Shown here: one piece after another, positions 1-64,000 of the stretch
Numbering within the stretch: the stretch's first letter is position 1
Layout of the letters: each line of letters starts with the position of its first letter
NCBI GenBank assembly: GCA_045627065.1
Contig: JAZQMX010000048.1
Location: forward strand, 13,014 to 77,013
DNA length: 64,000 bases
Reading direction: 5' to 3'
DNA from: Bacteroidales bacterium
GTDB lineage: Bacteria; Bacteroidota; Bacteroidia; Bacteroidales; F082
Made by a program: the position numbers and the translations under genes
Notes under the pieces: generated by a model
The model's input: the letters and a program-made list of their open reading frames with translations, nothing else
What the model was told of the DNA's origin: nothing
Database searches by the model: none

Positions 1-555
1 ATAGTCATCTGATGGTAATGGCGGCCAAAGTACAGTTCCCTGAGGCTGCCAATGACTAAATGCATTGCATCCTTGATAAACACCTATTATTTTTTTTGAT
101 AATGAAGACATTAACGGAGCTACTTTAATCCACTCTTGTACTTTTAAGGTCTTCACACTTGGCATAGCTACTATGAAACACAATGCTGTTTCTAATTGTA
201 GAGAATGAAACGTAGGCGTCGAATTTATCGCTTTTAAATCAAGATATGGGACATAAGCTCTATCATAAATTTTTCTGATACCATTATTATACATTAATTC
301 ATATCCTGAATAATGGTCGCTATGAGGATGTGTTAGAATTGCTTCATTATGCATATAACAGCCAAAACAATTCCTTGAATGGCATCGTGTGAAACGAAAT
401 GGAAAACAATGCTTACATTTTCTTATATGATGTTCAATGCAACAGTTAACGTAGCCATCAAGAGATCCGAAATCTCTTGTGACCAATATGTTATTATCAA
501 GACCGAGCAATATAAAATCACCATGTTTGACATTATAAACTCTAATTTTCGCCAT
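1..555 (-). CDS. Metallo-beta-lactamase-fold protein, N-terminal 185 codons only (runs off left edge)
   Basis: Absent from the ORF track because there is no stop in the window. The minus-strand ATG at 555-553 gives MAKIRVYNVKHGDFILLGLD... The MBL motif THPHSDHYSG is at codons 75-84, in frame by my count. It is preceded by a Cys/His-rich insert, CCIEHHIRKCKHCFPFRFTRCHSRNCFGCYMH. GAAGGAG lies about 10 nt upstream. The gene starts 17 nt after the hsdS stop. Confidence 0.7.
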   Translation of the reverse strand, partial: MAKIRVYNVKHGDFILLGLDNNILVTRDFGSLDGYVNCCIEHHIRKCKHCFPFRFTRCHSRNCFGCYMHNEAILTHPHSDHYSGYELMYNNGIRKIYDRAYVPYLDLKAINSTPTFHSLQLETALCFIVAMPSVKTLKVQEWIKVAPLMSSLSKKIIGVYQGCNAFSHWQPQGTVLWPPLPSDDY

Positions 556-572
556 GTCTTTTTTTCTCCTTC

Positions 573-1712
573 TCACCTCCCCATCCCGGAGAGCATTATC
601 GTTTGTATTTCCGTTAATTTTCTAATTTCTTGTTTGTGCAAAATGACATTTTGAGAAATTACTTCAAATTTTTCAAATATGTCTTTTTGAATCTGTTCCG
701 GTGCGACCGGTACTTTCATCTGTTTCATGTCTTTATCACCAAGGTGCGCAACGGTCGTGCCTTCAATTGAAGATTCTAATTCTTTAATCGTTGGCTGAAT
801 GGCAAAAAGAATTTGATATGCAGATATGAAATTCTCTTTGTTAGGACGGATTCTCACAGTTCGTTGATTTTGATATGCAAATCCACCACTCCAAATTGTC
901 ATATGAAATACGCCGTCCATTCCAATTAAAATATCACCATTTATAATTTCATATTTTGAATCAACTTTTTCCGATGTAAAAGTATAAGATTGATTTTCCA
1001 ATATATCTCTGATGCGAATAATTGGGGTAAGGTTAGCATCCTCACAAAATAACTCAGAATCGAATGGAAATCCGTACAATACATTTCCACAATTAAATAA
1101 AGGGACCCATCTCCATCCTTCCGGCAGGTTTTCTTTGTCGATGCCGTCAACAAACATCTTGCGGTAGAGGGCTTGTGCGGTGGCTTGCAGGGTGGCTATC
1201 GTGCGCTTGGCTACCGCTATGCGCCGCGCCACCGCCTCGTAGTCCGCCACCACCGCCCGCTGCTCCGAAATGGGTGGGACGGGAACCATCGTGGCACACA
1301 TCTCCGCCCAATCGAAAATCTCTCGCGCGCTGCCGTGCGAATGGTATCGCGCATACCGGTCAAATTCCGGGCGGCGGAACCACATCATCAAATATTCGGG
1401 TAACAATTTTTCGCGGTCAACAATTTCAAAAACAACGTACGCCTGCGAAATGATGGCAGGTTCATCGCCCGTGTATAATGCAATGGTTATTTTGTCGCCG
1501 TTGCGCGAGGTCACGGGTCCGTATGCAAATTGTCGCGGCTGCACAATTTTGTATGTTGACATATCCGTTCCAATGGTGTTGGCAATCGATGGGATGAAAC
1601 ATTTTTCGATGCTTAATCCCAATAATTCCGTCACCTTCAAATCACGGTTGCGGATGTCAACGGGACGGATGTAATCGCCGAGGGGGTGGTATGTAGTGGA
1701 TGGTTTCGTCAT
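573..1712 (-). CDS. hsdS: Type I restriction-modification specificity subunit HsdS
   Basis: 379 aa with two target-recognition halves. They are separated by a central conserved helix (ISEQRAVVADYEAVARRIAVAKRTIATLQATAQALYRKMF) and followed by a C-terminal helix. It lies 39 nt downstream of hsdM on the same strand. Confidence 0.9.
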   Translation of the reverse strand: MTKPSTTYHPLGDYIRPVDIRNRDLKVTELLGLSIEKCFIPSIANTIGTDMSTYKIVQPRQFAYGPVTSRNGDKITIALYTGDEPAIISQAYVVFEIVDREKLLPEYLMMWFRRPEFDRYARYHSHGSAREIFDWAEMCATMVPVPPISEQRAVVADYEAVARRIAVAKRTIATLQATAQALYRKMFVDGIDKENLPEGWRWVPLFNCGNVLYGFPFDSELFCEDANLTPIIRIRDILENQSYTFTSEKVDSKYEIINGDILIGMDGVFHMTIWSGGFAYQNQRTVRIRPNKENFISAYQILFAIQPTIKELESSIEGTTVAHLGDKDMKQMKVPVAPEQIQKDIFEKFEVISQNVILHKQEIRKLTEIQTIMLSGMGR

Positions 1713-1730
1713 CGTTTTGTTTTTTTATCT

Positions 1731-1751
1731 GAGACGCACGGCCGTGCGTCT
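1731..1751. repeat. Palindromic hairpin of the GAGACGCA...TGCGTCT family, in the hsdM-hsdS intercistronic spacer
   Basis: gagacgcacggccgtgcgtct forms an 8-bp stem, GACGCACG/CGTGCGTC (1733-1750). The stem begins 1 nt after the hsdM stop codon (1752-1754). Confidence 0.7.
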
Positions 1752-3311
1752 TTACAATTTATACCCCAATTTCTCGAACAATGCCTTCAATTCCGCCTTC
1801 GATTTTTCCTCTTCGGCCAGCAGCTCGCGCAGGTCGCCTTGTAGCTGCTTCATCCTGCTGTCGAAATCGATCTGCTCGTCGCGGTTCACGAATTCGATGT
1901 ATTTGCTGGGCACCAACGAAAAATTCTTTTCCACAATTTCGTCGAAGGTGGCGGAATAGCAATATTCGGGAACGTCGCGATAGGCATCACCCTCCCGCTG
2001 CCAATCGTGGTAGGTGCGGGCCACGCGGGCGATGTCGTCGGCGGTCAGCTGCACGTATTTCTTTTCGTAGGGCGAACCCATCTGTCGCAGGTCCATGAAC
2101 AGCACCTCCTTCTCGCGGTCGCGGTAGTGCACCTCCTCGCCGTTGCGGCTGGCCACGCGGGCCTTCTTGTTGTTGTTCAATATCCACAATGTCACGCTGA
2201 TGTCGGTAGTGTAGAAGAGGTTGCGGGGCAATATCAGGATGGCTTCCACCAGCCCGCGCTCGAGCATCTTCTTGCGGATGGCGTACTCGGTGCCATCGGC
2301 GCTCAGCGCACCGTTGGCCAGAATGAAGCCCGCCACACCGTTGTAGCTCAGCTTGGAGACCATATTCATTATCCAGCCATAGTTGGCGTTGCTGGTAGGA
2401 GGTACCTCGAAGCTGGCCCAGCGGGGGTCGGTGATGAGCTCGTTGGCAGTGCGCCAGCCGCTCTGGTTGAAGGGCGGGTTGGCCATGATGTAGTCGGCCT
2501 TCAGGTCGCGGTGCTGGTCGTTGTGGAAGGTGTCGCCGAGGCGTATGTCGCTTGCGATGCCACGGATGGCGAGGTTCATGCGCGCCAGCTTGTAGGTCGT
2601 CTTGGTGTATTCCTGCCCATAGACGCTGATGTTCTTCTGGTTGCCATGGTGGGCACGGACGAACTTCATCGACTGAACGAACATGCCGCCCGAACCGCAG
2701 CAGGGGTCGTATATCTTGCCGTCGTAGGGCTCTATCATCTCGGCGATGAGGTTGACGATGCTCTTCGGCGTGTAGAACTCGCCCTTGCCCTTGCCTTCGG
2801 CGATGGCGAACTTGCCGAGGAAATACTCATACACGCGGCCAATGATGTCGTTCTCCTCGTCGCGCAGCGTGTCGAGGCGGTTGATCTCGTCGAGCAGGGC
2901 GGCGAACTTGCTCTTGTCGAGACCTAAGTTGCTGTAGTAGTTGGAGGGTAAGGCTCCCGCCAGCTGCTTGTTGGCCTTCTCGATGTTGGCGAGGGCATCG
3001 TCCACAATCTGGAAGATGTTGTCCTGCTTGGCATTGGCTATGATGAACGACCAACGGCACTCCTCGGGGAGGAAGAACACGTTGTCCTTGGCATAGAACT
3101 CTACCATGTCGGCAAACTCGTCGCCATATTGCGCGACGATTTCGCGGCGTTTTTGGTCGAAGTGGTCGCCGGCGTATTTGAGGAAAATGAGGCTGAGCAC
3201 GACGTGCTTGTATTCAGAGGGTTCCACTGAGCCACGCATCTTGTTGCACGACTCCCATAGGGCTTCCTCCATGGGCTTCTCGGGTTTGGTCTTTGTAGCG
3301 GTCTTTGCCAT
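1752..3311 (-). CDS. hsdM: Type I restriction-modification N6-adenine DNA methyltransferase HsdM
   Basis: 519 aa. It has the AdoMet motif DPCCGSGGMF, the catalytic motif IMANPPFNQSGW, and an HsdM N-terminal-like region (VVLSLIFLKYAGD). Confidence 0.95.
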   Translation of the reverse strand: MAKTATKTKPEKPMEEALWESCNKMRGSVEPSEYKHVVLSLIFLKYAGDHFDQKRREIVAQYGDEFADMVEFYAKDNVFFLPEECRWSFIIANAKQDNIFQIVDDALANIEKANKQLAGALPSNYYSNLGLDKSKFAALLDEINRLDTLRDEENDIIGRVYEYFLGKFAIAEGKGKGEFYTPKSIVNLIAEMIEPYDGKIYDPCCGSGGMFVQSMKFVRAHHGNQKNISVYGQEYTKTTYKLARMNLAIRGIASDIRLGDTFHNDQHRDLKADYIMANPPFNQSGWRTANELITDPRWASFEVPPTSNANYGWIMNMVSKLSYNGVAGFILANGALSADGTEYAIRKKMLERGLVEAILILPRNLFYTTDISVTLWILNNNKKARVASRNGEEVHYRDREKEVLFMDLRQMGSPYEKKYVQLTADDIARVARTYHDWQREGDAYRDVPEYCYSATFDEIVEKNFSLVPSKYIEFVNRDEQIDFDSRMKQLQGDLRELLAEEEKSKAELKALFEKLGYKL

Positions 3312-3349
3312 AGTGAGGGTGTTTTGGTGATGAATCTGTTTTATGCCTA

Positions 3350-3357
3350 CAAAATTA
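3350..3357 (-). promoter_or_regulatory. Bacteroidota sigma-A -7 box (TAATTTTG) for hsdM
   Basis: The reverse complement of caaaatta matches TAnnTTTG. It lies about 40 nt upstream of the hsdM ATG (3311). Confidence 0.5.
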
Positions 3358-3516
3358 CATTTTCTTTTTGATAAGACACCTTATAAATTGAACATATCTG
3401 AATCAAATTATGAAAATAGGACCTTCTCGGCCACGGAAGCATGTAGGCTTCTGCGTTTTGCTTCGCAAAATTATCTACCCAAATGGACACTGCGTGTCAT
3501 CGTGTGGGATTTTTGA

Positions 3517-3590
3517 TTATGAGACGCAAAATCTTGCGTTTTTACATACAATGACGACCCGTGTTTATGAGACGCAAAATCTTGCGTCTC
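3517..3590. repeat. Two direct copies of a 23-nt unit, each carrying a palindromic hairpin (GAGACGCA family)
   Basis: ttatgagacgcaaaatcttgcgt occurs at 3517-3539 and 3565-3587 (48-nt spacing). The stem is ACGCAA/TTGCGT. The second copy extends to gagacgcaaaatcttgcgtctc (3569-3590). Confidence 0.85.
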
Positions 3591-3714
3591 TACAGATGTG
3601 ACGTTATCGGGTTCTGGTCCCGTCATTTTGGGTTCTGGTTTTTGCCGTTCGCCTTTTTTTTGATTTTTTTGAAATTTTTTCATTCATGGACGCGCAGTGT
3701 CCATCAAGAGGCGT

Positions 3715-3722
3715 TATCTTTG
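3715..3722 (+). promoter_or_regulatory. Bacteroidota -7 box (TATCTTTG) for the WYL regulator gene
   Basis: Matches TAnnTTTG. It lies 34 nt upstream of the ATG at 3756. Confidence 0.55.
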
Positions 3723-3755
3723 TCGCATGATAAAATTAAATAGGAGGACTGAAAA

Positions 3756-4640
3756 ATGAAACAACTCGACGCACTGGTATGGATGATGAAAAAGACCTAC
3801 AGCGCCGGCAAGCGTGGCATCACCTTCGAGAGCCTCGCACGCCAGTGGGAGAACGAAGGCAACGACGAGGAGTTCCTGCGTCGCACCTTCCAACGCCGCA
3901 TCAACGCCATCCGCGAGCTGTTCGGCATCCATATCAAGCACATCGGCAACGGGTTCTATGCCATCACCGAAGCCGACAACGACATGGCACTCATGTCGGA
4001 GTGGTTCTTCAACTCCTATTATCTGCTCGACAAGGCGATACACCACAGCGAGCTGAAGCGTTGCATCCGCTACGAGCCTACACACCGTGGCACAGCCATC
4101 CTGGCACCTATCGTCGATGCCATCGTCGAGAAACGCCGCATCGCCTTCGGCTATCTCCGTTCATACGAGGACGCTACGCAACGCCGCGTGTCGCCGTTGG
4201 GCCTCTACCTCTATCAGCGCGAATGGTATCTGGTGGGCGAACAGGACGACGCCTCGCGCCGCTGTTTCGCCCTCGACCGCATCGGCGAAATCACCTTGCT
4301 CGACGAGACTTATGTCTATCCCGCCTCGTTCAGCATCGACGCCTATTTCCGCGATGCCTTCGGCATCTTCCGGCCCGAAGACGGCAAGGTCGAGAAGGTG
4401 GTGCTGCGCTTCTATGGCGACCGCGTCAAATACATCGAGAACATGCCGCTGCATCCTTCCCAAACACTGGAGAAGGTGGATGCCGCAAGCAGCACCTTCA
4501 GCTACAAACTCTTCCTCACCCCCGACCTGGAAGAACGTATCATGAGCTTCGGCGATAGGGTAGAGGTGCTGAACCCCGTCACGCTACGCCGCAAAATCGG
4601 AGAGAAACTTAAGAAAGCTTATTCGTATTATACTGATTGA
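3756..4640 (+). CDS. WYL-domain transcriptional regulator (wHTH-WYL-WCX architecture, BrxR/CapW-like)
   Basis: 294 aa. The N-terminal winged-HTH-like segment is GITFESLARQW...RTFQRRINAIRELFGIHI. The WYL core is VSPLGLYLYQREWYLVGEQ. The C-terminal extension is typical of WYL regulators. Confidence 0.8.
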   Translation: MKQLDALVWMMKKTYSAGKRGITFESLARQWENEGNDEEFLRRTFQRRINAIRELFGIHIKHIGNGFYAITEADNDMALMSEWFFNSYYLLDKAIHHSELKRCIRYEPTHRGTAILAPIVDAIVEKRRIAFGYLRSYEDATQRRVSPLGLYLYQREWYLVGEQDDASRRCFALDRIGEITLLDETYVYPASFSIDAYFRDAFGIFRPEDGKVEKVVLRFYGDRVKYIENMPLHPSQTLEKVDAASSTFSYKLFLTPDLEERIMSFGDRVEVLNPVTLRRKIGEKLKKAYSYYTD

Positions 4641-4695
4641 GAATGAATTCGAACGCCACATATTGCCCTATCCCATTACATGACCGCGAAATGTG

Positions 4696-4947
4696 TCCTC
4701 CGCATTACGAAGGCGTTTTGCAGTCTCGTCATTTGGATATTCCGCATTGCGATAGCGTTTTGCAATCCCACAATTTGGATATTCTCCTTTGCGGATGCAT
4801 TTTACATGTGCGTGAATCGCTCATCCCTCATCGCAGAAGCGTTTTGCAACGTGATCATTCGAACCGTCCTCGTTACGGAAGCATTTTACCAATTCAAAAT
4901 TTGAATCATCCTCGATGCGAGCGTGTTTTACGACTTCGTAACTCGCA
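4696..4947. repeat. Six tandem degenerate 42-bp repeats (exact 42-nt phase)
   Basis: The core GCGTTTTGCA or a variant recurs at 4713, 4755, 4797, 4839, 4881 and 4923, which is exactly 42 nt apart. Units 1 and 2 match at about 31 of 42 positions by hand alignment. Later units are more diverged. Confidence 0.85.
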
Positions 4948-5119
4948 TCCCAAATATTTCATAGCCACAGCTAAACGATATGCTAGTGCTACCACATCTA
5001 TCCAACAAACACAATCAACTAAACAAAATCCAACAAACAAAAACATCAACAACGGAATGAATTACTATGAAGGAAGAGACAAGACTTATGGATGTGGATG
5101 GCCATCATTTTTTTTGGAA

Positions 5120-5890
5120 ATGAAGTATATTACTTTTGCTAGAAACTGTCATGCTTCGGAAGCATCGGCAGTTGCCACTCGCCTCGTGGCGCTATATGAA
5201 GGCATGGAGTTCCCTGAGGACTCATATCTGCGTAACGCTATGTCGGATTTCAAGGATCTGGCTGTGCGTATTGACTCGGCTGTGGACCGCAAGGTTCGTG
5301 CAGCCTACGACACTGAAGACGCCCAGCGTGCCCAGTGCCTGCGTTCGTTGTATCACTTGCTGCGTAGTGCCGTGGCATCGCAAGATGCCAACGTGAGTGC
5401 TCATGCGGCGGTAGTCTATCAAGCCTTCCGTTCGTGCGGTCTCTCGGTGCTTCACAAGGGCCTCGACGAGCGTACGGGTCATATCGACTCGTTGCTCACC
5501 GACCTCTCTGCCACCGAAATCCAGTCGCACATCGCAGCGGTGCCTGGTCTGGCCGACAGCATCAGCCAACTCGAAACGGCTCAACAAGCCTTCGAGGCCA
5601 AGCGTGTCGACTATCAGTCGCGCCGTGGCGCAATGCAGAACTCCGACTGTGCTTCTGCACTGAAACTGAGGGTGATGGACATGGTGAACAACACTATCCT
5701 TCCTTACTTCGGTACCATGGCCAAGGTGAAAGGCGGAGTCTATGCCGACTTCAACGACACCTTGTGTCAGGTGGTTGCGTCGGCCAATGCTAGCGCTAAG
5801 CTGCATTCGCGCCACAAGAAAACCGAAGTGGAACAGGAGCCGACCTATGTCGCACCAACTAATGAAGAGGGAGGACCTCTCACGGCATAG
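5120..5890 (+). CDS. Hypothetical alpha-helical protein (possibly the Bacteroidota family annotated DUF6261; unverified)
   Basis: The track ORF 4637-5890 is trimmed to the in-frame ATG at 5120 (MKYITFARN...). The upstream part is the 42-bp repeat array plus an A-rich stretch with a T8 run just before the ATG. The start is uncertain; 4643 and 5057 are alternatives. Confidence 0.5.
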   Translation: MKYITFARNCHASEASAVATRLVALYEGMEFPEDSYLRNAMSDFKDLAVRIDSAVDRKVRAAYDTEDAQRAQCLRSLYHLLRSAVASQDANVSAHAAVVYQAFRSCGLSVLHKGLDERTGHIDSLLTDLSATEIQSHIAAVPGLADSISQLETAQQAFEAKRVDYQSRRGAMQNSDCASALKLRVMDMVNNTILPYFGTMAKVKGGVYADFNDTLCQVVASANASAKLHSRHKKTEVEQEPTYVAPTNEEGGPLTA

Positions 5891-5909
5891 GCAAAACACT
5901 TTTTAATCT

Positions 5910-6001
5910 CTGCTTAATATGACTTAACCAAAAGCCCTTATTAAGCAGTAAGAACCAGCCTCACATAAACGGCCATTCCGCCATCCATAATGGGGCTGGT
6001 T
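5910..6001. terminator. Convergent-gene hairpins between the hypothetical CDS and alaS
   Basis: ctgcttaat/attaagcag spans 5910-5948. aaccagcc/ggctggtt spans 5953-6001 and is followed by tgtttatt. The loops are long, so this is weak as a classical terminator. Confidence 0.35.
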
Positions 6002-6012
6002 TGTTTATTATC

Positions 6013-8622
6013 TCAAATCTTCTCTCTCAGCATCTGCATAGCCTTCTGCAAGCCGTCGGCGTTGCGGCCACCGGCCACGCAGAGGGTCTTCTGTCCGCCG
6101 CCGCCGCCTTGGATTTCCTTGGCGACTTCGCGGATGGCCTTGGTGGCATCCAAGCCCTTGGCGTCAGCGTAGGTTTCAGGCAGCAGGAAGCAGAGCGAGG
6201 GCTTGCCTTCGCTGATGGAGCCGAGGATGGCGATGGTGTTCTCGTCGCGCTGCTTGAGCATCAGGGCGATGTTGCGCAGCTGGTCGCCAGTGACACTCAG
6301 CGTGTCGATGATGAGATGGCAGCCTTCGTGTTCGACGGCCTTGTCGGCGAGCTTCTCGGCGATGGCTTGAGCCTTTTCCTGCATCAGGTGTTCGACTTCC
6401 TTCTTCAAGGCTGAGTTCTGCTCGGCTAATGACTCTACGCCTTTCACCACGTCGGGCGACTTGACGGTCTCGCGGATGCGGCCCAGGAGGTCGAGATTGT
6501 CGTCGAGGTATTGCTCCACGGCTTCGCCGGTGATGGCTTCGATACGGCGGATGCCGGCAGCGATGGCGCTCTCGGCAACGATCTTGAACATGCCGATGTT
6601 ACCCGTGGCGGAGGTGTGCACGCCGCCGCAGAGCTCCATGGAGTAGTCCTTGTCGAAGATGACGATACGCACCTTGTCGCCGTATTTCTCGCCGAACAGG
6701 GCGGTGGCTCCCATAGCCTTGGCGTCGTCGATCGGGACGTCGACCATGGTGACGTTAGGGATGTTCTCGCGAATCTTCTGGTTGACGATCTTCTCCACCT
6801 GATGGATCTCTTCAGGGGTCATCTTGGCGAAGTGGCTGAAGTCGAAGCGCAGACGTTGGTCGTCGACGAGTGAGCCTTTTTGTTCCACATGGGTGCCCAG
6901 CACTTGACGCAAGGCAGCGTGCATGAGGTGGGTGGCGCTGTGGTTGTTGGCGATGCGCTGACGGCGCTCGCGGTCGATGGTAGCCGTGAAGCTGTCTTCA
7001 GGGTTCTGTGGCAGCTGCTCGGTGATATGGATGACAAGGTTATTCTCCTTGACGGTATTCATGATTTTGATGGTCTCGTTTTCGGAGACCAGCACGCCGG
7101 TGTCGCCCACCTGGCCGCCCATCTCGGCATAGAAAGGCGTGCGGTCGAGGACGATCTCGAAGTGTGTCTTCTTCTTGGCCACCACCTCGCGGAAGCGGAG
7201 GATGTGGCTCTCGCATTGCGTCTCGGTGTAGCCCACGAACTCGGTGGGTTTCTCGGTCTCGGTCACCACCACCCAGTCGCCATTGGCTTTCTCGGCAGCC
7301 TTGCGCGAGCGGTTCTTCTGCTCATCGAGGTTGGCCTTGAAGCCGTCCATATCCACGTTGAGGCCTTTTTCGTTGGCCATGAGTTGGGTGAGGTCGATAG
7401 GGAAGCCGTAGGTGTCGAACAGCTCGAAGGCGAAGTTGCCGTCGATGTCCTGACCTTGATGTTGCTCGATGTAGCCTTCAAAGCGCTTGATGCCTTGTGC
7501 GAGGGTGCGCAGGAACGAGGCTTCTTCTTCGCGGATGACCTTGCCGACGAGTTCTTGCTGAGCCTTGATCTCGGGGTAGTTGTGTTCCATCTGGCCGACG
7601 AGGATAGGCAGCAGCTTGTGGACGAAAGGCTCGTCGAAGCCGAGGAAGGTGAAGCCATAGCGCACGGCGCGACGCAGCACGCGGCGGATGACGTAGCCGG
7701 CTCCGTTGTTGGAAGGCAGCTGTCCGTCGGCGATGGCGAAGCTCACGGCGCGCAGGTGGTCAGCGATGACGCGCATGGCGACGTCGGTCTTCTCGGCCTG
7801 GCCGTAGGCGATACCCGACATCTTGGCGAGTTCCTGGATCAACGGTTGGAACACGTCGGTGTCGTAGTTCGAGGTCTTGCCTTGCAGCACGCGCACGAGT
7901 CGCTCGAAGCCCATGCCGGTATCGACATGCTTGGCGGGCAGTTCAACAAGTTGGCCGTTGGCCATGCGGTTGTATTGCATGAACACGAGGTTCCATATCT
8001 CGATGACTTGTGGGTCATCCTTGTTGACGAGGTCGCGGCCAGCGATCTTCTGGCGCTCGGCTTCGGGACGCAGGTCGATGTGGATTTCGGAGCAAGGGCC
8101 GCATGGTCCCGTCTCGCCCATCTCCCAGAAGTTGTCGTGCTTGTTGCCGTAGATGATGCGGTCTTCGCTGACGTGCTCCATCCAGTAGCCGTAGGCTTCC
8201 ATGTCAGCAGGCTGGCCGTCCTTTTCGTCGCCGCCATAAACGGTGACGTAGAGTTTGTCCTTGTCAATCTTCACCACCTCGGTGAGGTATTCCCAAGCGT
8301 AGGCGATGGCTTCTTTCTTGAAGTAGTCGCCGAAACTCCAATTGCCGAGCATCTCGAACATGGTGTGGTGATAGGTGTCGTGGCCCACCTCTTCAAGGTC
8401 GTTGTGCTTGCCCGAGACGCGGAGGCACTTCTGCGTGTCGGAAGCGCGTTTCCATTTGGCAGGCTGGTTGCCCAAGAAGATGTCCTTGAATTGGTTCATG
8501 CCCGCGTTGGTGAACATGAGGGTAGGGTCGTTCTTCACGACGATAGGTGCCGATGGCACTATGGTGTGTTCCTTGGAACGGAAGAAGTCCAAGAAGCTGT
8601 TTCTGATTTCGTATGCGTTCAT
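6013..8622 (-). CDS. alaS: Alanine--tRNA ligase
   Basis: 869 aa, starting MNAYEIRNSFLDFFRSKEHTIVPSAPIV. It has class II AlaRS motifs, the editing-domain HxxxH (HSATHLMHAAL) and a C-terminal DHHA1-like GGGGG region. Confidence 0.97.
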   Translation of the reverse strand: MNAYEIRNSFLDFFRSKEHTIVPSAPIVVKNDPTLMFTNAGMNQFKDIFLGNQPAKWKRASDTQKCLRVSGKHNDLEEVGHDTYHHTMFEMLGNWSFGDYFKKEAIAYAWEYLTEVVKIDKDKLYVTVYGGDEKDGQPADMEAYGYWMEHVSEDRIIYGNKHDNFWEMGETGPCGPCSEIHIDLRPEAERQKIAGRDLVNKDDPQVIEIWNLVFMQYNRMANGQLVELPAKHVDTGMGFERLVRVLQGKTSNYDTDVFQPLIQELAKMSGIAYGQAEKTDVAMRVIADHLRAVSFAIADGQLPSNNGAGYVIRRVLRRAVRYGFTFLGFDEPFVHKLLPILVGQMEHNYPEIKAQQELVGKVIREEEASFLRTLAQGIKRFEGYIEQHQGQDIDGNFAFELFDTYGFPIDLTQLMANEKGLNVDMDGFKANLDEQKNRSRKAAEKANGDWVVVTETEKPTEFVGYTETQCESHILRFREVVAKKKTHFEIVLDRTPFYAEMGGQVGDTGVLVSENETIKIMNTVKENNLVIHITEQLPQNPEDSFTATIDRERRQRIANNHSATHLMHAALRQVLGTHVEQKGSLVDDQRLRFDFSHFAKMTPEEIHQVEKIVNQKIRENIPNVTMVDVPIDDAKAMGATALFGEKYGDKVRIVIFDKDYSMELCGGVHTSATGNIGMFKIVAESAIAAGIRRIEAITGEAVEQYLDDNLDLLGRIRETVKSPDVVKGVESLAEQNSALKKEVEHLMQEKAQAIAEKLADKAVEHEGCHLIIDTLSVTGDQLRNIALMLKQRDENTIAILGSISEGKPSLCFLLPETYADAKGLDATKAIREVAKEIQGGGGGQKTLCVAGGRNADGLQKAMQMLREKI

Positions 8623-8807
8623 TTTATGTTGTATTTTTATGCTATCAAGAGAGTTTCCGTTTCGCTTTGCTCAGGAATGGAGTGCGTTTTTTCAGTGAAA
8701 GACGGCGGTTATCACTGTATTCTATAGATTGAATTAGTCACCGTCGCAGAACAAATCTACAATGCACTCCATTCCGCCGTGTGGCGGAACCTTATTAAAA
8801 AAGTGTG

Positions 8808-8815
8808 CAAAAGTA
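8808..8815 (-). promoter_or_regulatory. -7 box (TACTTTTG) upstream of the alaS leader
   Basis: The reverse complement of caaaagta matches TAnnTTTG. It implies a 5' leader of about 180 nt before the alaS ATG (8622). Confidence 0.4.
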
Positions 8816-8836
8816 CGATTATTTGGCCGAATTCTG

Positions 8837-8844
8837 TAATTTTG
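8837..8844 (+). promoter_or_regulatory. -7 box (TAATTTTG) for the M23 peptidase gene
   Basis: Matches TAnnTTTG. It lies 50 nt upstream of the ATG at 8895. Confidence 0.5.
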
Positions 8845-8894
8845 CGCAATAGAATTTGTCGTATCTCGTTTATTACAGGTTAAAAAAGACAAAA

Positions 8895-9863
8895 ATGGCA
8901 AAGCAGAAGTACATATTCAACCCAAAGACGCTCGCTTTTGAAGTGTTCCAAATCTCGACAGCAAGAAAGGTGGGACGCATCGTGCTCGTCACCTTGTCGG
9001 TGATAGGCATGGCTTTCCTGTTTGCCATCTTGCTGTTCACCTTCTTCAAGTCGCCAAACGAGAAGATCCAGGCGCGTGAGCTGGAATACATGAAGCTGCA
9101 GTACGACATCCTCAACGACAGGATGGACCTCTACGAAGCCGAGTTGGCCGATTTGGAGCAGCGCGACAACGACATCTATCGTGTCATCTTCGATGCGGAG
9201 CCTATCCCTAGTGCCAAACGCCGGCTGGGCTTCCCGAATGTCAACCGCTATGCCAGTCTGGATGGCTACCGCAACTCTGAGCAGGTGATGGCCGTTTCGC
9301 AAAAGTTGGATAGGATTGCGAGCCAACTGTATTATCAATCGGTGTCATACGACGAGGTCTTCGAGCTGGCCCGCAATAAGGAGGATATGCTGGCTCATAT
9401 CCCAGCCATCATGCCGCTGAGGGTCGATGACGTGAAATACATCTCTTCCTTCTTCGGCTATCGCCCTGACCCCATCTACAATATAGAGAAATTCCACAGC
9501 GGCATCGACTTCTCCACTACCTTGAATACCGAGGTCTATGCCACGGGCGATGGGGTCGTGGATGTTGACAAGACGCAATGGGGTTATGGCAACCTGGTGA
9601 CCATCGACCACGGCTATGGCTACAAGTCGCTGTATGCCCACCTCAACGGCTTCGCCGTGCGGAAGGGACAGAAGGTGAAACGCGGTCAGCTGATAGGCTA
9701 TGCTGGCACGACGGGCAAATCGACGGGCGTCCACGTGCACTACGAGCTGCATAAGGATGACGTGGCTATCGACCCGATACACTTCTTTTTCAACGATTTG
9801 ACTCCCGACCAATACGAACAGATTCTCGAACAGTCAACTTTGCCAACGAAAACAATGGACTAA
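8895..9863 (+). CDS. M23 family metallopeptidase (LytM-like), membrane-anchored
   Basis: Motifs HSGIDF and GVHVHYELHKD, with an N-terminal TM segment (VLVTLSVIGMAFLFAILLFTFF). The start is moved from the track's TTG (8856) to the ATG at 8895 (MAKQKY). Confidence 0.9.
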   Translation: MAKQKYIFNPKTLAFEVFQISTARKVGRIVLVTLSVIGMAFLFAILLFTFFKSPNEKIQARELEYMKLQYDILNDRMDLYEAELADLEQRDNDIYRVIFDAEPIPSAKRRLGFPNVNRYASLDGYRNSEQVMAVSQKLDRIASQLYYQSVSYDEVFELARNKEDMLAHIPAIMPLRVDDVKYISSFFGYRPDPIYNIEKFHSGIDFSTTLNTEVYATGDGVVDVDKTQWGYGNLVTIDHGYGYKSLYAHLNGFAVRKGQKVKRGQLIGYAGTTGKSTGVHVHYELHKDDVAIDPIHFFFNDLTPDQYEQILEQSTLPTKTMD

Positions 9864-9865
9864 CT

Positions 9866-10225
9866 ATGGAAGAGGCTAAAACCACAGGAAAATTTTACTA
9901 CAGCATCGGCGAAGTGGCCGATATGTTTGGCGTAAACACCTCGATGATACGCTATTGGGAAAAGGAATTCGACGTGTTGCGTCCGCGCAAGAACAAGAAG
10001 GGCAACCGACTTTTCACCGAGCGTGACGTGCGTTATGTGCATGTCATCTATCATCTGCTGAAGGTGAAAGGCTATACCTTGGCGGGTGCCAAGATGGCGC
10101 TGAAAGAGAAGTTCAGCGACTACGAGGAACGTATCATCATGCTCGAGACCCTCGAGAAGACCCGTGGCTTCCTGGTGGATTTAGATAAGACCCTCGCTGA
10201 GAAGGGGAAGGCTGTGAAGGCTTAA
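9866..10225 (+). CDS. MerR family transcriptional regulator
   Basis: YSIGEVADMFGVNTSMIRYWEKEF...LFTERDVRYVHVIYHLL is a MerR-type HTH signature. Confidence 0.85.
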   Translation: MEEAKTTGKFYYSIGEVADMFGVNTSMIRYWEKEFDVLRPRKNKKGNRLFTERDVRYVHVIYHLLKVKGYTLAGAKMALKEKFSDYEERIIMLETLEKTRGFLVDLDKTLAEKGKAVKA

Positions 10226-11283
10226 TCCTCGCTCAAATCCCTTGCTTTCATGTAATTTCTCCACTTCTCCAGCACCTGCACCATGTCGTCAGGTAGCTCG
10301 GAGGTGAACATCATTTGCTTGCCTGTGGTGGGATGGACGAAGCCCAGCTCCTTGGCGTGCAGCGAGTGACGTGGGATGATCTTGAAGCAGTTGTCGATGA
10401 ACTGCTTGTATTTCGAGAAGGTGGTGCCTTTCAAGATGACGTCGCCACCATACATGACATCGTTGAAGAGCGGATGCCCGATGTATTGCGAGTGCACACG
10501 GATCTGGTGGGTGCGTCCCGTCTCCAAACGGTATTCGTTCAGCGTGACGTAGCCGAAGCGTTCCAGCACCTTCCAGTGGGTGATGGCGTCCTTGCCGTGG
10601 TTGCCTTCGGGATAGACGGCCATCTTGCGGCGGTCGTTGGCGCTGCGCCCTATGTTGCCCTCGATGACGCCTTCGTCTTCAGCAAAGTCTCCCCACACCA
10701 AGGCGTAGTAACGGCGGTGTATGCTGTGCTCGAAGAACTGGTGGGCGAGGATGGCTTGCGCGGCTTCGTTCTTGGCCACAATCATCAAGCCAGTGGTGTC
10801 CTTATCGATACGATGGACGAGGTAGCCGAACTTGTTCTCCACGTTTTGGTGGGTCTGCTCGAAGTGATAGGCCAAGCCGTTGAGCAGGGTGCCGTCGAAG
10901 TTGCCGTGACCGGGGTGGACCACCAATCCGGCTTGCTTGTTGACGACGATGATGTCGTCATCTTCATAGACGATGTTGAGCGGTATCTGCTGCGGCTTGA
11001 TGTCGGTCTCGCGTGGCGGATAGCTGAACACGATGCTGATCACGTCGTTGGGCTTCACCTTATAGTTCTGCTTCACCGCCTTGTCGTTCACCAGGATGTT
11101 GCCAGCCTTGGCGGCGTTCTGCACGCGGTTGCGCGAGATGTTCTGTATGTGGTTGGTCAGGAAGGTGTCGATGCGTTCCATCTGCTGGCCTTTATCGACC
11201 ACGATGCGGATATGTTCGTAAAGCTCGCCGCCTTCTTCTTCGGCAAGGTCGTTTTCAAGGATATCTTCGAGTTCTTCGCTCAT
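10222..11283 (-). CDS. rluD: RluA-family 23S rRNA pseudouridine synthase (RluD-like)
   Basis: An S4 domain (RIDTFLTNHI...) and the catalytic motif HRIDKDTTGLMIVAKN. Confidence 0.9.
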   Translation of the reverse strand: MSEELEDILENDLAEEEGGELYEHIRIVVDKGQQMERIDTFLTNHIQNISRNRVQNAAKAGNILVNDKAVKQNYKVKPNDVISIVFSYPPRETDIKPQQIPLNIVYEDDDIIVVNKQAGLVVHPGHGNFDGTLLNGLAYHFEQTHQNVENKFGYLVHRIDKDTTGLMIVAKNEAAQAILAHQFFEHSIHRRYYALVWGDFAEDEGVIEGNIGRSANDRRKMAVYPEGNHGKDAITHWKVLERFGYVTLNEYRLETGRTHQIRVHSQYIGHPLFNDVMYGGDVILKGTTFSKYKQFIDNCFKIIPRHSLHAKELGFVHPTTGKQMMFTSELPDDMVQVLEKWRNYMKARDLSED

Positions 11284-13388
11284 TTGCTGATGATGAATTT
11301 TTGGGTGAACACTTGTCCTTCTGTGGTGGTGACGTTGATGAAATACATGCCGTCAGTGAAGTCGGCGACCGAAATCTCGTCTGCGAAGCTGCTTTGATAG
11401 ACGCGTTTGCCGGTCAGGTCGTAGATGCTGATTTGGCTGGTCTGGCCGTTCGTCAATCCGCTGATGTGCAGCGTGCTGCTGACTGGGTTGGGGTAGAGGC
11501 TCATCTGCTCGGTTTCGGCTTCGTCGAGACCGATGTAGTATGACTTTCCGACGACTGGACGTATCATCAACGTGCCTTTCATCTGGCTGGGCATCCAAGC
11601 GCCGTTCACATTGTAGAAGCAGTATTGGCTGTTGTCGGTGGAGGCATCGAAGCCGATGTTGATGAGGCCGCCGCTTTGCTGCACCAAGCCGATGTAGAAG
11701 GTGCCGCTGAGCATAGGACCGTTGTCGAATTTATAGTAGGCGAAACGGTAGGGCTGTCCTTCGTCCCATTCGGGGCGTTGGTTAGGGAAGCGGTAGATTA
11801 CTTCGCCTGGCTTGCCGTTTTGGTCTTTCCAGATGACGATGTCGAAATATTTCAGGTTGGCGTCGTGCAAGGTGCGGTTGAAGAGCAGCTGCACACCGCA
11901 TATCTTCTCGGGTTGTGCCATCTCGAAACGCATGGCGAATTGTCCGTTGGCGGGTTCCACGCCGTAGCCCATCTCGGGGATGCCGTCGTCGTAGGCAAAG
12001 TAGTTATAGAAGCCTTGACGATATACCATCGAGTCAACCAAAGGCGGGTTGCAGGTGGAGTCGTAGATGTAGTGCTTGATGAGGTAGGAGGCGCTGTCGA
12101 GCATCGGGTCGAGGGCGAAGAGCTGGCCGACGTAAGGGCAGGCTGGCGACTCGCCCGTCTCGGGGCAGTTCAAGAATCCCGACTGCAGGTATGGATTGAC
12201 GGCTACGGCGTCGAGATGACGCTCGTAGTATTGGCCGCCGTTGACTTGCTGCACGCTATAATAATAGGTGGCGTAGTGTGCTTCCTTGTCGAGGTTGGCC
12301 ACATCGAGTGCGATCTGTTCCTTGATGAACGAGCTGGGGTTGATGCGGTATTGGCTGTAAGGCACGGCTTGGTAGCGGTTGAGGAAACTCGGTCTTTGGC
12401 CCGAGAAGGTCAGCATCGGGTAGCTGAGGTCGGCGACGGTGCGGTTCATGTCGAGATACACCATGTCGATGTTCCAGTTGTCTTCGTTGCCACGGTTGCT
12501 AGGCAGCGAGGAGCTGACGATGCTGGCGTAGTTGTAGAAGCGGAAATAGAAACAGTCCTTGAAATACTGCAGGTCGTTGATGGGTATCATCACTTGCTTG
12601 AAGCTCTGGTTGTCGTTGTCGGCCATGAAGGCTTCGAGGGTCTGACCGGGTGTGCTCCAGATGTGGTGCCAGGTGGTGTCGGCCACGGTGGCGAACACCG
12701 AGTCGCAAGGGATGGCGATGCTGCCAGCGGTGATGTGGGTGAGCGTGTCGGTGATGATGTAATACATGTTGGGGTTACAGCCGCCGAAAGCCCACACAGT
12801 GTCGCCAGGGAAGAGGGTGTCGACTTGCATGTGTTCGAAGATCTCGGCCATGCTGAAGCTGTTGTATTCGATGTATTGGAACTCTTGGCGTTCGGTGGTG
12901 GTGCCGAATTCGAGCACCAACGAGTCTTGTGACTCGGGTGGGTTGCCGTTGCCTTGTGGCTGGTAGCAGAAGCTGAAATACAGCGAGTCGGCAGGGGTGA
13001 GGGCGCGTGGCGTGGGCTCGAAGATGGAGTCGAGACGGATGCGTGCCGAGGTGAGGTGCTCTGCGACGAAGGCGTTGCTGATGGCGTATTCATAGACGCG
13101 GCCATGGGCGTCGAGGACGTCGAGGGTGGCAGCGTTGCGGTTGGGTGCCTGGAAGGGGAAGCCGTCGTTCACCAAGACGTTGTCGTCGGTCCATTTGGTT
13201 TGGTCGGGATAGACTGCCGAATGAGCGAAGTCGTCGAAGAAAGGCAAGGTGATGGCTTGCACTGCACTCTTTCCGGCCTTGTTGCCAGGCTCGCGTTGTA
13301 TGCCGGTCAAAATCTCTTGCGCCATGGCGGTCCCTGAGAGGGCCATCATGGCTATCGCTAATGATAATATCTTAAAATTCGTCTTCAT
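11280..13388 (-). CDS. Secreted protein of unknown function with a T9SS C-terminal sorting domain
   Basis: The signal peptide is MKTNFKILSLAIAMMALSGTAMAQ. The C-terminus (LYPNPVSSTLHISG...IYDLTGKRVYQ...GMYFINVTT...FIISK) is a Por-secretion tail. It overlaps rluD by ATGA and the PASTA gene by 17 nt. Confidence 0.8.
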   Translation of the reverse strand: MKTNFKILSLAIAMMALSGTAMAQEILTGIQREPGNKAGKSAVQAITLPFFDDFAHSAVYPDQTKWTDDNVLVNDGFPFQAPNRNAATLDVLDAHGRVYEYAISNAFVAEHLTSARIRLDSIFEPTPRALTPADSLYFSFCYQPQGNGNPPESQDSLVLEFGTTTERQEFQYIEYNSFSMAEIFEHMQVDTLFPGDTVWAFGGCNPNMYYIITDTLTHITAGSIAIPCDSVFATVADTTWHHIWSTPGQTLEAFMADNDNQSFKQVMIPINDLQYFKDCFYFRFYNYASIVSSSLPSNRGNEDNWNIDMVYLDMNRTVADLSYPMLTFSGQRPSFLNRYQAVPYSQYRINPSSFIKEQIALDVANLDKEAHYATYYYSVQQVNGGQYYERHLDAVAVNPYLQSGFLNCPETGESPACPYVGQLFALDPMLDSASYLIKHYIYDSTCNPPLVDSMVYRQGFYNYFAYDDGIPEMGYGVEPANGQFAMRFEMAQPEKICGVQLLFNRTLHDANLKYFDIVIWKDQNGKPGEVIYRFPNQRPEWDEGQPYRFAYYKFDNGPMLSGTFYIGLVQQSGGLINIGFDASTDNSQYCFYNVNGAWMPSQMKGTLMIRPVVGKSYYIGLDEAETEQMSLYPNPVSSTLHISGLTNGQTSQISIYDLTGKRVYQSSFADEISVADFTDGMYFINVTTTEGQVFTQKFIISK

Positions 13389-14268
13389 ATTCTATGTCGG
13401 TTGTTTCGATGGTTTCAGGATCTATGGAGTCATTCTCAGGCTCTATCGGCTCTGGTGGATTGTTGACGGAGTCTTCACGCAGCAGGTTTTGCATCTCCTT
13501 GTCGAAGTCGAAGGTCTTCCCCGAATGGTACCAGAGGTCGACGTAGGACCCTAATTCGATGAGGCCTTTGCTAGGACCAGGCACCATCTTGATGATGCGT
13601 TGGTATTGTATGCTGTCGTTGTCTTCATAGTTGATCTTGCCGACGTTCAGTCCGGCGAGGTTCAGCAGGTGCTGGGCATCGATGGCGGGCTTGCCGATCA
13701 GGTTAGGCATCTTCACCTTCGTCAGTTCTTGGCCCTTGCCGACATAGAGAACGACTTTGCTGCCTTTCACGAGTTCGGTCTCGGGCTTGATGATGGAGCC
13801 TTTGTAGTACTGCTCGATGATGGCGTTCTTGGCGAAATACTCCACATATTCGAGATGATCTACTTCCAAGCCTCGGGCATCCAAAAGGCCGATGGCTTGC
13901 CTCAGCGACAGGTTCTTGAGGTTCGGCATGGTGGTCATCTCGGGCGTCTCGGCCACGATGATGTAATACACGTTGCGACCCTTCTTGATCTTCGATCCCG
14001 GCAAGGGGTCTTGCTGCACGATAGAGCCTGGCTCCTGACCTTTAGGATAGATGCTGTCGATGAGGATGAAGTTGAAGTCTCTTGAATACTCGCGTTCCAC
14101 TTCGTGATAGTCAAGTCCGATGAAACAAGGCATGGTGTAGACCTTGTCGTGTCGTGTATAGACTTTGAGTATCCTGAATGTCAGCCATAAAAGGACTAAA
14201 GACAGGAGGATGATGATAATCAGGTTGACGTAAAATTTCTTTTGCTTCAAGAAGGATAATTTACCCAT
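13372..14268 (-). CDS. PASTA domain-containing membrane protein
   Basis: An N-terminal TM segment (VNLIIIILLSLVLLWL) and repeated PASTA-like units (MPNLKNLSLRQAIGLLDARGLEV; MPNLIGKPAIDAQHLLNLAGLNV). Confidence 0.8.
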   Translation of the reverse strand: MGKLSFLKQKKFYVNLIIIILLSLVLLWLTFRILKVYTRHDKVYTMPCFIGLDYHEVEREYSRDFNFILIDSIYPKGQEPGSIVQQDPLPGSKIKKGRNVYYIIVAETPEMTTMPNLKNLSLRQAIGLLDARGLEVDHLEYVEYFAKNAIIEQYYKGSIIKPETELVKGSKVVLYVGKGQELTKVKMPNLIGKPAIDAQHLLNLAGLNVGKINYEDNDSIQYQRIIKMVPGPSKGLIELGSYVDLWYHSGKTFDFDKEMQNLLREDSVNNPPEPIEPENDSIDPETIETTDIEYEDEF

Positions 14269-14275
14269 ACTTTAC

Positions 14276-14283
14276 TAAATTTG
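14276..14283 (+). promoter_or_regulatory. -7 box (TAAATTTG) for ddl
   Basis: Matches TAnnTTTG. It lies 86 nt upstream of the ddl ATG. Confidence 0.4.
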
Positions 14284-14337
14284 CGGCGTTATTTAAACTC
14301 GATTTGAGTGCTTTTATTGTTAGCTAATTTAAACCGA

Positions 14338-14345
14338 CAAAAATA
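14338..14345 (-). promoter_or_regulatory. -7 box (TATTTTTG) for the PASTA/T9SS/rluD operon
   Basis: The reverse complement of caaaaata. It lies 70 nt upstream of the ATG at 14268. Confidence 0.4.
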
Positions 14346-14368
14346 GGAAAAAATCAAATATTCTCTAT

Positions 14369-15343
14369 ATGAAAAATGTAGCAATTATCTGTGGTGGCGA
14401 TTCCGGTGAGTTTGAGATCTCAGTGAATAGTGCCCGAGTGGTGAAAAAGAATCTGAATGCAGAAAAATATCTGTCTTATATTCTGGTGGTTTCGAAGAAA
14501 GGCTGGTATGGCCTCCTGGACGACGGAACGCATGTCGATATCGATAAGAACGACTTCTCCATCTGTGTCGATGGCAAGAAGGTGAAGTTCGACGTGGCTT
14601 TCAATGCCGTCCATGGCGTGCCGGGTGAGAATGGCCCTCTGTCGGGCTATCTCGAGCTGATGGGCATCCCTTGCACTTCGTCCGACCTGACCACTTGCGC
14701 CCTGACCTTCCACAAGGATTTCTGCAAGCGCGTGGTGGCCTCCTACGACGTCAACGTGTCGCCTTCCATTTTGGTGAACGAAGGTGAGGGCTATGATGCC
14801 GAGGAGATCGTCGAGGAACTGGGTCTGCCTTTGTTCATCAAGCCGACATGCAATGGCTCAAGCGTGGGCGTTTCGAAGGTGAAGACGATGGAGCAGTTTG
14901 TCCCAGCCATGGAAACGGCGATGGCAGCTGGCGGTCAGGTGATGTGCGAGAAGTTCGTCAGTGGCCGTGAGTTCGGCTGCGGTGCCATGAAATACGATGG
15001 CAAGATGATGGTCTTCCCGCTGACCGAGATTTGCTCCAAGAACGAGTTCTTCGATTACGAAGCCAAATATACTGCCGGCAAATGCGACGAAATCACGCCT
15101 GCCGAAGTCGACGAGGAGATTGAAATCGAGATCAAGGCGACGACAGCTATGTTGTACGACAAGCTGGAGTGCAAGGGCTTCGTGCGCATGGATTACATCG
15201 TCAGCGACGAAGGCGTGTTCTTCATCGAAGCCAACATCGTTCCGGGCATGTCGGAGGCGAGCATCATTCCGGCTCAGGCACGCTGCTTCGGCCTTACGCT
15301 CGAGAAGCTGTTTGGCATGGCCATCGAGAATGTACTGAAATAA
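14369..15343 (+). CDS. ddl: D-alanine--D-alanine ligase
   Basis: 324 aa with an ATP-grasp fold. Signatures include NAVHGVPGENGPLSGYLELMGIP and FIEANIVPGMSEASIIP. Confidence 0.93.
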   Translation: MKNVAIICGGDSGEFEISVNSARVVKKNLNAEKYLSYILVVSKKGWYGLLDDGTHVDIDKNDFSICVDGKKVKFDVAFNAVHGVPGENGPLSGYLELMGIPCTSSDLTTCALTFHKDFCKRVVASYDVNVSPSILVNEGEGYDAEEIVEELGLPLFIKPTCNGSSVGVSKVKTMEQFVPAMETAMAAGGQVMCEKFVSGREFGCGAMKYDGKMMVFPLTEICSKNEFFDYEAKYTAGKCDEITPAEVDEEIEIEIKATTAMLYDKLECKGFVRMDYIVSDEGVFFIEANIVPGMSEASIIPAQARCFGLTLEKLFGMAIENVLK

Positions 15344-15376
15344 AAAAACGGGGCCTGGCAAGGTCCCGTTTTTTAA
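15343..15376. terminator. Bidirectional intrinsic terminator between ddl and frr
   Basis: aaaaaaCGGGGCCtggcaaGGTCCCGtttttt is a 7-bp stem with one G-T pair, flanked by A6 and T6. Confidence 0.75.
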
Positions 15377-15393
15377 TGATCTTCTCTCCCAAA

Positions 15394-15957
15394 TTACACT
15401 GTCAGGATATCTTGCGACTTGAGTTCTACCAAGTCGTCGATCTTCTTGATGTATTTGTCGGTGAGTTTCTGTATCTCTTCTTGGAGTTGTTTCGACTCGT
15501 CTTCCGAGATGGTGTCTTTTTCAAGTTTCTTGGCGTCGTCGTTGGCGTTGCGGCGGATGCCACGGATGGCTACCTTGGCGTCTTCGGCAGCGGTCTTGGT
15601 GCGCTTCACGAGTTCCTTACGACGTTCCTCGGTGAGGGCAGGGACAGCGATACGAAGGATTTCGCCGTTGTTCATCGGGTTGAAGCCTAAGTTGGCATTC
15701 AGGATGGCCTTGGCGATGTTGTTCAGTGCGCTCTTGTCGAAAGGCTGCACCACAATCATGCGGGCGTCCACGCAGCCGATGTTGGCGGTCTGTTCGATGG
15801 GGACGGTGGTACCGTAGTATTCAACCATAACGCCGTTCAGCATGGCTGGACTGGCTTTGCCTGCTCTAATGCCCTGAAATTCATGCTCCATGTGTTTGAT
15901 GGTGTTGTCCATGCTCTCAGCGGCTTCGTCTAATACAAATTGAGAATCTTCTGTCAT
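15394..15957 (-). CDS. frr: Ribosome recycling factor
   Basis: 187 aa. The sequence ...IRAGKASPAMLNGVMVEYYGTTVPIEQ...LTEERRKELVK is typical of RRF. Confidence 0.95.
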   Translation of the reverse strand: MTEDSQFVLDEAAESMDNTIKHMEHEFQGIRAGKASPAMLNGVMVEYYGTTVPIEQTANIGCVDARMIVVQPFDKSALNNIAKAILNANLGFNPMNNGEILRIAVPALTEERRKELVKRTKTAAEDAKVAIRGIRRNANDDAKKLEKDTISEDESKQLQEEIQKLTDKYIKKIDDLVELKSQDILTV

Positions 15958-15977
15958 ATTCGTTCGAAATTTGGCTG

Positions 15978-15985
15978 CAAAAATA
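15978..15985 (-). promoter_or_regulatory. -7 box (TATTTTTG) for frr
   Basis: The reverse complement of caaaaata. It lies 21 nt upstream of the frr ATG. Confidence 0.45.
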
Positions 15986-16022
15986 GAAATTTTTCGTTTT
16001 TTCTGTGTGATTGTGGCTTTTT

Positions 16023-17915
16023 TTAATTCAAAGGCTCATACAAACCGGTCAAAATAGGACTTCTTGTGGTGGTATAATAGCCGATCCTGTTGACTATGAG
16101 AGGCTTCTTGTCTTGGTTCCAAAGATAGGCCTTGATGTAGGTGCCTTGCTTGCGGATGGATCCGTCAAAGATGATGGCGTCGGCTATCACATTCTCACCA
16201 GGCAACAAAGCACGTCCTTCAAGGTCGGAACCGTGCCAGATGAGCAGCGTGTCAGTCTCGGTGTCGTGCAGCTCGATGACCATGGTGCATCGGTCGAGAG
16301 GGTCGGTGTGGCTGATGTTGGCGGTCACGCCAAAGGCTTCGATGTCGGCGCTGAGGGAGTCGCAGTTGATCTCGAAGCTCTGGCTCCATTCTTGTCCTTC
16401 GACATAGCTATAGGGCGCATCGCTCAGGTCAGTGAGCAGATAGACGCTGCTGTCGCGAGCTTGCTTGCTGAGGGTCAGATATCGTGATGTGAACCAGTCT
16501 TTTGTGAAGACGAGATAGGGGTATTTGCCCACGGCTGTCGTTTCCCAAATGGGTGGCGAGTAGTCGGTCCAGCCGAAGCCGAGCATGGTCTTTTCGTCGT
16601 TGTCGTGAAGCCATTGGTTGAACTCGCCGAGGGAGTTGTCGCGGTTGAAGACGACGCGGTCTTTCACGTCGGTCTGGTCTTGATAGAACTCGGCGGCTCC
16701 CACAATCTCTTCGCGCGTGGCGAATTGGATCTGGTCGCCGTATTTGGCTTGGTCTTCCTGCATCTTGACGGCAATCTGGTCGAAGCCTTGCTCGTACATC
16801 AGCTCATAGTGCTTGCGTGTGCTGATCAGCGAACTGACACCGACGAAGAGGATGATGGCAACGACCATGACGGTCTGCGAGATGGTCATCGTGTTGTTCT
16901 TGAAGAAAGAGAACACCACGATGATGAGGAAAGGATAGCTGAAAATCAGCGTGCTGTGCTGGATGATAGGTTCGCGTAACAGCGAATAGGCAAAGGCTAT
17001 GGCGAAGATGATGACGAACCAGGCAATGCCGACCCATCGCAGTGGACGGTTGCGCTTGTCAAAATGGCTCAAGATGAAGGGCAGGATGATGATGACGCCG
17101 ACGGCGAACATGAACAGGCTGGAGTAGTTCATCGTGTAGCGGATGAAATCGATAAAGAATGTCGATTTAGGTGCTGCCAACCAACCGCCGATGCTGCCGC
17201 TGACGAAGAGCTGCTGATAGAAGATGGGCAGGGTAGGGGCAAACAATACCACCGCTGCCAATCCGCTGAGCCAGTAGGCCTTACGGCGTTCTTTCGGAAG
17301 GAAGAACAAACCGGTGAGGAAGATGAGTCCGGCTTGGGCGATGGAGAAATACTGTATCAGCGAGCAGGCCCACGCCGAGAGCGCGAAGCCGACGTAAACG
17401 CCTATTTTGGGCTTCTTGATTTCGAAGACGATCTTGTACCAGAAGAAGGCCATCAGTAGGACGAAGAACAGGCCTACCGAGTAGGGACGTGCCAGCTGGC
17501 TGTAGAACACGGTGAACTGGCTCACGGCGAAGAAGGCTGCCGAAAGCAAGCCCACCTTGCTGTTGAACCATTGCCGGCCTATCCAATAAATAAGGTAGAC
17601 GGAAGCGATGCCCATCAGCGCAAAAGGCAGTTTGACCCAGAATTCGCTCCAACCGAACAGCTTCACCCAAAAGAGCAGGAAGGTCTGCACGCCGACAGGA
17701 TGGCTGTCGGTGAGGATGCCTTGTTCGATGAAATCGTGCAGGTTGGTGAATCCGGTGCGCGACAAGGCACTGAATTCGTCGTGCATGAAGGGCACATGGC
17801 CGATCCGCCATAGGCGCAGCACCGCCGCCACCGCGACGATGACACCTAAGATGATGTAATCGACGGTGAGGTTGGTCTTAATGCGCGTCTTGCGTAGATG
17901 GTGTTTCCGTTTCAT
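16023..17915 (-). CDS. Polytopic membrane glycosyltransferase, family 39 / ArnT-PMT-like
   Basis: 630 aa. The N-terminal half has more than 10 hydrophobic helices, with an HDEFSA loop after helix 1. The soluble C-terminal domain is large. Assigned by architecture only. Confidence 0.6.
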   Translation of the reverse strand: MKRKHHLRKTRIKTNLTVDYIILGVIVAVAAVLRLWRIGHVPFMHDEFSALSRTGFTNLHDFIEQGILTDSHPVGVQTFLLFWVKLFGWSEFWVKLPFALMGIASVYLIYWIGRQWFNSKVGLLSAAFFAVSQFTVFYSQLARPYSVGLFFVLLMAFFWYKIVFEIKKPKIGVYVGFALSAWACSLIQYFSIAQAGLIFLTGLFFLPKERRKAYWLSGLAAVVLFAPTLPIFYQQLFVSGSIGGWLAAPKSTFFIDFIRYTMNYSSLFMFAVGVIIILPFILSHFDKRNRPLRWVGIAWFVIIFAIAFAYSLLREPIIQHSTLIFSYPFLIIVVFSFFKNNTMTISQTVMVVAIILFVGVSSLISTRKHYELMYEQGFDQIAVKMQEDQAKYGDQIQFATREEIVGAAEFYQDQTDVKDRVVFNRDNSLGEFNQWLHDNDEKTMLGFGWTDYSPPIWETTAVGKYPYLVFTKDWFTSRYLTLSKQARDSSVYLLTDLSDAPYSYVEGQEWSQSFEINCDSLSADIEAFGVTANISHTDPLDRCTMVIELHDTETDTLLIWHGSDLEGRALLPGENVIADAIIFDGSIRKQGTYIKAYLWNQDKKPLIVNRIGYYTTTRSPILTGLYEPLN

Positions 17916-17931
17916 ATTGTGTTCTGTTGTC

Positions 17932-17958
17932 GTAGAGACGCATTGAATGCGTCTCTAC
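17932..17958. terminator. Palindromic hairpin (GAGACGCA family) downstream of pyrH
   Basis: gtagagacgcaTTGAAtgcgtctctac is a perfect 11-bp stem with a 5-nt loop. It lies between the pyrH stop (17964) and the next gene's start (17915). There is no U-tract. Confidence 0.6.
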
Positions 17959-17963
17959 AGGGT

Positions 17964-18671
17964 TTATTTCGTTACCAACGTGCCGATATTTTCACCTTGC
18001 AACACCTTCATCAGGTTGCCGCGGGTGTTCATGTCGAAGACGTACATCGGCATGTTGTTTTCCTTGCACATGGTGAAGGCGGTCATGTCCATCACCTTGA
18101 GGTTACGTTCGTAGGCTTCGTCGTAGGTGATGTGTTCGAACTTGGTGGCTGTAGGGTCTTTCTCGGGGTCGGCGGTGTAGATGCCATCCACACGGGTGCC
18201 TTTCAGGATGATGTCGGCCTTGATTTCGACGGCACGGAGGGCTGAGCCGGTGTCGGTGGTGAAGAATGGGTTGCCGGTGCCAGCGCCCATGATGACGATG
18301 TGGCCTTCGTTGAGCAGACGAATGGCTTTGGCACTGCTCATGGTGTCGGCGATGCGGTCGATGTAGAGACCTGAGAGCAGGGTGGCGCGTTGTCCTTTGC
18401 CTTCCAAGGTGGATTGCAAAGCCATGCTGTTGATGACGGTGGCGAGCATACCCATGTAGTCGCCTTGGATGCGGTCCATGCCTTTAGAGGCTCCTTGCAG
18501 GCCGCGGAAGATGTTGCCGCCACCGATGACGATGCCAATCTGCACGCCGGTCTTGGCAGCTTCGATGATTTGGTCGGCATAGTCGTTCAGACGTTGTGGG
18601 TCGATGCCATACTGCTGCTCACCCATGAGGGCTTCGCCGCTAAGTTTCAAAAGTACTCTGTTGTATTTCAT
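17964..18671 (-). CDS. pyrH: UMP kinase
   Basis: 235 aa. MKYNRVLLKLSGEAL...GGGNIFRG...MGAGTGNPFFTTDT are classic PyrH motifs. Confidence 0.96.
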   Translation of the reverse strand: MKYNRVLLKLSGEALMGEQQYGIDPQRLNDYADQIIEAAKTGVQIGIVIGGGNIFRGLQGASKGMDRIQGDYMGMLATVINSMALQSTLEGKGQRATLLSGLYIDRIADTMSSAKAIRLLNEGHIVIMGAGTGNPFFTTDTGSALRAVEIKADIILKGTRVDGIYTADPEKDPTATKFEHITYDEAYERNLKVMDMTAFTMCKENNMPMYVFDMNTRGNLMKVLQGENIGTLVTK

Positions 18672-18695
18672 TTTCGTTGAATTTTTATGTGATTC

Positions 18696-21230
18696 TTAAT
18701 GTTTTATGAATTTAACTGTCAGTGTTCCGTTTGCAATGAAGTAGATGCCATCAGCCAATCCAGAGACGTCGATGCGGTTCTCGCCTTCGCTGATGTTGAG
18801 GGTCATGGCTTTTTGTCCAACGGCATTGTACACGTGCAAAATGCAGTCGGTGTTGCTATTGATGGTAACCATTGAGGTGGCCGTGGTAGGATAGAGGCAG
18901 ATGCTGTTGCCTGCTTCGTCGATGCTCAAGGTGGTCTCGGCGGTCACGGGGCCTGCTGGGGTGGATTCGCCTTCGAGGTATTTGGCCGTCACGGTGTAGT
19001 GATAGGTGCCAGGTTGGAGGTTCTCGTCGGTGTATTCAAACTCGAAGGCTTCGCCGATGATCATGTCGTTGCGGTAGATGAGGTAGCTCTCGGGTTCGCC
19101 TTGGATAGGTGCGCCCCAAGTCAGTTTCACCCAGTCGTTCTGTATGAGTTCGGCTTGCAGGTTGGTAGGCGGGAAGAGGATGCTGGCTTGCGCATATTTC
19201 ATGCAGGTGGCCTTGGCTTCCATGTCGGCATCGGTGAAGGCCACGGTGATGGCATCGCCGTTGAGGGCTACGACAGGGTTGTTGATCTGGCCGTCGGTGC
19301 AGGTCGTTGGACCTACGTTTTCCCAAGCTGTGCCGTCGAATTTCACCACGCTGAGCTTATTGTTTTCGTTCTGGTTGATGAAGGCGAGGATGATGTCGGT
19401 GCCGTCGGCAACCATGTCGAACTTCTCGGTTTGGCAGCCGCTGATGTTTTCGGCCACGGTCTGCCAAGCACCGTTTTCAAAGCGGAAGAGGTCGATGTTG
19501 CGGGTCGAATAGTTGTTGTTGGCCACGTATAGGTTGTCTTCGCTGTCGAAGGCGATTTCGGTGTAGTAGTAGGCCATGCCGAGGCTCTCGCCTACTTGCT
19601 GCCAAGCGCCGTTTTCGAACTTGCTGACATAGACTTCGTCGCCTGCATAATAGTCTGTATAAGAGACGTATGGCGTGTTGTTGCTATCGAAAGCCATCTC
19701 ATGCCAATAGCCGTAGCCAGAATAGAGACCGTCGCCGAGTGGCACCCATGTGTTGTTTTCCAGGCGGTGTGCCATGCCCATGTAACCTCCCGAAGCGTCG
19801 CGGTGGAGCAGGTAAGGCATGTCGTTGTGGTCGAGGAAGATCTTGGTCTCGGGACCGCTGAAGGCATCGCCGATGGTCTGCCAGCTGCTGCCGTCCCATT
19901 TCATAGCGTGGCCTGTGCCGCTGTTCTCGTCGAAAGCGATGTAGACCTCGCCGTTGGAGGCGATGGCCATGCTCGATGGCGTGACGCTGACGGGGCTCTG
20001 CGTGTCGCCCAGTTTCTCCCAAACGTCACTGCCGTTGGCGTTTCTATAGACGGTGGCGTTACCGCCTTCATTGCCAAAGACGTAGGTGTTGCCTTCGTTG
20101 TCGCACTTGACGCTGAAAACGGTGAATTCTGCTCCGCTGAAAGCGCGGTCGCCTACATATTCCCAGCTGCCGTTGAGCGGGTCGGCGACTTCGATGGTGA
20201 AACTTTGTTCGGTGGTGTTCACACCATCGGTGATTTGCAGTGTGACATCGAAATTACCCGTCTCGTTAGGCGTGCCTTGCAGCACGGCCGATTTGTTGTC
20301 GTATTGCTCGAGGGTGAGCCAGTCAGGGAGGGTGGTGGCATCGATGACGACAGTTTCATCGTCGGTGTCGTGGAAATAGATATTGTACAAGTAGTTGAGT
20401 CCTACGTGAGCTTCAGCATTTCCCGTTGAGGTGAACTTCGGAGCGGCGTTGTCGCTGCCGTTGAGGTAGGTGCTAGTGCCGGCATTGTCGATGCTTCCAT
20501 CAGGGGCGATGAGCACACCGATGACGCGGATATAGTTCGGGTCGTAGCCTTCAGGAATCTCGTAGGTGAACTCGGCAAAGGTCGTTTCGCCAGCGGGCAA
20601 TGTGGTAGGTAGCGAGTTGCTTTGGCCGTTGTAACCTCCCAAAAGCATTCTCCCGACATGGTCGTAGGCGATGCGGTTGGCGGGAATCTGGGTGGGCATG
20701 TTCTCGAAGCCGCCCATTGGGCCGTGACCGCCGCCGCTGTAGCTGTTGGATTGGTTGTAGGTTGGAGCAGGACCGGTGACGGCATCTTCTACGACGATGG
20801 CACCGATGCGGTAATCGCTGTTGAGTTCGGCAAGAGCCTCGATGTTGACGGTCGCAGCGATGGTGCGTGTGTCGGCATCGTAATCGTTTGTGACGTTGAC
20901 GTTGGCCAGAGGTTCAGACTGCATCTCAAGCTCTGTCTTTGCGAACCAGCTATCGACGCCAAGGCCAAGATAATGGCGACCGACGTTAGCCGTTGGGGCG
21001 CCGGTCAGGCCTGAGGCCTCGAAATATTCGGCATATTCCATCGGGTCGTCGCAGTGGATGGCGACGAAAATCACGTTATCGTAGGTCTTCACCAGCGAAT
21101 CACCATAATAGATGCCGCTAGGACACCATTGGCACCAGGTGCCGGTGAGCTCCTCGACGAGGACGTTCTTCTGTGCGAAGCTCATGCTTGCGATGAGCAG
21201 CAGGGCAAGGGTAAGGAAGGATTTTCTCAT
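18696..21230 (-). CDS. T9SS-sorted surface protein with an N-terminal thioredoxin-like/Omp28-like CxxC module
   Basis: Start trimmed to MRKSFLTLALLLIASMSFAQ (21230). It contains LVEELTGTWCQWCPSG. The C-terminal Por tail is ...LYPTTATSMVTINS...GIYFIANGTLTVKFIKH. Confidence 0.7.
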   Translation of the reverse strand: MRKSFLTLALLLIASMSFAQKNVLVEELTGTWCQWCPSGIYYGDSLVKTYDNVIFVAIHCDDPMEYAEYFEASGLTGAPTANVGRHYLGLGVDSWFAKTELEMQSEPLANVNVTNDYDADTRTIAATVNIEALAELNSDYRIGAIVVEDAVTGPAPTYNQSNSYSGGGHGPMGGFENMPTQIPANRIAYDHVGRMLLGGYNGQSNSLPTTLPAGETTFAEFTYEIPEGYDPNYIRVIGVLIAPDGSIDNAGTSTYLNGSDNAAPKFTSTGNAEAHVGLNYLYNIYFHDTDDETVVIDATTLPDWLTLEQYDNKSAVLQGTPNETGNFDVTLQITDGVNTTEQSFTIEVADPLNGSWEYVGDRAFSGAEFTVFSVKCDNEGNTYVFGNEGGNATVYRNANGSDVWEKLGDTQSPVSVTPSSMAIASNGEVYIAFDENSGTGHAMKWDGSSWQTIGDAFSGPETKIFLDHNDMPYLLHRDASGGYMGMAHRLENNTWVPLGDGLYSGYGYWHEMAFDSNNTPYVSYTDYYAGDEVYVSKFENGAWQQVGESLGMAYYYTEIAFDSEDNLYVANNNYSTRNIDLFRFENGAWQTVAENISGCQTEKFDMVADGTDIILAFINQNENNKLSVVKFDGTAWENVGPTTCTDGQINNPVVALNGDAITVAFTDADMEAKATCMKYAQASILFPPTNLQAELIQNDWVKLTWGAPIQGEPESYLIYRNDMIIGEAFEFEYTDENLQPGTYHYTVTAKYLEGESTPAGPVTAETTLSIDEAGNSICLYPTTATSMVTINSNTDCILHVYNAVGQKAMTLNISEGENRIDVSGLADGIYFIANGTLTVKFIKH

Positions 21231-21362
21231 ACGCGTTTCTGATTTGAATTCGGGGCAAAGATAGTCTTTTTTCGACAACGGAATAAAACATTTTTTACGA
21301 GGGAAGGCCATCTGCGAACAGACAGCCTTCCGATATAAAAACCATGAAAAACTTCTTTTTTC

Positions 21363-24300
21363 TTATTCTGCTCCGCCTTCCAAGCGGCCATGGCAGTTCT
21401 TGTATTTCTTGCCACTGCCACAAGGACATGGGTCGTTGCGGCCCACCTTCTTCTCCACTCGGATAGGTTGAGTCACTTGCTTCTGTTGGGTGTCGCTGTG
21501 TGATTGGGTGAGCAGGTCGTTGCGTTGCTCCTTGATGCGGCTGCGGTCGATGCCTTGTGCACGGCTCTCACGGACATTGTCGGGGTTTTGTACAGGCAAG
21601 TCGGCAAGCATCAGGAAACTGATGACGTCTTCGTTGATCTTCTCCAGCATGGCGCTGAAGAGGTTGAACGATTCGAGTTTATAGATGACCAACGGGTCTT
21701 TCTGTTCGTAGGTGGCGTTCTGCACCGATTCCTTCAGGTCGTCGAGTTCGCGGAGGTGTTCCTTCCAAGCGTTGTCGATGAGGCCGAGGGTGATGCTCTT
21801 CTCGATGCAGAGGTTCACCTCGCGGGCACCGTTCTCGACGGCTCTCTTCAGGTTGACGATGACGTTCATGCCACGCTTGCCGTCGGTAATCGGGATGGCG
21901 ATGTTCTCGAAGTGCGTCTCTCTCTCGTACACGTTCTTGATGACAGGCAAGGTCTTCTCGCCGATGATGCGTGACTTCTCACGATAGTGTTCCAAGGCAG
22001 CGTCGAAGAGCTTCTCAGCCAATTGCTGAGGTTTCGTACGGTCGAATTCTTCCTCGCTGAAAGGCAAGTCAATGCCCATGCCCGAGAGCACTGCCATCTG
22101 CAGGCCTTCGTAGTCCTTCTCGCAGTCGTTGATGAGCTTCTCGCCGTAGTCGAACATCATGTTGTTGATGTCGATTGACAGACGCTCGCCAAACAGGGCG
22201 TGGTGACGTTTCTTGTAGATGACTTCACGTTGCGAGTTCATCACGTCGTCGTATTCGAGCAGGTGCTTACGGGTACCGAAGTGGTTCTCTTCGACTTTCT
22301 TCTGAGCTTTCTCGATTTGTTTGGTGATCATTGGGTGCTGGATGACTTCGCCTTCCTGCAAGCCCATCTTGTCCATGATGCCGGCGATGCGTTCTGAGCC
22401 GAACATACGCATCAGGTTGTCTTCCAACGAGACGTAGAACTGTGAGCTACCAGGGTCGCCTTGACGGCCTGAACGACCGCGCAGCTGTCTATCTACACGA
22501 CGGCTCTCGTGACGTTCCGTGCCGATGATGGCCAAACCGCCAGCTTCCTTCACGCCAGGTCCGAGCTTGATATCGGTACCACGACCAGCCATGTTGGTGG
22601 CGATGGTGACGGTGCCAGCCTGACCTGCTTCCTTGACGATTTGAGCTTCCTTGAAGTGCAGTTTAGCATTCAACACGTTGTGTGGGATGCTCTTTCGGGT
22701 CAACATGCGGCTGAGCAATTCGGAGATTTCGACCGAGGTGGTACCCACCAGCACAGGACGGCCTTCGTTGACCAGACGTTGGATCTCGTCGATGACGGCA
22801 TTGTATTTCTCACGCTTCGTCTTGTAGATCATGTCTTCTTGGTCGTGACGTGCGATAGGACGGTTGGTCGGGATGACGACGACATCGAGTTTGTAGATGT
22901 CCCAGAATTCACCGGCTTCGGTCTCAGCGGTACCAGTCATACCTGCCAGTTTGTGATACATGCGGAAGTAGTTCTGCAAGGTGATGGTGGCATAGGTCTG
23001 CGTGGCGGCTTCCACCTTCACGTTTTCCTTGGCTTCCACGGCTTGGTGCAAGCCATCGCTCCAACGACGGCCTTCCATGATACGGCCGGTCTGCTCATCC
23101 ACAATCTTCACCTTATTGTCGATGATGACGTAGTCAACGTCCTTTTCAAATAAGGTGTAGGCTTTCAGCAGCTGGTGGACGGTGTGCAGACGTTCTGACT
23201 TCTCGCCGAAGTTACGCATCAACTCGGCCTTGCGGAGCACCTTCTCGTCGTTGGTGAGGTTGGAGTGTTCCAACTCGGCGATTTCGCTTCCCACATCAGG
23301 CAAGATGAAGAAATCAGGTGTGTTGTAGGCGCTAGTGAGGGTGTCGATACCTTTTTCAGTGAGGTCGACGGTATTGAGTTTCTCGTCGATGACGAAATAA
23401 AGTTCGTCGTCGATGATGTGCATGTTTTCGTTCTTGTTTTGCATGTAGAAGCCTTCAGTCTTTTGCATGAGGCTCTTCATGCCTTCTTCGCTCAGGAACT
23501 TGATGAGGGCGCTGTTCTTAGGTAGACCACGATAGGCGCGGAACAGTTGGTCGGCACCATGTCTCTTCTCGTCTTCAGAGGCGTTAGGGTCAGAGAGGAT
23601 GCGCTTGGCTTCGGCCAGGATTCCGGTCACGAGACGTTTCTGGGCTTCGTACAGTTTCACCACGTCGGGCTTCAACTGGTCGAACTCTTGCTGGTCGCCG
23701 CGTGGGGTAGGACCGCTGATGATAAGAGGCGTACGGGCATCGTCAATCAACACGGAGTCAACTTCGTCGACGATGGCGTAGTGGTGCTTGCGCTGGACGA
23801 GTTCGTTAGGATCGCCTGTCATGTTGTCGCGCAAGTAGTCGAAGCCGAATTCGTTGTTCGTACCGTAGGTGATGTCGGCCATGTAAGCCTTGCGGCGTGC
23901 TGCCGAGTTAGGCTCGTGCTTGTCGATGCAATCGACGGTGAGGCCGAGGAATTCATACATGGCTCCCATCCACTCGGAGTCACGCTTGGCCAGGTAGTCG
24001 TTCACGGTGACGACATGCACGCCCTTACCAGCTAAGGCGTTCAGATATACTGGCAAGGTGGCCACGAGAGTCTTACCTTCACCAGTGGCCATTTCGGCGA
24101 TCTTGCCTTGGTGCAACACGATACCGCCGATGATCTGCACGTCGTAGTGCACCATGTCCCAACTGACCATGTTGCCACCTGCCATCCAACTGTTCTTGAA
24201 GTAGGCCTTGTCGCCTTCGATGGTGACGTGTTCATATTTGGCGGCCAAGTCGCGGTCGAGGTCGGTGGCAGTCACTTCTACCACTTCGTGTTCGCAGAAG

Positions 24301-24659
24301 TATTTGGCAGCGGCTTTCACCACGGAGAAGGCTTCGGGTTGGATCTCGTTGAGGGCTTCCTCGATGAGCTCGAGCTCACGCTTTTCAAGCTTGTCGATTT
24401 GGGTGTAGATCTTTTCCTTGTCGTCGGGTTCCATGTCGAGGTCGGCTTCGGCCTTGGCCTTCAGCGTTTCAATCTCGGCTACCACAGCGGCGGTCTTGTT
24501 TTTTATATATTCCTTGAACTCAACGGTCTTGTGACGGATGGCGTCGATGTCGAGTTTTACGATTTCGTCGTAGGCTTTGAGGGTTTTTTCAAGTATGGGG
24601 GCAAGGGCTTTGTTGTCGCGCGAAGCCTTGTCGCCAAAGAGTTTCTTTAGGAATCCCAT
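21363..24659 (-). CDS. secA: Preprotein translocase ATPase SecA
   Basis: Start trimmed to [10 protein letters not shown] (24659). It has DEAD-like motor motifs ([27 protein letters not shown]) and a C-terminal zinc motif, [14 protein letters not shown]. Confidence 0.96.
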
Positions 24660-24734
24660 GTTTTTCTTTGTATTTATGAATGATATAAGTTTGTCTGATT
24701 CTACAGATGATGTTTGCTTGTGGCAAAAATCGTG

Positions 24735-24742
24735 CAAAGGTA
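24735..24742 (-). promoter_or_regulatory. -7 box (TACCTTTG) for secA
   Basis: The reverse complement of caaaggta. It lies 76 nt upstream of the ATG at 24659. Confidence 0.4.
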
Positions 24743-24872
24743 ATGTTTTTCCGTGAAGTGAGGAAATTATGTGACAAAAAGTCAGTTGTTTTTAGGAAAA
24801 TTGACGAAGGCCAATTGTTGTGGCGAGAAACGAAAAACCTGTGCGAAAAATGAAATTTTGAATGAAATTATT

Positions 24873-24880
24873 TATTTTTG
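24873..24880 (+). promoter_or_regulatory. -7 box (TATTTTTG) for the lipid kinase gene
   Basis: Matches TAnnTTTG. It lies 23 nt upstream of the ATG at 24903. Confidence 0.5.
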
Positions 24881-24902
24881 CAGAAAATATAATTGTTATC
24901 TG

Positions 24903-25808
24903 ATGCATTACATTTTTATCATCGGGCGTTCGGATATGAATTCCGATACCAGTACGGTGGAAAAGCAAATAGAGGAGGCTCAGTCCGCCTTGATGAGACA
25001 TGGCGATGAGAGCGAATGCTATTGGATTAAGAATATTGGCGACGGGACTCGCAAGGTGCGTATCTACAACGATTTGCATCCAAACGAGAAAGTGTGCTTT
25101 GTGGCTTGCGGTGGCGACCGTACCATTGGCGAGGTGGTGTCAGGATTGGTCGGCTTCGAAAACAAATCCATGGCTATCATCAAGCTTGGCGACACGGGCA
25201 ACGATTTTATCAAATGTTTTCCCGACAAGGATTTCCAGAATGCTGACGCCTTGCTGAACGGTCAAGTCAAGGAAGTGGATGTCATCAAGGTTAACGATAG
25301 TTATGCGCTGAATGTCTGTGATTTTGGCTTCGACTCGGTGGCCGGTAGCGTGGCTAACGAAATGTTCGAGTCGGGAAGTGCAAAGGCGTATGAATGGGGT
25401 ATTTTTTCCGCGATTCTTACTGCACGTTTCAACAGAATCAAGGTTATTGCCGATGGAGAGAAGTTGGGCCGCCACCATATGTTGCTGTGCGCTATCTGTA
25501 ATGGACAGTATTTGGGAAGCGGTTACCATTGTGCACCTCATGCGCTCCTCGACGACGGACTCATGGACGTCTGTTATATCAAGCCTTTGACGCTGTTGGG
25601 CTTTCTCAGACTTATGCCTATCTATAAAAGAGGGGAGCATCTAGAGCATCCTCACTTCAAGAAAAAGATAGTATATCGCCAAGTCAAGCATGTTGATGTG
25701 ATTTCGAAAGAAATGGTAGAGTTGTGCATCGATGGAGAGATGCTGCCAGGCACGAAGTTCAGCATCGACATATTGCCAAAAGCCATTAAGTTAGTCTTGC
25801 CAGAATAA
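24903..25808 (+). CDS. Diacylglycerol/lipid kinase family protein (YegS/DAGK catalytic domain)
   Basis: VCFVACGGDRTIGEVVSGL is a variant of the GGDGT motif, and the C-terminal accessory domain is present. Start trimmed from 24771 to the ATG at 24903, downstream of the -7 box. Confidence 0.75.
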   Translation: MHYIFIIGRSDMNSDTSTVEKQIEEAQSALMRHGDESECYWIKNIGDGTRKVRIYNDLHPNEKVCFVACGGDRTIGEVVSGLVGFENKSMAIIKLGDTGNDFIKCFPDKDFQNADALLNGQVKEVDVIKVNDSYALNVCDFGFDSVAGSVANEMFESGSAKAYEWGIFSAILTARFNRIKVIADGEKLGRHHMLLCAICNGQYLGSGYHCAPHALLDDGLMDVCYIKPLTLLGFLRLMPIYKRGEHLEHPHFKKKIVYRQVKHVDVISKEMVELCIDGEMLPGTKFSIDILPKAIKLVLPE

Positions 25809-25819
25809 TCTTTACAACA

Positions 25820-27715
25820 ATGATTAGAAAACGTTCTTTCTCTATCCGATTGAGCCTTAATATCCTTCTAGTTTTGGCGGCTTTGTTTCTTGCCGCCATC
25901 GCCATTGTGGCATTCACTTCACATAGACTGATTACCGATGAAGCGACGCGCTCGGCACAAAACAAGCTTGACGCTTCGATAAGCGACATCGAAAAGAAAT
26001 TGTTGCCAACGGAATCGAAGGTGCAGAGCGTTGCTTGGTTCGTCTCGCATCAGGATTGCGATACCACTTCCTTGCGATTCCTGACGACGGCGGTGGTTAA
26101 AGACCTTAATATCATTGGTTCGGGCGTGGCTTATGCTCCTTTTGCTTTCGATAGCACTTGCTACTATCTGATGTGCTATACCTCGGATGTCAACGATAAG
26201 CTGGAAACAAGGTGGCTGGGGGGAGACTCCTATAATTATTTCTCAATGGACTGGTTCCGCATCCCTTATGAGACCAAAAAACCTTATTGGAGCGACCCAT
26301 ATTTCGACAAAGGTGGTGGAAATTGTCTTATGTCAACCTATAGCTATCCTCTGATAGGTGAAGATAATACAGTCTATGCTGTTGTCACTGCCGACATCAC
26401 TTTGGAGTGGATTGCCGATAAGGTGAAGACCATCAAGCCTTACAAGAATTCCTATATGGCGGTAGTGAGTTCGAATGGCAGTTATTTCGATGCTACTTCT
26501 GAAGAGATGTTGAAGAACCGGACCATTTATTCGACGGCTAAGACAACCAAGAATAGGCAAGTCTCAAAAATCGTCGATGAAATGATGTCAGGCCGGAAAG
26601 GCGTCGAGCAGTTCTCCAATAAAGGCTATAAGGGTTTCGCCGTCTATGGCCCTCTGCATAATGGCTGGTCGGCTGCCATCATCTGCCAGTATCGCGATGT
26701 CCTTGAACGCTCGTTGGAAATGAGTAAGATATTGGGCCTGGTGTGCTTGTTTGGCCTGGTTGCCATGTATATCTTCTGCCGTCGAAGGGTGAAGAAACTG
26801 ACGCAGCCTATTACGGAGTTGACGGTTTCGGCCATGAATATGGCTAAGGGTAATTTCCATGCCCAGCTTGCTGAGGTCAATACCAACGACGAAATGCGCC
26901 GCTTGCATGACGCATTCGACCAGATGCAGCATTCCATCAATGATTACATCTCGGAACTGCGGACCACGACAGCCACGAATATGCGTTTGGAAAGCGAACT
27001 GAACATCGCAAAGAGCATCCAGCAGCACATGGTGCCGACGAATTTCCCCGACCGGAATGATGTTGGGTTGTTTGCCTTGCTGCAACCCGCAAAGGAAGTC
27101 GGTGGCGATTTGTATGATTTCGTAATCCGTGGCAACGAATTGTATTTCACCATCGGTGACGTGTCGGGCAAGGGCGTCCCAGCCGCCATGTTTATGTCCA
27201 TTACGCGCAGCGCATCGCGTTTCATCTCAGGCCTTGATATGGAGCTCGATGAGGTGATGAAGAATATCAACAATTCCGTCGTCGATGGTAACGATTCGGG
27301 AATGTTCGTGACCTTGTTCATGGGATGCTTGAACCTTCAAACCGGACACTTCAAGTATTGCAATGGCGGCCATAACCCACTCGTGGTTGTGCCTGCTAAT
27401 GGACAAGAGCCTTATTTCTTGCAGCAGAAGTCTAACATCGCCATAGGCGTGTTCCCTGACTTCGAATTCGAGATGCAGGAAGCCGATTTGGAGAAAGGCT
27501 CAAGGCTCGTGCTTTATACCGATGGTGTAACGGAGGCTGAGCGTGATGACAAGTCTCAATATGGCGAGCAACGCCTGCTTGATTGGGCAAAGTCGAACTT
27601 CGCCATCGAAAGCGAAGAAGCTGTTTGCATGAGGCTTTATGACGATGTCAAGGGTTTCGTGGGCGACAATGAGCAGAATGACGACATCACCATTATGTCA
27701 ATCAAGCTGAAATAA
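25820..27715 (+). CDS. Membrane sensor PP2C-type phosphatase (extracytoplasmic sensor - TM - HAMP - SpoIIE/RsbU domain)
   Basis: Two TM segments flank a periplasmic domain of about 270 aa. A HAMP-like segment (PITELTVSAMNMAKGNF) follows. The SpoIIE motifs are GGDLYDF, GDVSGKGVPAAMFMS and LYTDGVTEA...NDDITI. Confidence 0.85.
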   Translation: MIRKRSFSIRLSLNILLVLAALFLAAIAIVAFTSHRLITDEATRSAQNKLDASISDIEKKLLPTESKVQSVAWFVSHQDCDTTSLRFLTTAVVKDLNIIGSGVAYAPFAFDSTCYYLMCYTSDVNDKLETRWLGGDSYNYFSMDWFRIPYETKKPYWSDPYFDKGGGNCLMSTYSYPLIGEDNTVYAVVTADITLEWIADKVKTIKPYKNSYMAVVSSNGSYFDATSEEMLKNRTIYSTAKTTKNRQVSKIVDEMMSGRKGVEQFSNKGYKGFAVYGPLHNGWSAAIICQYRDVLERSLEMSKILGLVCLFGLVAMYIFCRRRVKKLTQPITELTVSAMNMAKGNFHAQLAEVNTNDEMRRLHDAFDQMQHSINDYISELRTTTATNMRLESELNIAKSIQQHMVPTNFPDRNDVGLFALLQPAKEVGGDLYDFVIRGNELYFTIGDVSGKGVPAAMFMSITRSASRFISGLDMELDEVMKNINNSVVDGNDSGMFVTLFMGCLNLQTGHFKYCNGGHNPLVVVPANGQEPYFLQQKSNIAIGVFPDFEFEMQEADLEKGSRLVLYTDGVTEAERDDKSQYGEQRLLDWAKSNFAIESEEAVCMRLYDDVKGFVGDNEQNDDITIMSIKLK

Positions 27716-27725
27716 AGTTTTGGGT

Positions 27726-27752
27726 GGATTCCTTTTTTGCCAAGGGGAATCC
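27726..27752. terminator. Hairpin between convergent genes
   Basis: ggattcc (27726-27732) pairs with ggaatcc (27746-27752) across a 13-nt loop. Confidence 0.35.
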
Positions 27753-29126
27753 TCATTTCCCGTAGGTCTTTCTTACTCGTTCTTCCAGGTCGCCACGGTC
27801 AGGTGTGGGGGCTGGGGCGGCGGCAATTTTGTTGCCTTTGCCGATGAGGATGTATTCTGGGAAGGTCTTCACGTTGTAGGCTTCCAAGAGTAGGATGTTG
27901 TTGCCTAAGTCCAAGAGCGGCCAGTCGTAGCCTTTATCGTTGAAATGCTGCTTGTAGAACTCCATCTTGTCGCGGGTGGCGATGGTGACAATTTGGACGC
28001 TGTCGTTCCACTGTTGGTGAAGCTCGTTCAGCTGTGTCATCTGCCGTTCGCTGACGGGTGAGTATCCTTCCATGAACTGCAGGAGCACCAGTTTGCTCTT
28101 GAAGTCTGATAGCCTGACGTCGTGGCCTTGGCTGTCTTTCAGGTTGAAGTCGGGGGCAGGGCTGCCTGGGGCAAGACGGTTTTGGCTGGCAAAGAAATCA
28201 GCGATGATGGCTTTGTGTTCGGCATACTGCGTGTTGACCTTCATCTGTTCCAGATGTGCCTTGGCGTAACGTCGGGTCTCGGGGTCAGCATTGCATAAGC
28301 CTTGAAGGTTGTATATGGTGATGAGCTCGGCCAGACGTGGGTTCTTGGCCATAAAGGGGTCGGTGTTAAGGTAATCCTTGAGGGCTTTCGGACCAGTCAA
28401 GAAAGCTTCGTCGAGGGCGTTGATGTCGTAAACCGTCTTGTTGAACTGGTTGGAGAATAACTCTTTGAACAGGTCGATATAGGCCGTGTTGGTGTAGAGT
28501 ATGGGCTTGCCGTCGAAATAGTCGCTGACGATTTTCTTGCCACCGTCGGAAGAGATGGCGAGACGGATGGCGGCTTGCCGATAGAGGTTGTAGTTTTTCA
28601 CGTAGTCCGACTCTATCTCAGGTAGCTCGCGACTGATGGTGGCTTGGATGGAGTCAATATAACGCACTTGGCGACCTCTGTAAATCTGGTTGATGTGGTC
28701 GATGAGGTAGCCGTTGGTGATGTCGTCAGAGATGATGATCTGCCGGTACACTCCCTTGTCGGTTGCATGTTTGACACGGATAGTGGGCATCTCTTTGTCA
28801 AAATACGAGACGTTGTCTTGCTGTTCGGGCACGATGATCTCGATGTCGTATGTGGCGTTGGGGGTAAGCACCATGTCAACGCTTTCAAGACCTACAAAAA
28901 TACGTGAGGAGAGCGTCTGGCTCAGTTTCCCTTTAAGGAGGAAGTTGCCTTTTGCATCAGCTTGGCATTCGTATAGCTGCTTGCCGCTATTGTTGAGGAG
29001 GTCGTCGTATACGAACAGACGAATCAATTCGTTAGGCTTGTTGGTGCATCCCGTAACGGTCACGTTCTGGGCCTGAATGGTAGCGAAAGCTAACGATAAT
29101 AATAAGGTATAGACAAGTCTTTTCAT
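27753..29126 (-). CDS. Secreted TlpA/AhpC-like thioredoxin-fold protein lacking the CxxC active site
   Basis: Has a signal peptide. The C-terminal redoxin-like domain reads APDFNLKDSQGHDVRLSDFKSKLVLLQFMEGYSPVSERQ, so SPVS occupies the position where TlpA proteins carry CxxC. Confidence 0.7.
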   Translation of the reverse strand: MKRLVYTLLLSLAFATIQAQNVTVTGCTNKPNELIRLFVYDDLLNNSGKQLYECQADAKGNFLLKGKLSQTLSSRIFVGLESVDMVLTPNATYDIEIIVPEQQDNVSYFDKEMPTIRVKHATDKGVYRQIIISDDITNGYLIDHINQIYRGRQVRYIDSIQATISRELPEIESDYVKNYNLYRQAAIRLAISSDGGKKIVSDYFDGKPILYTNTAYIDLFKELFSNQFNKTVYDINALDEAFLTGPKALKDYLNTDPFMAKNPRLAELITIYNLQGLCNADPETRRYAKAHLEQMKVNTQYAEHKAIIADFFASQNRLAPGSPAPDFNLKDSQGHDVRLSDFKSKLVLLQFMEGYSPVSERQMTQLNELHQQWNDSVQIVTIATRDKMEFYKQHFNDKGYDWPLLDLGNNILLLEAYNVKTFPEYILIGKGNKIAAAPAPTPDRGDLEERVRKTYGK

Positions 29127-29153
29127 GCTTCCGATAACGGAAATCTGGCCGTA

Positions 29154-29627
29154 TTATTGCTTTATCTCGTCGAGACAGACTTCCTTCGGGACGAATTTCG
29201 ACACGTCGCCGCCGTTCTTGTAGATGTCACGCACTACGCTCGATGACACGCCTACCAAGGCACTTTCGGTAAGCAGGAAAATGGTCTCAAGCTCAGGGTG
29301 CAAGCGCTTGTTTGCGTGACCAATCATGTTCTCGTACTCAAAGTCGCTGCCGCAGCGTAGGCCACGTACGATGTACTTGGCGTGGACCTTCTTGCAGAAG
29401 TCGGCAGTGAGGCCTTCATAGGCTTCCACCTTAACTTGTGGATAGTCCTTGAAGACGTCCTTGATCCATTGTATGCGCTTCTCAAGTGGGAAGGTTGAAC
29501 GCTTCTCGCTGTTGACGCCAACGGCAACATAAAGTTCGTCGAACATAGGCAAGGCTCTCAAAACGATGGAACGGTGACCTAAGGTGATGGGGTCGAATGA
29601 CCCTGGGAAAACGGCTATTCTCTTCAT
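29154..29627 (-). CDS. coaD: Phosphopantetheine adenylyltransferase
   Basis: MKRIAVFPGSFDPITLGHRSIV... carries the H/TxGH nucleotidyltransferase motif. Length is 157 aa. Confidence 0.95.
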   Translation of the reverse strand: MKRIAVFPGSFDPITLGHRSIVLRALPMFDELYVAVGVNSEKRSTFPLEKRIQWIKDVFKDYPQVKVEAYEGLTADFCKKVHAKYIVRGLRCGSDFEYENMIGHANKRLHPELETIFLLTESALVGVSSSVVRDIYKNGGDVSKFVPKEVCLDEIKQ

Positions 29628-29653
29628 TGTTTCGTGATGTTGTTAGCAACGCT

Positions 29654-29661
29654 GCAAAAGT
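29654..29661 (-). promoter_or_regulatory. -7 box (TACTTTTG) for coaD
   Basis: The reverse complement of caaaagta. It lies 27 nt upstream of the ATG at 29627. Confidence 0.5.
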
Positions 29662-29671
29662 ACGAAAAAAC

Positions 29672-30298
29672 TTAGATTCCTACGATTTGTTTTATTTCTG
29701 GTCCGAGCACCTCACGGATGGAGAGGAAAGTGCCTTCCAAGAACGTGTCGACCTCCTCTTTCCCGATGAGGTTCACCGCGGTGATGCCTTCTTCTTGCTG
29801 CGGCTTGGTCTGGCATGCTTTTTCGCTGGTCATCACATACCAATAGGTACGTTTCAGTTCCCACACGTCCTTGCGTAAGTAGCAGTGCCAGGTGGATGGC
29901 AGCTCGCGCTCTATCTTCAGTCCGCCGATGCCAGTCTCTTCTTCCACTTCGCGCAAGGCGGCCACTTCGGGGGTCTCGCCAGCTTCGATGTGTCCCTTGG
30001 GCAGGTCGGGGATGCCTTTGCGGGTGATGCCCACAAATTTGCCGTCAGCAACGACGATGCCGCCTGCTGCTGGAGCCATGCGGAAGGTCTTGCGGAGGGC
30101 TTCACCAACGGCCACAGGGCTCACTTGCTGTATCAAAGTCTGGGTTGGATCGGTGTCGTCGAGCCATTCTGGCAAAAAAATACATAAATCTTCGATATCG
30201 TATGTGTCGGATTCTTGGATAGTTGCGCCCGATTTCAATTCATTGCTCTCAATATTTGGGAAAACGAGTGTTTTATTTTCATGAAAAATCTTGTACAT
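29672..30298 (-). CDS. NUDIX hydrolase
   Basis: The Nudix box is GHIEAGETPEVAALREVEEETG. Confidence 0.85.
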   Translation of the reverse strand: MYKIFHENKTLVFPNIESNELKSGATIQESDTYDIEDLCIFLPEWLDDTDPTQTLIQQVSPVAVGEALRKTFRMAPAAGGIVVADGKFVGITRKGIPDLPKGHIEAGETPEVAALREVEEETGIGGLKIERELPSTWHCYLRKDVWELKRTYWYVMTSEKACQTKPQQEEGITAVNLIGKEEVDTFLEGTFLSIREVLGPEIKQIVGI

Positions 30299-30346
30299 TT
30301 GTAGCCAAATTTGAACGTTGTTTCAGACGACAAAGATAAACATTTT

Positions 30347-30994
30347 ATGAAATACGAAGATTCAGCATTGACTTTGGCCCGTCATCTTTTGCAGATTAAG
30401 GCCGTGAAACTTAGCCCCAAGGCTCCGTTCACATGGGCATCGGGATTGAAAAGCCCCATTTATTGCGACAACCGCGTCACCCTCTCTTATCCTACTGTAC
30501 GCACTTATATCCGTCAGCAGTTTTGTGAGAAGCTAGTGCAGACATACGGCATGCCTGACGTGATTGCAGGTGTGGCCACAGGTGGTATCGCTCAAGGCGC
30601 ATTGGTGGCTCAGGAACTGGGCTTGCCTTTCGTGTATGTGCGCTCAGAGAAGAAGTCGCATGGCATGCAGAACCAGATCGAGGGCGTCATCAACCCAGGT
30701 CAGTCGGTCGTGGTGATCGAAGACTTGGTCTCTACGGGTAAGTCGAGCCTCTTGGCTGTGGATGCCTTGCGCGAAGTAGGTGCCGAAGTGAAGGGCATGT
30801 TGGCCATCTTCACCTATCAGATGCCTATTGCAGCCGAGAACTTCGCCAACAAGAATTGCCAACTGGTGACCTTGTCGAACTACGAGACTTTGATTCATCA
30901 AGCCATCGAAGATGAATACATTACCAAGGATGACCAACAGTCGCTGATGGAATGGCGCAAGGACCAGCAAGCCTGGAGCGACAAGTGGAATTGA
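30347..30994 (+). CDS. pyrE: Orotate phosphoribosyltransferase
   Basis: The PRPP-binding motif is VVVIEDLVSTGKS. The N-terminus has FTWASGLKSPIYCDNR. Start moved to the ATG at 30347 (MKYED...). Confidence 0.92.
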   Translation: MKYEDSALTLARHLLQIKAVKLSPKAPFTWASGLKSPIYCDNRVTLSYPTVRTYIRQQFCEKLVQTYGMPDVIAGVATGGIAQGALVAQELGLPFVYVRSEKKSHGMQNQIEGVINPGQSVVVIEDLVSTGKSSLLAVDALREVGAEVKGMLAIFTYQMPIAAENFANKNCQLVTLSNYETLIHQAIEDEYITKDDQQSLMEWRKDQQAWSDKWN

Positions 30995-31022
30995 ATCCCT
31001 ATATGATTTGATATAAAACGAA

Positions 31023-31050
31023 AAAGGAGGCACCCATCGATGCCTCCTTT
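31023..31050. terminator. Bidirectional intrinsic terminator (pyrE / C13 peptidase gene)
   Basis: aaaGGAGGCAcccatcgaTGCCTCCttt has an 8-bp GC-rich stem flanked by A-rich and T-rich runs. Confidence 0.7.
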
Positions 31051-31065
31051 TCTGTTTCTTGCCTC

Positions 31066-32796
31066 TTACTTTCCAATCACCAATTTCTTGATTTGGAAAT
31101 ATTCGTCACAGCCAATTGCGCAAGTGTATACACCACGGGCAAATTCATGTAGGTCGATAACCTTTTGGCCTTGATTGCCATCCAACTCCATCTGCTTTAC
31201 TTTAATGCCCATAGTGTTGAAAATGGAAAGTTCGGCTTTGGTGTTGCCATCGGGTAGGGTGTAGTCCACCGTTACCCATGCTGTGGCGGGGTTGGGGTGT
31301 ATGTCCATTTGCAATAATGGATGCTGCTCTGCTATAGTTAGGCATCCTCCGTATTGCGATTGCGGATGTTCTTCTGACACTTCATTGCCTTGCTGAGGGT
31401 AGAAGTAGCCGTATTCTGACCATATGTCAAGATTGTCGGCAAAAGTGAACAGTTCGTTTAACGAAAGGATTCCATCGCCATCGGTATCCGGATTTTTGTC
31501 GTATTGCTCATGATCGGGCATGTCTGGCTCCGTGAAAAAGACGTTCCACGGCATTGGGTTTGAACTATCTGATCCTCCAATAGTGCCGTAGCCAATGTTT
31601 TCCCAAGGTCCCCAAGAGTCGTCGCTTCTATTATATACATGCGGATAATAGCCTAACGCTGCAGCAGACCAATAATAGGTGAATTCATTCACATTAAACA
31701 GTAAAGGAGTCGGCGACTTTTCGTTTGAGCGTCCCGTTGCGGTAATGTATTTTTCTGCCCATGAATAGCCTTCGGCATCTGAGGCAGTGAAAACTGCCCT
31801 GTTTTTGCATTTTGCTTCAGAGACATCCATAAAGTCATCTATGAATCCTCCTGAATGGCAGTTCTGCATCAATAGCACCATTTTCGAACAATTGATATCC
31901 AGCAGCCACTCTGACAAATCAGATGATGACACTGCGTTGCCTGTACTACCAGGCGGATTCATGTTGAAGAAAGATTCATTTGTCGAACTGTTTTTGTCGC
32001 CATGTCCTGTGACGTAGATAAATAGCTTGTCATCGGGAGCGAGTTCCCACTCATGCCCTAGCTGAAACTTTTCTAAAAGAATTCGTAGATTCGTCTTGCT
32101 GTATTCCCAACCAAAGTCCGAATAAAAGTCGGATGTGCCATCATGGTCCAAATCATTGCTATAATGGCCCGAGATGGAAGGATGAGGGAGGACAAAGACA
32201 TGACCGTTGTATTCGTCCTTTAAGTTGCTTGTATTGGGGATATATCCGTTATTAATCAGAACATTGTAGACACATGACAAATCGCCCCAAAACCTCCCAT
32301 TAGAACTATAATAATCACCAACATCTCCACATATCATCACTGCCCACAAATGAGGATCTTGAGATGTGATGCCTTTGGTGGTTCCATAGGCAACGCTCGG
32401 CTCAAAATCAATGGGTTGAGGTCGGCTCATCAACGAAATTGCTTCATGATTAGACCAATTCTTGGGGAAAATGGTACTTTCAATTATCGTGTGCTCACCT
32501 GTGCTAGAATCTATCAAACAATAGTTGCATGGATGTGACCAATTGGCAAAAGGAAGTAAATCAATAAAATAGCCGTAACAATTGCCATAGGGTACGGAGA
32601 GCGTTGTACCGTCAAACATTTGTATTTTGCCTTTTCCATGCAATGATTCAGTGGACGCATAAATGTCAATGTGCTCAATGATTGATCCATATATCTGATT
32701 GACAATGAGGTCGTCAGCCTGCTGGTGGGTGATTTGTGCTAGAGCTATGTTGGAAGCTACGAGACAAGCCACTATTAAAGGTAAGATCTTTCTCAT
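31066..32796 (-). CDS. Clan CD cysteine peptidase (C13 legumain-like) with a T9SS C-terminal domain
   Basis: The catalytic dyad context is LFIYVTGHGD and VLLMQNCHSGGFIDDF. There is a Ca-binding-like DTDGDGILSLNELF segment. The Por tail is IHPNPATAWVTVDY...GVYTCAI...LVIGK. Confidence 0.7.
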   Translation of the reverse strand: MRKILPLIVACLVASNIALAQITHQQADDLIVNQIYGSIIEHIDIYASTESLHGKGKIQMFDGTTLSVPYGNCYGYFIDLLPFANWSHPCNYCLIDSSTGEHTIIESTIFPKNWSNHEAISLMSRPQPIDFEPSVAYGTTKGITSQDPHLWAVMICGDVGDYYSSNGRFWGDLSCVYNVLINNGYIPNTSNLKDEYNGHVFVLPHPSISGHYSNDLDHDGTSDFYSDFGWEYSKTNLRILLEKFQLGHEWELAPDDKLFIYVTGHGDKNSSTNESFFNMNPPGSTGNAVSSSDLSEWLLDINCSKMVLLMQNCHSGGFIDDFMDVSEAKCKNRAVFTASDAEGYSWAEKYITATGRSNEKSPTPLLFNVNEFTYYWSAAALGYYPHVYNRSDDSWGPWENIGYGTIGGSDSSNPMPWNVFFTEPDMPDHEQYDKNPDTDGDGILSLNELFTFADNLDIWSEYGYFYPQQGNEVSEEHPQSQYGGCLTIAEQHPLLQMDIHPNPATAWVTVDYTLPDGNTKAELSIFNTMGIKVKQMELDGNQGQKVIDLHEFARGVYTCAIGCDEYFQIKKLVIGK

Positions 32797-32819
32797 CGTG
32801 AAGAAGATATTATGTGATA

Positions 32820-34121
32820 TCAGTACTTTATCTCGAAGATATCCACGCAGTTGCCGCCAACACCAGAGCGTCCTTGGGCGGTGGTGTAGATGTATTTGCC
32901 GTTTTTCGAGATGTCCAAACCTACAGGATATGAATCGGCGGCTATCGAGGTCACGACTTGCATGGTGTGGGCGTCAACGACATAGATGCTGCTGCTGGAG
33001 TTGCAGGCTGCGATGATGTATTTCCCATCAGGAGTGATCTCGATGGTTCGTGTTCCTGAGCCAACTTTGCAATTTTCCCAACCTGTCAGTTGCGCTTTCT
33101 TGTCTTTTATGGTACCAATGGCATCGATGAAGGTCTGCAACGGGATGCGTTGCACATAGCCAGCCTTGTTTATGCTTAGGTAAAGGTAACCATTGCTGAT
33201 GAGTAGGTGCCTCAGGTTGGTCATCATGCCGTAGATGGTGCCTTTGTAGGTGAAATTGGTCAGGTCGATGACGGCGATACCACCGCTGCCACCCATGCAA
33301 CCGACCAAGAGGTAGTGGTTGTCGGGCGTGAAGACGGTGCCGCGTAAGCAAAGCCCGCTGTTCACGTCGCGGTTGACAGATGTCGTGGTGCTGAAATTCA
33401 AGGCCAATTTGTAGTTTACCGTCACGCACGAGAGATAATGCCAATCGCTAGGGTTGCTGCTCGCAATGTCGATGATGCCAACCGTGTTGTTGCCCCAATG
33501 GGTGATGGCGACGTATCTGTTGTTGCTTGAGACCGCAATCATTTTTGGAAGCGGACCGGTTTCCATCAAACGGATGATGCTGTCGGTCTCGGTGTCGATG
33601 ATGGCTACCGCCGATGGGTCTTGGGCATTGATGTCGTAGCTGCGACGGTAATAGGGCACCCAAAGATAACGGCCATGGTGCGAGAAGGCACTTTCTACGG
33701 GTTTGCCGTAAAAGGTGTTGAGGTTCTTGGTGTAGTGGGTGAACTCGTAAAGGCCTGAAGGCTTGCTCCACAAGAGCGAATCGCTGTCGGTGAATTTATG
33801 GGAGATGGTCTTGATTTTCTTGTTGGTACCGCTCTCATATACTACTGTTCTTGCGCCTTCCAACGAGTTGACATAATATTTCTTGCCGCTCGGATGGATG
33901 TTGACGGATTTCGGTGAGTTGATGTCGGCGTCGTAAGTATCGGCATCGTAGCTCGAAAAATGCTGCTTCTTTGTCAGCAAGGAGATGGATAATTTGCCGT
34001 CCGCTGAGACTGATTTTGTCCCGATTTTTGGATGTGCTGACTTCGGCTGTGCCGTCAACATTGTTGGATTGAAATAGCACAAAATGGTGAACAGTGCAAT
34101 TGCATAGAGGAATCGTTTCAT
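32820..34121 (-). CDS. Secreted beta-propeller repeat protein (YVTN/YncE-like)
   Basis: Has a signal peptide. Repeated blade-like units include RYVAITHWGNNTVGIIDI, HYLLVGCMGGSGGIAVIDL, KYIIAACNSSSSIYVVD and KYIYTTAQG. Confidence 0.6.
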   Translation of the reverse strand: MKRFLYAIALFTILCYFNPTMLTAQPKSAHPKIGTKSVSADGKLSISLLTKKQHFSSYDADTYDADINSPKSVNIHPSGKKYYVNSLEGARTVVYESGTNKKIKTISHKFTDSDSLLWSKPSGLYEFTHYTKNLNTFYGKPVESAFSHHGRYLWVPYYRRSYDINAQDPSAVAIIDTETDSIIRLMETGPLPKMIAVSSNNRYVAITHWGNNTVGIIDIASSNPSDWHYLSCVTVNYKLALNFSTTTSVNRDVNSGLCLRGTVFTPDNHYLLVGCMGGSGGIAVIDLTNFTYKGTIYGMMTNLRHLLISNGYLYLSINKAGYVQRIPLQTFIDAIGTIKDKKAQLTGWENCKVGSGTRTIEITPDGKYIIAACNSSSSIYVVDAHTMQVVTSIAADSYPVGLDISKNGKYIYTTAQGRSGVGGNCVDIFEIKY

Positions 34122-34975
34122 TTTATTCTGATTTTTTTGCCTATTTGAAGGGTCTTGTTTCGGCTAATGTGGTTGAGGTCGCAAATTTTTTTGACCGTTG
34201 TGTGGTTGTTTTGGGCGATTTTTGAGAGTGTGTCGCCTTTCTTGATGGTGTAATACTTGGCGGTGGATTGTGGTTTTGGCTTGTTAACCTTTTGAGGTAT
34301 GGCCTTGCAGGTGCTGTCGTTCGGATTGGTGCTTATGGTGGCATTTTCGCCAAGCACTCTGCAGGCTGAGATATATCTGGGGAGATAATATGACTCGTTC
34401 GACTTGGTGATGCTTACGCCTCTGCTGCAAGCATGGATGAATGTAAAGGTATTGCTTTTTGGGTCGTTTTCTATCACTATGCCTACGTGCCCAATGTGGT
34501 TCGACAGCTTCCGTCCCGAGTAAAACACCAAATCGCCAGGTCTTAGGTCAGCTTGACGTTTGATGGGCTTTCCGTTGAGCATTTGCCCGTCAGAAGTCCT
34601 AAATAGATTGTACCCAAAATGTCCGAAGACAAATTTTGTGAATCCAGAACAATCGAACATGTCAGGACCGTTTCCTCCACCGACATACGGCTTGCCTAAG
34701 AACATTTTGGCATAATTCAAGAGGCTGTCAGCTAAGGGCAAAGTCCTATAGGAGTCGAGTATAAGGACCGAGTCCAATGGATCAAGTTCATTTGTGAAAA
34801 CGGGTGATTCAATGGGCTGATTGATGAAAATGTTATTCGAAATTACTTCGGAAGAGTCGGCTGGTAGGTCGCCGTTTTCGGCTGCATCATTTTTGGTGAA
34901 AAGGTTAATGACGCTACAACTTGACAATAGCAAGAAAAAGAGAAGAGATAATATGTTTGTTATTGCCGATCTCAT
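34118..34975 (-). CDS. NlpC/P60 peptidoglycan endopeptidase with a C-terminal LysM domain
   Basis: The catalytic Cys context is GPDMFDCSGFTKFVF, followed by HVGIV. The LysM domain is YYTIKKGDTLSKIAQNNHTTVKKICDLNHI...LQIGKKIRI. Its stop overlaps the next gene's start (ATGA). Confidence 0.88.
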   Translation of the reverse strand: MRSAITNILSLLFFLLLSSCSVINLFTKNDAAENGDLPADSSEVISNNIFINQPIESPVFTNELDPLDSVLILDSYRTLPLADSLLNYAKMFLGKPYVGGGNGPDMFDCSGFTKFVFGHFGYNLFRTSDGQMLNGKPIKRQADLRPGDLVFYSGRKLSNHIGHVGIVIENDPKSNTFTFIHACSRGVSITKSNESYYLPRYISACRVLGENATISTNPNDSTCKAIPQKVNKPKPQSTAKYYTIKKGDTLSKIAQNNHTTVKKICDLNHISRNKTLQIGKKIRIK

Positions 34976-35089
34976 TTGATTGGTTTTAGGATTGTAGGTC
35001 TTTTTTCGCCTTTTGAGGCCGCGAAGATAAGGAAAAAAGCATTCAAACTCGTAAATTTGACTTTTACGAAGCCATTTGCCCTATCTGAT

Positions 35090-35851
35090 TCAGATCAAAA
35101 ATCGTATCTCTTTAATGTCGAAACAGTGTTGTGCGTGCGTTTCGTCAGTCAGCTGAAGACGGCCGAATTGGTCAATGTTGGTCATAAATAGATGAAGGCG
35201 TTTCCCGATGACTTCATAGTCGGCCCATTCGTGGTAACGAAAAAGCCGTGCATAGTACCTATTATTAATGGATTCTCTTGTGTCCCCGATCCCTTCTTCT
35301 ATCATGTTGTGTTGTACCTGCTCTACGAGGGTGGCAATGTGTGAGACTATTTCTTCCATTATGGGTTTTAGGTCGAACGTTTTCCCCGTAATCATTTGCA
35401 TCGAGATGGGATGCGTGGGCCAATCCATGAATTTTGTCTGGTTGATATTCAGGCCAATGCCTATGATGGAATGGTCGAGATAGGCTCCGCTGATGGTGCT
35501 GTTGATGAGGATGCCGCCGAGTTTATGCCCGTCATAATAGAGGTCGTTTGGCCATTTGATGCTGAGTTTTTCTGAGGGTAAATAGTGGTCGAGCACTTCC
35601 AATATACCTATCGGGACGAGCTGCGAGAGCATGAATTGGTCAGGAGCCGGCAACCAACTCGTACCGAGAGCCAAGGAAAAGGTGAGGTTTTGCCCTTTGG
35701 CGCTTTCCCAAGAGTTGCTGCCCATGCCTTTCCCTGCGGTCTGCTCGTCGGATGAGACGACGAAACCGTTGATTTCGGTCGTGCCTTCCAGGCGTTGCAG
35801 GTAGGCGTTGGTGGAATCAACGGTTTCGATATGTCGGAATGTGAAATGCAT
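35090..35851 (-). CDS. birA: Biotin--[acetyl-CoA-carboxylase] ligase (no HTH domain)
   Basis: SDEQTAGKGMGSNSWES is a variant of the GRGRxGRxW motif. KWPNDLYYDGHKLGGIL is also present. Confidence 0.85.
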   Translation of the reverse strand: MHFTFRHIETVDSTNAYLQRLEGTTEINGFVVSSDEQTAGKGMGSNSWESAKGQNLTFSLALGTSWLPAPDQFMLSQLVPIGILEVLDHYLPSEKLSIKWPNDLYYDGHKLGGILINSTISGAYLDHSIIGIGLNINQTKFMDWPTHPISMQMITGKTFDLKPIMEEIVSHIATLVEQVQHNMIEEGIGDTRESINNRYYARLFRYHEWADYEVIGKRLHLFMTNIDQFGRLQLTDETHAQHCFDIKEIRFLI

Positions 35852-37476
35852 TATTCCACGATTACTCTTTGTGCGTGTTCGCCGATCTGAATGGCATATA
35901 TGCCAGCGCCATAGACGCTCAGGTCGATTTGCAGTATTCCGTTAGAACGGGTTTCAAAGACACGCTGCCCAGCCATGTTGTAAACAGTGACAGTTTGTTC
36001 GCCATCGCAGAAGATGTTGACGTTGCCAGAGGTTGGGTTGGGGTATATGACTGAAGCTTCGTTCTCTTCGATGCCAACGGTGGCTTCATAGAAGAACTCG
36101 TTGCTTTCGCTGAAGCCGTAGTCGTTGCCCGAGAATAGGGTGGTGCTGCCGGCTTTTAGACCATAGACGCCTGAGCCATCAGTGAGGCCGTCGCCACCTT
36201 CATCGTAGATGGTGAAATCATAGCAGTCGTCGCCCGTGATAGTGATGGTCTCATTATACATCTTGTTAGGATTGGCGTAGGGACCTCCTTGAGCGACAAC
36301 TTGACCCGTTGTCAGACTCTTGATCTCCCACGTGATTTCTTGTGGGTTGCGGTCGGTACGGATGCTGAGTTTCAGTGTCTTGCCAGCGATATCGGGAGTG
36401 CCGGAAAATTCCAAGGTGGTGATGTCGTTGCCATTGGCTTCGTCAGAAGTGCCATTTACGTCAAGGATTTTCACTCCGATGATGTTGCTCTCTTCAACAG
36501 GGAAATTGATTTCTCCAACTTCTACGGTAGCTTTTTCAAAGGCGTTGAGAGATCCGGTCCATTCAAGGGTCTTGACCATCTCGCCGTTGACGAGAATGTC
36601 GATGTTGGCAGAAGTGAGTGTGTTGCTGCCATAGTTGCAAAGTTCGAAGGTGGGTTGAGCCACACCACTGCAAATCATCGATTTCACGTTGCTGATGTTG
36701 CTTACGCCAGCTTCGTTAGCAAAGAAAGGCTCGATGCTTTGCGAGCCGCGGCAGGCCTGATACACTTCCTTGGTGCTTGGGTCTTGAATCCATGCGACGG
36801 CATCGAGTTGGCTGTTGTCGTAGATGTTGGCCAATTCCCAAGTGAAGGATTGAGCGAAATAGTCGCCCGCTTCGACAGGGCCGATGGCAGTTCCTCCAGC
36901 TGAAGGCAGGAGTTTCTTCATGACGCTGTAGAAATCGCGCTCGCCATTGCTGCCAGGGGCAGAGGTGAAGTGGATTTCCTTTTCGATGACACCGACGTAG
37001 AGGCGCAAGTTACCGCTGACGGCAGCCGAAGCCTTGCCCATTACGTTGACGGTGATGGTGTTGGCAGCCAAATCGACTTCTGTAGCGAGACGCATCTCGA
37101 AAGGTGACTCGATGGCCAGCCAGTTGTTGACCATGTTTTGGTTGAGGCCCGAAGGCACATCGCCAAAGCGAATGCCATCTACAACGGTGTGAGGCACTGC
37201 ATTGACGCCGTACACGCCTTTACGAGCATCGTTGTCGGTGGTGTTGTGGAGATACATCGGGTCGTTGGCACCTGGCCAACTCATGTGGTACTTGATGGCG
37301 GCCACGCGGTCGCCATTGGCATTGATGAGGGCATCCAAAGCTGGATTTTGCGATGCGCAAGGCCCACATCCTGTGTTGGTGAAGCATTCAAACATGAGCA
37401 CACGCTCGTTTTGTGCGCTAAGATTCAACGAGATAAGCATCGTCAACGATGCAAGAAATAGTAAATGTCTTTTCAT
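35851..37476 (-). CDS. T9SS-sorted surface protein with an N-terminal thioredoxin-like/Omp28-like CxxC module
   Basis: Has a signal peptide. It contains LMFECFTNTGCGPCASQ. The Por tail is IYPNPTSGNVNIF...VYNMAGQRV...GIYAIQIG...VIVE. Confidence 0.7.
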   Translation of the reverse strand: MKRHLLFLASLTMLISLNLSAQNERVLMFECFTNTGCGPCASQNPALDALINANGDRVAAIKYHMSWPGANDPMYLHNTTDNDARKGVYGVNAVPHTVVDGIRFGDVPSGLNQNMVNNWLAIESPFEMRLATEVDLAANTITVNVMGKASAAVSGNLRLYVGVIEKEIHFTSAPGSNGERDFYSVMKKLLPSAGGTAIGPVEAGDYFAQSFTWELANIYDNSQLDAVAWIQDPSTKEVYQACRGSQSIEPFFANEAGVSNISNVKSMICSGVAQPTFELCNYGSNTLTSANIDILVNGEMVKTLEWTGSLNAFEKATVEVGEINFPVEESNIIGVKILDVNGTSDEANGNDITTLEFSGTPDIAGKTLKLSIRTDRNPQEITWEIKSLTTGQVVAQGGPYANPNKMYNETITITGDDCYDFTIYDEGGDGLTDGSGVYGLKAGSTTLFSGNDYGFSESNEFFYEATVGIEENEASVIYPNPTSGNVNIFCDGEQTVTVYNMAGQRVFETRSNGILQIDLSVYGAGIYAIQIGEHAQRVIVE

Positions 37477-37609
37477 TTGATTTGAATTTAGATTGTCTAA
37501 TTATTGCCCAAAAATACGTTTTTTGTCAAAGATGACAATTTTTTATTGCGAGATTGATGTTTTTTTACGACTTTTGCGTGCAAATTTATCATCATTAAAA
37601 TTTAAGCTT

Positions 37610-38314
37610 ATGATTAGAAAATCTATCCTTACACTTATGCTGTTGGCCTTTGTTGGTGGCGTGACAGCTCAGAATCTGCAATTTGAGTATGAAGGTCATG
37701 TGTATGCTGATGGCGAAACCATCACTTGCACAAACGACGAATACGGTTATGGCGAGATCATTCAACACATGCAAATCCGTAACCTTACAGACAATGACAT
37801 CAATGTCGTTGTCGAAAAGGAAGTTGTTGAAGATCTTGAAAATACAATGAATACTTTCTGCTTTGGCAACTGCTACGGTCCAGACGTTTTTGTTGGAGCT
37901 GCTGTCAACATCCCTGCCCAAAGTGTTTCTACAGAGGATCTTTCTTTCCATGTCTTCTTCTTGGAAGTTGAAGGCGAAGTGGTGATGAAGTATTATGCTT
38001 ATCCAGAAGGCGATGCTGCTAACAAAATCAGCCTCTTGGTCAAGTTCTCATACCGTCCTTCAAACGTTAACGAAAACGCCACAATGGGTCATGCCTATCC
38101 TAACCCAGCTTCATCAGTGGTGAGCTTCAATGTCCAAGGTGCAGAGAACGCTAGCATCGCTATCTTCAACCTCCTTGGTCAGGAAGTGCTGCGTCAAGAT
38201 GTTGAAAATGGTCAAGTCAATATCTCGGTTGCCGACCTCGATAAAGGTATCTATTTCTGCAACCTGATGGTCAATGGCGAAGCTGTTTCAACAGAAAAAC
38301 TGGTTGTAAAATAA
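37610..38314 (+). CDS. Small secreted protein with a T9SS C-terminal domain
   Basis: Start trimmed to MIRKSILTLMLLAFVGGVTAQ (ATG 37610). The tail is AYPNPASSVVSFNV...IFNLLGQEV...GIYFCNLMVNG...LVVK. Confidence 0.75.
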   Translation: MIRKSILTLMLLAFVGGVTAQNLQFEYEGHVYADGETITCTNDEYGYGEIIQHMQIRNLTDNDINVVVEKEVVEDLENTMNTFCFGNCYGPDVFVGAAVNIPAQSVSTEDLSFHVFFLEVEGEVVMKYYAYPEGDAANKISLLVKFSYRPSNVNENATMGHAYPNPASSVVSFNVQGAENASIAIFNLLGQEVLRQDVENGQVNISVADLDKGIYFCNLMVNGEAVSTEKLVVK

Positions 38315-38336
38315 ACAGTAGAACTAAAACATAAAA

Positions 38337-38369
38337 ATGGCATCACCCTCGGATGATGCCATTTTTTTT
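38337..38369 (+). terminator. Intrinsic terminator
   Basis: ATGGCATCAccctcggaTGATGCCAT has a 9-bp stem and is followed by a T8 run. Confidence 0.8.
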
Positions 38370-38388
38370 GTGCCATAAGGTGTGTGCT

Positions 38389-39066
38389 TTATGCGATGCC
38401 TCTTTCAATCATGGCGATGATGGTTTCGATGTCGTCGTCTTCTTGACTCTTGTGTGGGTCAAATTCCGACTTCAGGTCGTAGCCCCACAGGCGAGCAAAT
38501 CCTTGATAGAAGAAAGCTCTGAACTTGCCTCGTAATTGCTGCACGACTTCGTAGGATGAGTCGCCAGTCTCGCGGTCAATGAGACGAATTAAGATGAGAC
38601 CTTGGCTGAAATTGAGCTTCTTCAACTCGTCGGTATATCGATCTGTAAGGTCGTCTTCGGCTTTTTTCATGAGCTCGCGACGGGCTGATGCGGATGATTC
38701 TCTTGCTAAAAGTGAGTCGTATTCATGCAGCATCTCTCTTGCGATAAGTGCATAAGGATACACTTTCTTCACGTTGATGGCAAGGCGGCGACCGGTTCTG
38801 GTTTCGATGATTTGGTTGTAGCGTTGCATCAAGTCAATGTCTACTTCAGGCAAATTGACCATCAGCAAGGTGTCGCCATTCTCGAGGATTTGTGCGTACA
38901 CCACATGCGTTTCGGTCTGATCCTCTGAAAAGCTGATAACGCTTGGCTTGGGTTGCTCGACTTTTTGCTGAGGCTTGATGCGTACGACTTTAGGCTTGCT
39001 GATCATTTGAGCGAAACCAGTTGAAACCAGTAAAGCGAGTGCTATGGTGAATGCTATCTTTTTCAT
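38389..39066 (-). CDS. Secreted hypothetical protein (DUF4294-like; unverified)
   Basis: Start trimmed to MKKIAFTIALALLVSTGFAQ (39066). The assignment comes from recollection of an LPEV...KKVYPYA pattern only. Confidence 0.5.
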   Translation of the reverse strand: MKKIAFTIALALLVSTGFAQMISKPKVVRIKPQQKVEQPKPSVISFSEDQTETHVVYAQILENGDTLLMVNLPEVDIDLMQRYNQIIETRTGRRLAINVKKVYPYALIAREMLHEYDSLLARESSASARRELMKKAEDDLTDRYTDELKKLNFSQGLILIRLIDRETGDSSYEVVQQLRGKFRAFFYQGFARLWGYDLKSEFDPHKSQEDDDIETIIAMIERGIA

Positions 39067-39124
39067 GAATATAGTGCTTTTGTTGTTTGATGTGATTGCA
39101 ATAGCAATGATTGTGCCAAAAACG

Positions 39125-39158
39125 ACAATGGGACGCAACAAAAGTTACGTCCCATTGT
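39125..39158 (-). terminator. Intrinsic terminator after clpX
   Basis: acaatgggacg (39125-39135) pairs with cgtcccattgt (39148-39158) in an 11-bp stem. On the minus strand it is followed by cgttttt. Confidence 0.7.
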
Positions 39159-39182
39159 TTGTTTAGTGTGGTAATACCTCAA

Positions 39183-40418
39183 TCAGTCGCCAACATGGAA
39201 CTTGGCTAAGCCTGACTTTTCGAGTTTCTCCTCGGCGTAGGCACGGTCAACAACCAATTCCTTGGCTTTGATGTCGGATGGCATCTCGAACATGGCATCG
39301 TTGAGGATGGCTTCCATGATGGAACGCAGTCCGCGTGCGCCAACCTTGAATTCGATGGCTTTGTCAACCACATAATCAAGAACTTCTTCTTTTATGACGA
39401 GCTTGATGTGATCCATGGCGAAGAGCTTTTCGAATTGTTTTATGATAGCGTTCTTCGGCTCGGTGAGGATGCGTTTCAGTGCTTCCTTGTCGAGTGGGTT
39501 GAGGTGCGTGATGATGGGCAGACGTCCGACGATTTCAGGGATGAGGCCGAATTTCTTCAGGTCGGCAGGAGCGAGGTACTGGAGCATGTTCTCCTTATCG
39601 AGTGCTTCGCCATTTGCGCTGCCGTAGCCGATGACGTTGGCGCGTTTGCGCGAGGCAATGATGCGCTCGATGCCATCAAAGGCACCACCGGCGATGAATA
39701 GGATGTTCTTCGTGTTGACGGGAATCATCTTCTGCTCGGGATGCTTGCGTCCACCTTGTGGTGGGACGTTCACTACGGTGCCTTCAAGTAGCTTCAGCAT
39801 GGCTTGCTGCACGCCTTCGCCCGACACGTCGCGAGTGATGCTCGGGTTGTCGCTCTTGCGGGCGATCTTGTCGATTTCGTCGATGAAGACGATGCCTCTT
39901 TCGGTGGCAGGCACATCGTAGTCGGCGGCTTGCAGCAACTTGACGAGGATGTTCTCTACGTCTTCACCAACATAACCGGCTTCGGTGAGTACCGTGGCAT
40001 CGGCAATGGCGAAAGGCACGTTCAACATCTTGGCGATGGTACGAGCCAGTAAAGTTTTGCCGGTACCGGTTTCGCCCACCAGGATGATGTTCGACTTCTC
40101 GATTTCAACCTCATCGTTGTTAACGGTTTGGCTGAGACGTTTGTAGTGGTTGTAGACGGCTACAGCTAAGGTGCGTTTGGCTTCGTCTTGCCCGATGACG
40201 TATTGGTCGAGGAAGTTTTTTATCTCCAAAGGCTTCTTGATGGTATAATTCTTCATGCCAGTAGGCATGCGATTTTCCTTGAATTGCTCTTTGACGATAA
40301 GATGTGCTTGCTCAGCACAACTGTCACAGATTTGTGCATCGAGACCTTGTATCAGCAGCCTGACCTCGGTGGCTTTCTTCCCACAAAAGGCGCAAACGCC
40401 AGTTTTTCTTGTGGCCAT
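39183..40418 (-). CDS. clpX: ATP-dependent Clp protease ATP-binding subunit ClpX
   Basis: An N-terminal zinc finger (CAFCGK...CDSC), Walker A (GETGTGKT), Walker B (IVFIDEIDK) and an IGF-like loop region. Confidence 0.97.
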
Positions 40419-40421
40419 GTC

Positions 40422-41102
40422 TTATTTCTTAATGAGCACTTCGTCAATCATGCCGTATTCCTTAGCTTCGGCAGCGGTCATCCAATAGTCGCGGTCGGAG
40501 TCGGCCCACACTTTGTCGTAAGGTTGGCCTGAGTGGTTGGCGATGATTTCGTAAAGCTCTTTCTTCAGTTTCTGAATCTCGCGAGCGGTGATTTCAATCT
40601 CGGTGGCTTGACCTTCCACACCGCCCATAGGCTGGTGAATCATGATTCGTGAGTGAGGCAGGGCTGAACGCTTGCCTTTGGTGCCTGCGCACATCAGTAC
40701 GGCAGCCATCGAAGCGGCCATGCCGGTGCAGATAGTGGCAACATCAGGACCGATGAACTGCATGGTGTCGTAGATGCCCAAACCGGCATACACGCTGCCG
40801 CCAGGTGAGTTGAGGTAGATTTGGATGTCGCGTTTCGGGTCGGTCGATTCAAGGAAGAGCAACTGGGCTTGGATGACGTTGGCAACGTAATCGTCGATGG
40901 CAGTGCCGAGGAAGATGATACGGTCCATCATCAAGCGTGAGAAGACGTCCATCTGGGCGACGTTGAGTTGACGTTCTTCGATGACGGTAGGAGAAATGTA
41001 ACCACCGTTGTTGCTGATTCTTGACATATACTGTTCAAGACTTAATGGGTTCATTCCCATGTGCTTGGTAGCATACTTGAAAAATTCGTTGTTCATGTTC
41101 AT
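40422..41102 (-). CDS. clpP: ATP-dependent Clp protease proteolytic subunit
   Basis: [10 protein letters not shown] marks the active-site Ser, and IMIHQP marks the His. Length is 226 aa. Confidence 0.97.
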
Positions 41103-41132
41103 AATGATTTTGTTTTTTAATATTAAAAACCA

Positions 41133-41170
41133 AAAGGTTCAAAAGGGCATAATGACCCATCTGAACCTTT
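41133..41170 (-). terminator. Hairpin between tig and clpP (terminator/attenuator candidate)
   Basis: aaaggttca (41133-41141) pairs with tgaaccttt (41162-41170). On the minus strand it is followed by ttggttttt. Confidence 0.5.
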
Positions 41171-41187
41171 GACGATAGTTTTATGGA

Positions 41188-42540
41188 TTATTTTCTTTCT
41201 TCTTCGAGCTTCTTGATGAACTCGGAGTAGGTGATTTCGGTGAAGTTGATGTTCATCTTGCCTTTCAAGAAAGCGGTCATCTTGATGTCGGCAATCTGAT
41301 TCTTCAGTTGTTCGGTCTGTTCACCTTCCTTGAGGTAGTTGGCGGCAATCTTGTCGAGGTTGGCCTTCATGTCGTCTTCGAGGGTGTTGTAGTCGATGCC
41401 AGGGAAAATCTGCTTGATGACGAAGTCCTTCAGTTCGGCGTCGGTCACCACGAGGTCCATGTTGTCCTTCACGATGGCGTCTTCGATGAACTGCCAACGC
41501 AAGCCCTTAACGTAGTTTTCTGCGTAGTTCTTCTCGACGTCTTCCATGCTGAGTTCGCCACGGTTGTTTTCGACGATCCAACGCTTCAGGAATTCGTCAG
41601 GCAGGTTGAACTGGACGCCAGCCACCAGTTCGTCGATCATCTTGTTGAAGAGGATGCGATCGGTTTCGGCTTCGTATTGCTTTTCCATTTCTTCCTTCAC
41701 GAGGGCCTTGAAAGCATCGAGGTCGGCAACTTCCTTGTCAGGGAATACCTTCTTGAAGAACTCTTCGTTCAGTTCAGGAGTCTCTTCGCGGATGATGTCG
41801 TCGATGATGATGTTGTAGTCGCTATCGGCAGGAGCATCTTGACCGAGGAGCTTCTGTGCAGCTTCTTCCGAGTTGAGGGCTTCCTTGAAGTTGAAGATGA
41901 ATTCAGCGCCGAGGGTCTTGCCGACGATCTTCTTCTTTCTGGTCTTGGCGGTAACGGTCTTCAGGTCGAAGAAGAAGCCGTCTCTTTGGAAACCGCCTTC
42001 CACTTCCTTACCGTCTTCGGCTTCGCGGATCTTCAGTTCCACGCGGTCGTTTTCTTCGACGGTCTCAGGATGAGTGACGTTAGGATTGCGCTTGACGAGG
42101 TTGTCGATGGTCTCTTGGATTTCCTTTTCTTCAGGAATGACGTGGTAGAAATCGACCATGGTGTTGCTGAGGTCGTATTTGATTTCAGGACGGATGGCGG
42201 CTTCAAACCAGAATTCCATCGTCTCTTGGTTCTCGAGGTCAGTAGGAGTCTGTTGGTCAGGGTCGCTGAGTGGATAACCGATGAGGTTGAGGTTGTTGTC
42301 GATGATGTGCTTGTTGAGGCTTTCTGAAACCAGGTCGTTCAGCACTTCCATCTTGGCTTGCATGCCATACATTTTCTTCACCATGCCCATAGGCACCATA
42401 CCTGGACGGAAGCCAGGGACGTTGGCCTTCTGACGCATTCTCTTCAACGAGTCGTTTACCTTTGGTTCGTAATCTTCCTTAGCGATGCTAATCTTGATGG
42501 AGACAAGTTGCTCTCCCTTTTCTTTTTGTGTAATATTCAT
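41188..42540 (-). CDS. tig: Trigger factor
   Basis: 450 aa. The N-terminal ribosome-binding motif is VPGFRPGMVP. It has an acidic three-domain layout and lies upstream of clpP-clpX. Confidence 0.93.
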   Translation of the reverse strand: MNITQKEKGEQLVSIKISIAKEDYEPKVNDSLKRMRQKANVPGFRPGMVPMGMVKKMYGMQAKMEVLNDLVSESLNKHIIDNNLNLIGYPLSDPDQQTPTDLENQETMEFWFEAAIRPEIKYDLSNTMVDFYHVIPEEKEIQETIDNLVKRNPNVTHPETVEENDRVELKIREAEDGKEVEGGFQRDGFFFDLKTVTAKTRKKKIVGKTLGAEFIFNFKEALNSEEAAQKLLGQDAPADSDYNIIIDDIIREETPELNEEFFKKVFPDKEVADLDAFKALVKEEMEKQYEAETDRILFNKMIDELVAGVQFNLPDEFLKRWIVENNRGELSMEDVEKNYAENYVKGLRWQFIEDAIVKDNMDLVVTDAELKDFVIKQIFPGIDYNTLEDDMKANLDKIAANYLKEGEQTEQLKNQIADIKMTAFLKGKMNINFTEITYSEFIKKLEEERK

Positions 42541-42679
42541 TATTTATTGTGCTTTGTATTTCTATATAGTCTCTTAACTCTATTTTTTCAACCTTCGTTG
42601 ATTCTTTTTTTCTGGAGCGCTTCGTCGTGCCTCCTCGCGAAGACGCGAAGCGACAGCAACTTTTCACCTAAAAAAGCAG

Positions 42680-42761
42680 TGCGGATGAAGGGACTCGAAC
42701 CCTTACTTCTCTCGAAACTAGATCCTAAGTCTAGCGCGTCTACCAATTCCGCCACACCCGC
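42680..42761 (-). tRNA. tRNA-Leu (anticodon TAG), type II with a long variable arm
   Basis: The reverse complement is GCGGGTGTGGCGGAATTGGTAGACGCGCTAGACTTAGGATCTAGTTTCGAGAGAAGTAAGGGTTCGAGTCCCTTCATCCGCA. The acceptor stem is GCGGGTG/CATCCGC, the anticodon stem-loop is CTAGA-CTTAGGA-TCTAG, and the T-loop is GGTTCGAGTCC. Confidence 0.93.
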
Positions 42762-42817
42762 GTGTGCGATTTTGAGGGCGCAAAGATACAACTTTTATTT
42801 ATATATAGGTATAAGAA

Positions 42818-43960
42818 TTAGTTTTTCACATCCAAGGCGTCTCGTAAGGCGTTGCCGATGAGCATGAAAGCCAACACCAAGAGCATGATGGCGATGCCGG
42901 GTAGGATGGCAAGGTAGGCAGCATCCAAGATGATGAAGGCGTAATTTTCTTTGATCATGCTACCCCACGAAGGCATGGGTGGCTGCACGCCGATACCCAA
43001 GAAACTGAGGCCAGCTTCCAAAAGGATGGCGGATGCAAAATTGGCTGCCGAAACCACGATGATGGGGTTGAGGATGTTGGGTAAGATGTGACGGAAAATG
43101 ATGCGCAAATCCTTGAAACCTAAGGCGCGGCCGGCTTCCACGAAAGTGGTCTCGCGGATGGAAAGAATCTGTCCGCGCACGATGCGTGCAACTTCGACCC
43201 ACATGGTAAGTCCCACGGCGATAAATACTTGCGCGATGCCCTTGCCTAAGGCGAAAGTGATGGCGATGACCAAGAGTAGGGTTGGGATGGACCACACCAC
43301 GTTGATGAACCAAACCACCACGTCATCGACTTTGCCGCGGAAGAAACCTCCCAAACTACCTACTACGATGCCGATGAGCAAACTCAGCAACACGGCGATG
43401 AAACCCACCGAAAGGCTGATGCGGCTACCCAAAATGAGGCGGCTGAGGAAATCGCGACCAAACTGGTCGGTGCCCAAAAGGAATTTTTGGTGTTTCACGC
43501 AATACCTATTAATATATTGCTCGGCTTCGGTCGCCGAAGTGAATTGCTTCCCCGTGATTTCAAGGTTGCTGATGACTTCTGCTTTTGGTTTGTCGGTTGG
43601 CTCTGGATTGAAAAGGTAAACCGTTGTGTTTTCTCCTTGAATTACTATACTATCGAAGGGCAGATAGGTACAATCGTCGGGGCGGCCATTAAGCAGTCTT
43701 TGGAAAAACGATGGCTGTGGTGCTGGATTTTCCTTGGGAATGAGCAACATATCAACCTCGAAACCAGGTTTCTGGGTGCTGAGTTCGAGTAACTGCCGGT
43801 TGGCATTAGGCGTGGCATCGGGGATGAGGTAATAAGCAAAAATGGCGACGATGGCAAATAGTACGACAAAGCCTGCTGCAACCATTCCCAACTTGTTTTT
43901 GCGGAAACGCTGCCATGCTATCGTCCTAGGTGATAGGGTCTTGTCGTGCTTTTTGCCCAT
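42818..43960 (-). CDS. ABC transporter permease (OppC/DppC-type)
   Basis: An OppC N-terminal-like start (TIAWQRFRKNKLGMVAAGFVVLF) and an EAA-loop region (FVEAGRALGFKDLRIIFRHILPN). Confidence 0.85.
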   Translation of the reverse strand: MGKKHDKTLSPRTIAWQRFRKNKLGMVAAGFVVLFAIVAIFAYYLIPDATPNANRQLLELSTQKPGFEVDMLLIPKENPAPQPSFFQRLLNGRPDDCTYLPFDSIVIQGENTTVYLFNPEPTDKPKAEVISNLEITGKQFTSATEAEQYINRYCVKHQKFLLGTDQFGRDFLSRLILGSRISLSVGFIAVLLSLLIGIVVGSLGGFFRGKVDDVVVWFINVVWSIPTLLLVIAITFALGKGIAQVFIAVGLTMWVEVARIVRGQILSIRETTFVEAGRALGFKDLRIIFRHILPNILNPIIVVSAANFASAILLEAGLSFLGIGVQPPMPSWGSMIKENYAFIILDAAYLAILPGIAIMLLVLAFMLIGNALRDALDVKN

Positions 43961-44001
43961 GACTTATTCTTTTGTTTTGCCGTTATTTGAGTTTCGATTG
44001 G

Positions 44002-44009
44002 CAAAAATA
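44002..44009 (-). promoter_or_regulatory. -7 box (TATTTTTG) for the permease gene
   Basis: The reverse complement of caaaaata. It lies 42 nt upstream of the ATG at 43960. Confidence 0.4.
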
Positions 44010-44010
44010 C

Positions 44011-44018
44011 TACTTTTG
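44011..44018 (+). promoter_or_regulatory. -7 box (TACTTTTG) for the NhaC-family gene
   Basis: Matches TAnnTTTG. It lies 18 nt upstream of the ATG at 44036. Confidence 0.45.
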
Positions 44019-44035
44019 CAGCAAAATGTTGGTCT

Positions 44036-45700
44036 ATGAGAAAAAGAAAAAAGATTGTCGCTCTTGTTGCATTGTCCCTTTTTGTTATAGGCTTCCTTTT
44101 ACTCTATGCCTTCGGGCCAGTGACGGGTGAAATGCCACTTTGGATGTCGATATTGCCTCCATTGGTTGCTATCATAATGGCTTTGTTGATCAAAGAGGTG
44201 TTGTCGTCGTTGTTCGTGGGTGTCCTTACGGGCACCTTCATCATGGCTTTATATGCGGGCAACAGTCCGGCTGCGGCATTGGGCGGAGGTGTGCTGCGCG
44301 TGGTGGATACCTATATCGTAAACTCAGTCTTCGATGCTGACCATGTGAAGATCATCGTCTTCACCTTGCTGATTGGTGGCATGGTGCGCGTCATCACGGT
44401 GAATGGTGGTATGCAGGGCATTGTCAATTGGCTGTCGCGAAAGGCCAAATCTGCAAGGTCGGGACAGCTGATGACTTTCATGATGGACCTTTGCATCTTC
44501 TTTGACGACTATTCCAATACCCTTGTAGTGGGCAACACGATGCGGCCAGTGACTGACAAACTGAAGATTTCTCGCGAAAAACTTTCCTATATCGTCGATT
44601 CCACTTCGGCTCCTGTTGTGGCCGTGGCCTTTGTCACCACATGGATCGGCGCTGAGTTGAGCTATATCCAGCAAGGTGTTGATTCCGTGGGGTTACAGGT
44701 CTCAGCCTACTCGGTGTTCTTCCATTCCTTGGCCTACAGTTTCTATCCTTTTCTTACCTTGGCTTTCGTGTTGCTGCTGATTGTGAGTGGCCGCGACTAT
44801 GGTCCTATGCTGAAAGCCGAAAGAAAGGCTCGCCAGGCGGAATCGAGTGTGGATTGCCGTGACGAGTCAGAACGGAAAGAAGCGCATATCATTGACGCTT
44901 TGCTGCCGTTGCTGGTGCTGATTTTTGGGACAATCATCGGACTGTTAGCCACGGGATATGATGCTTCGGTTTGGGGTGCCAATTCAGGTTTCTTTACCAA
45001 GATTTCGGCTACTATCGGTCAGGCCGATTCCTATCAGGCCTTGTTATGGTCTTCTATCTTGTCGCTGCTGACAGCTATCGTCATCACTTTGCTGCGAGGC
45101 ACACTTGCGTTTTCCAAGTTGATGGAGGAAATTGTTGAAGGGCTCAAGACGATGTTCAATGCGGTGGTAATCCTTACCATGGCTTGGTCTATTGCCTTGG
45201 TTACCAAAGATATGCATACGGCTGAATTTGTCTCACAATTGTTGCTGAAATGGTCGCTCGCGCCTGCGCTTGTCCCCGTCTTGACGTTTGTGTTGGCTTG
45301 CTTGATTGGCTTCTCGACGGGAACTTCATGGGGCACGATGGCCATCCTTTATCCTTTGATTTTGCCCGCTTCGTGGCTGTTGTGTCAAGAGCAAGGCCTT
45401 TCGGTTGATGCCTCCATGCCGTTGTTCTACAATGTGGTGGCATCGGTGATGGCGGGTGCTGTCATGGGCGACCACTGTTCGCCGATTTCCGACACTACGA
45501 TAATGAGTTCGATGGCATCGGGATGCAATCACCTGAGTCATGTGAGTACGCAGATGCCTTATGCCTTTACAGTGGGCACTGTAGCCTTGGTTGCTGGTGT
45601 CGCTCCTACGGCCTTCGGCTTGCCTTCGTGGGTTGCTTTCCTCATCGCTTTCGCTGTGTTGGCGGCTATTGTGCGTTTCGTCGGCAAGAAAGTCTCATAA
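44036..45700 (+). CDS. Na+/H+ antiporter NhaC-family membrane transporter
   Basis: 554 aa and polytopic. The overall pattern is NhaC-like (e.g. FFDDYSNTLVVGNTMRP, GDHCSPISDTTIMSS). Confidence 0.8.
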   Translation: MRKRKKIVALVALSLFVIGFLLLYAFGPVTGEMPLWMSILPPLVAIIMALLIKEVLSSLFVGVLTGTFIMALYAGNSPAAALGGGVLRVVDTYIVNSVFDADHVKIIVFTLLIGGMVRVITVNGGMQGIVNWLSRKAKSARSGQLMTFMMDLCIFFDDYSNTLVVGNTMRPVTDKLKISREKLSYIVDSTSAPVVAVAFVTTWIGAELSYIQQGVDSVGLQVSAYSVFFHSLAYSFYPFLTLAFVLLLIVSGRDYGPMLKAERKARQAESSVDCRDESERKEAHIIDALLPLLVLIFGTIIGLLATGYDASVWGANSGFFTKISATIGQADSYQALLWSSILSLLTAIVITLLRGTLAFSKLMEEIVEGLKTMFNAVVILTMAWSIALVTKDMHTAEFVSQLLLKWSLAPALVPVLTFVLACLIGFSTGTSWGTMAILYPLILPASWLLCQEQGLSVDASMPLFYNVVASVMAGAVMGDHCSPISDTTIMSSMASGCNHLSHVSTQMPYAFTVGTVALVAGVAPTAFGLPSWVAFLIAFAVLAAIVRFVGKKVS

Positions 45701-45707
45701 ATTTTTG

Positions 45708-45715
45708 TATTTTTG
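45708..45715 (+). promoter_or_regulatory. -7 box (TATTTTTG) for dprA-rsgA
   Basis: Matches TAnnTTTG, just after the nhaC-family stop. Confidence 0.45.
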
Positions 45716-45723
45716 CAACGCTA

Positions 45724-46833
45724 TTGAACATTGTGAATACCGACCTCAAATATCGAATTGCCTTGACGCTTCTGCCTGGTGTTGGCGACATCATCGGGAA
45801 GAAGTTCGTCGCTTATTGTGGCAGTGCCGAAGCCATTTTCAAGGAAACACGCAAGTCGTTGGAGAAGATTTCGGGCATGCGCGAAGTCACCATCGATGCT
45901 ATTGTCAAGCCTAAGGAATACCTGAATCGTGCTGATGATGAGCTGAAATTCATTGAGGAACACGACGTTCGCCCAATTTTTTATCTCGATGCCGATTATC
46001 CGCGACGTCTCTTGCAGTGCGAGGATAGTCCAATGATGCTATATTATAAAGGTAAGGCTAATCTCAATGCTAACCGTGTGGTGGCTATTGTCGGTACGCG
46101 AAATATCACCGAATATGGCAAGGAAAACTGTTTGCAACTGGTTGAAGACTTGGTTGATGACAATGTGTTGATTGTCAGTGGGCTGGCATACGGAGTGGAT
46201 ACGACAGCGCATAAGGCATCGGTGAAAAATGGTATTCCGACGGTGGGTGTGATGGGCTGTGGCTTGCAGCAAGTCTATCCTGCCGTGAACAAGAAACTGG
46301 CTGCCGACATGATTGAGCAGGGTGGGGGCGTGCTCACCGAATGCATGAGTGGCACTGCGCCCGACCGTGAGAACTTCCCGCGTCGCAACCGCATCATTGC
46401 TGGCATGGCCGATGCTGTGGTGGTTATCGAGTCGGCACTGAAAGGCGGATCCCTCATCACCGCTGATTTGGGCAATAGCTATAGCCGCGACGTGTTTGCC
46501 TATCCGGGTCGCGTCATGGACATCTACAGCCAAGGCTGCAACTACCTGATTCGCACCAACCGCGCTCATCTGATGGAAAGCGTACTCAACCTGCGTTATG
46601 TGATGGGCTGGGACTCGCAAAAGAAAGTCGAGAAACAAACGGCTTTGTTCCGCGAATATACTGAGGAGGAAAAACTTGTGATAGACAGTTTCGGCTCGAA
46701 TGCTGTCGTCAGTTTGGACGACATCATCGTCAACTCGGGTCTGCCTACGACGAAAATAGCAGCCATTTTACTGAGCCTCGAATTCGACGGTGTGTTGATG
46801 GCTTTGCCTGGAAAACGATACCAAAAATGTTGA
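45724..46833 (+). CDS. dprA: DNA-processing protein DprA
   Basis: Signatures are LTLLPGVGDIIGKKF, VVAIVGTRNITEYG, SGLAYGVDTTAH and FPRRNRIIAG. The track ORF began inside the upstream gene. The start is placed at the in-frame TTG at 45724 (GTG at 45733 is an alternative), since no ATG lies near the N-terminus. Confidence 0.85.
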   Translation: MNIVNTDLKYRIALTLLPGVGDIIGKKFVAYCGSAEAIFKETRKSLEKISGMREVTIDAIVKPKEYLNRADDELKFIEEHDVRPIFYLDADYPRRLLQCEDSPMMLYYKGKANLNANRVVAIVGTRNITEYGKENCLQLVEDLVDDNVLIVSGLAYGVDTTAHKASVKNGIPTVGVMGCGLQQVYPAVNKKLAADMIEQGGGVLTECMSGTAPDRENFPRRNRIIAGMADAVVVIESALKGGSLITADLGNSYSRDVFAYPGRVMDIYSQGCNYLIRTNRAHLMESVLNLRYVMGWDSQKKVEKQTALFREYTEEEKLVIDSFGSNAVVSLDDIIVNSGLPTTKIAAILLSLEFDGVLMALPGKRYQKC

Positions 46834-47771
46834 TTATGAGAGGAAAGGTCATCAAATCGACAGGAAGCTGGTACATCGTTTTGGACGAAGCAGGCCGCCA
46901 ATGGGAATGCCGTTTGAGAGGCAAAATCCGCTTGGATGGCTTGCGCTCCACTAACCCTGTTGCCGTGGGCGACAATGTGTTTTTTGAGCAAGAACCAGGG
47001 AAGGATACGGCAGTTATCAAGAGCATCGAGACGCGTAACAATCTGATTGTTCGCAAGTCGGTGAACTTGAGTAAGGCCTCGCATATCATCGCCGCCAATG
47101 TGGATTTGGCCATTGTGGTGGCAACCATCGCACAACCGAGAACCTCCACGGGTTTTATCGACCGTTTTTTGGTCACAGCCGAAGCCTATCATATTCCTAC
47201 GGCATTGATTTTCAACAAGTGTGACCTTTATACCGAAGACCAAATTGGCGACATGTGCGTGCTGATGGAGTATTACCAGAGCATCGGCTACACTACGTTT
47301 GGCGTGTCGGCCAAGACGGGTTTCCAGATTGACGAGTTGCGCGACCTGATGCGGGGCAAGATTTGTCTCTTTTCGGGACATTCTGGCGTGGGCAAGTCAG
47401 CCTTGGTGAATGCCCTCGACCCGAACTTGAATGTCCGCATCGGCGAGATTTCGGATGTCCACGAAAAAGGCAAGCATACCACCACCTTTGCGGAGATGCA
47501 TCATCTCGACTTCGGCGCTTGGATTGTGGATACCCCTGGCATCAAGGAGTTTGCCTTGTACGACCTTGAGAAAGAGACCCTTGCCCAACGTTTCCCCGAG
47601 ATGCGTGAGTTGATGAGCGAATGCCGTTTCAACAACTGCACGCACATGCACGAACCCGGCTGTGCCGTGAAGCAAGCCTTGGAAAATGGTGACATCGCCG
47701 ATTGGCGCTACATCAACTACGTTCGCATGATGAACGACGAAGACCACGACTCCGTGAAGGACGAAGGGTGA
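46827..47771 (+). CDS. rsgA: Ribosome small-subunit-dependent GTPase A
   Basis: An OB-fold N-terminus, the circularly permuted GTPase motifs NKCDL and GHSGVGKSALVNAL, and a zinc motif, CRFNNCTHMHEPGC. It overlaps the dprA stop. Confidence 0.93.
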   Translation: MLIMRGKVIKSTGSWYIVLDEAGRQWECRLRGKIRLDGLRSTNPVAVGDNVFFEQEPGKDTAVIKSIETRNNLIVRKSVNLSKASHIIAANVDLAIVVATIAQPRTSTGFIDRFLVTAEAYHIPTALIFNKCDLYTEDQIGDMCVLMEYYQSIGYTTFGVSAKTGFQIDELRDLMRGKICLFSGHSGVGKSALVNALDPNLNVRIGEISDVHEKGKHTTTFAEMHHLDFGAWIVDTPGIKEFALYDLEKETLAQRFPEMRELMSECRFNNCTHMHEPGCAVKQALENGDIADWRYINYVRMMNDEDHDSVKDEG

Positions 47772-47910
47772 TTATTCTTCATGTCTCTTATCCCGCCTAT
47801 AATCTGATTTCAGGAACGATGCAGTCTGCTTCGGAATGAAGCGAACTTCCTGTAAAACATAATTTATTGATTTTGACGGTGCAAAGATAAATAATTTTTG
47901 TCAATGCAAA

Positions 47911-47963
47911 TGAAAATCGGGACTTTTTCCTATGTTTTTATGGTGAAAATCGGGACTTTTTCC
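47911..47963. repeat. Two direct copies of a 20-nt unit (33-nt spacing)
   Basis: tgaaaatcgggactttttcc occurs at 47911-47930 and 47944-47963. Confidence 0.9.
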
Positions 47964-48006
47964 ATGCTTGCTGCTGAAAATTGAACACGTTGCAAGCAAA
48001 ATCCAT

Positions 48007-48045
48007 GGTTCTTAATTCATAAATCATTATCTTTGCGGCAAATAA
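48007..48045. repeat. Left copy of a perfect 39-bp direct repeat (carries the -7 box TATCTTTG at 48028-48035)
   Basis: ggttcttaattcataaatcattatctttgcggcaaataa is identical to 50653-50691. Weaker similarity extends about 45 nt further left (cgttgcaagcaaaat / cgtcgcaagcaaaat; atgctt). Confidence 0.95.
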
Positions 48046-48081
48046 ACGTTTTTTTCCTTGACAAACACATTTTTTATTTTA

Positions 48082-48089
48082 TAACTTTG
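48082..48089 (+). promoter_or_regulatory. -7 box (TAACTTTG) at the head of the islet
   Basis: Matches TAnnTTTG, with ttgacaaa about 30 nt upstream. It lies about 390 nt upstream of the first islet CDS. Confidence 0.45.
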
Positions 48090-48197
48090 CAGCGACAATC
48101 ACAACGAAGATGAAACGCATGGGCCAAATAGGGTCTTATCTACGCTCCATCCTTTGCTGCACGGCAAAGCGGTTGAATGATTCCGTGATTTTCTTTA

Positions 48198-48207
48198 CCC
48201 CCCCCCC
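48198..48207. repeat. C10 homopolymer tract
   Basis: ctttaCCCCCCCCCCtgtg has ten consecutive C by direct count. It lies in the islet leader, within a 53-codon sORF (48110-48271). Confidence 0.95.
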
Positions 48208-48477
48208 TGTGCGATATACTGATAAGCAATGCATTACGATTTATTGTAGTGGATTGTGTATTTTCGTGTGAGAAAGCGGGCGAAGTTCTTTGGCATTTTG
48301 GGAAAAATCGTTTCATTGGGTGGTCGCCTCGCAATAAGTTGGCCAAACAGCCGTTTGCGGGGTAAAGCCAAATAGAGGCAAGGGAGAAACACTCTTCGTG
48401 CTGAGGGAAGGTCAAACCAAGGCATGGGTTTGGCGTGATGACCAAATGAAACGATAATCAATTAAAATTTGAACAAT

Positions 48478-49197
48478 ATGAAAACTAAAAAATACATTAT
48501 TGCCGCCATACTGCTTGTGGTGGCTGTCGCTGCTACCGTTTTGATGGGATGCAAGAAGGAAAAACTTGAATATAGTTGCAATCCTGAAATTGATAAATGG
48601 GCTAAGAAGAATGCAGAGTTGTTCGCCTCTGCAAGTAGAGAACAAGTAGCCATGCTTCCTCTCGAATATCAGCAAGCTGCCTTTCGAACCCTTTCTCCCT
48701 TGCGGAAGTATAGAATATGGAAAGAAAAGATGACCATCATTCGTAGCAATTGGGATGAACCAGTCCAATTTAAGATAGATGAGATTTTGAAAGAGTTCGA
48801 TTCTTCTTGGTATGTGTCAAAACAAGATTTAGAGAAACATGTTGATTTTATTAAGAAATGGGAAGATGATATGTTGAGACATTATTTGGACACGACGGAT
48901 TATGTCATCAATTTTTATCTCTTAGCTACTCCAGAGGAAATCGATGTTTACTTAAATTATCCAGAAACTATTGACTATTCTTGGGTGATATTTCCAAGAG
49001 AGCATAGCAAGGATGTGCCAGGAGGAAACCAATCCACAAAAACAAAATGTATGTGTAGCACCAATATCTCGTGTTCTCTTTTCGGAAATGGCACTTGTAC
49101 TAATACGGAATGTGAACAAACTTCAGGAGGCTGTGGCCTTTTTGGTGCATTTGACTGTAGGAAAGATTGTACTTATGGGGCTAGTGTAATAAAGTGA
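48478..49197 (+). CDS. Lipoprotein with a C-terminal 8-Cys domain resembling fulvocin C-type bacteriocins
   Basis: The lipobox is ...AATVLMGC. The C-terminus is KCMCSTNISCSLFGNGTCTNTECEQTSGGCGLFGAFDCRKDCTYG. The gene is AT-rich. Start at the ATG at 48478 (the track's TTG is at 48469). Confidence 0.6.
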   Translation: MKTKKYIIAAILLVVAVAATVLMGCKKEKLEYSCNPEIDKWAKKNAELFASASREQVAMLPLEYQQAAFRTLSPLRKYRIWKEKMTIIRSNWDEPVQFKIDEILKEFDSSWYVSKQDLEKHVDFIKKWEDDMLRHYLDTTDYVINFYLLATPEEIDVYLNYPETIDYSWVIFPREHSKDVPGGNQSTKTKCMCSTNISCSLFGNGTCTNTECEQTSGGCGLFGAFDCRKDCTYGASVIK

Positions 49198-49207
49198 GAA
49201 TGTTCTT

Positions 49208-50416
49208 ATGCCATCATTAGGTAAATGGTTTGAAACGGCCTTATTGTTGAGCGTTTGCTTTTTTGCAATCGTTTTTCTCCGTTGTGCTTATTGTCTTGAC
49301 GAAGATAATTCGATTTGGATTTTGCGCTCTGGAATTGCCATTGGCTATTTTTCGGAAGTGTATGTCGTATTTAGTAAGAAGATTCACAAAAGGCTCATTC
49401 ACGCCGTAATATTCGCTATTATGTCAGCCGGTATTGCCTTTGTCGCTCTCAGATACCGCAATGGCATAAATCCTTTGATGATGATTGTTTTTCCGGCTTG
49501 CTTTGTGGTCCCGATGGTAGTTGTTTACCTTATTTCAATACTGCCAATTTCAGAAATCTTGAAGAAAGCGAGTATTCTTTCTCTATTTGTTTTTGTCAGT
49601 TGTGCTTTCACTTGCGTATTAGGAAATGAAATCAAGAATGCTATTAGCGCATTGTTTGGAATTTTATTGTATTATTATACTGTTAAGGACAGAGATGAAT
49701 CTCCGACTAAGTTAGGTGTGCTTGCCATTTTTGTCGGTAGTTTTGCAATGTTGACATTGATGTTCGGAAGTATCAACCATACATTGTTCCCAATAGTTTC
49801 TTATATGGTTTCACTATGTGTATCATATATCATTATTCAGTATGTAAATTCAAAGAAAAAATGTTTTTTTGTTCTGGGAATATGGGCAATTACCCAAGTT
49901 GGAATGTCTCTGTGGCTGACTGAGCCTTCTGCTACGCTACTTATGTCGTATTCTAAGGAACATCGGGAACAATTAGCATTGACGAAATGTGATTGCCATC
50001 CTAACTATCTAATGATTACAAATAATAATGACACGATTTCGCCATCTTCATCAAGTGGGAAGACCATGGTTTTTTTGTTCTGGACTAGCGGATGTGGATA
50101 TTGCCATGAACGATTCAATGATTTTTCAGGGCTCGCATCTCAATTTGAGGATGATTCGTCAGTTATGTTTGTCTCGGCGTTTTTGCCAACTAAGGACGAC
50201 TCAGCTTATTATTGTGAAATGTTGAAGGAACGGTATGATTTTATTTGGGCAAAGACAGAAGCTCCAGAGATGATTAAAGAAGAATTGAAATTCAATGCAG
50301 TTCCTCATCTTGTTATTTTAAAAAATGATGGCAGTGTCGGGTATAATGGTTTATATTCAAACACATTTGTATATGACCCTGCGAGAATTATCAAAAGGTA
50401 TAGAAAGATACGATAG
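49208..50416 (+). CDS. Polytopic membrane protein fused to a C-terminal TlpA-like thioredoxin domain (CGYC)
   Basis: About 8-9 hydrophobic helices, then VFLFWTSGCGYCHERF...AVPHLVILKNDG. Additional Cys pairs are RCAYC and CAFTC. It starts 10 nt after the preceding CDS. Confidence 0.75.
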   Translation: MPSLGKWFETALLLSVCFFAIVFLRCAYCLDEDNSIWILRSGIAIGYFSEVYVVFSKKIHKRLIHAVIFAIMSAGIAFVALRYRNGINPLMMIVFPACFVVPMVVVYLISILPISEILKKASILSLFVFVSCAFTCVLGNEIKNAISALFGILLYYYTVKDRDESPTKLGVLAIFVGSFAMLTLMFGSINHTLFPIVSYMVSLCVSYIIIQYVNSKKKCFFVLGIWAITQVGMSLWLTEPSATLLMSYSKEHREQLALTKCDCHPNYLMITNNNDTISPSSSSGKTMVFLFWTSGCGYCHERFNDFSGLASQFEDDSSVMFVSAFLPTKDDSAYYCEMLKERYDFIWAKTEAPEMIKEELKFNAVPHLVILKNDGSVGYNGLYSNTFVYDPARIIKRYRKIR

Positions 50417-50463
50417 ATTTATGGGCAAGTAGCGGACTAAAATATCCATTATAGTAATGGTCA

Positions 50464-50501
50464 AAACGAGGGTGGCTATTTTAGGTTTCCCTCGTTTTTT
50501 T
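50464..50501 (+). terminator. Intrinsic terminator of the islet operon
   Basis: aaaCGAGGGtggctattttaggtttCCCTCGttttttt has a stem followed by a T7 run. Confidence 0.75.
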
Positions 50502-50652
50502 GCGAGTTTTTTTAACTTATCGCCTCTGCGTCGGGCTTATTCAAGGATTTGTTCATGCTACTATAATGGTATAGTCTTTCCATAGATTGGGAATCTCCCT
50601 ATGCTTCCCGCAAAACATTACATTCGTCGCAAGCAAAATTCGCGTAATTCGC

Positions 50653-50691
50653 GGTTCTTAATTCATAAATCATTATCTTTGCGGCAAATAA
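50653..50691. repeat. Right copy of the perfect 39-bp direct repeat (the -7 box TATCTTTG at 50674-50681 drives the M28 peptidase gene)
   Basis: Identical to 48007-48045. It lies 15 nt upstream of the ATG at 50706. Confidence 0.95.
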
Positions 50692-50705
50692 TAATTTCAA
50701 TTCTT

Positions 50706-53426
50706 ATGAAAAAGCATCTCCTTACCTTCATTGCACTGCTGGCAACGACTTTTGTCATGGCAGGCAACTTCGTGAGTATCAGTTATTCAGGTTATTCCAA
50801 CCTCCAGAAACTCTTTGCCGACAAGAATCTTGTCGTGCATTTTTATACTGACAATCAAGTGTTTGCCACGGCTGAACATTTCGATGCGGCAACCATGACG
50901 ATGATCGACGAAAACGCTTTTGCCGATTGCGAAGTCTATACCTTGCTCTATGGAACCGATTATCAGCAAGAGGCCTTGTATCGTCAGCCGGATTTTGTGG
51001 TCGTGAAAGGAACGGCACAGCCTATGAAAAACGATGGTTCTGTGGCCATCTTCAATAGGGAAGCATGTCTGCCTCAGTTGACACGCGAGTTTCCGGAAGT
51101 GACGGATGAGAACCCTGACATCCGCTATGCCATGGATCAGGTTTCCCAAGACTCGATGCGTGCTACGGTAGAGTTTTTGCAGGCATACCAGAACCGCAAA
51201 TGGGGAACCCAAAATGCCTTTGATGCTTCTGACTGGATCAAGAGCCGCTTTGAAGCTATGGGATTGGAAGAAGTTGAACAACAAGCCTTTACATACAGCG
51301 GTCAGAATGCCGCTCCTAATGTGATTGCCATCCAACGCGGCACGGTGAATCCTGATGTCTATGTGGTTTGCGGCAGCCACTTCGATTCGTACAGCTATTC
51401 CGGCAACTGCCCTGGTGCCGACGACAACGCTACGGGTGTGGCCAGCGTGCTCGAAACCGCCCGCCTGCTTTCGCAATATGAGTTCGATTATAGCATCATC
51501 TATTGCGCTTTCGGTTGCGAGGAAATGGGTCTCTACGGCAGTTCCGCCTACGCTTCACGCTGCCGCGAGCAAGGCATGGACATCATCGGCTATTTCAACA
51601 ACGACATGAACGGCTATCTCTATGGCGATGTGCATATTCACCAGATTTATCCTAATTCGGCTGAGCAATGCGGTGCGTTTTACCGCAGCGTTGGTGCTGC
51701 CTATTTCCCAGAGATGGTCATCGAGCACAAGAACTTCTCGTCGGGCGATAGCGACCATACTTCCTTCAATAACAATGGTTACCAAGGCATCTATCCGTTT
51801 GAGGATGTGGATCACTATAGCCCTTACATTCACACACCTAACGATACCATTGGCTTGAGCGTGAACGGTTGGCTGATGCCGCAACGTTATTGCCAAATGA
51901 ACCTCGGCTGCGTGGCCGAATGTGCTGTGATGCATCCTCGTGGGCCAGTCGTCTTCAATGAATATGTGCTTCACGATGATGGTGAACAGATTGACGGTAA
52001 GATGAATCCTGGAGAGAGAATCGTTCTTGACGTCACGATGCAAAATATGTTCGATTATGCTGTCAATGGAGTGAATGTGACCATCAGTTGCAACGATGAA
52101 AACGTTTCTTGGCAGACTCAAGAGGCCAATTTCGGTGATTTCGCTGCGGGCGAGACCAAGACTGTGGAACATGCCTTTGAGTTTTATCTCGACGAAAATG
52201 CTCCTGCACCAGCAAATTACCGCTTTACGCTTGTGGCTGATAATGGTACTGAAAGCTGCACATCTTCGTTCAAGATTACAGCCTACGCTCCTGTAATTGA
52301 ATATGCTAGCCTCGTCGTCCTTGATGATAACGGCTTGCTCGAACCTGGCGAAACCACAGACCTTCGTTTCCTTTTCGATAATGTCGGCAACGAAATCGCT
52401 TTCAATCTTGACGCTGTGCTTTCCACTGATTTTGAATTGATTACGCTTAACAATACAGAGACTCATGTTGCCGATGCACTTTTGCCTGGCGGTATGGCAT
52501 ACGCTGATTTCAATGTCACTTTAAGCTCTGAAGCTACGATGGCAATGGGTATCCCGTTTACATTGACGGTAGGAGGGAAGACCTTCGAGGTGGTTTATAA
52601 GAACGCTTGCAATGTGATCTTCACGCTGAACGATGCGTATGGCGATGGCTGGAATGGTGCCGCTCTGCTGGTTAATTTCAGCGACGGGACTCCTCAACGA
52701 TCGCTGACTGTCGCTTCGGGAAGCAGTGCGGTCTATATTGTCGAAATCGGAACAGGTGTGGAAGTGTCGCTGGCATGGCAAAATGGCTCGTGGGATAGCG
52801 AATGCAGCTATTCGGTGGCCTACGAAGGTGGCGCAACCATCTATTCGGGGCAAGGCTCTCAGAGCGGCACCTTCTTTACTTGGATTAACAACTGTGCTGG
52901 TGGTGGCGGTGATGCGCCTGAATTTTGCGGTAGCGTGCTTAATCTGGATGCACCAGTCGATAGACTCTATATCTCATGGGACGCTCCCGAAGGCGAAACG
53001 CCTGATTCATACGATGTCTATCGCGAGACGACATTCGTCGCCAATACGACCGAGACCGAGTTTCAAGACGATCCTGAATCATTTGGCTGGCTCGGTATCT
53101 GGATAAACTATTGCGTATATCCTGTCTATGGAAACTGCCAAGGCGAGATGGCTTGCGTTGAGGCCTATTGGGATCCTGATGGAGTGAATGAAGAAATGAG
53201 CCCAGTGAATGTGTATCCAAATCCAGCTGAGGGTCAAGTGATTGTTGAGGCTGATGGCTTGCAACGCATTGAGGTGTTCAATGTTTTGGGACAACAAGTG
53301 AAGGCTATCGAACTTGGAGGCCAAAACATCTATACACTTAACGTTGAAGGCTTCAATTCTGGTTTGTATCTTGCCAGAATCGTCACCAATTCTGGTGTTG
53401 AAACGGTGAGTGTCGTGGTAAAATAA
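50706..53426 (+). CDS. M28 family metallopeptidase with a large C-terminal extension and a T9SS sorting domain
   Basis: Start trimmed to MKKHLLTFIALLATTFVMA (ATG 50706). The M28 motifs are VVCGSHFDS, PGADDNATG, FGCEEMGLYGS and SDHTSF. The Por tail is VYPNPAEGQVIVEA...VFNVLGQQV...GLYLARIVT...VVVK. Confidence 0.85.
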   Translation: MKKHLLTFIALLATTFVMAGNFVSISYSGYSNLQKLFADKNLVVHFYTDNQVFATAEHFDAATMTMIDENAFADCEVYTLLYGTDYQQEALYRQPDFVVVKGTAQPMKNDGSVAIFNREACLPQLTREFPEVTDENPDIRYAMDQVSQDSMRATVEFLQAYQNRKWGTQNAFDASDWIKSRFEAMGLEEVEQQAFTYSGQNAAPNVIAIQRGTVNPDVYVVCGSHFDSYSYSGNCPGADDNATGVASVLETARLLSQYEFDYSIIYCAFGCEEMGLYGSSAYASRCREQGMDIIGYFNNDMNGYLYGDVHIHQIYPNSAEQCGAFYRSVGAAYFPEMVIEHKNFSSGDSDHTSFNNNGYQGIYPFEDVDHYSPYIHTPNDTIGLSVNGWLMPQRYCQMNLGCVAECAVMHPRGPVVFNEYVLHDDGEQIDGKMNPGERIVLDVTMQNMFDYAVNGVNVTISCNDENVSWQTQEANFGDFAAGETKTVEHAFEFYLDENAPAPANYRFTLVADNGTESCTSSFKITAYAPVIEYASLVVLDDNGLLEPGETTDLRFLFDNVGNEIAFNLDAVLSTDFELITLNNTETHVADALLPGGMAYADFNVTLSSEATMAMGIPFTLTVGGKTFEVVYKNACNVIFTLNDAYGDGWNGAALLVNFSDGTPQRSLTVASGSSAVYIVEIGTGVEVSLAWQNGSWDSECSYSVAYEGGATIYSGQGSQSGTFFTWINNCAGGGGDAPEFCGSVLNLDAPVDRLYISWDAPEGETPDSYDVYRETTFVANTTETEFQDDPESFGWLGIWINYCVYPVYGNCQGEMACVEAYWDPDGVNEEMSPVNVYPNPAEGQVIVEADGLQRIEVFNVLGQQVKAIELGGQNIYTLNVEGFNSGLYLARIVTNSGVETVSVVVK

Positions 53427-53434
53427 TGTGAGCT

Positions 53435-54313
53435 ATGAATATCGCCCTATTCGGAAAGAACCTCGCGCCTGAGAATGGCGTATATATGAAACAGCTGTTT
53501 GAGTTGCTTCGTGATAACGATTGCAAACTCTTGGTTTTTAGTCGTTTCGCTGAACAAATCAAGCCATTCATTCCTGATGCTTTGCATTACGATACGTTCT
53601 CGTCATACGCCGAATTGAAAGGTCGGGCCGATATGCTCTTTTCCATTGGCGGCGATGGCACCATCCTCGATGCCGTTCCATTTGTGCGCGATTCGGGAAT
53701 GCCGATTTTGGGCATCAACTTGGGACGCTTAGGTTTCTTGTCGTCGGTGTCGAAAAACGAAATTGAGGCCGCTTTCGGGAAGGTGCTTGCGGGTAAGTTC
53801 ACCATCGAGAAACGTACGCTTTTGGAACTCGTATCGCCCGACGACGTGTTTGGCGAAGTGAAATATGCCCTTAACGAACTCAACGTGATCCGTAACCCTG
53901 AGCACTCGCTTTTGGCCATCAAGGTTTGGGTTGAAGACAAGTTTTTGAACACCTATTGGGGTGATGGCATCTTGCTTGCAACACCCACGGGCTCAACGGC
54001 TTACTCGCTCAGCGCAGGCGGCCCTATCTTGGCTCCAAATGCTCATGATTTTGTGATTACGCCTATCGCCGCACACAATCTCACTGTTCGTCCGGTGGTC
54101 ATTCCTGACGACAGCGAAGTGCGTATTTCGGTGGAAGGTCGCGAGAAGCAATTCGTCTTCAGCATGGACTCGCACACTTGCGCCTTGCCTACTTCGGTGG
54201 AACTGGTGGTGCGCAAAGCCGACTTCTGCATCAACCTCGCTAGGATGGAGGGCGACGATTTCTTTTCAACCATCCGCAACAAATTAATGTGGGGAAAAGA
54301 CAATAGAAACTGA
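53435..54313 (+). CDS. nadK: NAD+ kinase
   Basis: Motifs are GGDGTILD, INLGRLGFL and ATPTGSTAYSLSAGGPI. Confidence 0.95.
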   Translation: MNIALFGKNLAPENGVYMKQLFELLRDNDCKLLVFSRFAEQIKPFIPDALHYDTFSSYAELKGRADMLFSIGGDGTILDAVPFVRDSGMPILGINLGRLGFLSSVSKNEIEAAFGKVLAGKFTIEKRTLLELVSPDDVFGEVKYALNELNVIRNPEHSLLAIKVWVEDKFLNTYWGDGILLATPTGSTAYSLSAGGPILAPNAHDFVITPIAAHNLTVRPVVIPDDSEVRISVEGREKQFVFSMDSHTCALPTSVELVVRKADFCINLARMEGDDFFSTIRNKLMWGKDNRN

Positions 54314-54341
54314 TTTCTCTCGTTTCAAAGGAAATTTTTCA

Positions 54342-54349
54342 TACATTTG
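54342..54349 (+). promoter_or_regulatory. -7 box (TACATTTG)
   Basis: Matches TAnnTTTG. It lies 74 nt upstream of the ATG at 54423. Confidence 0.35.
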
Positions 54350-54422
54350 CACGCTTATTTTGAATAGGTGTACACTATGGTTATTGTGTGCACTAATATG
54401 GTAAGCAGAAACGAATTTGAAT

Positions 54423-55250
54423 ATGCTTAAGAGATTTCGCTTTTTATTGATTATCAGCTGCTTGGCATTGTTTTTAAATGCGCAAGCCCAATTTGACGCA
54501 CCCAAGTCTATCGAGATTGGCCCTCATGGCGGCATCAGTTATTATGTCGGCGACCTTAATCCTGCCAAGCATTTTGCCCAATCAAGTTGGCAAGCTGGAG
54601 CGGTGGTGCGGTACAACCAAAGCGACCGTTGGGTCTATCGTCTCGATTACACTTATGCTAACGTGCAGGCTTCTGACGAGGTTATCCAATGGCGTCCCGA
54701 GCGTGGTTTGGATTTCTATTCGACCATTCACGATATCAGCTTGATGGTCGAATTCAATTTCATGGAATATTACACAGGCAATCCGAAGCGTAATTTCTCG
54801 CCATACCTTTTCGCAGGCATTTCTGGCTTTATGTTCAATCCTTGCCATGTATCTGATTCAACGATGGTTGAGCTACAACCTTTGCAAACCGAGGGCGTGA
54901 GTTATTCGAAGTTCAATGTTTCCATCCCATTTGGATTTGGCTTCAAGATGTCGCTCTCAAAACACATCTGCGCAGCGTTAGAATGGCGTATGCACAAGAC
55001 CTTTACCGATTATCTTGACGATTGTGGTGGCGTTTATCCGAACCGTGCCGGTTCGCATAATGTGCTGGCCACTGTACCTACCGTCGACCAAAATATTTAC
55101 GACAACTATACCGACCCGACAGGCAACTATGCTGCTGGTATGCAACGTGGCAACTCGTCGTTCAAGGATTGGTATGGTGTGGTTGGCCTTTCGCTCACAT
55201 GGAAGTTCAATCTGCCTGATACTAGAGGCTGCAACCTTAGCAAGTTCTGA
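54423..55250 (+). CDS. Outer-membrane beta-barrel protein (DUF6089-like; unverified)
   Basis: The signal peptide is MLKRFRFLLIISCLALFLNAQAQ. The sequence has alternating aromatic/hydrophilic beta-strand periodicity and a C-terminal ...LSLTWKF. Confidence 0.6.
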   Translation: MLKRFRFLLIISCLALFLNAQAQFDAPKSIEIGPHGGISYYVGDLNPAKHFAQSSWQAGAVVRYNQSDRWVYRLDYTYANVQASDEVIQWRPERGLDFYSTIHDISLMVEFNFMEYYTGNPKRNFSPYLFAGISGFMFNPCHVSDSTMVELQPLQTEGVSYSKFNVSIPFGFGFKMSLSKHICAALEWRMHKTFTDYLDDCGGVYPNRAGSHNVLATVPTVDQNIYDNYTDPTGNYAAGMQRGNSSFKDWYGVVGLSLTWKFNLPDTRGCNLSKF

Positions 55251-55252
55251 AC

Positions 55253-55996
55253 ATGGAATTGAAAGACCAAATCAATATCGAACGTTTGCCTAAGCACATC
55301 GCCATCATCATGGATGGCAACGGTCGTTGGGCTAAGGAGCATGGTAAGCAACGTCTTTTCGGACATCAAACCGCTATCCAATCGGTGCGTGATGTGAGCC
55401 AAGCCTGTGCTGAAATAGGTGTGAAATACCTTACGCTTTACACTTTCTCGACCGAAAATTGGAACCGTCCTTTGGCAGAGGTGACGGGCTTGATGACCTT
55501 GCTGGCCCAGACCATCAAGAGCGAAGTGGCTACGCTGGATAAAAACAACATACGTCTCCAAGCCATCGGCGATCTGAAGAGCCTTCCTAAGTCGAATTAC
55601 GACTTGCTGATGGATGCCATCGACAAGACTAAGAACAATACAGGATTGAACTTGATCCTTGCCTTGAGTTACTCGGGCCGTTGGGACCTCATGCAGGCCT
55701 CGCGCCGTATGGCTACCGATGCTGCTGTAGGCATCATCAAACCGGAAGAAATCACACAAGACACAATAGACAATTACCTTTCGACAGCTGGAATTCCTGA
55801 TCCTGAGTTGCTTATCCGCACCAGCGGTGAGGAACGCATCAGCAATTTCCTGCTGTGGCAACTGGCATATTCCGAACTCTATTTCACTCCAAAGTATTGG
55901 CCGGATTTTCATGAAACAGACCTCTATGAGGCCATCCTGAATTATCAGAGCCGTGAACGCCGTTTCGGTAAAACCAGCGAACAAGTCGCAAAATAA
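55253..55996 (+). CDS. uppS: Isoprenyl transferase (undecaprenyl-diphosphate synthase)
   Basis: Motifs are HIAIIMDGNGRWA, LTLYTFSTENWNRP and RTSGEERISNFLLWQLAYSELYF. Confidence 0.96.
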   Translation: MELKDQINIERLPKHIAIIMDGNGRWAKEHGKQRLFGHQTAIQSVRDVSQACAEIGVKYLTLYTFSTENWNRPLAEVTGLMTLLAQTIKSEVATLDKNNIRLQAIGDLKSLPKSNYDLLMDAIDKTKNNTGLNLILALSYSGRWDLMQASRRMATDAAVGIIKPEEITQDTIDNYLSTAGIPDPELLIRTSGEERISNFLLWQLAYSELYFTPKYWPDFHETDLYEAILNYQSRERRFGKTSEQVAK

Positions 55997-58656
55997 TGAA
56001 CAATCGAATGAAAAGATATTTACTAAGATACGTCCTTTTGGCATTTATGGCCGTGCTGCTGACTAGCAACGATCTGCTCGCGCAGATTCAAATTGGCGAT
56101 GACCTATCCGAAGTCGATTATGCTAGACCAAAAGAATATGAGATTGGTGGAGTGACAGTAGAAGGTGCGCAATTTGTTGACGGCACCATGCTTACCATGC
56201 TTGCCGGATTGAAGGTGGGCGAAACCATCAAAATCCCGGGCGATGATATCGCTTCTGCTATCCGTAAGATTTGGGATCAAGGACTGTTTGAAGATGTAGC
56301 CATCAATGCTACCGATTTCGTGGCCGACAAGGTGTTCCTCCAGATTGTCATCAAGGAACGCCCTCGTGTATCGAAATTCTCGTTTACGGGTATCAAGAAG
56401 TCGGATGCTGACGATATCCGCAGCAAAATTAACCTTTCTAGAGGCGACATCGCCACCGACCATCTGTTCACCAAGACCTCTCGTATCATCGAGAACTTCT
56501 ATTACGACAAAGGTTATCTGAACGCAAAAATCGACATCGAACAAGTTGCAGATTCCACTCGTGAGAACTATATCGACATGGTTATCCATGTGGACAAGGG
56601 CGAGAAGGTGAAGATTGGAAAAATCAATATCATCGGTAACGAGAACCTTTCTGACGTACAGATTCAATCGACCATGAAGGACACCAAGCAACGCGGCCAT
56701 TTCGACCCGCTCAACCCACTTGGTCCGATGATAGTGAATACGGTTGCTGATCTGGTCACCCTGAAGCCTTTGCGCGCTGTCAACGATGTTGAGGTGTATT
56801 TCTACGAGAATTATCGTCCTCGTATCTTCAAGTCGTCAAAATATCTTGAGAAGAAGTACAAGGAAGACAAGACGAAGATCATCGAGAAATACAATGCCAA
56901 AGGTTATCGCGATGCTATCATCACCCGCGATTCCATCTATAAGATCGACGATAAGAACATTGGCATCGACCTCGTTATCGATGAAGGACCGAAGTATTAC
57001 TACCGTGACATCAAATGGACGGGTAATACCAAGTACTCAAGTGAAGTTCTGGGTAATTTGTTGGGTATCAAGAAAGGCGATGTCTATAACAAGGAATTGA
57101 TGGACAAGAACCTTACTTATAGTGAGACGACTTTGGATATCAGTTCGTTGTATATGGACGATGGTTATCTTTTCTTCCAGGTAAATCCTGTGGAAGTGGC
57201 TGTCGAGAACGACTCGATCGACTACGAAATCCGTCTTCACGAAGGTGAGCAGGCTCGCATTAGCAACGTCACCTTGTCGGGCAATACCAAGACCTACGAC
57301 CACGTGGTGCTTCGTGAGCTCTATACCCGTCCTGGTAATTTGTTCAGCCGTAGCGATGTCACTCGTACCATCCGTGAGTTGGCAACTTTGGGATTCTTCA
57401 ACCAAGAGTCCATCAATCCTGACATCAAGCCGAACTATTCTGACCATACCGTCGATATCGAATATCAGGTTGAAGAAGCGGCTGCCGACCAAATACAGGC
57501 CTCGGCTGGTTATGGCTATGGCATGCTGATGCTGCAGCTCGGCTTGCAGTTCTCCAATTTCTCGATGAGGAATTTGCTCAAGAAAGACGCTTGGCGTCCT
57601 ATCCCGGGTGGCGATGGCCAGAAACTCGCATTGAATGTGACTACTTACGGAACACGTTACATCAACTATGGCTTTTCGTTCACCGAGCCATGGCTGGGCG
57701 GTCGTAAGGCTAATTCGCTGACCACTTCGGTCTATCAATCGTTCTATTCCAATGGCCTTGAACGCAGCGATGACAACTTCGGCTGGTTTAAAATGACGGG
57801 TGTCTCTATGGGCTTAGGCCAACGCCTTACTTGGCCTGACGACTACTTCACCTCCTACATGGGCGTCAATTTCATGCGCTATAGCTTGAAGAACTATACT
57901 ACTTCGGGTTTTGCAATTGGTAACGGTCAAGGAAACTATAACTTGATTAGTTATAACATCACGATTAGCCGCAACTCGGTCAGCCAGCCGCTTTATCCGC
58001 GCAACGGTTCCGAATTCCAGATTGGCTTGGAAATCACGCCACCTTATTCGCTCTTCTCCGATAAGGACTATACCAATTTGGAAGACACCGAGAAATACAA
58101 GTGGATTGAAATGCACAAGTGGAAGTTCAAGGCAGTGTGGTACACCGAATTGTACGACAAGTTGGTCATGATGACCCGCATTCGTTTCGGTTATCTCGGT
58201 TGCTTCAACAAGGATATCGGACCTACGCCATTCCACCGTTTCTATTTGGGTGGCGATGGTTTGAGCACCTATTCGCTTGATAGCCGTGAGTTGGTAGGCA
58301 TGCGTGGTTATAAGAATAATGCACTCACCCCAGGCTATTACCTTACTGGTGACTCGGGTTCGGGAGGTGGTAACATCTTCACGAAATACACGCTTGAGAT
58401 GCGTTATCCTTTGTCGCTTAATCCACAGGCTACCATCTATGCGCTGGGCTTCCTCGAAGCAGGTAACTGCTGGTTGGGCTTCGAAAACTTCAACCCATTT
58501 GAAGTGAAACGCTCGGCAGGTTTGGGTGTGCGTATCTATCTGCCGATGTTCGGCTTGCTAGGCCTCGACTGGGGTTATGGTTTCGACGACGTGTACGGCA
58601 CTTCAAACGCCAACGGTAGCCAATTCCACTTCTCTATTGGCGGCTCTATCGATTAA
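55996..58656 (+). CDS. bamA: Outer membrane protein assembly factor BamA
   Basis: 886 aa with POTRA repeats and a C-terminal Omp85 barrel ending ...FHFSIGGSID. It follows uppS with a 1-nt overlap. Confidence 0.93.
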   Translation: MNNRMKRYLLRYVLLAFMAVLLTSNDLLAQIQIGDDLSEVDYARPKEYEIGGVTVEGAQFVDGTMLTMLAGLKVGETIKIPGDDIASAIRKIWDQGLFEDVAINATDFVADKVFLQIVIKERPRVSKFSFTGIKKSDADDIRSKINLSRGDIATDHLFTKTSRIIENFYYDKGYLNAKIDIEQVADSTRENYIDMVIHVDKGEKVKIGKINIIGNENLSDVQIQSTMKDTKQRGHFDPLNPLGPMIVNTVADLVTLKPLRAVNDVEVYFYENYRPRIFKSSKYLEKKYKEDKTKIIEKYNAKGYRDAIITRDSIYKIDDKNIGIDLVIDEGPKYYYRDIKWTGNTKYSSEVLGNLLGIKKGDVYNKELMDKNLTYSETTLDISSLYMDDGYLFFQVNPVEVAVENDSIDYEIRLHEGEQARISNVTLSGNTKTYDHVVLRELYTRPGNLFSRSDVTRTIRELATLGFFNQESINPDIKPNYSDHTVDIEYQVEEAAADQIQASAGYGYGMLMLQLGLQFSNFSMRNLLKKDAWRPIPGGDGQKLALNVTTYGTRYINYGFSFTEPWLGGRKANSLTTSVYQSFYSNGLERSDDNFGWFKMTGVSMGLGQRLTWPDDYFTSYMGVNFMRYSLKNYTTSGFAIGNGQGNYNLISYNITISRNSVSQPLYPRNGSEFQIGLEITPPYSLFSDKDYTNLEDTEKYKWIEMHKWKFKAVWYTELYDKLVMMTRIRFGYLGCFNKDIGPTPFHRFYLGGDGLSTYSLDSRELVGMRGYKNNALTPGYYLTGDSGSGGGNIFTKYTLEMRYPLSLNPQATIYALGFLEAGNCWLGFENFNPFEVKRSAGLGVRIYLPMFGLLGLDWGYGFDDVYGTSNANGSQFHFSIGGSID

Positions 58657-58717
58657 TTTAAAAAGTGGAATAATATTTGATAAACAAATTACGAAATAAT
58701 AAAAATCGAAAAATAAA

Positions 58718-59365
58718 ATGAAAACACTTAGAACATTAGTTTTGGTCGCTGCATTTGTGTGCGGTGGTGTATTTACGGCCAATGCCCAGATGGGCGGCCA
58801 GAAGATAGTTTATGTCGATTCAGAGTATATCATGGAGAACATCCCAGAGTATGCAGATGCCCAGGAACAGCTTGAGTCGATGTCAGTGAAATGGCAGAAG
58901 GAAATCAAGGCCATCTACGATAAAGTATCGGAGATGTATTCCAAGTATCAGACTGAGATGGTACTTCTTTCGGAAGACCAGAAGCACGCTCGCGAACAAG
59001 AGATTATTAATAAGGAGCAAGAAGCCAAGAATCTTCAAATGCAATATTTTGGTGCTGAAGGCCAACTCTACCAAAAGCGCACCGAGTTGATTCAGCCTAT
59101 CCAAGAGAAGATCTACACGGCCATGAACGAACTTGCCCAACAGAAGAACTACGCTTTCATCTTCGATTTGGCTTCGGGCACCTCGGTGCTGTGGGCTAGC
59201 GACAAGAACGATGTCAGCGACGACGTCCTCGACCAGCTCGGCAATGTGATGCAAACCGTCCGCCGTGAAGACCGTCAACGTTCGGGTGCTGTGCAAGGCA
59301 AGGGCAATTCAAGCAACGCCAGCAGCCCCAAGAGCGCTCCTGCTGGAAAAGGCGGAAAGAAATAA
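58718..59365 (+). CDS. OmpH/Skp family periplasmic chaperone
   Basis: Has a signal peptide, a coiled-coil (QKEIKAIYDK...QEQEAKNLQ...) and ...YAFIFDL. A low-complexity C-terminal tail follows. Confidence 0.85.
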   Translation: MKTLRTLVLVAAFVCGGVFTANAQMGGQKIVYVDSEYIMENIPEYADAQEQLESMSVKWQKEIKAIYDKVSEMYSKYQTEMVLLSEDQKHAREQEIINKEQEAKNLQMQYFGAEGQLYQKRTELIQPIQEKIYTAMNELAQQKNYAFIFDLASGTSVLWASDKNDVSDDVLDQLGNVMQTVRREDRQRSGAVQGKGNSSNASSPKSAPAGKGGKK

Positions 59366-59396
59366 GACAGAAAGAAAATCCTAAAGGGTTTTTTAC

Positions 59397-59404
59397 TATC
59401 TTTG
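59397..59404 (+). promoter_or_regulatory. -7 box (TATCTTTG)
   Basis: Matches TAnnTTTG. It lies 51 nt upstream of the ATG at 59455. Confidence 0.4.
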
Positions 59405-59454
59405 CCGCCCAAAACAAATGCAATTAAGAGTCTAACAAATTTAAAATACGCAAA

Positions 59455-59970
59455 ATGAACAAGTTATTTAAAGTAATGTTTTTGGCTGTCGCTCTGTTCG
59501 TCGTGAGCGGTGTCGCCAATGCCCAAGTGAAGATTGCTCATGTGAGCACTGCCGAAGTTCTCGATGCCATGCCTGACAAAGTATCAGCTGAAAAGAAGCT
59601 CGAGAACCATTATAATGAACTCGACAAGCAACTTCAAGCCATGGCTACTGAATACCAAACCAAGGTGCAGGAATATGAAGCTAACCAAGCTACCATGTCA
59701 AGCCTGGTGAAGCAATCGAAGGAAAAGGAAATCGTCGATATCCAAAACCGTATCCAGCAATTCCAAGCCAATGCTGAACAAGAGTTCGAAGCCAAGCGTG
59801 CCGAACTGCTTCAGCCTATCCTCGAGAAGATTCAGAATGCCATCAACGCTGTCGGTAAGGAAAAAGGTTACACCTACATCCTCGACACAGCTACTGGTGC
59901 TGCTGTCTACATTGGCGCCGATGCTATCGATTGCACCAAGGACGTGAAAGCCAAATTAGGCATCAAGTAA
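59455..59970 (+). CDS. OmpH/Skp family periplasmic chaperone
   Basis: 171 aa. Has a signal peptide, a coiled-coil and ...GYTYILD. Confidence 0.88.
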   Translation: MNKLFKVMFLAVALFVVSGVANAQVKIAHVSTAEVLDAMPDKVSAEKKLENHYNELDKQLQAMATEYQTKVQEYEANQATMSSLVKQSKEKEIVDIQNRIQQFQANAEQEFEAKRAELLQPILEKIQNAINAVGKEKGYTYILDTATGAAVYIGADAIDCTKDVKAKLGIK

Positions 59971-59992
59971 TCATTTGAATCACTCATAAAGC

Positions 59993-60029
59993 AAAAGTCG
60001 CTCCTTCGGGGCGACTTTTTGTTTTTTTT
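59993..60029 (+). terminator. Intrinsic terminator after the bamA-ompH operon
   Basis: aaaAGTCGCTCCttcgGGGCGACTttttgtttttttt has a stem with a TTCG loop followed by a T-run. Confidence 0.85.
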
Positions 60030-60087
60030 GATAAGAAAATAAACTCTTGTTGCTTTAATTTTACTATTTTTACCGCCCAATTTAAAA

Positions 60088-60807
60088 ATGATACAAATGA
60101 GAATATTTAAGTGCATACTGGCTTTGTCGATGGTGATGTTACTCTTTACATCTTGCAACAAGGGCGAAGGCAAAGGCGGCACAGGTACCATCCAAGGTTA
60201 TGTGAAACTCGTCCAACACCCTGACGACGATTACCAGTTGTATACCGATACGGTCAATGCGGCTAAGACTGATGTCTTCATCGTGTATGGCAACGATGAC
60301 TTCTACGGCGATGATGTGGAGACAGGCCCTGATGGTTTGTATCGTTTCGAGTATCTGCGTCCTGGCAATTACACTGTGTTTGCCTATTCTACTATGGCTT
60401 CGGGCGAAAAGGTTGCCGTCAGCGAATCGGTAGACCTGACAGCAAATGCCGTTGTCAAGGTGCCCACGATTTATATCCATGAAGGGAAGGCATATGGCAC
60501 TTCTATAGTGAAAGGAAAAGTGTACGCCACCTATTACCACAATGGCAACTATCGTGGTGAGGGCTGGGCCTATGAACATCGCGTATATATCCGTAAGGCC
60601 GGTGAGAATTTGCATTTTGACGACACCCGTGTCGGGCCAGAAGGCGAGTTCGTCTTTCAGAAGCTCTTGCCAGGTGATTACGAGGTGTTTACTGTAAGCG
60701 AGGACTTTAACGAGGTACCGTACTTTGTTTTCCAATCAATCCATGTTGATGAAGCTGGCATGATTTATGAATTGGAGAACCAGTTTGAAGTGGTTATTAA
60801 TGTTTAA
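60088..60807 (+). CDS. Lipoprotein with carboxypeptidase-regulatory-like beta-sandwich repeats
   Basis: The lipobox is LLFTSC. The repeats are YRFEYLRPGNYTVFAYS and FVFQKLLPGDYEVFTVS. The ATG at 60097 is an alternative start. Confidence 0.55.
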   Translation: MIQMRIFKCILALSMVMLLFTSCNKGEGKGGTGTIQGYVKLVQHPDDDYQLYTDTVNAAKTDVFIVYGNDDFYGDDVETGPDGLYRFEYLRPGNYTVFAYSTMASGEKVAVSESVDLTANAVVKVPTIYIHEGKAYGTSIVKGKVYATYYHNGNYRGEGWAYEHRVYIRKAGENLHFDDTRVGPEGEFVFQKLLPGDYEVFTVSEDFNEVPYFVFQSIHVDEAGMIYELENQFEVVINV

Positions 60808-60813
60808 GAGAAT

Positions 60814-61245
60814 ATGAGACGCTTTACCTTATTATTAATAATGCTCGCCTTTGGCATGGGGGCTTTCGCCCAGTCGGTATCACAAGGCACTGTGGTGAAA
60901 CGTGAACGCCGTAAAGGCATGACCGTGAAGGAATGGAATACGCCTTCGGGTAGTAAGCAGGCTTTTTTGGACCATGTGACCAGCTATGACTCGTTGGGTC
61001 GAAAGATTGAGGAGATTGAATATGCCAACTACGGGCAGAAATCACGTGTGGTGAGCGAATATCCGGCAGGTAGCGGCGTGACCGCCAAAGTGTCGCGCGA
61101 AATCGAATACAACGATCGCGATAAGGTGGTGCGTATTCGCAAGTTCGAGTACTATGACGATGGAACCAAGAAACGCCAACTTAACTATTACCCTAATGGC
61201 AAGCTCGAGTCGGTGAAAGTGTTCGAGTACATCCCAAAAGATTGA
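60814..61245 (+). CDS. Small secreted hypothetical protein (repeated beta-hairpin pattern)
   Basis: Has a signal peptide (MRRFTLLLIMLAFGMGAFAQ). Its stop overlaps the next gene's ATG (TGAATG). Confidence 0.5.
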   Translation: MRRFTLLLIMLAFGMGAFAQSVSQGTVVKRERRKGMTVKEWNTPSGSKQAFLDHVTSYDSLGRKIEEIEYANYGQKSRVVSEYPAGSGVTAKVSREIEYNDRDKVVRIRKFEYYDDGTKKRQLNYYPNGKLESVKVFEYIPKD

Positions 61246-62013
61246 ATGCATGAGGTCGTTGACATAGTGCAAGGCATGAAGCCCATTACTTTGGACGAGA
61301 TGAAAACGGTGCAACTGATGAACCGCATCGACACCAAGTATGTGGTAACTCAAAGCCAACTATGCGAAATTTTGGAACGCGTTTGCAATTCTTATTTTGC
61401 ACAAGTAGCTGAAAACAATCGTTTTTCGCCTTATCGTACTGTGTATTATGATACGCCTGAATTGGCAATGTATATTGCCCACCATAACCGGCATTTGGTG
61501 CGCGACAAGGTGAGGGTGAGGACCTATGTCGATTCTAACCTTACTTTCTGCGAGGTGAAACATAAGAACAACAAAGGACGCACGTCAAAGGAGCGTGTCA
61601 GAGTGGAATCGGATGATAATATCATTGAAAATCCACAAACAGTCTCTTTCTTGTCAGAGAAACAACCTTATGAGGTAGCTTCTTTGATGCCTCAGTTGGA
61701 AACGGTTTTCGACCGCGTTACCTTGGTAAATTTCGAGAAGACCGAACGTCTCACTATTGATTGCAACCTGACATTCAACAACAAGCTGAATGGAAACGAG
61801 GCAAGTCTGGCACCCCTGGCGGTGATGGAACTAAAACAGGATGGCCGTGCTCATTCGCTATTGAAGGATGTACTTTTTGATATGCGTATTAAGCCATTCA
61901 AAATCAGCAAGTACTGTATTGGCACTTGCCTGACATGTCCTGACGTGAAACAAAATCGCTTCAAGAAAAAGTTGATGAAAATTGATAAATTGAAAAACCT
62001 AAACATAGAATAA
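61246..62013 (+). CDS. VTC-domain (polyphosphate-polymerase-like, CYTH superfamily) protein
   Basis: MNRIDTKYVV...YRTVYYDTPELAMYIAHHN...VRVRTY...CEVKHKNNKGRTSKERV...AVMELKQDG fits the bacterial VTC domain pattern. Confidence 0.7.
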   Translation: MHEVVDIVQGMKPITLDEMKTVQLMNRIDTKYVVTQSQLCEILERVCNSYFAQVAENNRFSPYRTVYYDTPELAMYIAHHNRHLVRDKVRVRTYVDSNLTFCEVKHKNNKGRTSKERVRVESDDNIIENPQTVSFLSEKQPYEVASLMPQLETVFDRVTLVNFEKTERLTIDCNLTFNNKLNGNEASLAPLAVMELKQDGRAHSLLKDVLFDMRIKPFKISKYCIGTCLTCPDVKQNRFKKKLMKIDKLKNLNIE

Positions 62014-62018
62014 ACGAT

Positions 62019-62744
62019 ATGCTTTTACTTCAACAATTACAGGATTTTGATCCCGATATCGCTCGCGAGTTTGGTGCTGAGATGGTTTCAACCGATTTCC
62101 TTGGTGTTCCGCTTTTCAACTCGCTGAGTTTTTGGACGCTGTTGTTGCGTTTCGCCTTCAATTTTTTGGTGTGCTGGATAATCATCCGAGGTTTCTATTT
62201 CAAGAAATCGCAGCGGCGTGACTATTACTTCACCTTCATGATGTTTGCCGTTACCATCTTCTTGATTATCACATTGATGGATAACATGAAGATGAACGTG
62301 GCCTATGCGCTTGGCTTGTTCGCCATCTTTGGAATGATACGATATAGGACGGAGACTATCCGAATCAGGGAGATGACTTACTTATTCATTGTGATGGGCG
62401 TCAGCATCCTCAATGGTCAAGCCCTGACCGCCAGTTATGCCGAGCTTCTCATGACCAATGCGCTGATTATTGCTGCAATATGGATTTTTGAAGGCAGCAA
62501 GCACATGAAGCATCTGTCAGAGAAAGTCATACTTTACGACAAGATTGACTTGGTGAAGCATGGCCGCGAAGAGGAACTTAAAGCTGACCTTCAAGAACGT
62601 ACTGGACTTGTAATCGAGAAGATGGAAGTGGGACATATCGATTATCTTCGTGATGTGGCTTATATCAAGATCTGGTTCAAACCCGTTGAAGGACAACCTT
62701 CTACCATCGGAACCTATACGAAATTGAAGGAGTTCAACAGCTGA
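62019..62744 (+). CDS. DUF4956-like membrane protein (usual partner of bacterial VTC proteins)
   Basis: Four hydrophobic helices, the segment GMIRYRTETIRIREMTYLF, and a C-terminal soluble domain. It starts 5 nt after the VTC gene. Confidence 0.6.
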   Translation: MLLLQQLQDFDPDIAREFGAEMVSTDFLGVPLFNSLSFWTLLLRFAFNFLVCWIIIRGFYFKKSQRRDYYFTFMMFAVTIFLIITLMDNMKMNVAYALGLFAIFGMIRYRTETIRIREMTYLFIVMGVSILNGQALTASYAELLMTNALIIAAIWIFEGSKHMKHLSEKVILYDKIDLVKHGREEELKADLQERTGLVIEKMEVGHIDYLRDVAYIKIWFKPVEGQPSTIGTYTKLKEFNS

Positions 62745-62746
62745 GC

Positions 62747-63430
62747 ATGAAAAGCAGGCTTGCCATATTGATTCTGCTTTTCTCTTTCGTCGTCCCGCTT
62801 TCGGCACAAAGTGGGCGTAGCACTGATTTTGGTGCCATCGCCTCTGCGGAAATGTCGGTCGGCTTGAACCATGGGCTCGACTTGTCGGTGGAAGAAGAAC
62901 TTCGTTTTGAAAACAACTGCGCTCAGCTCGACCGTTGGCTCAACAGTGTGGGTGTGGATTATGGCTTCTGCCACGGAAGGATGAAGGCAGGGCTAGCTTT
63001 GGACTATATCCGCCGTTACAATGATGACTGTTATTTTGAGAATCGAGGCCGTATTGTTGGACACATTACCTATTCTGAGACGGTTCAACGTTTCAAGTTT
63101 TCGCTCCGCACCAAGTTCGCCACCACTTTCATGGACGAGCAGACGGGAGAGCATCGTGTCAATCCGAAAATGTATTGGCGCAACCGTTTTCAGGTGTCAT
63201 ATCAGATGCCTAATAGTCGCTTCAAATATGCTCTTTCGGCAGAAATGTTTTGGCTAGTCAACGACCCGAAGAATAGCATTGTTGACAATATACGCACCAC
63301 GGCATCGGTTGATTATCGTTTGGCGCGTCGTCATTCCATCTCGGCCTTCGCCCGCATGGAAAACGAGATTCAGGTGAAAAATCCTGTTGACATCTTCTAT
63401 TTCGGCCTCTCCTATAAGTTAAAATTGTAA
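62747..63430 (+). CDS. Outer-membrane beta-barrel-like protein (DUF2490-like; unverified)
   Basis: Has a signal peptide (MKSRLAILILLFSFVVPLSAQ). The strand pattern alternates, with RF/RxR motifs (RFKFSLRTKF, WRNRFQVSY). It starts 2 nt after the previous stop. Confidence 0.5.
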   Translation: MKSRLAILILLFSFVVPLSAQSGRSTDFGAIASAEMSVGLNHGLDLSVEEELRFENNCAQLDRWLNSVGVDYGFCHGRMKAGLALDYIRRYNDDCYFENRGRIVGHITYSETVQRFKFSLRTKFATTFMDEQTGEHRVNPKMYWRNRFQVSYQMPNSRFKYALSAEMFWLVNDPKNSIVDNIRTTASVDYRLARRHSISAFARMENEIQVKNPVDIFYFGLSYKLKL

Positions 63431-63468
63431 ATATTTACGGTAAAACTGTAAATATTGAAACAAATTTC

Positions 63469-63476
63469 TATCTTTG
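63469..63476 (+). promoter_or_regulatory. -7 box (TATCTTTG)
   Basis: tatctttgcggca has the same core as the 39-bp repeat promoters. It lies 63 nt upstream of the ATG at 63539. Confidence 0.45.
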
Positions 63477-63538
63477 CGGCATAATAATATGCCCTAGTGG
63501 GCTTGTGGCAAAAACTAATAATCATTAATTCTAATATT

Positions 63539-64000
63539 ATGAAAAGGGAAACTAGAATCTTGACAAGCATCATGTCATTGTTTGTCAGTGTTTTAATTGT
63601 TGCGATGATGTCATCGTGCAATGGCAAAGGAGGTAAAAACGCTTCTTCCATTGTTGAACACATCAAACCTGTATCAGAGGCTTTGCTACCTTTCTTGGAT
63701 AGCTACACTTCAGGTGTGATCGCTCCTGGAGATCCTATTCGTGTGAGTTTCAAGGATGCTGATGCACTTAAACTGAAATATGGCGAGGCTCTGCCTGGCA
63801 AATTGTTCGAATTCACTCCTTCGCTGAAAGGTAAAGCCATCTGGATTGACAACAATACTGTTGGTTTCCAATATGATAAAATCGACGGCACGAAGCAATA
63901 TGTGTGCAGTTTCAAGGCATCTGAGCTTCTTGACGTGCCTTCCGACATGACTCTGGATTTCGGCTTTGGTGTTCGTCACCAAAACTTCAGCCTGATTTCG
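63539..64000 (+). CDS. Alpha-2-macroglobulin family lipoprotein, N-terminal 154 codons (runs off right edge)
   Basis: Absent from the track because there is no stop. It reads MKRETRILTSIMSLFVSVLIVAMMSSC (lipobox), then ...GDPIRVSF...LFEFTPSLKGKAIWIDNNTVGFQY, typical of bacterial A2M N-termini. Confidence 0.6.
   Translation, partial: MKRETRILTSIMSLFVSVLIVAMMSSCNGKGGKNASSIVEHIKPVSEALLPFLDSYTSGVIAPGDPIRVSFKDADALKLKYGEALPGKLFEFTPSLKGKAIWIDNNTVGFQYDKIDGTKQYVCSFKASELLDVPSDMTLDFGFGVRHQNFSLIS

Follow-up and report, generated by a model that had tools for sequence, protein, structure and literature searches.

Two adjacent genes on the forward strand, ORF1 and ORF2, form a 1.9-kb cassette within the window (the whole 64,000-nt stretch of Bacteroidales DNA that was analyzed) and are the only genes between a pair of direct repeats (Table 1). 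ORF1 encodes a lipoprotein with a bacteriocin-like eight-cysteine tail, and ORF2, whose ATG at 49208 lies 10 nt past the ORF1 stop codon, encodes a membrane protein bearing a disulfide enzyme predicted to be periplasmic. The cassette is horizontally acquired; its GC content is 37-38%, as compared to 49% for the window, and it was not present in any of 67 related genomes. The "self-contained two-gene cassette" of the first-pass annotation is borne out as a low-GC insert missing from relatives.

Table 1. Features of the cassette and its borders. Positions are counted from the first nucleotide of the window.
Feature	Position	Strand	Remarks
Bracketing direct repeat, left copy (~100 nt)	47949..48045	.	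Repeat comparison
Structured 5' leader of ORF1	48290..48477	+	Directly upstream of ORF1; long-range stem 48307-48321 / 48441-48455
ORF1, lipoprotein precursor, fulvocin C-related family	48478..49197	+	239 aa, ATG 48478; NF033852
Signal peptide and lipobox (LMG-C25)	48478..48552	+	Read from sequence; MKTKKYIIAAILLVVAVAATVLMG-C25
Cys34, YSC(D/N)P motif	48577..48579	+	Ninth, unpaired conserved Cys; 200/205 homologs
All-helical N-terminal domain, aa 36-160	48583..48957	+	AF2 pLDDT 89-98 across aa 31-170
Low-confidence linker with PGG, aa 161-190	48958..49047	+	AF2 pLDDT <50 at aa 178-185
Eight-Cys C-terminal domain	49048..49173	+	C-x-C-x5-C-x7-C-x4-C-x6-C-x7-C-x3-C, 42 aa
ORF2, polytopic membrane protein fused to thioredoxin domain	49208..50416	+	402 aa
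ORF2 membrane domain	49208..49927	+	9 TM by manual reading, N-in, C-out
Periplasmic TlpA/ResA-like thioredoxin domain (predicted orientation)	50000..50413	+	Active site CGYC 50093-50104
Terminator-like hairpin and T-run	50491..50516	+	75 nt past ORF2 stop
Bracketing direct repeat, right copy	50586..50691	.	In promoter region of M28 peptidase gene

The two repeat copies align over 54 nt at 70% and over 46 nt at 93% identity and share an exact core of 40 nt (48007-48045), which occurs twice only, both times inside the window. A promoter-like TAnnTTTG -7 box lies at 48028 within the left copy, and the real start of the M28 peptidase gene is at about 50706. Bracketing repeats were dropped as a universal trait of such cassettes, being found in 9 of 45 only, and the M28 peptidase was dropped as a conserved partner after neighborhood clustering yielded no recurring peptidase family. 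The ORF1 leader, folded as 48290-48480, has a minimum free energy of -61.6 kcal/mol (z = -4.16), with none of 200 shuffles folding equally well; an inverted repeat (I3) was also found there, and the leader had no match in Rfam.

The coordinates of ORF1 and its lipoprotein signal (...TVLMG-C25), as claimed in the first-pass annotation, were confirmed in the sequence, and the proposed "fulvocin C-related" identity was upheld by profile search, which places the protein in the NCBIfam family of that name (70.6 bits as compared to a cutoff of 35, E 2.6e-19; amino acids 65-231 of ORF1 matched to model positions 1-149 of 150). An exhaustive HMMER search with ORF1 yielded 370 cluster representatives at 50% identity, nearly all 210-250 amino acids long and matched over their full length. 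In word-indexed protein searches ORF1 and ORF2 each returned the query alone, as singletons among 5.8 billion clusters, and a 41-sequence profile added just 4 matches. The family alignments contain no conserved stretch of 7-10 columns; homolog loci were located with a hand-designed degenerate DNA pattern. No plasmid-borne relatives of ORF1 or ORF2 were found.

Conservation of the ORF1 cysteines was counted over 205 full-length homologs, 198 of which keep the lipobox cysteine. The published lipoprotein export signal of Bacteroidota is K-(D/E)2 or Q-A-(D/E)2 just past the lipidated cysteine (PMC5080379). In ORF1, the segment KKEKLE right after this cysteine is a weak, acidic, export-signal-like match, and a partial one; in 128 of 169 homologs the corresponding position holds K-(D/E) or two or more acidic residues (23 with the exact signal, 42 with K-(D/E)x, and 63 with at least two acidic residues). 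The region preceding the tail had been described as cysteine-poor; it contains one further cysteine, Cys34, that is near invariant. Mature ORF1 consequently has an odd number of cysteines (nine), as Cys34 adds to the eight of the tail. An AF2 model of ORF1 (pLDDT 87, pTM 0.80) predicts a helical N-terminal domain for which no solved relative was detected (best Foldseek PDB E 3.8; no PDB sequence match). The linker that follows may, judging from this model, be a processing region. Two candidate features of the family were rejected: a GG processing site conserved ahead of the tail (GG occurs there in 49 of 115 homologs only) and a conserved O-glycosylation sequon at Asp138 (21 of 41 close homologs but 35 of 205 overall).

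The tail, CMCSTNISCSLFGNGTCTNTECEQTSGGCGLFGAFDCRKDC, contains exactly eight cysteines (amino acids 191-231). Their positions, which the first-pass annotation had singled out, are conserved among homologs, each cysteine being present in 184-203 of 205 and the spacing near constant. Fulvocin C, from Myxococcus fulvus, is 45 amino acids in length. ORF1 shares with it an eight-cysteine domain with C-x-C-S-T and G-C-G landmarks, whereas the last cysteine pair is C-x-C in fulvocin C as compared to C-x3-C in ORF1. Against the fulvocin C sequence the tail of the family HMM scored 13.4 bits with high compositional bias, and in the alignment the first six of the eight cysteines are in register while the last two are not. 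The Bacteroidota proteins further differ from fulvocin C in being lipoproteins with an extra conserved cysteine. As cited by way of PMC8708641, fulvocin C is a purified bacteriocin of determined primary structure (Hirsch 1977; Tsai and Hirsch 1981). The label "bacteriocin" for ORF1, a putative one, draws on the NCBIfam name and on the weak, cysteine-biased alignment to fulvocin C. The searchable literature contained no report of antibacterial activity, processing or a partner for fulvocin C-related proteins of Bacteroidota.

ORF2 contains nine hydrophobic helices by eye and eight by a crude hydropathy scan, which missed the weakly hydrophobic helix 36-55, in agreement with the "about 8-9" noted earlier. 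The motifs CGYC, RCAYC (49280-49294), and CAFTC (49601-49615) are all located as claimed. An AF2 model of ORF2 from the single sequence reached a pLDDT of 39, too low to be of use. The C-terminal domain of ORF2 scored 26.9 bits against Pfam Thioredoxin_8, just below the cutoff of 27, and homologous partners scored above it (31.7 and 37.8 bits). The W-x3-C-x2-C motif is kept in 11 of 11 long-form (ORF2-type) partners, and Pro366, which we take to be the thioredoxin cis-proline, is invariant in a four-sequence alignment. The domain is predicted to face the periplasm: a script based on hydropathy and the positive-inside rule placed the C terminus outside in 8 of 11 long and 19 of 23 short forms, ORF2 included, and gave an N-in/C-out topology for 7 of 11 and 16 of 23, respectively. 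Like TlpA, ResA, StoA, and CcmG, it combines a thioredoxin fold, W-x3-C-x2-C, and a conserved proline with membrane tethering and a predicted periplasmic orientation. None of the ORF2 or partner thioredoxin domains reached equivalog-level NCBIfam membership, the best resemblances of homologous partners being to TlpA, ResA, and StoA at scores far below the cutoffs (ResA, 52 bits as compared to 170). In contrast to the single anchor helix of these proteins and their usual role as reductants in cytochrome or spore maturation, ORF2-type partners are anchored by a conserved module of 5 or 9 TM helices and are linked to a cysteine-rich lipoprotein.

The association of the two genes recurs in other genomes. 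Among 64 complete family-1 (lipoprotein) genes with at least 1 kb of downstream sequence, 50 have a module-family gene downstream of them on the same strand, at a median gap of 41.5 nt (150 nt or less in 42 of 50); 13 of 64 (about 20%) have no module within 900 nt. Neighborhood clustering likewise recovered the partner family in 63 loci, with 68 of 74 partner ORFs downstream on the same strand, and tandem lipoprotein/partner pairs are present in one locus (L047). In three homologs with 25-28% identity to ORF1, the next gene encodes a Thioredoxin_8 protein. This synteny supports the earlier expectation that the thioredoxin fusion co-occurs with such lipoproteins beyond this genome. As for the fusion being the dedicated partner, the membrane module does recur, but the thioredoxin domain is present in 28 of 50 paired partners only; the module stands alone in 21 of 50, and in some partners a thioredoxin-like domain is retained without its CxxC. 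The constant partner of the lipoprotein is a new 5-TM membrane module, to which thioredoxin is an accessory. No published description of a lipoprotein/membrane-thioredoxin pairing was found.

The module matched no Pfam or NCBIfam family and is too divergent for DNA-pattern scans. With hhalign, stand-alone partners aligned to the short-fusion membrane domain at 98.6% (E 7e-16) and the short-form module to the second half of the long form at 96.8%; the direct comparison of stand-alone partners to the long form was weaker (72.9%). On these profile alignments the membrane modules of stand-alone, short-fusion, and long-form partners constitute one family. Two ideas were discarded, namely that the long form arose by clean internal duplication (11% probability) and that the module is a cysteine-less MauE/DoxX relative (less than 1% against MauE, a negative control).

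Electron transfer through the membrane part had been suggested in the form of a VKOR/DsbB/DsbD-like relay. ORF2 would be a self-contained disulfide generator if RCAYC, CAFTC, and a third private pair, C261-D-C263, relayed electrons from CGYC to a membrane quinone in the manner of DsbB or VKOR. By the manual nine-helix, N-in reading (the automated scan gave eight helices), all three pairs are periplasmic, with C26/C29 of RCAYC in the loop after TM1, C132/C136 of CAFTC in the outer half of TM5, and C261/C263 in the linker that leads into the thioredoxin domain. A CXC is of the MauE active-site type, and the fused thioredoxin otherwise has no evident oxidant. However, these cysteines are each found in 1-2 of 11 long-form partners and are not conserved in the other ten; no closer ORF2 homolog was found by which to judge their conservation. 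No cysteine column is conserved in thioredoxin-bearing membrane modules (highest occupancy 17% in short and 27% in long forms). Three close pairs among 13 cysteines are also near chance (about 1.4 expected by our own estimate), CAFTC is a CxxxC rather than a CxxC, and no homology to MauE or any Pfam redox membrane family was detectable. Because the cysteines of RCAYC and CAFTC are peculiar to ORF2, a DsbB/VKOR-like relay is not a feature of the family, and the suggestion is not supported at that level; for ORF2 individually, we regard such a generator as highly improbable.

A disulfide oxidase, MauE, is encoded at some other loci. Genes for genuine MauE proteins (CGCFG) lie beside 8 of 19 thioredoxin-less pairs as compared to 0 of 36 fused pairs (Fisher p = 6e-5, a value that overstates independence because the contrast is phylogenetically clustered, thioredoxin-less pairs being mostly from Prevotellaceae and Muribaculaceae). 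A C-terminal extension of the neighboring MauE proteins gave no signal as a degenerate thioredoxin and was dropped as such. MauE replaces DsbB, requires its CXC motif, and with MauD matures a six-disulfide substrate (bioRxiv 10.64898/2026.03.05.709764). The cassette resembles the MauE/MauD, DsbB/DsbA, and VKOR-thioredoxin systems in associating a membrane protein with a periplasmic CxxC protein of thioredoxin fold, sometimes fused, for disulfide chemistry, and MauE takes the place of the fused thioredoxin in other family-1 loci. Unlike MauE, DsbB, and VKOR, the ORF2 module has no conserved cysteine and no detectable homology to MauE or curated families, and so cannot act as a thiol relay of the DsbB/MauE style. 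Because MauE is often encoded where thioredoxin is missing, oxidative folding of the lipoprotein is favored over its neutralization.

The closest described analog is the bacteroidetocin locus. Bacteroidetocin (class IIf) loci of Bacteroidales (Coyne et al. 2019, PMC6671954) encode a thiol oxidoreductase together with an uncharacterized protein of five TM helices; deletion of either gene attenuates toxin activity, and neither protects in trans. The same study states that Bacteroides are without general disulfide machinery (PMC6671954). Bacteroidetocins are antibacterial peptides with intramolecular disulfides, and ORF2 joins a 5-TM-type module to a thiol oxidoreductase domain; this likeness is architectural, the proteins of the two systems being set side by side by description. 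Bacteroidetocins have 42 residues, four cysteines, and a GG leader and leave the cell through a C39-peptidase ABC transporter. In contrast, ORF1 is a 239-residue Sec/lipoprotein precursor with 8+1 cysteines and a large helical domain; ORF1 has no GG leader and the cassette no transporter gene. Of the two roles proposed for ORF2 at first pass, folding or neutralizing its neighbor, this precedent and the thioredoxin/MauE exchange favor the former, and the choice is still formally two-way.

Neutralization has its counterpart in a toxin-immunity pair, in which the module would shield the inner membrane of the producer and the thioredoxin domain would aid folding or reduce the disulfides of incoming toxin. 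A small polytopic membrane protein encoded directly downstream of a bacteriocin gene is the classical immunity layout, and ORF2 directly follows ORF1 and is probably translationally coupled to it. The module is kept when thioredoxin is lost or degenerate, which argues for a redox-independent function; it lacks invariant polar residues that would suggest catalysis, and its sequence changes fast, ORF2 sharing 15-23% identity with other long forms. The tandem pairs noted above resemble toxin-immunity arrays, and domains of the TlpA/ResA type are by textbook accounts usually reductants. However, the sole tested Bacteroidales analog gave no protection in trans and its toxin activity needed both proteins (PMC6671954), the family-1 genes without a nearby module would be hazardous were the module essential immunity, and the complementary MauE oxidase argues that the redox partner makes rather than breaks disulfides. 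We consider immunity fairly improbable.

Our preferred explanation, to which we give an even chance, is that the cassette is an accessory unit producing a disulfide-knotted, fulvocin-type lipoprotein that is matured by way of ORF2. Sec would carry ORF1 across the inner membrane, and a lipid would be attached at Cys25. Before the lipoprotein leaves the outer face of that membrane, the CGYC domain of ORF2, held at the membrane by the family-specific polytopic module, would form or shuffle four disulfides in the 42-residue tail. The module, as the universally conserved partner in place of thioredoxin, would most likely serve the lipoprotein as its own maturation or escort factor, with redox activity supplied by the fused thioredoxin here or by a neighboring MauE-type oxidase in other lineages. 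The finished lipoprotein would pass to the outer membrane, the cell surface, or vesicles, where its cysteine-rich domain may attack competing bacteria while still anchored or once released by a cut in the flexible linker. On sequence grounds, it is plausible that the lipoprotein and its membrane partner represent a new toxin-plus-maturation module.

Some observations run counter to this explanation. The ORF2 thioredoxin domain has no visible oxidant (no conserved cysteine in the module, and no MauE, DsbB, or VKOR found in the window), proteins of the TlpA/ResA type are classically reductants, the export-signal-like segment of ORF1 is weak, and about 20% of the family-1 genes are without a module close by.

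An envelope role instead of a toxin is possible because, in 30-50% of loci, the family-1 gene is part of a longer Wzy_C-DUF1573-(MauE) operon. ORF1 would then be an envelope lipoprotein whose disulfide knob is structural, adhesive, or a receptor, and ORF2 its assembly factor. It would belong to an envelope system that other Bacteroidota have complete, with a Wzy_C-like protein, a DUF1573 lipoprotein, MauE, the family-1 lipoprotein, and the module; mostly on the same strand, DUF1573 lipoprotein genes are found in 40 of 83 loci, Wzy_C in 29 of 83, and MauE in 10 of 83, and in one locus (L037) the ORFs for MauE (3666-4706) and the family-1 lipoprotein (3001-3669) have 4 nt in common. In the predicted model of ORF1, folding is most confident for the large helical domain and not for the cysteine tail, and toxin activity is documented for no Bacteroidota member in the literature searched. 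However, the minimal pair moves alone, forming a low-GC islet that here is flanked by housekeeping genes and in another locus (L006) lies within aceK, and Wzy_C, DUF1573, and MauE genes are all missing from the 64-kb window. The absence of the cassette from 67 close relatives and its extreme divergence are typical of competition genes rather than core envelope parts, and the curated family name ties the tail to a purified bacteriocin. A nonweapon role appears quite unlikely.

A wider form of the preferred explanation, that lipoprotein and 5-TM module constitute a phylum-wide weapon class, with a disulfide-knotted toxin tethered to the surface or to vesicles, a new maturation family with interchangeable redox add-ons, and a recombinase-less islet leaving target duplications of 40-440 nt, is offered tentatively and is on the doubtful side. 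Gut communities are dominated by Bacteroidales, for which no more than a handful of secreted toxin families are known. If antibacterial, the present family, whose members come from gut, rumen, oral, and environmental Bacteroidota, would be a widespread toxin class of 370 clusters at 50% identity and, next to the bacteroidetocins, a second, architecturally distinct case of disulfide machinery dedicated to a toxin. The exchange of fused thioredoxin for MauE places the MauE disulfide pathway, a recent proposal, in an in vivo context, and the 5-TM module and the helical domain of ORF1 represent folds or families without solved or curated relatives. At 1.9 kb, the cassette is small enough for direct testing.

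Both genes of the cassette, ORF1 encoding a lipoprotein precursor and ORF2 a membrane protein with a thioredoxin domain, were present as the first-pass annotation had described, together with the eight-cysteine tail of ORF1 and the CGYC, RCAYC and CAFTC motifs of ORF2. In line with the fulvocin-type lipoprotein proposed there, a profile search matched ORF1 to NCBIfam NF033852 ("bacteriocin fulvocin C-related protein") with 70.6 bits (E 2.6e-19; curated cutoff 35 bits); no family was found for it in Pfam. ORF1 is a singleton upon 90% clustering of 5.8 billion proteins, and an exhaustive HMMER search returned 370 homologous cluster representatives (50% clustering), almost all of them 210–250 aa long and matched over their full length, the nearest with 46% identity. 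Among 205 full-length members of this lipoprotein family (family-1), the lipobox cysteine is kept in 198 and each of the eight tail cysteines in 184–203, with near-fixed spacing (C-x-C-x5/6-C-x4-11-C-x3-6-C-x5/6-C-x7-C-x3-C). Cys34 of ORF1, in the motif YSC(D/N)P, is a ninth conserved cysteine of the mature protein (200/205); it had been overlooked, as had C261-D-C263 of ORF2. Family-1 proteins vary most in the residues that separate the tail cysteines (mean identity 20% versus 26% for the N-terminal domain). The D-T-T tripeptide at aa 138–140 of ORF1 fits, from Asp138 on, the Bacteroidota O-glycosylation sequon of Asp, Ser/Thr and a hydrophobic position, D-(S/T)-(A/I/L/V/M/T); the sequon is kept in 21/41 closer homologs and only 35/205 overall. 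The AlphaFold2 model of ORF1, built on an alignment of 41 sequences, is confident (pLDDT 87, pTM 0.80) and predicts a signal helix, an all-helical domain (aa 36–160; pLDDT 89–98 over aa 31–170), a disordered linker (pLDDT <50 at aa 178–185) and a small beta-rich cysteine domain. No relative was found in the PDB with the model (Foldseek, best E 3.8) or, among PDB sequences, with the ORF1 profile. Residues following the lipidated cysteine in family-1 resemble the Bacteroidota K-(D/E)2 lipoprotein export signal, which suffices for surface exposure (PMC5080379): either K-(D/E) or two or more acidic residues occur in 128 of 169 members, ORF1 itself (C-KKEKLE) being a weak example. In some loci a second, shorter family-1 paralog (144–154 aa) adjoins the full gene and comes without a membrane module, and one locus carries two complete lipoprotein–partner pairs in tandem.

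The tie of the family to the fulvocin C peptide itself is thin: the tail of the family HMM aligned with a provisional fulvocin C sequence at 13.4 bits, with six of the eight cysteines in register. The fulvocin C literature dates to Hirsch 1977 and Tsai and Hirsch 1981, as cited in PMC8708641. It is solely the family name that suggests toxin activity for ORF1.

Features of the cassette and of related loci (L numbers)
Feature	Position	Details
ORF1	48478-49197 (+)	239 aa; N-terminus MKTKKYIIAAILLVVAVAATVLMG-C25, lipoprotein signal; C-terminus CMCSTNISCSLFGNGTCTNTECEQTSGGCGLFGAFDCRKDC, exactly eight Cys
ORF1 D-T-T tripeptide	48889-48897	
ORF1 leader	48290-48480 (+)	MFE -61.6 kcal/mol
Leader long-range stem	48307-48321 / 48441-48455	15 nt
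ORF2	49208-50416 (+)	402 aa; start 10 nt past ORF1 stop; about nine hydrophobic helices
ORF2 RCAYC	49280-49294	
ORF2 CAFTC	49601-49615	
ORF2 CGYC	50093-50104	active site, in the thioredoxin-like C-terminal domain
Repeat AATGTGATTGCCATCC	49986-50001 / 51318-51333	exact, 16 nt
Bracketing direct repeat	47949-48045 / 50586-50691	perfect 40-nt core
Repeat TGAAAATCGGGACTTTTTCC	47911-47930 / 47944-47963	perfect, 20 nt, tandem-like, 33 nt apart
L001 bracketing repeat	5529-5620 / 7711-7802	92 nt
L005 bracketing repeat	5736-5835 / 8455-8554	100 nt
L006 bracketing repeat	5375-5674 / 8491-8790	300-444 nt; part of aceK duplicated; same GC trough
L005 ~53-nt repeat, upstream of family-1 gene	5646-5916	four copies (GACGTAGGCACAGCC...CGCCGAACAGGGG); irregular 48-95-nt spacing
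L005 ~53-nt repeat, after cassette	8508-8560	one further copy
Shorter paralogs/tandem loci	L011 976-1440; L040 2146-2580; L047 5665-7917	L047: tandem pairs
MauE genes	e.g. L037 3666-4706	L016, L018, L020, L021, L031, L037, L038, L066, L074, L079
DUF1573 and Wzy_C genes, examples	L037 4718-5173 and 5148-6899; L017 1778-3370	

Pairing of the lipoprotein with its partner is conserved. For three ORF1 homologs of only 25–28% identity, the next gene lies on the same strand and encodes a Thioredoxin_8 protein (289 or 394 aa) that aligns with ORF2 over both the membrane and the thioredoxin parts. A scan of 596 Gb of genomes, one for each species, with the degenerate pattern [YF]SC[DN]x5Wx3[NHY]x8Rx26WxxK, which matches 43% of family-1 members and carries by our estimate about 38 bits, yielded 89 loci, almost all in Bacteroidota (Prevotella, Paraprevotella, Alloprevotella, Bacteroides, Muribaculaceae, Rikenellaceae, Paludibacter, Flavobacteriaceae, Chitinophaga, Hymenobacter, Saprospiraceae and others). 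Unbiased clustering of neighboring ORFs recovered the partner family in 63 loci, with 68 of its 74 ORFs on the same strand and downstream. This phylum-wide synteny backs the proposed coupling of a Cys-rich fulvocin-type lipoprotein to a dedicated membrane oxidoreductase. Complete pairs also occur on contigs binned outside Bacteroidota, a 1.7-kb one in a Chloroherpeton thalassium MAG (L034) and one in a Clostridia MAG (L043); either the pair has truly spread to Chlorobiota, or short contigs were binned wrongly as contaminants.

The oxidoreductase is part of this partner in a subset of loci. Complete family-1 genes with 1 kb or more of sequence beyond them number 64: 28 are followed by a membrane–thioredoxin fusion with CxxC, one by a fusion whose thioredoxin-like domain has no W-x3-CxxC, and 21 by the membrane module alone (135–170 aa); the module lies only upstream in one, and 13 have no module within 900 nt. 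The gap to the downstream partner has a median of 41.5 nt. When these loci were first classified, partners in L058, L077 and L081 were also seen to have a thioredoxin-like domain that has lost CxxC, L077 and L081 falling under "no module within 900 nt" in the present tally. The constant partner of family-1 lipoproteins is the module, not the thioredoxin.

ORF2 is, like ORF1, a singleton in protein clusters. It matched Pfam Thioredoxin_8 at 26.9 bits (cutoff 27), and its first 250 aa had no match in Pfam or NCBIfam. Homologs, collected via synteny with family-1 genes, share 15–23% identity with ORF2 in the long form; the better-scoring ones resemble ResA/StoA/TlpA, far below family cutoffs. Most members have a predicted topology of nine (long form) or five (short form) transmembrane helices, N-in and C-out (hydropathy and positive-inside rule), and manual reading of ORF2 concurs with nine, which would place the thioredoxin domain in the periplasm. 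A single-sequence AlphaFold model of ORF2 was unusable (pLDDT 39). By profile–profile comparison, the stand-alone small proteins match the short-fusion membrane domain over their full length (98.6%, E 7e-16), and the membrane domain of the short forms corresponds to the second half of that in the long forms (96.8%, E 3e-10). When MauE, another 4-TM family of these loci, was compared in this way, the result was <1%, indicating that the module matches are not explained by hydrophobic composition alone. The thioredoxin W-x3-C-x2-C is the sole invariant motif among eleven long forms; all other ORF2 cysteines, including RCAYC, CAFTC and a third pair, C261-D-C263, are private to ORF2. In thioredoxin-bearing modules cysteine columns reach at most 17% (short) and 27% (long) occupancy, none being conserved; in stand-alone modules a single column reaches 61%. 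The VKOR/DsbB/DsbD-like thiol relay suggested for the membrane part is therefore unsupported as a family property. The repeat AATGTGATTGCCATCC encodes a private K-C-D-C-H-P insertion in ORF2 and recurs in a different reading frame in the downstream M28 peptidase gene (chance expectation about 0.005 in 6.5 kb, by our estimate). The module is new, with a role that may lie either in maturation or escort of the lipoprotein or in immunity.

The cassette has a GC content of 37–38% versus 49% for the window and is bracketed by a direct repeat, the right copy of which is the promoter region of the M28/T9SS peptidase gene. The two copies of TGAAAATCGGGACTTTTTCC sit just left of and overlap the left bracketing repeat, and a diverged third copy opens the right one. 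The cassette is absent from 67/67 metagenomic relatives (RsgA 75–89% identical), and nadK directly follows rsgA in 57 of the 61 with enough sequence; hence 47772-53434, which lies between rsgA and nadK and comprises the cassette and the peptidase gene, represents an insertion or lineage-specific retention in this genome. The M28 peptidase is 906 aa long and has a T9SS sorting domain, and the normal GC of the peptidase part (0.49) against 0.37–0.38 in the cassette suggests two nested events. Bracketing repeats are local target sequence, differing per locus and 40–444 nt long; direct repeats were found at 9/45 testable pairs versus 1/45 inverted (p = 0.0075) and 3/45 in a shifted control (p = 0.059). 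No recombinase gene was found inside bracketed cassettes, and no plasmid-borne relatives of ORF1 or ORF2 were found. L005 has a DDE transposase fragment within the bracket. The ORF1 leader folds much better than shuffled sequence (z = -4.2), its long-range stem ending some 20 nt upstream of the ORF1 start codon; it had no Rfam match, and conservation in other loci was not detected.

Other loci exhibit a longer same-strand cluster of a Wzy_C-like protein, a DUF1573 lipoprotein, MauE, the family-1 lipoprotein and the module; neither Wzy_C nor DUF1573 genes occur in the 64-kb window. DUF1573 lipoprotein genes lie near family-1 genes on the same strand in 40/83 loci and Wzy_C genes (O-antigen-ligase-like, 8–10 TM) in 29/83. 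MauE lies near the family-1 gene on the same strand, upstream of it in 9/10 loci. L079 is the exception: MauE is downstream there, and the downstream module has no thioredoxin. The MauE proteins are 131–377 aa as called (most complete, 295–377; L020, 217; L074, cut at the contig end), and most carry a C-terminal extension of ~200 aa with no detectable family. All ten contain CGCFG, the CXC-F-G active-site signature that MauE needs in order to stand in for DsbB in E. coli (2026 preprint, 10.64898/2026.03.05.709764). A MauE gene stands beside 8/19 thioredoxin-less pairs, which are concentrated in Prevotellaceae and Muribaculaceae, versus 0/36 fused pairs (Fisher p = 6e-5, phylogeny-uncorrected). 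This swap implies that the lipoprotein is accompanied by a disulfide-forming activity in one or the other of two interchangeable forms, which argues for oxidative folding of the eight-cysteine domain over its reductive neutralization. Of the two roles offered by the first-pass annotation, folding or neutralization, the redox evidence thus favors folding.

[quoted passage not shown] By architecture, ORF2 looks like a fusion of these two proteins. Unlike in the bacteroidetocin locus, the putative toxin here is a Sec-exported lipoprotein and the cassette has no transporter. The ORF1 family is not mentioned in a 2025 review of Bacteroidales antagonism, and a literature search on fulvocin and DUF1573 found nothing relevant. 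The cassette would represent a type of toxin locus with dedicated disulfide maturation, "toxin" following only from the family name, and one that is readily testable.
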